A stretch of DNA of 44,493 bases from Guillardia theta CCMP2712 (Eukaryota > Protista > Cryptophyta): positions 8,137 through 52,629 of the forward strand of contig NW_005434415.1 of assembly GCF_000315625.1 (NCBI RefSeq), given 5' to 3'. This document shows, piece after piece, positions 1 through 44,493 of this stretch. Every line of letters begins with the position of its first letter. The first letter of the stretch is position 1. Under the pieces are notes generated by a model that ran no database searches, had not been told where the DNA came from, and was given only the letters and a program-made list of their open reading frames with translations. The position numbers and the translations under genes were made by a program.

Positions 1-774
1 ACTGCACTGAATATGCGCACCCTCACGTCCATGCTATCGCGTGAGATTATTTTGACGGAAACGTTTGTAATGGTGCTGATGTTGATGATGACGACACCAA
101 CGAGAACGACAACGATGTTTGTTGATGGTTTTACGATGATGACGATTATGTTTGTTTGCATTTGTCGGAGTGCAGGCATTATGGCCTTCACTGACATGGT
201 TTTCCAGCTATTGTCTCATGGCAAAGAAAATGCTCAAGTGAGTCCCTGAGCCTGCTTTCTGCTCCCTTCTGCTTCTGCTCCTTCTTCTGCTTCTTCCTTC
301 TTTCTTCTTCGTCTTCTCCTCCTCCATTCTCCTTCTTCTCCTTCCCCTCCCCCGCCCCCTCCCCCTCCCCCTCTTCTGCCACTGCTGCTCCTGCTGCTGC
401 TCATCGTCCTTTTTCTCCTCCTCCGCTGACATCCTTGCCCAGATACTGCGAAAGTTACACCTGGACGAAACCCAAGTACCACGACGAGTCGCTGATCCTT
501 GGGAGCGACGAGATCCCATGGTGGAGGAGGCAAAACATGCAGAAGAAGCTGAGAGCGGAAAGTCGGCAGGTTCCTGGAGAAGGAGGCGAACAGCCCATGT
601 GAGGCTCTTGTTTCATTGTCTTGGACCTGACGAGCTTGCAGATGGTCTTTGAAGGATGTGAGACAGATCATGGCATCTTACCCGGACGATGTTGGGGTGC
701 AGAGAAGCAGAGAAAAACATGCGGGTGATGATTGTTGTGGTGATGGTGGTGGTGATGATGACGATGATGATGGA

Positions 775-808
<34 letters not shown>

Positions 809-2246
809 GTTGCGATGGAGAGAATGATGACCACAACGATAATGTCGTGGAATGAGGGTTTGTTGGTTTGCCTAGCCTTCAATGATTTTGCAATTCCACA
901 GAGTTTGTAAGGTCTCAAATCTTTTCTGGTATCAAAATTCCTGCCAAAGAGAAGCTATGGTTGGATCAGGTGAAACTCTTTCTTTGCCATCGTCATGTCA
1001 GCTTCATGTTCAATATCTCTCTTACCTCAACCTCTTCTCTCCTTCTCTCTCGTTTCTCCTCCCAGTATCCTCCCTCCCCCCACTCCACTTCTCCTCCCCC
1101 CAACCCCTTTTCTTCCTTTTCCTCCTTGGGCTCACTGCACCTGCAGTACGTGAAGGTCTTCCAAGAAGCACGAGACTCCTTCAAGAAACACTCTCTTCCG
1201 ACTTCTCCTCGTCCTCGCCGCCTTCCCGTCGAGCCGTTCCCGACCCACCTTGAGCGTGTCAGGGGGCTCAGGCTCAGCACCCAACTGCAAGAGGACGAGG
1301 ACAACTACCTTCACAGGAGAGCTGCTGCCCTGCTCGGGGTGAGCCTCTCCTGCATAGGTAGAGACATGGCACTTTCCTCTCCCTCGCCCCCTCCTCCCTC
1401 CCTCCCATTCCTCCTCGTTGTTCCCTCCTCTCCTCTCGCTCTCAATCTTGCGATGCCTGTCCCTGCTCTTCATCAGCTTCTTTTCCTTTCCCTTATCCCA
1501 CTGGCTCCCTTTTAGCCCTCCACTTACTCCCTCTCCCTCTCCCTGCTCCTCTCTTCCCCTCCCTTCCCCTCCCTCTCTCCTGCCTTGTCCAACCATCGTT
1601 TCATCCCTCTCCTCTGTCTCCATTCTCTCTTGACCTCCTTTTGCCTCCCTACTCGTTCAACTCCCTGCTTCCCCTCCTCCCTCCTCCCTCTCCCCTCGAC
1701 CCCTTCGTGCTCTGATCGCATACCAGATCACTGCTACGTGCCGATAGAAACAGAGATCTGGAAGAAACTCGGCAGCGTCTCGGATTTTCGCTACATCTCC
1801 ACGCAGGCGGCCAAAGACATCCTGCGGGACATGGACGGGAAGTAACGCAGATATCTCACCCTGCCCTCCACGACTCCCCGCGCCACCCATCGTGTTCTTG
1901 TTCGTTGCAGGAGTTGTAAATGTGCTGACTTGGCCTTGTTTTATTACCACATGTGAATGATGTAACCCTTGATAAACGCTCAAGTTCAACTCCGTTCCTT
2001 GTCCTGCTGCCAATGGTCCTGTGCCGCGCTAGATTTAATCCCCTTCGTATGAGACGCTTCTTTGAGCAAGATTCGTCCACCCCTTATGCTCGATCTGTTT
2101 TCCAATGTAGATGGCATGTAGTCAGCGGCGAACCCATCACCATCCCCGACGAGCAGATTTCTCGTCACGATCGGCGGGCAGTGGCCATCCTACACGGGGA
2201 TGTGGTTAGAGGGAGCGCAGACGAGAGACGAGAGACGAGAGACTGA
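1..2246 (+). CDS. 3' part of a multi-exon hypothetical protein gene (5' end outside window)
   Basis: Protein-like segments bounded by GT..AG and separated by pyrimidine/microsatellite introns, e.g. WSLKDVRQIMASYPDDVGVQ (armadillo-like flavour), YVKVFQEARDSFKKH, LSTQLQEDEDNYLHRRAAALLG, IPDHCYVPIETEIWKKLGSVSDFRYISTQAAKDILRDMDGK. Exon phasing and the stop are uncertain. Confidence 0.5.
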
Positions 2247-3723
2247 GAGCGCGAGGAGTTCAGTCAGTCAGTCTCCTCAGCTCATGTACGTCTGCTCGGA
2301 TCTGTTCAAACTTTCTTCACCTCCCAGCTTACCTTCTGCACTCCTCCTCCTCCTCCTCCTCCTCCTCCTCCTCCTCCTCCTCTTCATTCGGCGCGCATGT
2401 CCGGACGTTTCGGAGAGCCCCCTGGGACCTCGAGATGCAGGTGGTCACTTTACTACCACCGTCACCGGAGGAAAGGGGCCGGGGTGACCCACCCCATCCT
2501 TGATTTCCTTTAACAGGGAAATAAGGGGGTGGTAATCACCGTCCCTCTTAAAAGGAGGCCTGTGACATCGGAGCAACCACTACAACAGTTTTAAGAATTT
2601 TGAAATGACATGTTTTCGAGTTCAAACCCGGATCCAGTCAGAATAGGATGACCTCACCCCTTTAGGACTGCATCTGTGTTGAAGTACCCGTACAAATACA
2701 CTATAAAGTACCGGTAACTTATTTTCCGCACAGAACCCTACCTACCTACTATTTGCAGGTCAGTGACTTTTTTTGGGGCATCATGATTGTCTTACCCTGA
2801 CCCCTATGTTTTACCTTGGATATCAGGGTAGGGGTGGGGTAGTATATGTGTCGGTCGGTGGTTCCCATACACAAGGGTGGTGGGACAGCCAATTTTTGAG
2901 TTTTTAGGTGCGGGCAGTCTTATGGTTGGGGTAGGTAGTATCATGGGGGTAGTAGGGTAGTTCAACATATCAGAATAATCCTTTTGCGGGGGTAGTAGCA
3001 AAATACAAACGCAGAATGATAAGGTGGGGTAGTATGTCTTAAAAAGTCGAATCTTGTAGCAAGTTTTAGCAGGGTAGGGTACCATCCCAGGATACAAGGC
3101 AGCGAGGGAAGAAGAAATGTTGGTTTGCACAGGCAACGGGAGGAAGCGATGGTGGAGGCAGACGAAAGAGGAAGAAGATGAGGGAGATGACGTAACCATC
3201 GATGTAAAGGAGGAGGAGGAGGTAGGAGGTAGGAGGTAGGAGGTAGGAGGTAGGAGGTAGGAGACCATCGATGGTATAGTGTAACCGAACCACGGAAAGA
3301 ACACTCCAGGACGAAAGGAGGGCAGGCTGAAAGAGTGGTTTGTTCGCTTGCGCACGAGCAATATGCGTTTTGAGGTGACTCAATAACGGTGCAAGCTATC
3401 TCGAAAACAAGGAAAATCACAGAAGCGATTCAAATGCCTGATGTAAATGACAGTTGTACCTCAGTGACACTTGGAGTGCTATCGAACAGAGAAGACGTGA
3501 AGAACGGGGACAGAGTTGTTTGAAAATAGCCTGTCATTTCCTCCATTGAACTTTTCAAGCAGATAGAGATCATGTGTTAGATCTTTGATAGATGTGATTA
3601 ATGACATAGCGGTGCGATGGTTGTGAAGGGATGAGTAGGATGATTACTTGCTTTTGAAAGGCATCAGTCGACATCGATTGCTCCTTACTGATCCCTTGTT
3701 GCAGCAGATTCACTGCAGTCCAG

Positions 3724-4608
3724 ATGATTCGATCCTGCAGTCTTGGTGATCTGTCCAAGTTGCAGGATGACACGGCCAATGATAAGAAGGATCTAAAGAT
3801 ATTCGATCAATCTCGTGCCGGGGACCTCAGCCATGACAAGAACTTTGCCGTTGACGAGAGCTTGAGGCATGGAGGCCGGACTGATCTCAACATCTTGAAT
3901 AGTTGGATGGGAAAGCAGGACGCTGATATCAATCAGATGAGGAGCTGGATACAGAACTCTCTTTTATCGTACTCATCCCCCGGGACGTCTCCTCGACAGT
4001 ACAAGATTCCTACTTCCCCTCCTGCTGATCGCAACACAAATCGTGACATTGGGGCAGCAGAGATCAGTCCCAAGTCCTCGGATGCGCTGCCAAGGCTCAA
4101 TCTAGAAGCAGCCAAGCCGTCTCAGGACTTCAAGGGATACTTCGAGCTGAGAGAATGCTTCGGGTCGAAGAGCGGCATGCTGGTCATGCTGACTATCGAC
4201 GGGAGGGGTTTGCTGTCAATCTTTGGCGGAAGAGACTTCAAGAAGGAGATGGGGAAGTTCTTGCTGCGAGAGACGGTCATTTCAGCCTTTTTCGAGCACA
4301 CAGATTGCTTCGCCTTGGGGACCAAGGAGATCGAGGAAAGTCGGATACACATAATCGACGAAGAGGTTATCTACATCTTCGCTGAGAACGAAGAGGTCAG
4401 AAATCAGTGGATATCCATCCTCCACTCCTACGGGGCACATGCCAACTCCAACGCCATGTTTCTGGCTCGTTCGCAACAGCAACGCAAGTGCCCTGACTCC
4501 CCGAGGGAGTCGGATAAAGCAAGCAAAGCCCGCTCGGCGCCGTCAGGAATTCCCATGATGTGCCGAGATGTACAGGGACACTCCTGGCAAGGTGAAGAGC
4601 AGCGATGA
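3724..4608 (+). CDS. PH-domain-containing protein (extra 5' exons from ~3434 possible)
   Basis: 294-aa open frame. The segment DFKGYFELRE...CFALGT...IYIFAENEEVRNQWISIL has the PH-domain pattern, including the C-terminal helix Trp. Confidence 0.7.
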   Translation: MIRSCSLGDLSKLQDDTANDKKDLKIFDQSRAGDLSHDKNFAVDESLRHGGRTDLNILNSWMGKQDADINQMRSWIQNSLLSYSSPGTSPRQYKIPTSPPADRNTNRDIGAAEISPKSSDALPRLNLEAAKPSQDFKGYFELRECFGSKSGMLVMLTIDGRGLLSIFGGRDFKKEMGKFLLRETVISAFFEHTDCFALGTKEIEESRIHIIDEEVIYIFAENEEVRNQWISILHSYGAHANSNAMFLARSQQQRKCPDSPRESDKASKARSAPSGIPMMCRDVQGHSWQGEEQR

Positions 4609-4754
4609 TCTATGAGATTTTGAGTGTTGACACTTTTGTTGGATAGAAGCTTCCGTTGGACTGCTGAGCCACAAGCAAGTTTAACTTCGTATCTTGTGCA
4701 CATAACCCCGAATAATCATCAAAGAGTAAAGATGCTGAAGAAGTCAGGCACGAA

Positions 4755-7392
<2,638 letters not shown>

Positions 7393-10031
7393 GTCGGCTG
7401 TGGGATGTGTTGGGAGGGGGGGGGTTGTTGATAAGAGACGGTGGGTACGGTACTCCCAAATCGATGGTGGGGTGATAATTCAAACCTATGGGGTAGTAGT
7501 AAATAGTTTTCTCTGTAGAGGGTCAATTCATTTATTTGAAAAATTCTGTTTAACATTTTGGAAAACTTTAAGCGTGATAAGTTGAACTATATATAAAGAT
7601 TATTGAAAACTAGCCATGTAAACTTGCTTCACTTGCTCAAACTCCGGTGAATAGGTCATCAGTACATTCGATGGGTAGGGTGTACACCAATTTTCCCAGT
7701 GGGGGTCGGGGTCGATAATTACACCGGTGCTTTGACCTCAAACTTGGGGGTAGTCAACGGTAGGGGTGGAGGGGTCGTATTGGGCACACTGGGGCGCAAG
7801 CGGAATCCGCTAAGGGAAACAGGGGGTGGAAGAAAAAGAAGGGTGAGTATGTACTGTGGGGTAGGGTACCATTTGCTTTTCAAAGGGGTGGCCAATCCGA
7901 GAGAGATAAGATTGGATCGTAAGATCACAATGATCTAAGTCAGGTACTGATATAATACTGCCATGCTTGCAGGATCAATGATATTCGGTTCCAGGGCCCA
8001 CCCAAAAGGGAAGGAGGCATTCTGTGTGGTAGGGTACTATGTTTTAACAAGGTAGGGGTGGTAGCAGGGGTGTAGAGAGAGACTTCTTCGGCTGGCCAGG
8101 GAATATGGTCGTTGACCCTAAATGAAGTTAAAAGGTCTCTGAGGGTAAGGGGATACATGAATTTATATATAGTCTCTACTATATAAATTATATACCTGGA
8201 GGGTAGGGCAATGCGACTTGGATGATTGGGTCAACTGTCCTGTGGTGTGCCCCTTTTGAGCAGGGGTGTACAAGGTTTGAATATTTCAAACTTAGATTCA
8301 ATTATATGAAATATTTTAACCAAACAGTCGAGTAAGTTTGATTCCTTCCCTGTAATTGTGAAGACTGGAAACCCCGACCGAAAATTAAATCGATTTGTGA
8401 CCACGTGTCCCTATGCCTCTCGGGAGGAACATCATCATTTGCCCGCATCCCCCCCGGCTGGCCGCGCCAAGACAAACCGTGAACTTGCAGCGTCAGTGAC
8501 CCGCGCCGGCGGTCCGACTCGTTCAGTGAATGTCCGACTCCGATCCGATCCCGGCCCAAGTAACCTGGTCCGGGGCGGGGCCCAGTGACCGCCGGGTCGC
8601 TTCTCACTGTGTGACTAGTGACAGTGTGAGTGACCCGGGGCCGGGGCCCGGCGGACGGGCGGACAAAACGGTAACGGCAGGCACTGAGTGCAGTGCAGCC
8701 TGACCGTGACAATCACATTGACCGGGCCTTACAAGTGGCATGCGGCAACACAGTGACAAGACACCGCGTCGTTTGTCCAATTTCCGAACCGTGTGCTGTT
8801 CCGCCGAGCTGTGACTACGGTAAGCCTTACTAGGCTACGCGCGGCCCAACGGGCCCGGCGTCCGACTCAAGCCGGGCTGATGACTCCCGTCAGCCCACCA
8901 ACCGTTGAACCGGTGACCTTGAACCGTTCAACGGCCCGGTGATCGGCGGACATGGCCTGGGGCTGGAGCAGCCTGTGTGGCAGACTCGCCGGCGGCCTCA
9001 CTGAGGCGGGGCCGCTACGGTCCGCCGTGACAGGGTGCGCCGACCGGACTCCTCGTGACTCGATGCACATTGAATGAGTCCGCCGCGGCCGAGCCGGGAG
9101 TCGGACTCCGGCGGTGACTGGGCGCCCCGGCCCGGCCGGGCGCCTCGCGGCGGCCCGGCGGGGCCCGGCCGGGCCCCGGGGGGCGGCGGCGGGCCCGGCC
9201 CGCCGCCCTGACTCGCAGTGAGTCACCGTCACCCGAGCTCGGAGCGGCCGGGCTGAGGCGCCGCGGCCGGGCCGCCGCCGGGCCGCGCCCGCTGAGTCCG
9301 GGAGTGCCTGGCACCCGCCGCCGTGCCGTTGAAGTCAGTGTGATGGCCGGGAGCGGCGGGCGTATGCCAGGGCCGTGCCAGTCAAATCACTAAGCCCCGA
9401 TACAGTCTATCTCTCATGTGCTCCTCAATTCTGGTTTCAAGTTTTGTGTGCATTAAACTTGGTCTTATGCAAAAACTGTCTTGTTACAACTAAGGTCGAC
9501 TCGCGCGGATGTGATATCTGCGTGGCTTTGGACCGTAGTACAAGTCTAACAAACTTGTATTCCGTTGAGTTGCAGTACGGTACTACGTGACCGTGCGGTA
9601 AGGGCTGCCCGCTGCCTCCAGAGACTCTGAGAGTCCGAGCGCTGCGACCGTCGGACGGTCCGATCAGTGACTCGGACCGGCCGGACTCCAGGCCGCCGGC
9701 CCACTGCCGTGATCGGACGGCGGGCCCGGCCGGCGAGCCTCGGAGGTTACTAATCTCGCCGGTAACTTGTCTGGTGTCAAATGTGATCCGGGAGTCGGGG
9801 GCGGGTTGATTTCATTGAAAGAATACTTAAACATGTCTCCTGTTGTGACAATGTGCCTCAGCCTTGAGGCACGAGTGAATCAGTCACAAGGGCGTCGTCA
9901 TGGCAGGGTCATGACTCATCAGTCACTTGCGGGCGGCCTGAGAGAGGGTCGGAGGAAAGATGGGGGCAGAGACAAACAGATAGTTCTCTGAGGGCTGGGC
10001 CGAGCATGTCTGAGAGGAGCGAGAAGAAAAC

Positions 10032-12178
10032 CTAATCATCCGACAGCTCTGCACACTCCCAGAACGCGGAGACCTGGGGAACCCGCGTGAAACCAGGTCA
10101 GACAGGAAGAAGGAATCAGGTGGGCAGCAGCTCAGCACAGGGAGAAAGGAGCCACAGGGAGAGACAGAAGGCTGATCGCTCAAGGAAAGGAGGTGGGCAG
10201 AGTGACAAAATTGCAATACCTTGGCGACTTCGCCTTTCATCTCCTCGACTATCTCTGCCATCCCACTGGAACAAGGCAGGCAGTCAGGATGGGCTCTGCA
10301 AGACGCACAGCAAGGCATCTAGTATCACCCCGTCTCGCCCTTGTCGCAAAGCTCCAGAAGGCGACCCAGCAACCTGCACAACAGGCTGAGCGCTCGGGCG
10401 CAGCAGCTTGGAAGAAGCTGACTTCATCAAAACAGAGGCTCCGATCGTCTCAGAAGCATCCTTTAGCTGCAGAGATAAATAAGCCTGGAAGATTTTCCCA
10501 CACGCCTCCCCCTTCCGCACCTGCTGTGCACTGGTTTGCACTCCACCCACGTCATTATCTGCCAGCGCGCTTTCCAAAGCTTGCAGCTGAAGAATTCCTT
10601 GTCAGCCTCACATGAGACGGAGAGTTGAAAGAGGTGCGGCATCAAAGTCGTTTGAGACCAGCAGAAGTTGATCATGAGAAGGTGTGCATAGTCATCTCAG
10701 TGAGGATGGAGGAGACGAGACCGCCAATCGGAAGCATAGTTGAGAGATTACTGGTTCGCAAGGGTCCTCATGACCGAGCCATAGAACACTAGCATAGACT
10801 TTGCAAGGAGCAGCAAGCAAGAAGTCTGAGCAATCAGGGAATATTACCTGCTCCGGGACAACATCCTTGGCCATCTCTTTCGCGATTTCAAGAAAGAGCT
10901 CCTGAAATACAATGTCACGTGTTGCAGAACATGTGCAGTCATCCTCCATACTTGATCGTCCGAACATCTCTCCAGTGCAGAGTTCATTGCGCTCTCATGA
11001 TCTTGCCAGTACTCCAAACAGACCCTACAAGGTTGCCTCAGAGCCGGAAAGATGCAGACGATGTTTCTCCCACTTGAGAGATTCCTCCATGTTGTCAACA
11101 AGTTCTTGCGCGTTCTCAGTTGACCCTGCATACAAACCAAGTGAGACAAGCTGACAGCGAGACAGACAGACTTCTTTACTCAACCTGTTCTTACGAGATC
11201 ATCGAGCGCCTTGGCCGCCTTTCAGACAAAGCTTAGACCCAGTATCCCCAGGGCTAGAGCCCCGAGGCACTTGTACCTTGCTCAGCGAGTCGAACCCGAT
11301 CGTTGCGCTGGCACCTTTGATGGAGTGCGCATGAAAATGAGCTGTCTGCGAATCTCCCTCCTTTGTTTCAAAGTGACATCTCTTCCTCTCACGAAGAAGC
11401 TGCATGCTCACCGAGACAGCCTTCCTGATCATCGGCATCTGCTCCGCTTCCGCCTTGGTCAAAGTCTCGCTGACAACCTAACCACTGTATATAAGATGCG
11501 GCATAGCATGCGTCGCTGAAGGACATCCGACCTGATTCAAGAGCTCCATGCTTCCACTGCATCTCTCCAGGGCAGTAGCCAGGTCCACTTCAACAGGCGA
11601 CATCCCCCTTCCTTGTTCCGAAATTATCTGCCTGAGGAGTCTCCATAAGATTTTTCACAAGGAAACAACAAGTGTTGAATCATGTTCATAAGATCTTTCA
11701 CATGGAAACATCAAGCTTTGAATCACATTCGTGAGATCTTTCACATGGAAACATCAAGTTTTGAATCATGTACTTGGGGCTCTAAAGGTTCTCGAGCACT
11801 GAGTCAAGAACAACCACGAGATGCTCAAAAGCAGTCATTTTAAGACTGTTGGAGGAGGGGAAAGGTTGATGCTGAAGGAAACATGCCGCAAACAAACCAA
11901 AAGCAACTTTGATCAGCTACATGAAGTTTGATCTAACTTTCTCTTTGAACCTCCCTCTATGGAGCGTGCTTCCAGCAAAGAACCTTCATCAACGTTTTCT
12001 CTCATCTCCATTATGGCCGCCAATTATCACTCACACAGAACATGGGCCCTCAATCGAGCCATCCTACAAGCCCAGTCATGTAACCTAGTTCCTCAAAGAT
12101 GTCTTGACGACTGAAGGAGGTGCCCGAGAGAAGGGGATGGTGGGAGGGATGGGCGATAGGCATCCCAGCCGCCTCCAT
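10032..12178 (-). CDS. Histidine phosphotransfer (HPt) protein with two tandem HPt-like domains
   Basis: Domain 1: VDLATALERCSGSMELL...AHFHAHSIKGASATIGFDSLSKAAKALD. Domain 2: SALERCSDDQELFLEIAKEM...SAQQLKDASETIGASVLM. Last exon VSAFWECAELSDD* ends at 10032. Start uncertain (ATG at 12178, or MSPVEVD at ~11603). Confidence 0.82.
11647..11771. repeat. ~43-bp tandem minisatellite, ~3 copies, probably intronic in the HPt gene
   Basis: Unit GATCTTTCACATGGAAACATCAAG(C/T)TTTGAATCA... repeated; the period is not a multiple of 3. Confidence 0.8.
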
Positions 12179-15100
12179 AGCCGGACAGCGCGGGCGGGTC
12201 ACGCGGGTGGGAGGAATGTTGTACCAGTAAAACCTTGTTTTATTTTAAAATCAAAATCTACATTTAATATCTAGGACAGTTTTAAACAGTGTTACTGTTA
12301 CGGAATACATAAGAGGTTTTGAGTAAATAAAAATATATTTACAAGATTCTTCCGTAGAAAGCATGAATCACTACCAGGCATTGGAATGATATATGTTCAT
12401 ATTCTGTTACAAATCCTAAAACATTAAAATTCCAGAATAGTTTTTAAACTTAAACGAGCCATGGCGGTGAGGCCATGAAAGGGTGGGGTACTCACAGGTG
12501 GTTTGGAGGGTACGCATCTCAGGGGTCTTTTAACCACCATGGCCTTCAATCAGGTAACCATCCAAAGGATTTCAGGTCGGATCTCACAAGGGGTATTTTT
12601 GACCTGAAAAATACCGGTGGTATGACAAGGGATCTCCTTGGAAGGGGGTGGGGGTGGGTGATAAAACAAGTTCAACTTTTGATCTCTTCCCCACTGCCCC
12701 CCTTATGCCTCCTACAGATGCCAGCCCGCCTCACCCCTTCATTTTACTACTGTCTGCGGAGTGGCAATTACCCGTCCGATCCTTGATCAATGTATGGGTA
12801 CCTGCCGTTACTTGACGGTTGAAATGAAAAAACCATAAAAGCCTGGATCTATCCAGTTCAGAAGTACCTCGACAAGAGACCTCAGTCTATGATGTGATCT
12901 ATGGAGTTGTCTCGTTCATTCAGTGCGCGAGCCACAATCAGCGGGATGAAACACAAGTGTGTTCCCTACCTTCTAACTCTTTGAGTTCTCCGATCCACGT
13001 GGTTGTGGAGGGAAGTTGTGTGAAATGCAAGAAGGCTCTGTGATGAAAGTTTATACAGCAACTGTACACGATTCAATCTATCCAATACGGTGTAGAGCAG
13101 CTTTTAAACAAAGCAAACGACTGATACGATCTTGTCGATCACTACAAAGAAATATATACAAGTTTTTGAAAAAGCATCGGATGATCGATGATTCCTATAG
13201 CTGAACTGTTTCTCCCGTCGCTGTGATAATCAGCGCTTTGTTCAGAATGAGCTGGATGGATGCTTGCAGGCAGCGGAGTTGTTTTTCTCTTGACAGACTA
13301 CCATGAAATCCAGTTTCTTCATTGCAAAAATTCTTGTGCTCTTCCATCATCTCCGCATACACGACGGATTCGCTGCTCACCTTCTCTTCCTCGTCCGTGA
13401 CCATCATCTCTCAACAAACGTTACCACTATTGTACCATGTTCTCAAATGCCCTCCCTTGCCTTCCAGTCTTCTAGGCGCTTTGTCCTGCGTTGAGTTCTG
13501 TTGTTTGCTTCCTCGCGTGCTCTTGTTAGCACGAGTTCTATGCTGATGACTACGTCCCCTCTGGTACGTGTGCAAGCACATGTACATGTGCAGGCTGAGG
13601 GGATGCTGACATCTGTGAAGGGGGCTCTGGTAAAAATGGAGCAAAATAAACACGAAAATATTTCTTTTCGAACAGATTGCCGTTGGATAGTGAGCTCGAT
13701 TAGCCAAACCGTTGCCTTCTTGCGGCAAGTGGCCGCAGTGGCGCAAAGGCGGCTTGTCAGTTTTCCGCCGGCCGCTGAGTCGGGGGCCGCCGGATCACAC
13801 CGTCGGCTGCCGGGCCGCGCGGCCCGGCGTCGGGCCTCAGGGCCTTGCCCGAGTACGGTCCGACACGCTGGCGGCCCGCGGCCCCGGGCGGTGCCACCGC
13901 CGGAGAGTCAATGTGACTCAGTGAACCGGGCGCCGGTCTCAGGAGCGACCCAACGCGGCGGGGGCCCGGCGTCACCGCCGTACTGTGGCACGGTCAGTGG
14001 CCCGGGCCGCCGACTCGGTCTCTGGGCCGAGGCTCCCACTGGTCCCGGCGGAGTCCGACCGGCGACTCTCATCCGTCACCGATCTGATCTCAGCCGCTCA
14101 CGGTTTGGCGGCCGCCCTTGCAACTTCAACGCCGGTGCAGGGCCAACTGTGAAAGTGAATGCCAGGCCGCTCAGCAACAGGGCGGCGCGGCCGGGTCACC
14201 GGGTGCGTCACCGTTCAACCGTTCACGGTTGGGCAACGGTTCACGGTTGCCAAATCCCCTTGAAGTTGCCAAGTTGACAGTGAACGGGCACGGCCCGGCG
14301 GTGTTGCCCGGCCGCGCGCCGCGGGTGGCCCGCCGGGCCGCGGGCGGCGCTGCTGATCGGATCGGCGGACTCGGTGACCGTACCCGGACCCGGCCGGCGG
14401 CGACCGGCCGGGCCGGACTCCCCGGACCGTTCTCCTGAGGCGCCGCTCCGCCGTCAGCTCAGCTCAGGGCCGGCAGCGACCGGCCGCCAACCGGCAGCGA
14501 CCGGCCGGCCCGGTGTTCGACACGACTGATGCGGGATAGAAAATGGGGGTGGGTGGGTAAAGAGGTGGAAATGTGGATCGATGTGGGTGGGGGTACTCGG
14601 AGGTGGAGGATATGACCCTTTCAAACATTTACTCGATCTGAATTGAGGATTTCAATTTGTATCAATATCAGGTTGCAAGATATTTCTTTGGCGGTAGGGT
14701 GATGTCTTCCAGGTAGGGGTGGGGGTAGTACAATCACTCTGTGAAGAGGGTAGTCGTGATATTACGTAGTAGCGCCTGAATGGTGGGGTACTGGAGGGGA
14801 AAGAGAGGGGGTAGTGAAAGGAGGGTGGTTAGAGGCGTAAGGCGACAGCGCGGAACATGCTGGAATGAAGGGACAGAGGACAAAGAGTAGGAGGAGGAAG
14901 GGGATGGGGAGGAGGAGGAACAGCAGCAGCATGGAGTTTTTCCTGAGACTGATGTCAATCAAGGGAGATAGAGACCGAGAGGATGGGAGAAAGGTAGCAT
15001 GCAGCATGCAGGGAGCGATGATAAGCAGTTAGTACGTGCTGGAAAAGGGGGAGGCTATGTGGAAGAAGAGAGGACTATACACTGATTGCTCATGACGAGA

Positions 15101-15506
15101 TGTGAAAGCGTGAATATTAGATCTTTTGGAAGTCTCTTTGAGATACTTCGATTTCTAGTGCGTTCGTTTTCATTTGCAGAACAAGGATGAAAATTGTTGG
15201 TTCGACTATGATAATCAGGCATCAGAAGGCTTGGAAATTTCATTGGCGGAAGAACTCTCATGCATCAGGGTCGATGACTGACATACAAGTACAAGTAGTA
15301 GTAGTCTTTGGTTTTCTCTGCCCACTGATGACAGTTAAATCCACGGACGAACAGAAAATTTGAAATACTGATATCTGCAACAATCTTGTGCGCTTCCGAC
15401 CTATTTGTCGTGATGTTGTTGGTAGCCATCGATAAAAATCTCCTGACATAACTTGACATACTATTGTTTCCTTCTCGCTTAATTTGTTGATGACAATGCT
15501 TGGCAG

Positions 15507-17313
15507 ATGCAAAGACTTTGCAAGAGCCTTGTTACCAGGGCTCCATCAGTCACCAAGGCTGTTGTAGGAGCCCAGGCTTCCTCCTTCCACTCCTCTGCCT
15601 CGCTCTCCCTCAAGCTCCAGCCGGAGGCCAACGTTGAGGTAACTGCTCGCTACCTCTCCTGTCCTGCCAGTGTTGTTTGTGCACCTTGAAGGGATGTGTC
15701 GAGAATGGAATGTTGTTAACGGACCACTTGCAGGGCAAGCGCATCAAGTACTTCCAGATCTACCGCTGGGATCCTGATCAGAGCAGGTCGGATCTGTGTA
15801 GGGTCTTGCTGCTGGTTGACTTGGTGGAGCAGCCGCCCCACCATGGCGACGTACCCGATCAATCTGTCGGAGTGTGGTCCCATGGTGCTCAGTGTGCCCT
15901 TGCCGCCATGGCGCTAAGTTTCGCACAGGTTCTGGATGCTCTTCTCAAGATCAAGAACGAGCAGGACTCTACCTTGACCTTCCGTAGATCTTGCCGCGAG
16001 GTGAAGCGAGCATGACCAAGTCTTGGAGCTGACGGGTAGCCATAGGGGATCTGCGGCTCCTGTGCGATGAACATTGATGGATCCAACACTCTTGCGTAAG
16101 AGTTACAAGGGACATGAGGGGGAGAGTTTGAACCCATGGGCGCAGCTGCCTTGCACGAATCGACACCTCCTCCTCCAAAACGAAGATCTATCCTCTCCCT
16201 CACATGTATCTTTCACCTGGCGAGCAGCAGGCGGCATGCAGCTGACGTTGTCTTCAGGTATGTCGTCAAGGACCTGGTCCCCGACATGACCAACTTCTAC
16301 GCTCAAGTAAGAGCGTCGAGATCCCCGGAGGATGGTCGACCGCTGATGAGGTTGGCAGTACAAGACCATCGAGCCCTGGCTTCAGAAGGAGGGCAACGTG
16401 AGCGATCTTTTGGTTACACGTGGAGCCTGAAGTATTTGCAGGAAGGAAAGATCAAGGACGACAATGGCAACTTCAAGGTCGAGGAGAACGTTGGTAGATG
16501 CCCAAGGTCTCAACACCGTTCGCTTGCAGGAGAACTACATGAGCAAGAAGGACCGCGATGTGCTTGATGGAATGTGAGCTCGACTCTTCCCCCCTCTTCC
16601 TTCCCCTTCTTATTCATCAAAGCAGCTCCTCCTTATCCCCCCCTTCCCATACTCACCCGCCCCCCCCCTCCCCCCCCCCCCACCCTTATTACCTTCCTTT
16701 CTTTCATCCCCGTCCCCCGCTTCCTCTCGTCACGTTCGCTGGCAGGTATGAGTGCATCCTGTGCGCTTGCTGCAGCACTTCCTGCCCTTCCTACTGGTGG
16801 AACTCCGAGAAGTACCTCGGCCCGGCTGTTCTCATGCAGGTCAGGAGCATGTCCATGTCAGTTGAGGACATAATGGATCTTGTCAGGCCTACCGTTGGAT
16901 CTGCGACTCTCGTGATCAGAACACCAAGAAGCGCATGGAGATGCTTGACGATACGTGAGCAACAACCCTCCTCGTCTCTTTTCCTTTCTCCCTCCCCTCC
17001 CTCTCCCTCCCCTTCCGACCTTCCTCATTCCCTCCTCTCTTCCCATTCGCTCAGCTTTTTGAGTTCCCCAATGTCTTCCCTGCTCCTCCTCTTTCCGTCC
17101 CGATTCTCAGCGCACTTCTCTCGCCTCCTGCACTTCTCAATCGGCACAGGTACAAGCTCTACCGTTGCCACACCATCATGAACTGCACCAAGACTTGTCC
17201 CAAGAGTCTCAACCCTGGGCTCGCCATCGCCAGGCTCAAGAGGGTACGGGAACAGGCGCGATTCTGTTTGAAAGTCTCTGACCTGCTACTGCCAGAAACT
17301 TGTGACTGGATGA
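15507..17313 (+). CDS. SDH2: Succinate dehydrogenase iron-sulfur subunit, mitochondrial
   Basis: Ser/Ala/Arg-rich transit-like N-terminus, then [66 protein letters not shown] and [20 protein letters not shown]. Last exon KLVTG*. Many GT-AG introns. Confidence 0.97.
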
Positions 17314-17432
17314 AGTTTCTAGCGTTGGAGATATCAGATGTAAACGTAGGACGAACTGAAGTCGTCGGAGCAGTAAATTTACAAATAACAAATAATTAAG
17401 ATGGTGTAGCTAGTGTATTAGGTTCCAGCAAG

Positions 17433-17981
17433 TTATCTGAGGGATCGGGCAGGAAGGTGGAACTGCTTCTTGGCGACGTTGTCTTGCTTCTTCTTCTGCA
17501 CGTTCTCCTGAAGCAAAAATTTCAGACAGGTTCAACTAAAGTCGTCGGATATCAGACCTCGCTAGCGTTGTAGTCAGCCTGGATCTGTATCGATCGCAGC
17601 GGCTCTCTCGACAGGGAGCTCAGCACGTTGCGATGAGCTGGGATTGGCATCCCAGTAGCCTAGCAAAATCCAGTCAGATCACAACAACAGTTGGCACATC
17701 ACATCTTACAGGGTTGATGTTCTCTTTGTCGTTCATCACAACTCCCATTCTCGCATTCTCCTCCCTTGCTGGGTTGAAGTTCTCATCTGAGCAACGGCAT
17801 TCAGCTACATATCAACATGTTCATCTGCCTGACCTCTCCTGTTGTCCTCCCCGCCGTTGCCTGACGCAGTCTCCATCCTCCCTTGACCGACGGCGAACTC
17901 CATGGCTGGCTGCACGTTGAGCTTCACGGGGTGGCTCTCCTTGCTCGTCATGACGTTGGGGTTGGTGTAGTGAAACTCCAT
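17433..17981 (-). CDS. Small low-complexity protein with KEN box, D-box-like motifs and a C-terminal LR tail (candidate APC/C substrate or regulator)
   Basis: Four exons: MEFHYTNPNV...AVGQG / DENFNPAREENARMGVVMNDKENINP / ATGMPIPAHRNVLSSLSREPLRSIQIQADYNASE / ENVQKKKQDNVAKKQFHLPARSLR*. Confidence 0.65.
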
Positions 17982-19076
17982 GACTCCTGCAAAGGTTTCG
18001 TGTGAGTGAAGATGAACAAAGTGGAAGATTTGCAAGCGTAGTGACATTTCAGTTGCAGAAGAAAAAGTGTAATGGACAGATGGTGATCGAGGGAGAGATC
18101 AGTGCGGGCAAGAAAGAAATTTTTGTAATGTACGTAAAATGACAGAAGTAGAGTAGTCAGAGTGGTATAGCAGTGATACAAGGATGGAAGAGAAAGGAGA
18201 GACATAAATGCGAGGAAAGAAGGCTATAGCCAGGATGCCGAGAAAAGAAGCATGAATGCGCGGAGATGGGAACGAGCAGGGAATGAGTCGACGTGTGATG
18301 AGTGAAGGTCAACCTTCAAAAAGGAAAACAAGGCAAAGAGCATGAATGATAGATGGCAGAAAAACTTGGCGGAAAGCACACGATTCAGATAGACAGGCAC
18401 ATGAGTGGGTGAAATGAGAATAGGAGAAAGATGGGGTTATATGTAGAACATCTAGGGGACAAAGTAAAGCAGGGATGGGAGGAGCAAGGGAGGGAGGGAG
18501 GGAGGGAGGGAAGAAAGTCAGAGTGGGAAGGAGGGAGAGGAGGAGGAGGGAGGGAGGGAGGGCGAGGAAAGCCAGAGGGAGACCAGGGTGGGTGGTCGGA
18601 TGGATGGGATGGGAGGGGAGGACGAGGATAGTGCCGGCAGGCGGGAGAGTTGGAGGGGCAGGAGGGCGGGAGGGGGAGGTTTCGAAAATCAAAAACTCAA
18701 TAATTATTTAAACTCAATAAGTAAATTAATATATAGGTTCAATCATAAGACTAAAATAGCAGTAATTGGTACAAAGATTTTCATATCTGTACCAACATGG
18801 TAGAAAAGATATCTGTACATAACCTTGGTTTAAAATATTTAAATTAATTTATTTTGAAAATAAATAGTTTTTTTCATAGCTGAGACGCCGAACTTGATAC
18901 ATATTTCTGTATATGTATTTTATGAAAAACGTTTTAAGTTTGGTACGTGAAAACCCTGACTTCGGGGCCTCTATCGGGGAACAAGCGGAGGATGGGAGAG
19001 TGTGGTAGAGGTCAGTCCGACTAAGATCAGGACAGGAACACGACAGGAAAGGACATGACAGGGACAGAACAGAGAC

Positions 19077-19213
19077 AGGGCAGGGCAGGGCAGGGCAGGG
19101 CAGGGCAGGGCAGGGCAGGGCAGGGCAGGGCAGGGCAGGGCAGGGCAGGGCAGGGCAGGGCAGGGCAGGGCAGGGCAGGACAGGACAGGGCAGGACAGGA
19201 CAGGACAGGACAG
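19077..19213. repeat. (GGGCA)n/(GGACA)n pentamer microsatellite
   Basis: Seen directly. Confidence 0.95.
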
Positions 19214-19465
19214 GACGACAACGCGGAAGGCAATAAAGGGAAAGGAGTAGTGTAGAGAAAGAGAAGAAAGAATTGCGGTCTATCTAGCAGCAAAGCCTCG
19301 TAGGTTTGGCAGGCCGGAAAGGAGAGAAGAGTGGAAAAGACACGCCCGCCTCACTTGTGCAGCTCTGACCACTTGCATGTAGTCTATTGGGAGCCCCAAG
19401 ATCCCCTATGAGAGCGCACGAGTAGAAATTCATGATGGCAGGATAGAAGTCATCAACTACCCGCC

Positions 19466-22400
19466 ATGACCCAACACGCTGAGCTGGTCCTTCCCCTCCA
19501 CTGTTCAGTCAAGCTGCTCAGGACCTCGTGGCTGGCGACCAGCTCAGTGGTGGCAGCGTTCTACTTCGAGCAGTATGACTGTGCTGCATCATGGTCATGC
19601 ATGCAAGCCAACTGAGCTTATGCACCAGGTGCTGTCCTAGCGCTCGCAGTCCTCCTCACCTCCATCAACTACTGGCGACGACCGACGTTCGGATACCGCA
19701 GGAGGCAATATCCTTCCTACACTTGCATCCCCTCCCATCTCCCCCCCCCCGCCCTCGCCCTCCTCCTTTCCAAACCTCCAATAGAGAAGTTGTCACCATT
19801 TGAACAACACTTGGCTCCATGCTCCCTGGGTACATAACCCACGTCATAACCATGTCATGGTGGTCTCAGCTTCTACCTTCTTGTTTCCTCCTTTCCTCCC
19901 TTCTGCTCTCCCTCTCTCCCCCTCAGCTTTCCCGGCCATAGTTTGTGCTCCATTGATGTTGTGGAACAGAATCGACATGGTCTGCACAATCTTCAGCTTG
20001 TCATATCAGTTATTGTAAGCTCAGATTTGATCCGCTCCCTCCGTCTCTCACTCTCCCGCTCCCTCCTATCCCTCCATCCCCAGTTTCTCCTCCCTTCCCC
20101 TCTCCTTCTCCCGCCTGTCTCCCCATCTCCCATCTCTCCTCCCTCCCTCCCTCCTCTTGTTCCTCTTTCCTTTGAACTCATAACCCTCATGCTAGTTTTC
20201 GGTCGCCCGAATTGCTTCCATCTCACCGCAGCTTCTTCATTCCCTACCTCGCGTCCCTCTTGCTCGGCGTTTTCTGCTACCTCAAGGCGAGAAGGTGAGA
20301 ATAAGTCAGGTCCATCGTCCCTCACCTCACAGACGTTTGTTCTTCCCACCTCTGTCCTGACTGTCCATTTTCCCTTCCTCTCCATATGAACTTAGCCGTC
20401 CTCCTCCTCCACTCCATCCGGACCACCCACAGCTATTCCCCCCCTCGCCAGCCCCAACCTCCTCTGCCAATGAACTTTTTGGATATATCAATCCTATGAC
20501 GAGCACTATTGCCAACAATGATATAGATGAAACAACAGGATACTTACTTTTTACTTATGGAGGTTCATTAAAAGTGCTTTGAAGGACATAGCTATTAGCT
20601 AGGCTTAATAATCCACCGGTAACATTGAAATCGCTTGATACTGAGCTTATAAAATTTGATGGAACAGATATGATATCAAGCTGACCGCTAGCATTGACCG
20701 ATAAATTATTTGTATTAACTGATTTGATAAACTGGTCTGAGCTTGTAAATGGTGTAAATGATAAAGCTAATTGATTACCTGTAACAGTAAAAGAAGAATT
20801 GACAGATTGGATAAATTGATTTGCTGATGTAAATGGTGTAAATGATAAAGCTAATTGATTGCCTGTAACAGTAAAGGAGGAATTAACCGATTGTATATAT
20901 TGACTTGATGATATTAAAGGTGTGAAGCTTAGACTTAATTGATTGCCTGTAACGCTAAAGTAAGATGAATTGACCGATTGTATATATTGACTTGATGATG
21001 TAAAGGGTGTAAATGATAAAGCTAATTGATTGCCTGTGACAGTAAAAGATGAATTGACCGACTGGATAAATTGATTCGCTGATGTAAAGGGTGTGAATGA
21101 TAAAGCTAATTGATTGCCTGTAACAGTAAAGGAGGAATTGACAGATTGGATAAATTGATTTGCTGATGTAAATGGTGCGGATGCTAATTCTAAATATCCA
21201 AGTGTAACCGTGAAGTCAGCACTTGCAGAGCTTATAAAAGGTAATTCTTGAATCTTGCTAAAAATTAGCTCTCCATTTGTAACGGTAAAGTCTCCACTTC
21301 TTACACTCCTTATGAATTGACTTCCACTTGTTAAATAATCATTAGCTGTTAGATAGGATTGAACATCTGTGTCAGAGTATCCAGCGGGTATATCAATATT
21401 TTGAATGAATGTATATAAAACATTTGATTCATCCTTAATCTGATTAAATAATATGTTGCTTTCTGTAAGTGTATGAGCATATAAAACATTTGATTCATCC
21501 TTCAAATCTGTTAATGTAATATAATTATTAGCCGTTAAATAGGCCTGTGTGTCTGTGTCATCATATCCAGCAGGGATGACAATGTTATCAATCTTATTAT
21601 CGATTTGCGCGTTGGTGTAAGGCTTTGCGAAACTCTGAACTGTTAATGTTCCTTGCCCTGAATATCCTATTATATCTTTTGCTTCTGATTGTGATAAGGT
21701 CTTGTTGTATATCCTCAAATCTTGAAGATATCCGATAAATTCCCCAATCCGTATATTTTGAGTTGTATTTATTAAGCTCGTTGTTGTCCCTGTCAGTGTC
21801 TGAGCTATTCCATCAATATATAAATAAGCAGTTGTTCCATTATTTACAAAGCAATAATGCTTGAAGCTTGTTGATGTGGCATATCCATTTGTTAGCGTTG
21901 ATATGTTGGTCTCATTGTTAAATGTAAATTGTAGATTGTTGCCATTCCTTTTAATGTAAATGAAATTATCAATTGTTGAAAATATAAAATCATCGGCTGG
22001 GTTTGATTTTAAAGCTGTTATCTTTAGAAAGAAGCTTATTGTTAATCCTGTTTGAGCTGATGATATTAAAGGCAACTGTGCCGATGTCTCGCGTCTTCTG
22101 TCTGGTGTATCATCTATGCTTTGAAGAGAATAATAAAGCTTATAATATTCAGAGTTTGAAAATGTGAAATCATTAAAGTCATATGTGCGATTATATTTTA
22201 TTATCACAACTCCAGACCCTCCAGCTCCTCCGGCTATTGACCCATTACTACTGTATGACCCGCCACCTCCTCCACCTGTTCCGCTTTGTCCTGCCTGAGC
22301 TGTGCCACTATTGAGAGTTGTGCCGCTCGCATTTCCTCCGCCTCCAAGACCTCCATTGTTGCTGCTATTTCCTCCACCACCTCCACCACCATAATATGCT

Positions 22401-25400
22401 AGCGTTCCTGTTATATCAACTTGACGACCATTTCCACCTTGTCCATTTGAAGCATTTGCTCCAGCACCACCCCCAGCACCTCCTCGATTGCTGCCACCAC
22501 TTACATAAAAACCAACTCCATTATTACCGCCTGCAACATATGTTGAACCATTCCAAAAAGTATTTCCTTGAGTAGCTGTTCCGCCTGATGTGCTATTAAA
22601 AGCAGCACCTCCACCAGAGCCTCCAGACCCACCACTTGAGCCATTGGAACCACCGCCGCCAAATCCTCCTCCTTTACCTACTAAACTTAAAGAATCAAAA
22701 GAAAGAGTGGAGTTATTTATATCTGTTATTTTACTGTCATAACCATTTCTATTCGCTGCTCCTCCATTTCCTACATAAATATAATAGGTACCAGCTGATA
22801 TTGTCTTATTGACCATATACAGCACACCACCAGCACCGCCACCGCCTGACTCATATCCAGCTCCTCCAGTTGCTGCGGTTCCACCACCACCACCGCCACC
22901 AACTATAAGAATGTCACATATCAAATCCATCTTAAATTCAACATTATATGTCGTTTGATTTCCTGAAATATGAACAAATTCAACATAATAATCAGATGTT
23001 GAGCCAGAAATTAAATATGAATTCGTTGAAGGTATAGTTATTGGGTCTGGTAAAAAGTAACCTTGTGGTGTAGTGTCTAGATGATAGGTAAAAATACTAT
23101 CATTAAAATTATTATTGAATTTATACCAAGCTATAAGGTCTGTTGTGTTTCCTGTATATGATAATGTAGGTGTCAATTTGCTTGTGCCTGCGGCCGAGTA
23201 CTGAAATTTATAAAGCTCAGGAGTGATCAAGACATTATCATATTGTTTATCTTCAAATATCAGAGATATAGATTTATTGAATAATGTCAATTGTAAAGCT
23301 GAATTGGTTGTATTATATGTATTGTTTGTGTATTCATCAAATAGATAAACATTATTGTTATCATCTACTAAGAACTGCGCAGGGTCAAAGTTATATGTTG
23401 TTCCTCCTGTGCTTGGCAATATAACGTTTTGAGTTGAAACGCTTGAATCGCCAAATCTCACAAGCTCATTATTTTGACTGTCTAATAAAACAATCTCAGG
23501 GCAGTTTGTGCCGGCTGGTCCTTGAGCTCCTGTTGCGCCTTGGGGTCCTGTTGCGCCTTGTGGTCCTGTTGCTCCTTGGGGTCCTTGTGGTCCTGTTGCT
23601 CCTGCTGGTATATTTATACTTGTTGAAGAAACATTCGCATCTCCGATTTGACCTAACAATGTTGAGCCATCAGAATTATAAAATTTTAGCTGTCCAGCAT
23701 TGACCCCAGCACTATATAGATTTATTGATTGAGTTGAAACATTAGGGTCTCCAATTTTACCTAACAAAGTTGTGCCATTAGAATTAAAAAATTTGAGCTC
23801 TCCAGCATTTATTCCATTTGTTCCACTGTCTCCTTTAGGTCCTGCCGCTGGTAAATTTATAGATGCTGATGAAACATTAGCATCTCCTATTTTCCCTAAC
23901 AATTCTGTACCATCAACATTATAGAATTTTAATTCTCCTGCGTTTGTTCCTCTTGGAACATTTATAGAAGCTGTAGAAACATTAGAATCACCTATTTTAG
24001 CAAGTTCAATGGTTCCATCATAGTTTTTGAAAATTATTTGACCCGCATTTTTTCCATTTGTTCCATTAGTTCCATTAGTTCCACTGTCTCCTTTATCTCC
24101 CTTTGGTCCTTGACTTCCAGTGCTTCCAGTATCTCCTTTATCCCCTTTATCACCTTTGATACCATCGGGTAGTGTTATATCTTGACTATTATAATTATTT
24201 AAAGTTATTGTCACATTTCCTGTTCTTGTATTCTTAAAATTTAGCTGAAATGTTTCAATTGTAGAAATATATCTTTGTTGTGCTTCATCATAATATATTT
24301 TAAATATTCCCTGTCTATCTGCTGAATCAAACAAATCTTTAATGTCTGTCTTAGCCGGCTCATTGTTGATGGTTAAGCTTCGTCTTATATTGTTATTTGT
24401 TGAAAGGCTTTGTTGTGTGCTCACTGTTTGATTATTTACAGTAATAAAAGAACCACCATATAAAATATTATCACATATCAAATGGTCTAAGTGAAGCCCT
24501 CCAGTTATCTTAGTTTTTACATTGTCAACATCACCATTATATAATTTAGAAACATCATCATCAGACCATACACCATTTGTAGCATTCATTACAATATTAC
24601 ATATCCCCCTATTAGCTGAATATCTCCCATCTTTTAGGATATAGTTTCTAATGTTATAATTATAAATGACAATTGGATGTAATTGATACCAATTCGCAGT
24701 CGGTGGCGTGATATCCATAGCCACCAAAACACCATTCAGATACACCTTAAATATATCTTTGGATATGCTGAAAGCGTAATGATTCCAATCGTAAAACAAT
24801 GTTTTATCATTCGAAAAATTATTGTTAATGATAACAGACCTCAAATTCTCAACCCTTTGTTGTAAATTATTAATATATACAATCTTGACCCGCAGCCCCA
24901 AAAATTTATCAGGCAAGGAATCATCATCTGAAATAATCCAGTAAAATTCAGTCCCATCATAAAAACCATCGTTGCCATTCTTATTTTCATATTTGATTTG
25001 AAAAAGCCTATATTCTTGTGTTCCGTTGTTTCTTGCCTCGTTCGTGTTGTCAAATCTCCACCAAAAAGAAAGGTTTATGTACTGAGAAAATAAAAGGTCA
25101 TTGACTATTAAATTTTTATTGCTTTGAAAGTTTAGCCTATAAGTTGATATGTTAAGTTTAAATGTATCTTCTATTGTGCCGTTAAATTCAATGTTGTTGT
25201 AAGATGTGCCCAATAAATTATTTATTGATAAACTAGTAGGCCCAATAAAAACATCTCCTTTTACTGGTGATAATGAAAGGGGATATGTTATGTTTAAATT
25301 ATTGTTGTTCAAAGCTAACTTATCCGAGAACGTTAAAGAATTATTGACAGTTAAATTATTTGTATTCACTGAGTTTTTTATTTCATTGTTGATAACATTA

Positions 25401-28274
25401 TATAATATATTAGACTCTGAATATATGCGATTGTTTAATAGGTTTGAATCAGTTTTTAAATGATTGTATAATATATTTGATTCATTAAGTATATGCTCAT
25501 ATAATATACTGTTTGAACTGTTGATAAAGTTTGTGTAGGTATCCGTTTTGAGAAAATTAGAGCTATTGAGATAACTTGTATAGACATCAGTTTTAAGAAA
25601 GTTAGAGCTTGCCAGATTTTGATATGATAGAAATGTATCTAATCCTTGCTGTTTTGTGTAGAAATCAGTTGATAATTCCCATTCTTGATTGTCATTGAAA
25701 TAAAGATTGCCTATGAATCCCGGATTGATGTCGTTTATAAGTGTGCTTGCTGTATGTTTTGTTCTTATATGATTGTATAATACATTTGATTCTTCATATA
25801 TTTTGTCATATAGTATATTAGACTCTTCATATATATAATCATATAATATGTTAGATGTATTTTTAATGGATATATCTGTCTCATATTTGTTATAGACATT
25901 AGGTATGATAACATCATCAATAAAAAAAGTTTTTCCTTTAAATACAATCTTGTATTCTTTAAGGTTTTCATTATTAATCCCAAAAATATATTCATCCAAT
26001 TCTTGTTGTGTCAATTCATTGCCTAATGTTATTACTTCTTCACCTTGAAAAAGAATATTTCTTTCGTCTAAAACGGTTTGTTCTTGTCCATCAATGACAA
26101 GAGTTTTATAAGTGTCGTCATATATAAATGCCTGATTAGGGACTAAATCAAGCTTTTGACCATCTGTAAGATTCCTAGAATATATTTTAATAACTCTACC
26201 TTGTAATTTAGTATTTATAACCTCATCTTCAAGAACCGATATAACAACACCCAATGATAATCGTAAAATATTAATCCACGAGAGAATAAACAGGCCATCA
26301 GCTTTTGAGGTGTTTGTTCCTGACGCTATCAATCCCCCAATGAAGCCCGTTCCAATTGCAAGACCTCCCTTAACAATTTCACCCAAGCCATTGAATAAAT
26401 TAAAACCATTTTCAGCCGTATCGTCCAAATCTTCTAAGGATTGGGCAGCATTTGCGGTTTCTTGCGCGGCAGCATTGTTGTTTAAATCATCTAATTGTTG
26501 TTTAATCTGTTGAATTGTAATAAATGAACCATTTTCAAGTGTGAATTTAATGATATATTTATTAGGGTTAGTCTGATATTTGACATATAATATATTTCTA
26601 TCATTGTTTGTAATTACAGTTTCATTAGTGTCTGGTTTAAATTTTATAAGTGTCTGTAAATCAAGAACATCATTTGATGTATTAAATAAGATATCGTTTG
26701 TTTCTATCAAGTAATTACTAGTTTCTATTAGCAAATCATTAGTTTCAATCAAGTTATTGCTAGTTTCAATGGTTTTAATTTCAAGAGCGTTTGTTTGTTG
26801 AAATAGGAGTGTGACCTCATCATTGAGCACATTTACATTCCCATATAAAACAGTAATATCAGCATTAATGGCATCTAATTCAGGCTGCAATGTGGTTTGA
26901 TTGTTATTGCCTATGTATTGATATGGTTGATGATTATTATTATTACATGCCATGTCTATTTTATTAATTAAAATATTAAAATATTAGTTTGACAGGGTTA
27001 TGTATTATCAATATTCCAGAAGTTTGTTTTAAAGCTCTAGCGGTTTCTTTATGCGTTTTAAGGTATTCTATATCATCTTGATTAATAAGATTAGCATTTA
27101 AGAGCGTGGATAATGCTTTATCATCGCGTAGTATTTTAAGAAGAATGTCTTGTATAAAGTTAATATAATCACGTTTATATTTTCTGTATTGTTTCATATA
27201 GATATCTTTATTCATTTTGATTTTTGGAGAGAAAAAGAATAATAGAAAAGATAGGCTGGTAGAGGGGGGGGTAAAGTAGACCCCCCTTTTTGAAAAGTAG
27301 TTTACGTTGGAGGTTAGTAACGTAAAAAAAAGAGGTAACGCATAGCAGACCTGGAAGCTACCCCCGGAACCCCCCCTCTACTTTTGGGGGGCCTCTACCG
27401 GGCCTTATTTATACTACTCGCGACCCTATTGGTTAAGTGCTGCCCTTTTGGAATTGTTTTTATTAGTGCGTACGGGCCCGCCTAGGCAGGTCAGAGGTCA
27501 TTGTTTTTTTTTTGAGTCGGTGGGAATCGTGGGAATCGAACCGGGGACTGTATGGGCTAGGAAAAAGGATATGACGACTAGGCCAGGATGCCTTAATACC
27601 TTGAAGGGTATAGTTATATATATAGGGGTGTCGGTTGGGTGCTCCGGGACCACTGTGCAGACGGCAGAACGGCAGAAGGGAAGAACGGCCATTGGTCACC
27701 AAGGGGGGAGCAAGCTCCCGCGGCAAGGCTGCGCCATGCCTTTCCGCCCCCTTGCTGAAATCATGTGAAAGCCTGACGAGAATGATAAGGGAAAGTGATA
27801 GAGATAAGAAGGCAGTTGTTCATAGTTGAGTCACGAAGGAAAAGTGTAATACTCAAAAAAGGTCAAATAATCATAGAAGGCAGACGAGAATGATAAGGGA
27901 AGATGAGAGAGATACCGTCAGGGCAGTTGTTCATAGTTTGTTCACGAAGGAAAAGTGTAATACGTCAAAAAAGTCACGAAGGAAAAGTGTGATACTCAAA
28001 AAGGTCAAATAAGTCAAATGGTATTAAGCTGCTAGCGGCTCCTGCCCTCCTCCCTGTCCACCTCTTCTTCTCCTATTTTGTTTTTTCTCTTCCTCTCCCT
28101 TCCTCTCTTCCTAGCTGGGGTCATCATATATCTCCGGTCTGAACTCGTCACAGAGCTGGGAGAGTTCGTCGGCAGCCCGAGCGAGCAGCGGTGTGGCATG
28201 GGAGGCTGCACGTGATGGGCAACATCAGCAACTTGTTCTTGTACTGGGGGCTCGGGCAGAGAAGCCGCGAGTGA
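19466..28274 (+). CDS. Small multi-pass membrane protein (CREST-superfamily-like motifs); 5 exons, last intron 20295-28153 holds the virus-like element
   Basis: Spliced product MTQHAELVLPLHCSVKLLRTSWLATSSVVAAFYFEQYDCAVLALAVLLTSINYWRRPTFGYRRRIDMVCTIFSLSYQLFFFIPYLASLLLGVFCYLKARR|AGRVRRQPERAAVWHGRLHVMGNISNLFLYWGLGQRSRE*. The phase-2 junction AG|gtgag...cacag|A is in frame. Intron 2 appears to use a GC donor. Confidence 0.8.
20555..26953 (-). CDS. 2132-aa modular viral fibre/adhesin-like protein (coiled coil, ESNILY repeats, two LamG/ConA-like domains, collagen GXY, glycine-rich domain, 28-aa C-terminal repeats)
   Basis: Uninterrupted 6.4-kb ORF. Motifs: LSFWWRF...WNHYAFS...VYLNG; GDKGDKGD and GATGPQ; [13 protein letters not shown]...GGSGVVIIKY; LIAWYKFNNNFND...HYCFV...LYIDG...LQDLRIYNKTLS. 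Confidence 0.9.
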   Translation of the reverse strand: MACNNNNHQPYQYIGNNNQTTLQPELDAINADITVLYGNVNVLNDEVTLLFQQTNALEIKTIETSNNLIETNDLLIETSNYLIETNDILFNTSNDVLDLQTLIKFKPDTNETVITNNDRNILYVKYQTNPNKYIIKFTLENGSFITIQQIKQQLDDLNNNAAAQETANAAQSLEDLDDTAENGFNLFNGLGEIVKGGLAIGTGFIGGLIASGTNTSKADGLFILSWINILRLSLGVVISVLEDEVINTKLQGRVIKIYSRNLTDGQKLDLVPNQAFIYDDTYKTLVIDGQEQTVLDERNILFQGEEVITLGNELTQQELDEYIFGINNENLKEYKIVFKGKTFFIDDVIIPNVYNKYETDISIKNTSNILYDYIYEESNILYDKIYEESNVLYNHIRTKHTASTLINDINPGFIGNLYFNDNQEWELSTDFYTKQQGLDTFLSYQNLASSNFLKTDVYTSYLNSSNFLKTDTYTNFINSSNSILYEHILNESNILYNHLKTDSNLLNNRIYSESNILYNVINNEIKNSVNTNNLTVNNSLTFSDKLALNNNNLNITYPLSLSPVKGDVFIGPTSLSINNLLGTSYNNIEFNGTIEDTFKLNISTYRLNFQSNKNLIVNDLLFSQYINLSFWWRFDNTNEARNNGTQEYRLFQIKYENKNGNDGFYDGTEFYWIISDDDSLPDKFLGLRVKIVYINNLQQRVENLRSVIINNNFSNDKTLFYDWNHYAFSISKDIFKVYLNGVLVAMDITPPTANWYQLHPIVIYNYNIRNYILKDGRYSANRGICNIVMNATNGVWSDDDVSKLYNGDVDNVKTKITGGLHLDHLICDNILYGGSFITVNNQTVSTQQSLSTNNNIRRSLTINNEPAKTDIKDLFDSADRQGIFKIYYDEAQQRYISTIETFQLNFKNTRTGNVTITLNNYNSQDITLPDGIKGDKGDKGDTGSTGSQGPKGDKGDSGTNGTNGTNGKNAGQIIFKNYDGTIELAKIGDSNVSTASINVPRGTNAGELKFYNVDGTELLGKIGDANVSSASINLPAAGPKGDSGTNGINAGELKFFNSNGTTLLGKIGDPNVSTQSINLYSAGVNAGQLKFYNSDGSTLLGQIGDANVSSTSINIPAGATGPQGPQGATGPQGATGPQGATGAQGPAGTNCPEIVLLDSQNNELVRFGDSSVSTQNVILPSTGGTTYNFDPAQFLVDDNNNVYLFDEYTNNTYNTTNSALQLTLFNKSISLIFEDKQYDNVLITPELYKFQYSAAGTSKLTPTLSYTGNTTDLIAWYKFNNNFNDSIFTYHLDTTPQGYFLPDPITIPSTNSYLISGSTSDYYVEFVHISGNQTTYNVEFKMDLICDILIVGGGGGGGTAATGGAGYESGGGGAGGVLYMVNKTISAGTYYIYVGNGGAANRNGYDSKITDINNSTLSFDSLSLVGKGGGFGGGGSNGSSGGSGGSGGGAAFNSTSGGTATQGNTFWNGSTYVAGGNNGVGFYVSGGSNRGGAGGGAGANASNGQGGNGRQVDITGTLAYYGGGGGGGNSSNNGGLGGGGNASGTTLNSGTAQAGQSGTGGGGGGSYSSNGSIAGGAGGSGVVIIKYNRTYDFNDFTFSNSEYYKLYYSLQSIDDTPDRRRETSAQLPLISSAQTGLTISFFLKITALKSNPADDFIFSTIDNFIYIKRNGNNLQFTFNNETNISTLTNGYATSTSFKHYCFVNNGTTAYLYIDGIAQTLTGTTTSLINTTQNIRIGEFIGYLQDLRIYNKTLSQSEAKDIIGYSGQGTLTVQSFAKPYTNAQIDNKIDNIVIPAGYDDTDTQAYLTANNYITLTDLKDESNVLYAHTLTESNILFNQIKDESNVLYTFIQNIDIPAGYSDTDVQSYLTANDYLTSGSQFIRSVRSGDFTVTNGELIFSKIQELPFISSASADFTVTLGYLELASAPFTSANQFIQSVNSSFTVTGNQLALSFTPFTSANQFIQSVNSSFTVTGNQLALSFTPFTSSSQYIQSVNSSYFSVTGNQLSLSFTPLISSSQYIQSVNSSFTVTGNQLALSFTPFTSANQFIQSVNSSFTVTGNQLALSFTPFTSSDQFIKSVNTNNLSVNASGQLDIISVPSNFISSVSSDFNVTGGLLSLANSYVLQSTFNEPP
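20747..21170 (-). repeat. Coding 84-bp (28-aa) tandem repeat, 5 well-conserved copies plus degenerate flanks
   Basis: Unit FTSANQFIQSVNSSFTVTGNQLALSFTP; one copy has an extra Tyr. Confidence 0.92.
26976..27215 (-). CDS. 79-aa basic virus-like hypothetical protein
   Basis: AT-rich, intronless ORF with an A-rich ATG context (AAAAATCAAAATG). Its stop lies 22 nt upstream of the large ORF on the same strand, as in compact viral genomes. Confidence 0.7.
   Translation of the reverse strand: MNKDIYMKQYRKYKRDYINFIQDILLKILRDDKALSTLLNANLINQDDIEYLKTHKETARALKQTSGILIIHNPVKLIF
27775..28016. repeat. Tandem repeat array at the element end: ~108-bp unit x2, with TCACGAAGGAAAAGTGT(A/G)ATAC x3
   Basis: GACGAGAATGATAAGGGAA at 27775 and 27883; sub-repeat at 27831, 27942 and 27974. 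Confidence 0.9.
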
Positions 28275-29169
28275 AACTCAAGGCTCACTGTTTACACTCC
28301 CTCCCTCCTCCCTCCCCTGGCAAGTTTGGCTAACTCAACTCAGTGATACTGCCATGATCGCCGGGGCGCATGCAGGCCGCTGGTGACTGACTCACAGTGT
28401 CACAGTGGGTGACAGTGTCAGGGTCAAGTCTCCCAGGCTCTACTCTCCTGATTGTGAGGGCCTCCCAGTACTGATTTTCAAGGAGTCTCTCAGTGGTCGA
28501 CTCGCGGCGAGCCTGCCGCCCCCCCCCCCCGCCGGGTGACACGGTGGCACGGTGTTGCCGCCCGCCGATCCGAGACTGAGAGACCCGATACTCAGATGGC
28601 GGCAACTCGAATCCCGACCAGCTACTAGGTGACCGGACGGACTGGGCCTCAGCGGCTCTGCCCACGGTGTTCTCCGTCGGCCTCCGCTGGTGCGGTCCGA
28701 GTCACAGGCTGCTCAGCCTGAGTCCAACTCACTGAGGAGCCCGCAGGGCGGCCCCCCTGGCCCCGGTCACTGCCAGTGACGGACCGTCGGAGGGGGCTGG
28801 GCCCCGGCGTTCAACTGTTGCATCCCAGGCTTCTGGCTTGTTGACGGCCGGGAGCCTGCCCGCCAGGTGATCATCCGGTGATCGGATCCAGCACCAGCCG
28901 GGCTGATCGGGCCCGGCGGCGGCGGCCCCCGGCCCGGGCCGCGACTGAAGCCGGGTCGGGAACAGGCATCCGATCCCCCCGCCCGGGGCGGTCGACTGGC
29001 GGCTTCGGAAGGCCGGGAACAGGCTCGGAATGCCGTGAGACGTTGGACGATGAGTGAGCTGAGCGCTAGGAAGGAGAGAGGAGGTGAAGGGATGGGAGAT
29101 AGAGTTGGTATTAGAATACATCACACGACCAGGAGGAATCAGAGGAAACGATCCGAGCAGCTTCACTTG

Positions 29170-29922
29170 CTACTGGGCCGCTTGCTCCCCATCCATCCTC
29201 CTCCTCAATTCTTCGACTTGACAGCGGAGCGAAGCGATCTCTCCCTTCATGTCCTGCTGCTCTTCCTCCACCTTCAGCATCCTTGCCTGCAAACTCTCTA
29301 TCCTCGCGTCAATACCTGGGCCATCAACGTCATCAACCTCACACTCCCAGAGCAGTAGTCACCGAAGGAGAGGAGATTGCGGAATTCCATGAAGAAGTTG
29401 AGGAGGGAGAAGATGAAGGCTCTCACAGTGATGACGATGCTGCTAGTCAGGCTGCTGCCCAAGGTCGACGCAACTTTCTTCGTCACATGCGCAGAGATCT
29501 TTATGCTCTCAAGGTTGTCTTGGGACATGGACCGGGCAAGGCTGAAGAAGGACTTTCCTCGGAGCTTCAGCCCCTCCTGCCCTTCCTCCCCTTTCTGCAC
29601 AGCGTTGTCGCCCTCCTCCATTTCCTCTCCCTCCTCGTCATCTGCTGCCTCCTCCCCTCTCGGCTTCTCCTCCTCGGCATCCTCCATATCCTCCTGCGCC
29701 GTCCTGGTGACGTGCCCATGGTCAGAGCCTAGGAACGCCCATTGAAACGTCCTGAGCGCGCTGGACATCGATTTGACTGCCCTTGACGCTGGTGTATGGA
29801 GCGTTGCGAGGTCAGCAGCGACAGGAAGGAGGAGGAGGAGGAGGAGGAGAGCTCTGAATCGTGCTACGACAAGGCGTAAGTTGTCCGTTAGCATGGAGAA
29901 CGCTCTTCATACCTCCGGCCAT
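29170..29922 (-). CDS. Hypothetical acidic/coiled-coil protein, multi-exon
   Basis: Exon-like segments ASRAVKSMSSALRTFQ, TAQEDMEDAEEEKPRGEEAADDEEGEE and IDARIESLQARMLKVEEEQQDMKGEIASLRCQVEELRRRMDGEQAAQ*. Start tentative. Confidence 0.55.
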
Positions 29923-30807
29923 GTTGTCTTCACTCGACCTTCAATTCTTGGAGTCTCCAGGGCCAAACCTAGGAGGGAAGTGTGAGTTGCTGCTGATGAG
30001 AAGATGATGAAATGAGCGGTGATAAGGGAGGGGAAGGAAGGAGAGGTGAGGTGAGGTGAGTAAGGTGAGGTGAGGAGAGGAGAGGAGAGGAGAGCAGAGC
30101 AGAGCAGAGCAGAGCAGAGGGGATAGAGGAGAGCAGAGGGGATAGAGGAGAGAAGATGGGGGGAAAGGAGAGGAGAGCAGAGGGGATAGAGGAAAGAAGA
30201 TGGGGGGAGAGGAGAGGAGAGGAGAGGAGAGGAGTGGAGAGGAGAGACCACATGGGGGGAGCAAGATCGGACAGCTCACTTCCTGCTACCTACACACTCT
30301 CATGATCTATGTTTAATTTCATCTTCTATCCTGCCCTGCCCCGCCCTGCCCTCCCATCCCCCAGCGCGCCTACTCCCCTCCTCCTCCCCTTCACTGCCTT
30401 CGCTTTCCCTCCTTCCCTTCACTTGGGATGTCTCCACCCTATTCCTACCCCACCCCCAGAAAATATCCCACCCCACCCTACAATCGCCTTCAAATGACCC
30501 CCAAGAATATATTATAACCATCTCACGATAACCCCACCCCCTGCCTCCAGGGTAACCCGTCCTGCCTCCTGTCCCTCCCTCCTCCCTCCTCCCTCCTCCC
30601 TCCCGTCCCCTCCCCCTCCCCCGTCCTCCCTCCTCCGTCCTCCCTCCTCCGTCCTCACGTTCTCCGAACACTCCTGTGACTTGCTCCCTTCAGTTCGCTC
30701 CTCCTCATCCATCTTCCTCGTTACCCCTCTCTTCTTGCTATCTCTTTCTCTCTCTCCTCCCCTCGCCACTGATCTGCTACCATCTCTGCCCTGCTCTGTC
30801 GGCAACC

Positions 30808-33230
30808 ATGGAGATGATGACTGCTCTCGCTGTCGGAGGCGGCGGTTCCCTCCTCCTCTTCGCCATCGTCCTCTGCGGGGACATGGAATGTTGCGAACGA
30901 GGACCTCTGGGCAGACTCCTCAACCTCCTCACGTCCTTTCTCGGTAAGAAATATCAGAGGCGATGGTTCCTCCTCCCATGCCTCTTCCTTACTTTCTCCG
31001 CCTACATTCCTTCATGTACTATCCCTCCTATCCCCACGTCTCCCTTCAGCGCATATATGCATCGTACCCCCCTCCTCTCCTCTCCTCTCCTCTCCTTTCC
31101 TCTCCTCTCCTTTCCTCTCCTCTCCTCTCCCTCCCTCCCTCCCTCCTTTCCCTCCTCTCCCTCCTCTCCCTCCCTCCCTCCCTCCCTCCTCTCTCTCTCG
31201 GTGGGGTCTCTGTAACTTGTCGATGGCAGATTTCTGGACTAGCGAGAAATTCCTCAAGATTGTCGAGAAAGTTTTGGGTAGAAGATGCGTCGACAGAGTG
31301 ACTGCGATTCAAGGTAGTGGCTCTAGACTGAAAGATATGTAGATCATGATGAGCTAAGAGGAGAGGAGAAGAGACGAAGGGAGTGCAGAGCAGAGCAGAG
31401 AAGAGGGAGCAGAGCAGAGCAGAGCAGAGCAGAGAAGAGAGAGGAGAGGAGGGAAGGGAAGAGGAGGAAAGGCGATGGGTTGACAGGGGATGGGATGGGA
31501 TGGTATACTATGATGTGCTGATCATGGTTTCTGACGCTGTTGTGCTTTGAAGATTATGTGTGCTTTCAACGCAACCCCATCCTGCCGGCGATGTATCTTG
31601 TTCTTGTAGCAGGTGTGACATGTAGCCTCTCGTCGTATACCAACTTGTTGAACATGCGAACAACAGTTGGTTTCACAGTCTTTGTTTCCTTCGCCTTCCC
31701 CTACCTCCCTTACCACGCAGAGAAGGACTGGGGAATCTCTTTCTACCACAAGGTGTTGCTGCTGTGTTGAGACGAGGGAGGAGTCTGACGTGCGAGAAAG
31801 ATCAACGCCTTTCTGATTGTAGGAGGATGCCTTGTGGTGTTCTGGGCGAACCTTTCTGTTGACCCTGGTGTCATCACTCCAGAGAATGTAGAGAGGGAGA
31901 AGAAGGTGAGGAGGAAGAGTGAGTGAGTGAGTGAGTGAGTGAGTGAGTGAGTGAGTGAGTGAGTGAGGAGGAGGAGGAGGAGGAGGAGGAGGAGATGGTG
32001 GTGGTGGAGGTGGTGGTTGAGGAGGAGGAAAATAGAGGAAGGAGGTGGATAGAGGACAAGGAGGTGGAGATAGAGGAGGGGAGAAAAAGAGAGCTGGAAG
32101 GAGTGGGGAGGATGAAGGAGACAGCTGTGGTAGGGGAAGCTTCAACAGAAACAAGAGAAGGGAGCAGGGGAGCAGGAGAACTGGGCGGTAGGAGAGACGA
32201 TAGTCTCGACTGACGTTAAGTTCGCAGAGGTTCGACTATGACGGCATTTTGTATCACGAGAAAGAGTGTTATACGTGCAAGTTTGTTCGCCCAGCGCGAT
32301 CAAAGCACTGTTCTATCTGCGATCGAGTAGGTTGACATGTTTGAATGTCGTTGAGTGACAGCGGTGGCTCAGTGTGTTGGGAGATTCGATCATCACTGCC
32401 CATGGATCAACAACTGTGTTGGATCCAACAACAACAGGTTGAGAAAGGATTGTTGCTGCAGATGATGATTGGATAGTTGTCGTGCTTGACACCATTGGGC
32501 GATATGTGTTTGCACTTGTTGGTCATTTGGTTGTCTTGAACTCGCTCTCATGAGACATTCTGATCTTGTTGATGTTGACATGTCAAACTTTCAGATTGTT
32601 TCTCGCATTCCTTGCATCGCATGTCTTCTTGTGTGGTTATGGAGGAATACTCCTCTTCTACATCCTCGTCGCCATCGTCAAAAAGGAGGTTTGGAACCCC
32701 TTCTCTCTCCCCTCCCTTCCTTCCTCTTCCTTCCTCTCCCTCCCTCTCCCTCCCTTCCCGCCTCCTCCTCCCTCTCCCTCTCCCTCCCTCTCTCTGCTCC
32801 TCCTCCCTTTATTCTCTCCCTCTTCCCCTCCTGTTTCTTCCCGCCTCTTCCTTCCTCTCTCCCTCCCTCCCTCCCTCTCTCTTCTCCTCCTCCCTTTATT
32901 CTCTCCCTCTCCCCCTCCTGTTTCTTCCTCTCCCACCCTTTCCCTCCTTATCTCCTCCCCCCTGCTTCCCCCTTCTTCCCCCTTCTTCTCCTTTCTTCTC
33001 CCTCCTCTCCCTCCTCTCCCTCCTCTTCCTCTTCTCCCTCCTCTCTCTTCCTGCTTCGCTCGCGCTATCGCTCTCCATCTTCATTGCCCTCTCGTCGCAC
33101 TTTCCTCTTCTCCTCCTCGGCGGATCGTTTGCTCTCATTGTGACGTTCTTGTCAGAATCTCTACAACCTACATGTGCAGGATCGTGTGACAGGGCAGATT
33201 TCACCTGTGACGCATGACATAGTCTTGAAG
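30808..33230 (+). CDS. DHHC protein S-palmitoyltransferase (SWF1/ZDHHC4-like); 3' end presumably lost in the assembly gap
   Basis: [53 protein letters not shown]|[22 protein letters not shown]|LFLAFL. Confidence 0.93.
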
Positions 33231-33237
33231 GTTACAA

Positions 33238-33394
<157 letters not shown>

Positions 33395-34067
33395 NNNNNN
33401 NNNNNNNNNNNNNNNNNNNNNNNNNNNNNNNNNNNNNNNNNNNNNNNNNNNNNNNNNNNNNNNNNNNNNNNNNNNNNNNNNNNNNNNNNNNNNNNNNNNN
33501 NNNNNNNNNNNNNNNNNNNNNNNNNNNNNNNNNNNNNNNNNNNNNNNNNNNNNNNNNNNNNNNNNNNNNNNNNNNNNNNNNNNNNNNNNNNNNNNNNNNN
33601 NNNNNNNNNNNNNNNNNNNNNNNNNNNNNNNNNNNNNNNNNNNNNNNNNNNNNNNNNNNNNNNNNNNNNNNNNNNNNNNNNNNNNNNNNNNNNNNNNNNN
33701 NNNNNNNNNNNNNNNNNNNNNNNNNNNNNNNNNNNNNNNNNNNNNNNNNNNNNNNNNNNNNNNNNNNNNNNNNNNNNNNNNNNNNNNNNNNNNNNNNNNN
33801 NNNNNNNNNNNNNNNNNNNNNNNNNNNNNNNNNNNNNNNNNNNNNNNNNNNNNNNNNNNNNNNNNNNNNNNNNNNNNNNNNNNNNNNNNNNNNNNNNNNN
33901 NNNNNNNNNNNNNNNNNNNNNNNNNNNNNNNNNNNNNNNNNNNNNNNNNNNNNNNNNNNNNNNNNNNNNNNNNNNNNNNNNNNNNNNNNNNNNNNNNNNN
34001 NNNNNNNNNNNNNNNNNNNNNNNNNNNNNNNNNNNNNNNNNNNNNNNNNNNNNNNNNNNNNNNNNNN
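33395..34067. other. Assembly gap (N run)
   Basis: Run of N. Confidence 1.
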
Positions 34068-34137
34068 CCTCCTCCTCCTCCTCCTCCTCCCGCGACTTTC
34101 TCTTGGCTAATCACGATTATCATCTTCGTTGCCTGTC

Positions 34138-38925
<4,788 letters not shown>

Positions 38926-39745
38926 TTGTGAAAGGTCACAAGCTCGCCCGTCCCTCGACGTTTACATAGCATCCCTTCACACCCAGCAAGGCATGGTGGG
39001 TGCACGCGTTGGGCATCAAAGCGCCTTGCTGCCTAATCGGAGAGTCGCAGAGCAGTCTCTCAGCTATTACGTAATACCTCCTCTCTCCTCCTCCCTGAAA
39101 TTCTCCTGTGTCAACCTGTCTTTCATCATATCTTCCTACCCCGATCCTATTACAATCACATCAATCTTTCTCCTGACCTACATCTCTTCTCCTATACTCT
39201 TTCACTCCCTCCCTCCCTCCCTCCCTCCCTCCCTTGCCCTGCTCGTCTCCTCGCTCAACTCCAGCCATGCCTGTACTAGAGTTTTTACTTTGCCGATTTC
39301 CGGGACCGCTGAATTTTCTAGCTGGGTGGCTGGACTCCCGATGTAAACGAAGGGGGTAAGAAGTGCGGGGATGAGGGGTCACCTTTTGGGCAGGTCCGTG
39401 CTCCTGGCATGCACATGGGGAGGTCACGTTACTCTGACTGGCATCCGAGGTTTTACTCCTTGACTCTTTACCACACAGGCGGTAGAAATTTTGCGAAATG
39501 CTGTACTTTCATATGGCTGTTGGCCGATTTTCCCTGCGAAACGTTGAGATTTTGCCGCCTCCCCACAGCCCCCGACCTCACGGACCAACTTGAATTGCTC
39601 TCCCCATCCCTCTTTAAACTTCCTGACTAGGCTCGAGCGCACAACCTCGCTCCCGCCGCACACGCTTACCACTCATCCCCCGTCCTTCTACTCCTCCCTC
39701 CCTCCTCCTCGTTGCCTTCCTCCTATACCTCCTCCTCCTTCCTCC

Positions 39746-40219
39746 ATGTCCGACCCCCGTCCTGTCGCTCGCATCACTCCCCGCCGTAACCGCCTCCAGA
39801 TGACCTCCTCCCACTCCAAGAAAGCCTCCATCGCACTCTCCTACGACAGCATCGCCGCGCTCTTCCCCCTCCGTCAGGTCGACGCCGCCAAGACCCTGGT
39901 GAGTCCCATGCGCGACCCTCCGCGAGGATGAGGACAAGGCTGACTGGACGTGCTGCAGGGGGTCTCGCTCACGGCACTCAAGAAGGCCTGTAAGCAGGTC
40001 GGGATCGCGGGCTGGCCCTACTCGAGGCAGCACCAGGGCCGCAGCAGCGCCAACCAGCCGTCAAGCGAGCAGCCGAGCGAGGAGGACGGGGAGGGCGGGG
40101 AGGGCGGGGAGGGCGGGGAGGACAGGAGGGAGGGTCAGATGTACATGGCGAGGGGGCTTTTTGAGGAGGCGCTCGAGCATGTAGAGGGGAGAACAGCTGT
40201 GCGTAGGAGAGGGGGGTAG
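39746..40219 (+). CDS. RWP-RK domain transcription factor, copy 1 (intron 39899-39958)
   Basis: LSYDSIAALFPLRQVDAAKTL|GVSLTALKKACKQVGIAGWPYSR matches the RWP-RK consensus (..F.LP..EAA..LGVS.T.LKR.CR..GI.RWP.R). Confidence 0.9.
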
Positions 40220-41884
40220 AGGGGGTCGTCATGGCGTGTGAGGCCCAAGACAAATGGACTGAGAAAGAAGAAGGAACAGAAGCAGAGGCAGAATGGATGA
40301 AATTCTGCAACTAGATCGTCGCTCGTTGATGTGTCATGTAACTGATTGAAAATGAAATGAATGAATTATATGACTAAAAATGGTTGTCTACATGCACTCG
40401 AGTCATTCACCGGTAAGTTTTGGGGCATCAATTATCCGATTAGTCGACAATCATCTGCGCTGAACGTCGCTCCGAAGTTCCTTGCTGCAAATAAGCTCTT
40501 CTTGAGCCAAAAACAATGAAACCGGGTTACGGTCGGGCTTGCCCGGACTTGGGTCAGCGGAGACCAAATCAACGGTTCAAGCTCAGTGCAGTGGCCGGCA
40601 GTGGAGACAGAGGGCGGCTCCTGCCGAACTTGTCACAGTGACGGTGACCATAGCGCATGTGTTTGAACTTCGGAATCAGCCCACTGTTATTGTCGGATCC
40701 AGGAGGTTATGCTGTAACTGAGTGCGGTATGGGAGTTCTAATGCTACAGCGAATACATCAGCAATCACTGACTGTACCACTGTGACTGAGGACTGGAGTG
40801 GGTCGACGGTCTTTTAGTAATGGAACCGCCCTAAAACTTGAAACGGTTTTTTATACCGTGCTGACGCACCGTGTCATATGACGCCGCATATCAAAATGGT
40901 ATGGGATGTTCAATATGTTACAGTCATGTACCGGGTGCTGCACACCGTCGGACACGTAAGGCTACACTACTGACCGGGTATCCGAGTCATGGCTTCAATA
41001 CCGTCAAACTTTGGTCCCGCGGCTAAACTTGAAAGACCGTCACAGGCTTGCCACCGTCCGCACGGAACCACAGGCTTGCCAGTGACACACGGTGCGGCTG
41101 CCAACTGAATGGAAGTTCAACTCAGTGCGACACCGTCACGGCCTTCCCGTCAGACCGTCGCCGCGCCGCGATGATTGTCAGCATGTCATAGTCAAGCCCA
41201 GGCCGCGGTATCACCCGGTGACCGTCCGATCGGTGCTGCCGGCCCCGGTCGGGCCCCGGCGGCGGCCCGGGCCTGCCACCGTGCCATCCGATCTGCGGAC
41301 TCCGTTCCGGAACTTGTGACTTGGCCTGCAGTGCCGCTGTGCGGCGACGGGCAGTGCTAACCGGGCCACGACTGACAGTTCCGGCGAGTCCCGAAGTGCA
41401 ACGCCGCGGCCGCGGCGGGTTCGCACTAACTGTTCGGTCTTCAGGCTTCGGTACGCCGGATCAGTGACGCCCGGGCCGCTCAGGCACTCGCCCGGCCGGG
41501 GCCCGCAGTGCGTCACTAGTCCAGTCCGAGCCTCCCTCAGTCCCGGCTCGGAGTCACTTTTATTGAGTAAAAGTTGTCTGCCTGTCATTTAAAAAGGGCG
41601 GGGGTACCGTGACTAGGGTTAACACCTCCTTGTGGTAAATTTCATCCCCCACGGCATTTCTACCCGACTTTTACGCCTCCCCCCCCAACACACGCTATAC
41701 CTTGCTGCTCCTTGCTGAAGATACCCTCTCAATCCATCTCGATCTTCCGCTCCCTGTTGCATCCATCTCCTGCCACACCGTCTACTGCCCTACTGCCCTC
41801 AGCCTTCTTCGGTGCTCCTCTTCGGACACAGCCTCCTTCCCTCCTCCTCTGTGCCTTCCTCCTATACCTCCTCCTCCTTCCTCC

Positions 41885-42341
41885 ATGTCCGACCCCCGTC
41901 CTGTCGCTCGCATCACTCCCCGCCGTAACCGCCTCCAGATGACCTCCTCCCACTCCAAGAAAGCCTCCATCGCACTCTCCTACGACAGCATCGCCGCGCT
42001 CTTCCCCCTCCGTCAGGTCGACGCCGCCAAGACCCTGGTGAGTCCCATGCGCGACCCTCTGCGAAGATGAGGACAAGGCTGACGGGGACGTGCTGCAGGG
42101 GGTCTCGCTCACGGCGCTCAAGAAGGCCTGTAAGCAGGTCGGGATCGCGGGCTGGCCCTACTCGAGGCAGCACCAGGGCCGCAGCAGCGCCAACCAGCCG
42201 TCAAGCGAGCAGCCGAGCGAGGAGGACGAGGAGGGCGGGGAGGACAGGAGGGAGGGTCAGATGTACATGGCGAGGGGGCTTTTTGAGGAGGCGCTCGAGC
42301 ATGTAGAGGGGAGAACAGCTGTGCGTAGGAGAGGGGGGTAG
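41885..42341 (+). CDS. RWP-RK domain transcription factor, copy 2 (intron 42038-42098)
   Basis: Near-identical to copy 1; 6 aa shorter in the EGG repeat. Confidence 0.9.
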
Positions 42342-43099
42342 AGGGGGTGGTGCGAATGGTACGGTAGGTGAGGGGGAGGAGGATGAAGTTCGGGAGTAGC
42401 GAGATCCTACTGGAATGATTGACGTTAACGTTGATACCTTGAGGTGGTTCGAGTGTATGACGAGTAAACTTATGCTATAGTGCTCCTGACAGTCTTGATG
42501 AAACCTTGAACTTAACCGCACTGTTCAATGCTAGTCCTTCAATCTGACTCATTGAAGGACTGATCATCATCAAGGCATGCCATTAGTACCGTACGGCCAA
42601 CAAGGATCAGGCTGCGAGCTCGGACCGTTTACAAGCCGCCGGGCGCTGCCGGGGCACGGCCCCATCACGGCCCGCCGGACTCCGGGACTCAGCCCGGACT
42701 GGCGGCGCGGCGGACTGCCGCTGCTTACTAAGTTAACGGGCACCCGCGTCACCCGTACTACCGTACACTTGCCAGTGCCGCCGCAGTCACGGCGCCGGGC
42801 CGGGGCGGAGGCACCACCGGTCCGAACTTCCGAGAAGTTCCCAAAACGCAATGACGGTCTGGAACTTCGGAAGCCGGGCGGCCCGGCCCTCAGCCTGCCG
42901 CTGACTCGCCCGGAGGCCGCTCAGCTGAGGTCGGCCCGGCGCCCGGCCGGTCCCGGAACTGCCGCGCCTAGCCTACGGTAGTCAGTGCCAGTGCCATCGG
43001 CAGTTCGAAAGTTCCCGGGCCGGCCGCCGGGCCGGGCGACGGGGATCCAGGGAGACTTGAATCGATTAGAATCAAATTTGGCACGTGCGGGAGACGGCA

Positions 43100-44493
43100 A
43101 TGGCGCGCAAGCACAAAAAGAGGAGGACGCACGTGGAGGAGGACACGCAGGTGAAGAGGAGGAGAAGAGGACAGGGAGGAGGAGATGAGGAGCTTTGTTG
43201 CGATGAGAGAGAAGTTGTTGTTGCTTCGGTCCCTTTCCCCATCTTTCCTCTCCTCGACTGGTTTTTTCTTTTCTCTGGCATCTGCACCTCTGCCACTGTC
43301 ACTCAATGCAGCACGTAATTTCATGCCGTCATCACATCGTCCTTGTTTATTCTTTCCCATGCTCACTGCTCTCTGGCTACTTGACTGTATGGCATCTGAC
43401 GGCTGCTGCAGGAGAAGACTGGAGGAGAAAAAGTCCCAAAGTCGTTTGTGATCAGGAGGTGTGTAGACTGAGAAATTCTCTTTGAGAAATTCTCTTTGAG
43501 AAATTCTCTTTGAGAAATTCTCTTTTCCCTCCCGCAACGCATGAAATTACCGAGGTCTCGTACTCTTTGCGATACCTTGTTACGACACATGCAACATGGA
43601 TACCCCAGTGTCCTCCTTCTACCTTTCTGACGTCGCTGCCCCTTGCTGCGACGTCGTTTCGGAGGGAGGGTACATGACATTTCCTCGCATGCTGATCCTA
43701 TCACGGCAGGGGAAAGGTCCCTGCCCTTGTCCGGGAGCTGATCAAAGACACGAGGAGGTAGGCTGGTCATTCGAGAGCCGCTGGGGCCGATGACAAGTGC
43801 CAGGATGATGTCGCCGTACTGCGCGTTGAAGTTGAAGGAGCGCAAGTCGAACAATCTCAAGGTGAGGGTCAGGGAAGGAGGAGGAGGAGGAAGAGGAGGG
43901 GGAAGGAGGGGGGGGGCGGGGGGGAATGCAGTAGGAAAATTTTGTAGTGACGGAGGCTGATGGGGATGGGGCCAGGACTACGTCGCTCTTTCCGGCACCC
44001 TTGGGGTCTCGCACATGCTCTGCTTCTCCACCACAGAGCTGGTGAGGAGAAGGAGGAGGGGGGAAGCAGGAGGAGGAGGAGGAGGAGGAGAAGGAGGAGG
44101 AGGAGGAAACGCAGCATGAACCTGGAGCAGGGGACTTACCTCCGGCTCGCCAAGATGCCTAGGGGTCCTACCCTCTACTTCAAGGTAGGATCAGCTGGGG
44201 TGTGTGCTGGGGCCGTGCTGAGGGAGTGAGAAGGTGGAGGAGTACTCGCTGTCCAAGGACATCGCAGCGTCTCAGCGTCGGCCGCACTCACCGGGGACTG
44301 AGTACCTTGTCTCCCCGCTCATCGTCCTCAACAACATGCAGGTAGCTGGGGATGAGCTGGGGAAGGGGAGGGGGAGGAGGAGGAGGAGAGCTGGGGAGAA
44401 GCTGGATTGGATGGTTGCTGACATGTCTGTCAGTCGGATGAGAGGCACGTGAAGTTGACGGACGTGATGATGCAAAATCTATTTCCTGCCATC
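43100..44493 (+). CDS. PPAN: Brix-domain ribosome biogenesis protein Peter Pan/Ssf1 (5' part, runs off window)
   Basis: MARKHKKRRTHV, KVPKSFVIRRGKV, LIKDTRRMMSPYCALKLKERKSNNLKDYV, LGVSHML, YLRLAKMPRGPTLYFKVEEYSLSKDI, SPLIVLNN, MMQNLFPAI. Confidence 0.93.
43469..43524. repeat. 14-bp tandem repeat (TGAGAAATTCTCTT) x4, intronic in PPAN
   Basis: Seen directly; each unit contains the near-palindrome GAGAAATTCTC. Confidence 0.9.

Follow-up and report, generated by a model that had tools for sequence, protein, structure and literature searches.

A viral insert in an intron of Guillardia theta that probably acts as a splicing trap

We found that a gene of the cryptophyte Guillardia theta carries a viral insert between its exons 4 and 5, and that this insert is probably an endogenous Polinton-like virus (PLV) broken down to its terminal third, which acts as a gene trap in one RNA assembly. 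We infer the PLV membership; the insert contains no capsid gene. The element is most likely a young, truncated PLV relic. An endogenous viral insertion is a known kind of element, and the interesting part here is the gene-trap splicing: protists harbour abundant endogenous PLVs and virophages, which are known to insert into genes, but what they do to host transcripts has mostly been predicted from annotation. Three features of this locus stand out: the gene-trap splice at an inversion scar, a nearly identical relative from a river in which one fibre segment diverges, and foreign exons joined at the right end. Our full-text literature searches, with most subscription papers outside their coverage, returned no protist report of splicing into PLV-like elements, which is weak evidence of novelty; publications joining Polinton and exonization concerned, by their titles and the starts of their abstracts, only animal or general transposon topics.

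The DNA analysed (the window; 44,493 nt of contig NW_005434415.1 of strain CCMP2712) is contained in part in 20 public runs, four of which were aligned to it: X1 (DNA), X13 (labelled RNA, the label being a database guess), X5 (a river metagenome) and X21 (raw reads, treated as RNA). None of the 20 runs is recorded as RNA in its database entry. X1 possibly is, and possibly is not, the source of the assembly. The host gene has the following exons.

19466–19580, plus strand: exon 1, coding part (joint 19580/19629; family profile positions 19–61, E 1e-5)
19629–19704, plus strand: exon 2, followed by a GC-AG intron (profile positions 59–82, E 6e-9)
19970–20014, plus strand: exon 3 (X13 joints; weak colinear profile match, E 1.7)
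20196–20294, plus strand: exon 4, with donor GTGAG at 20295 (X13 contig; weak colinear profile match, E 11)
28154–28274, plus strand: exon 5, the native last exon, with an HxxxH motif (profile positions 132–157, E 3e-4)

The profile came from a motif scan of IMG/VR, which yielded 47 loci and, from these, 42 distinct intronless homologues in giant viruses; it was applied to the window as 1731 six-frame segments. The top three matches were exon 2 (whose score is partly circular, as it contains the motif used to collect the family), exon 1 and the exon at 28154, while exons 3 and 4 matched weakly and in order. Since exons 1, 2 and 5 are matched in order by the family profile, exon 5 is the native last exon. 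One histidine of exon 5, lying outside the search motif, is invariant in all 27 aligned homologues, and a second is conserved in at least 90% of them (31 homologues passed the length filter, of which four near-duplicates were excluded). Exons 1–5 join in frame to encode 151 amino acids, and the other introns of the gene measure 48, 265 and 181 nt. No significant Pfam or PDB sequence match was found for the family. The exon 4/exon 5 gene model of the original prediction is thus correct at the DNA level, and the GTGAG donor at 20295 and the CACAG acceptor ending at 28153 are both in place, 7859 nt apart.

Between these two sites lie an AT-rich insert of about 7.57 kb (approximately 20469–28036) and the remnants of the host intron on either side of it. 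The GC content of the insert is 0.348 vs 0.538 in the remainder of the window, in agreement with the AT-rich intronic insert described originally.

20295–20468, plus strand: 174 nt of host intron to the left of the insert, rich in pyrimidines; GC content 0.62 over the 94 nt on the junction side; spanned by an X1 contig without differences
20469–20562, plus strand here: inverted 94-nt piece of the fibre gene, with a 7-nt inverted duplication at its bounds and an opposite-strand joint in X1
20555–26953, minus strand: fibre-like ORF, 2132 codons, ATG at 26953, stop at 20555–20557; 3′-truncated by the inversion
26976–27215, minus strand: small ORF of 79 codons, lying upstream of the fibre ORF; matches no family
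27216–28036, no strand assigned: non-coding end of the insert, about 820 nt, with internal direct repeats; right boundary approximate
28037–28153, plus strand: about 117 nt of host intron to the right of the insert, carrying a pyrimidine tract and the CACAG acceptor

The left junction is spanned by an X1 DNA contig (19200–20549) without a single difference, and the right junction by an X13 contig (27673–28181). At the right junction the single-copy DNA contig of X1 begins at 28007, so that only about 30 letters lie on the element side; given the 30-nt overlap of neighbouring contigs, the first locus-specific base would be near 28037. The insert within the host gene is real, and contamination was rejected as an explanation because contigs cross both junctions.

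To see what the host gene transcribes, we turn to X13. Its record 9 is a contig covering 19381–20691 at a depth of 18.5, with five intron-like joints (19580/19629, 19702/19968, 20014/20196, 20292/20561 and 20617/20667), which after allowed shifts correspond to four GT..AG introns and one GC..AG intron. The contig begins at about 19381, upstream of coding exon 1, with 12 nt not found in the window. The fourth joint, with 57 letters on its short side, leads from the exon-4 donor (20294) to 20563 within the insert, 268 nt away, and defines, together with the fifth, two cryptic exons.

20563–20618, plus strand: cryptic exon 1, viral DNA antisense to the fibre gene (GT..AG joint 20292/20561, cut shifted by +2, depth 18.5)
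20668–20691, plus strand: cryptic exon 2, 3′ untranslated (GT..AG joint 20617/20667, cut shifted by +1, 25 letters on the short side; the contig ends here)

The first cryptic exon adds 13 codons, with a stop at 20600–20602, giving a predicted product of 124 amino acids without exon 5. The pyrimidine tract and AG of its acceptor are provided by the flipped piece at 20469–20562. The original prediction had the whole 7859 nt removed as one intron, an insertion tolerated by splicing and a host gene apparently intact. The X13 contigs speak against all of this: a single spliced contig (in one run) leaves exon 4 and continues at 20563 with no branching, its message stopping 13 codons into viral DNA, and the junction 20294^28154 occurs in none of the six X13 records, though contigs drop rare isoforms. 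The antisense ORF, whose expression had likewise been proposed as informative, has no X13 contig on its body (depth 0 in 20 of 20 bins, 20785–27124), meaning that assembled RNA is missing and not that silence is proven. From run X21, 51 reads in total could be placed, almost none on host exons, too few to test splicing. The host gene is thus probably damaged rather than intact. The truncated 124-residue product would lack the invariant C-terminal histidine, and loss of function is predicted because the exon that carries this residue is replaced.

The coding content of the insert is viral in character and incomplete. As originally described, an unbroken frame of 6.4 kb runs antisense to the host gene: the minus strand is free of stops over 20555–26983, whereas the longest open frame in 200 base shuffles of the long-ORF region reached 191 amino acids. 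The third-position GC content of the fibre ORF is 0.23. Its protein (P0001) matches Pfam Gly_rich_2 (PF21722, E 2e-16) at residues 1345–1597 and Laminin_G_3 (PF13385, E 7e-14) at residues 1634–1767, and also 20 PHROG families, 9 of them annotated as tail, mostly through collagen-like repeats. Five repeats of 28 amino acids stand at its cut end; a single-sequence structure model of these terminal repeats (mean pLDDT 68) had no match at E ≤ 0.001 in PDB or BFVD, and an adenovirus-like shaft was dropped as a candidate, since the predicted fold matched nothing significant. Only two ORFs of viral character are present, neither resembling a capsid family. Among the insert's ORFs there is no gene for a double jelly-roll major capsid protein, for an integrase (rve or tyrosine recombinase) or for replication (pPolB, S3H/primase), and no ORF in 20469–28036 corresponds to a minor capsid (penton) protein or an A32-like packaging ATPase, which bears out the original remark that no capsid, pPolB, ATPase or integrase gene was recognisable. 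What the insert does share with PLV fragments is the shift in GC, intronless viral ORFs and a large modular fibre with LamG and collagen parts, such a fibre being typical and not diagnostic.

The non-coding end (27216–28036) is built of direct-repeat units of about 108–111 nt and of 32 nt, shows multicopy depth in X1 and has no Rfam match. It is likely to be one terminal repeat of the virus. We could not find a second terminus: no inverted match longer than 9 nt connects the two end zones of the insert, and no terminal inverted repeat is among the 25 longest inverted pairs listed. In the search for a target-site duplication, the junction zones shared only pyrimidine-rich, low-complexity matches of at most 8 nt. 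Such a duplication is not expected from tyrosine-recombinase elements or at a truncated end.

The left end of the insert is a scar. In X1, positions 20469 and 20570 are joined across opposite strands, at a depth of 84.5 and with 42 letters on the short side; 7 letters at this joint fit either side, 20469–20475 being the reverse complement of 20563–20569. Within the insert, only 42 of 6254 places have a 7-mer with an inverted partner 80–120 nt away. When the fibre gene is continued into 20469–20562 in the sense orientation, the frame is kept and 31 further codons are free of stops, and the coordinates of the joint fit only other copies that run from the fibre gene straight into this piece in sense. 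The opposite-strand joint and the open sense frame therefore show that the last 94 nt have been flipped at this locus. The stop of the fibre gene, which follows two prolines, was created by the flip, and the host intron adjoins immediately. What speaks against this reading is that the flipped piece resembles the rest of the fibre protein no more than by chance (170 of 300 shuffles score as high) and has no protein match in a word-index search. The cryptic acceptor coincides with the inversion junction. An origin by retrotransposition of a viral mRNA was dismissed: there is no poly(A) tail, and both truncation and inversion are on the 3′ side of the gene.

The element is, then, most likely a truncation scar and not a satellite cassette. 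The original prediction had left both options open, a truncated terminal piece or a satellite; the former is supported and the latter is not, given the cut at the inversion, the single end and the copies that continue. Neither a whole fibre ORF nor a maintained fibre gene is supported, as the end of the ORF was created by a local inversion and other genomic copies read on past the break. An antiviral, receptor-interfering role of a maintained fibre is not supported.

Several observations place the insert in a small family. Long X1 contigs on the insert have 1.5–4.7 times the depth of flank contigs (depth not being copy number), the value declining along the fibre gene from about 4.7 to 1.5 times that of the flanks, which are themselves similar to each other and single-copy (49.4 and 44.3). 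The X1 contigs over the insert often carry letters that differ from the window. This suggests a few diverged copies of the element in the genome. A close relative is present in river metagenome run X5, where coverage extends to 24 of 30 bins but to no host-only bin; six of its pieces, over 23631–27847, have 16 differences in 4323 nt (99.6% identity). One X5 contig aligns to 21387–22175 at 94.9% and to 23100–23353 at 89.8%, with about 930 nt between them unaligned, so that the Gly-rich segment of the fibre appears, from the sequence, to be swapped or strongly diverged in the river relative. The river sequence may be a free virus or a copy integrated in a host of low abundance. The near-identical environmental relative and the multicopy depth uphold the original view of a recent virus-derived insertion with a fibre-like gene.

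More distant relatives were few. A HMMER search with the N-terminal 818 amino acids of the fibre gave eight matches, six of them metagenome fragments; the two named homologues are G. theta GUITHDRAFT_147322 (30% identity, E 2e-5) and a transcript of Hanusia phi. Both come from cryptophytes, a group whose PLVs encode fibres of this sort, which makes a cryptophyte host likely, as would the style of the introns. In the Atlas, the fibre N-terminus retrieved only clusters scoring under 0.8, and word-index protein searches returned nothing for the N-terminal half of the fibre or for exon 5. No relative with linked core genes was found in IMG/VR (scanned with both halves of the fibre, the small ORF, P0011 and two motifs), in prokaryote genomes and phage records, or in JGI metagenomes, the last of which yielded one contig of 2133 nt (L049) with a related fibre start beside repeat-rich non-coding DNA. 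The sole IMG/VR match (L001), a weak LamG hit in a giant-virus metagenome-assembled genome (E 3e-4), was rejected as a generic domain match.

The sequence of events that we favour is as follows. A member of a small multicopy virus family, probably a PLV, would have integrated into intron 4, where the insertion is observed. The sequence beyond the fibre gene would then have been lost, probably through template switching or microhomology-mediated repair, the repair leaving the flipped 94-nt piece (the inversion itself being evident in the joint) and the 7-nt duplication; capture of an already broken viral molecule would leave the same picture. The spliceosome would now prefer the AG of the flipped piece, 268 nt from the donor, over the native acceptor 7.9 kb away, as the junction of one run indicates, and the host protein would be 124 rather than 151 amino acids long, its invariant C-terminal histidine gone. 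The element itself is predicted to be immobile, because it has only one end and no capsid, packaging, replication or integration gene.

The right end of the insert holds the main risk to this gene-trap model, namely foreign sequence which the model leaves unexplained. In X13, 31 letters from outside the window are joined at the CAG at 27673–27675 in a contig that continues over the right junction into exon 5, and at least 255 letters from outside are joined at 28152, in a contig whose depth, by bin arithmetic, would be about 205 if the overlap is 30 nt; neither foreign piece was found in the window. They may represent another gene moved upstream by recombination between copies, a nested unassembled element or a mis-join. 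It is possible, though we consider it unlikely, that the two flanks do not lie in cis in every cell or strain, through ectopic recombination or mis-joining, and that exon 5 is fed by another gene. The foreign pieces are what one would expect of such an arrangement, no single record among the aligned runs spans the locus as a whole, and short-read assemblies of multicopy viral inserts are described as unreliable (PMC10120064, as far as its available text goes). However, exon 5 is the true partner of exons 1–4, so that the assembly joins ancestrally correct flanks, and the flank depths in X1 are similar (49.4 and 44.3); the foreign exons could also be supplied by an unassembled nested transposon or another promoter, and the join at 28152 can equally be read as a minus-strand donor. 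A sequence joined at or next to the acceptor 28153 also counts in favour of the view that the entire 7859 nt is spliced out after all, the full-length protein being made and the cryptic isoform a side product. The five exons are present and in frame for 151 amino acids, the donor and the acceptor are intact, and minor isoforms are dropped by contigs, yet the single exon-4 contig runs unbranched to 20563, none of the six X13 records has 20294^28154, and the other introns of the gene are just 48, 265 and 181 nt; we regard complete splicing as quite improbable.

The identity of the element invites two further readings. An open frame of 6.4 kb in a multicopy family could belong to a non-autonomous satellite, consisting of a terminus and a fibre gene and using the proteins of a helper, or to a fibre kept by the host for receptor interference. 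The fall of depth from about 4.7 to 1.5 times that of the flanks means that other partial or divergent copies may exist, and a short endogenous virophage without morphogenesis genes is known (EMALE type 8, from the accessible part of PMC8547959). We nevertheless hold this to be very unlikely: the insert has a single end, no inverted partner and no target-site duplication that we could find, the gene is cut by the inversion where other copies continue, no X13 contig lies on the body of the ORF, and at the young age suggested by the 99.6% identity to the environmental relative an open frame would be expected in any case. That the insert derives not from a PLV but from a virophage or a giant virus (Nucleocytoviricota) is somewhat less remote, though still improbable. 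LamG, collagen and Gly-rich fibres occur in giant viruses too, the weak LamG hit at E 3e-4 that is the only IMG/VR match comes from one, and PLV core genes are neither in the insert nor linked to the fibre in the relatives retrieved. The repeat-bearing terminus beside a large fibre gene, and several near-identical copies, point instead to a small integrating virus, and cryptophyte assemblies contained PLVs but no virophages and no giant-virus sequence according to the part of PMC12220804 available to us.

A broken PLV fits best with what is described in the accessible portions of the cryptophyte literature. Bulzu et al. 2025 (PMC12220804) report over a thousand cryptophyte PLVs, which average 22 kb in Rhodomonas lacustris, have a low GC content and terminal inverted repeats, and whose fibres carry LamG and collagen repeats; by column count in their Table S6, PF13385 and a tyrosine recombinase are present in all three tabulated G. 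theta elements, and integration by the PLV tyrosine recombinase is said to yield no target-site duplication. Yutin et al. 2015 (PMC4642659) described three integrated G. theta elements, GUITHDRAFT_147322 not being named in the supplement. Like the elements of these two papers, the insert has low GC, intronless ORFs, a modular Laminin_G_3/collagen fibre, several copies per genome and close environmental relatives; a target-site duplication would not be expected where a tyrosine recombinase integrates. In contrast to them, so far as those texts describe them, it is 7.6 kb long instead of about 22 kb, has a single end, contains no capsid, penton, ATPase, helicase or recombinase gene and no C-terminal S74 chaperone domain (the gene being cut before its end), bears an inversion scar, and is used as a host exon. 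Its 7.57 kb and lone terminus fall short of a complete PLV, for which terminal inverted repeats at both ends and 14–40 kb are expected.

Other systems offer partial parallels, again as far as the consulted parts of the sources go. The EMALEs of Cafeteria burkhardae (Hackl et al. 2021, PMC8547959) are also AT-rich viral DNA inside host genes, with 15 sites in predicted genes, two of them intronic, and with one truncated type that has no morphogenesis genes. Unlike the insert, they are virophages that carry core genes, a terminal repeat at each end and target-site duplications; where copies are partial, this is ascribed to assembly breaks at contig ends, whereas the insert has host DNA on both sides, and splicing into the element is not described in the text available. 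Partial, decaying viral genomes are reported in a Halocafeteria preprint (10.64898/2026.07.28.741278), and Bellas et al. 2023 (PMC10120064) note that short-read assemblies garble such viral inserts. Gezel-14T/PgVV-14T of Phaeocystis globosa (bioRxiv 10.1101/2022.07.28.501842) has as its longest ORF a fibre rich in repeats, which is present in virions, and the terminal repeats are, as here, built of repeated units; this is, unlike the insert, a complete isolated virus, and the likeness noted is one of description. A parallel in effect is the exonisation of intronic transposons (L1, Alu), in which, from the sources at hand, a cryptic acceptor and an early stop truncate the host message, but here the trap is a fragment of a DNA virus, the protist concerned has very short introns, and the acceptor lies at an inversion junction.

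The locus is a concrete case in which an intronic viral relic rewires splicing and probably knocks out its host gene, and it cautions that exons joining in frame on either side of a large viral insert should not be taken as a sign of tolerance. It also links a river virus of near-identical sequence to what is probably a cryptophyte host, with a fibre gene in which one segment appears to have been swapped. A more far-reaching reading, which we think highly improbable, is a double defence by accident, built from the broken copy of a virus that would still be circulating in rivers: the host promoter would make RNA antisense to the fibre, the same event would truncate a membrane-protein gene shared with giant viruses, and recombination between copies would shuffle host exons. 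If true, PLV relics would be both gene traps and sources of antisense RNA in algal genomes with compact introns.

The gene that hosts the insert (19466-28274) is an intron-bearing member of a family of small membrane proteins. This family has no Pfam model, and its invariant residues are an Asp and a His. It is common in giant-virus contigs, with 47 IMG/VR loci (L002-L048) recovered with one motif in a scan of viral contigs only. Intron 2 of the host gene (19705-19969) is best read as GC-AG. Upstream of a (CAGGG)n array lies a second, short AT-rich island (18680-18950, 24% GC), in which we found no convincing ORF; it may serve as a promoter region, or it may be an older relic.

Elsewhere in the window, two stretches gave domain matches:

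6468-7124, minus strand: enolase N-terminal match
15500-17320: gene with many introns, matching Fer2_3 and Fer4_17

The latter gene likely encodes the succinate dehydrogenase iron-sulfur subunit. The window also carries a direct duplication of ~530 nt (39693-40229 and 41832-42351; 94.8% identity).

At the non-coding, repeat-bearing end of the insert, contigs of the DNA run X1 departed from the window sequence at 27242, 27631 and 27990, and the terminal regions therefore differ in other copies. One variant had a different 35-nt stretch at 27233-27244. RNA-type contigs joined out-of-window sequence at 27673-27676 and at 28152-28154. Within the non-coding end, a contig from X13, a run labelled RNA by database guess, mapped to 27345-27500, and the bin 27442-27758 took most of the raw reads of the RNA run X21 (51 reads in all). 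This coverage of 27345-27760 may represent a transcript from the terminal region, either of this copy or of another.

In the fibre ORF, the contig of the near-identical river relative (metagenome run X5) matched on either side of the Gly-rich stretch 22176-23099 and nowhere inside it, and this pattern of sequence matches suggests that the stretch is a fibre module that has been swapped or is evolving fast.
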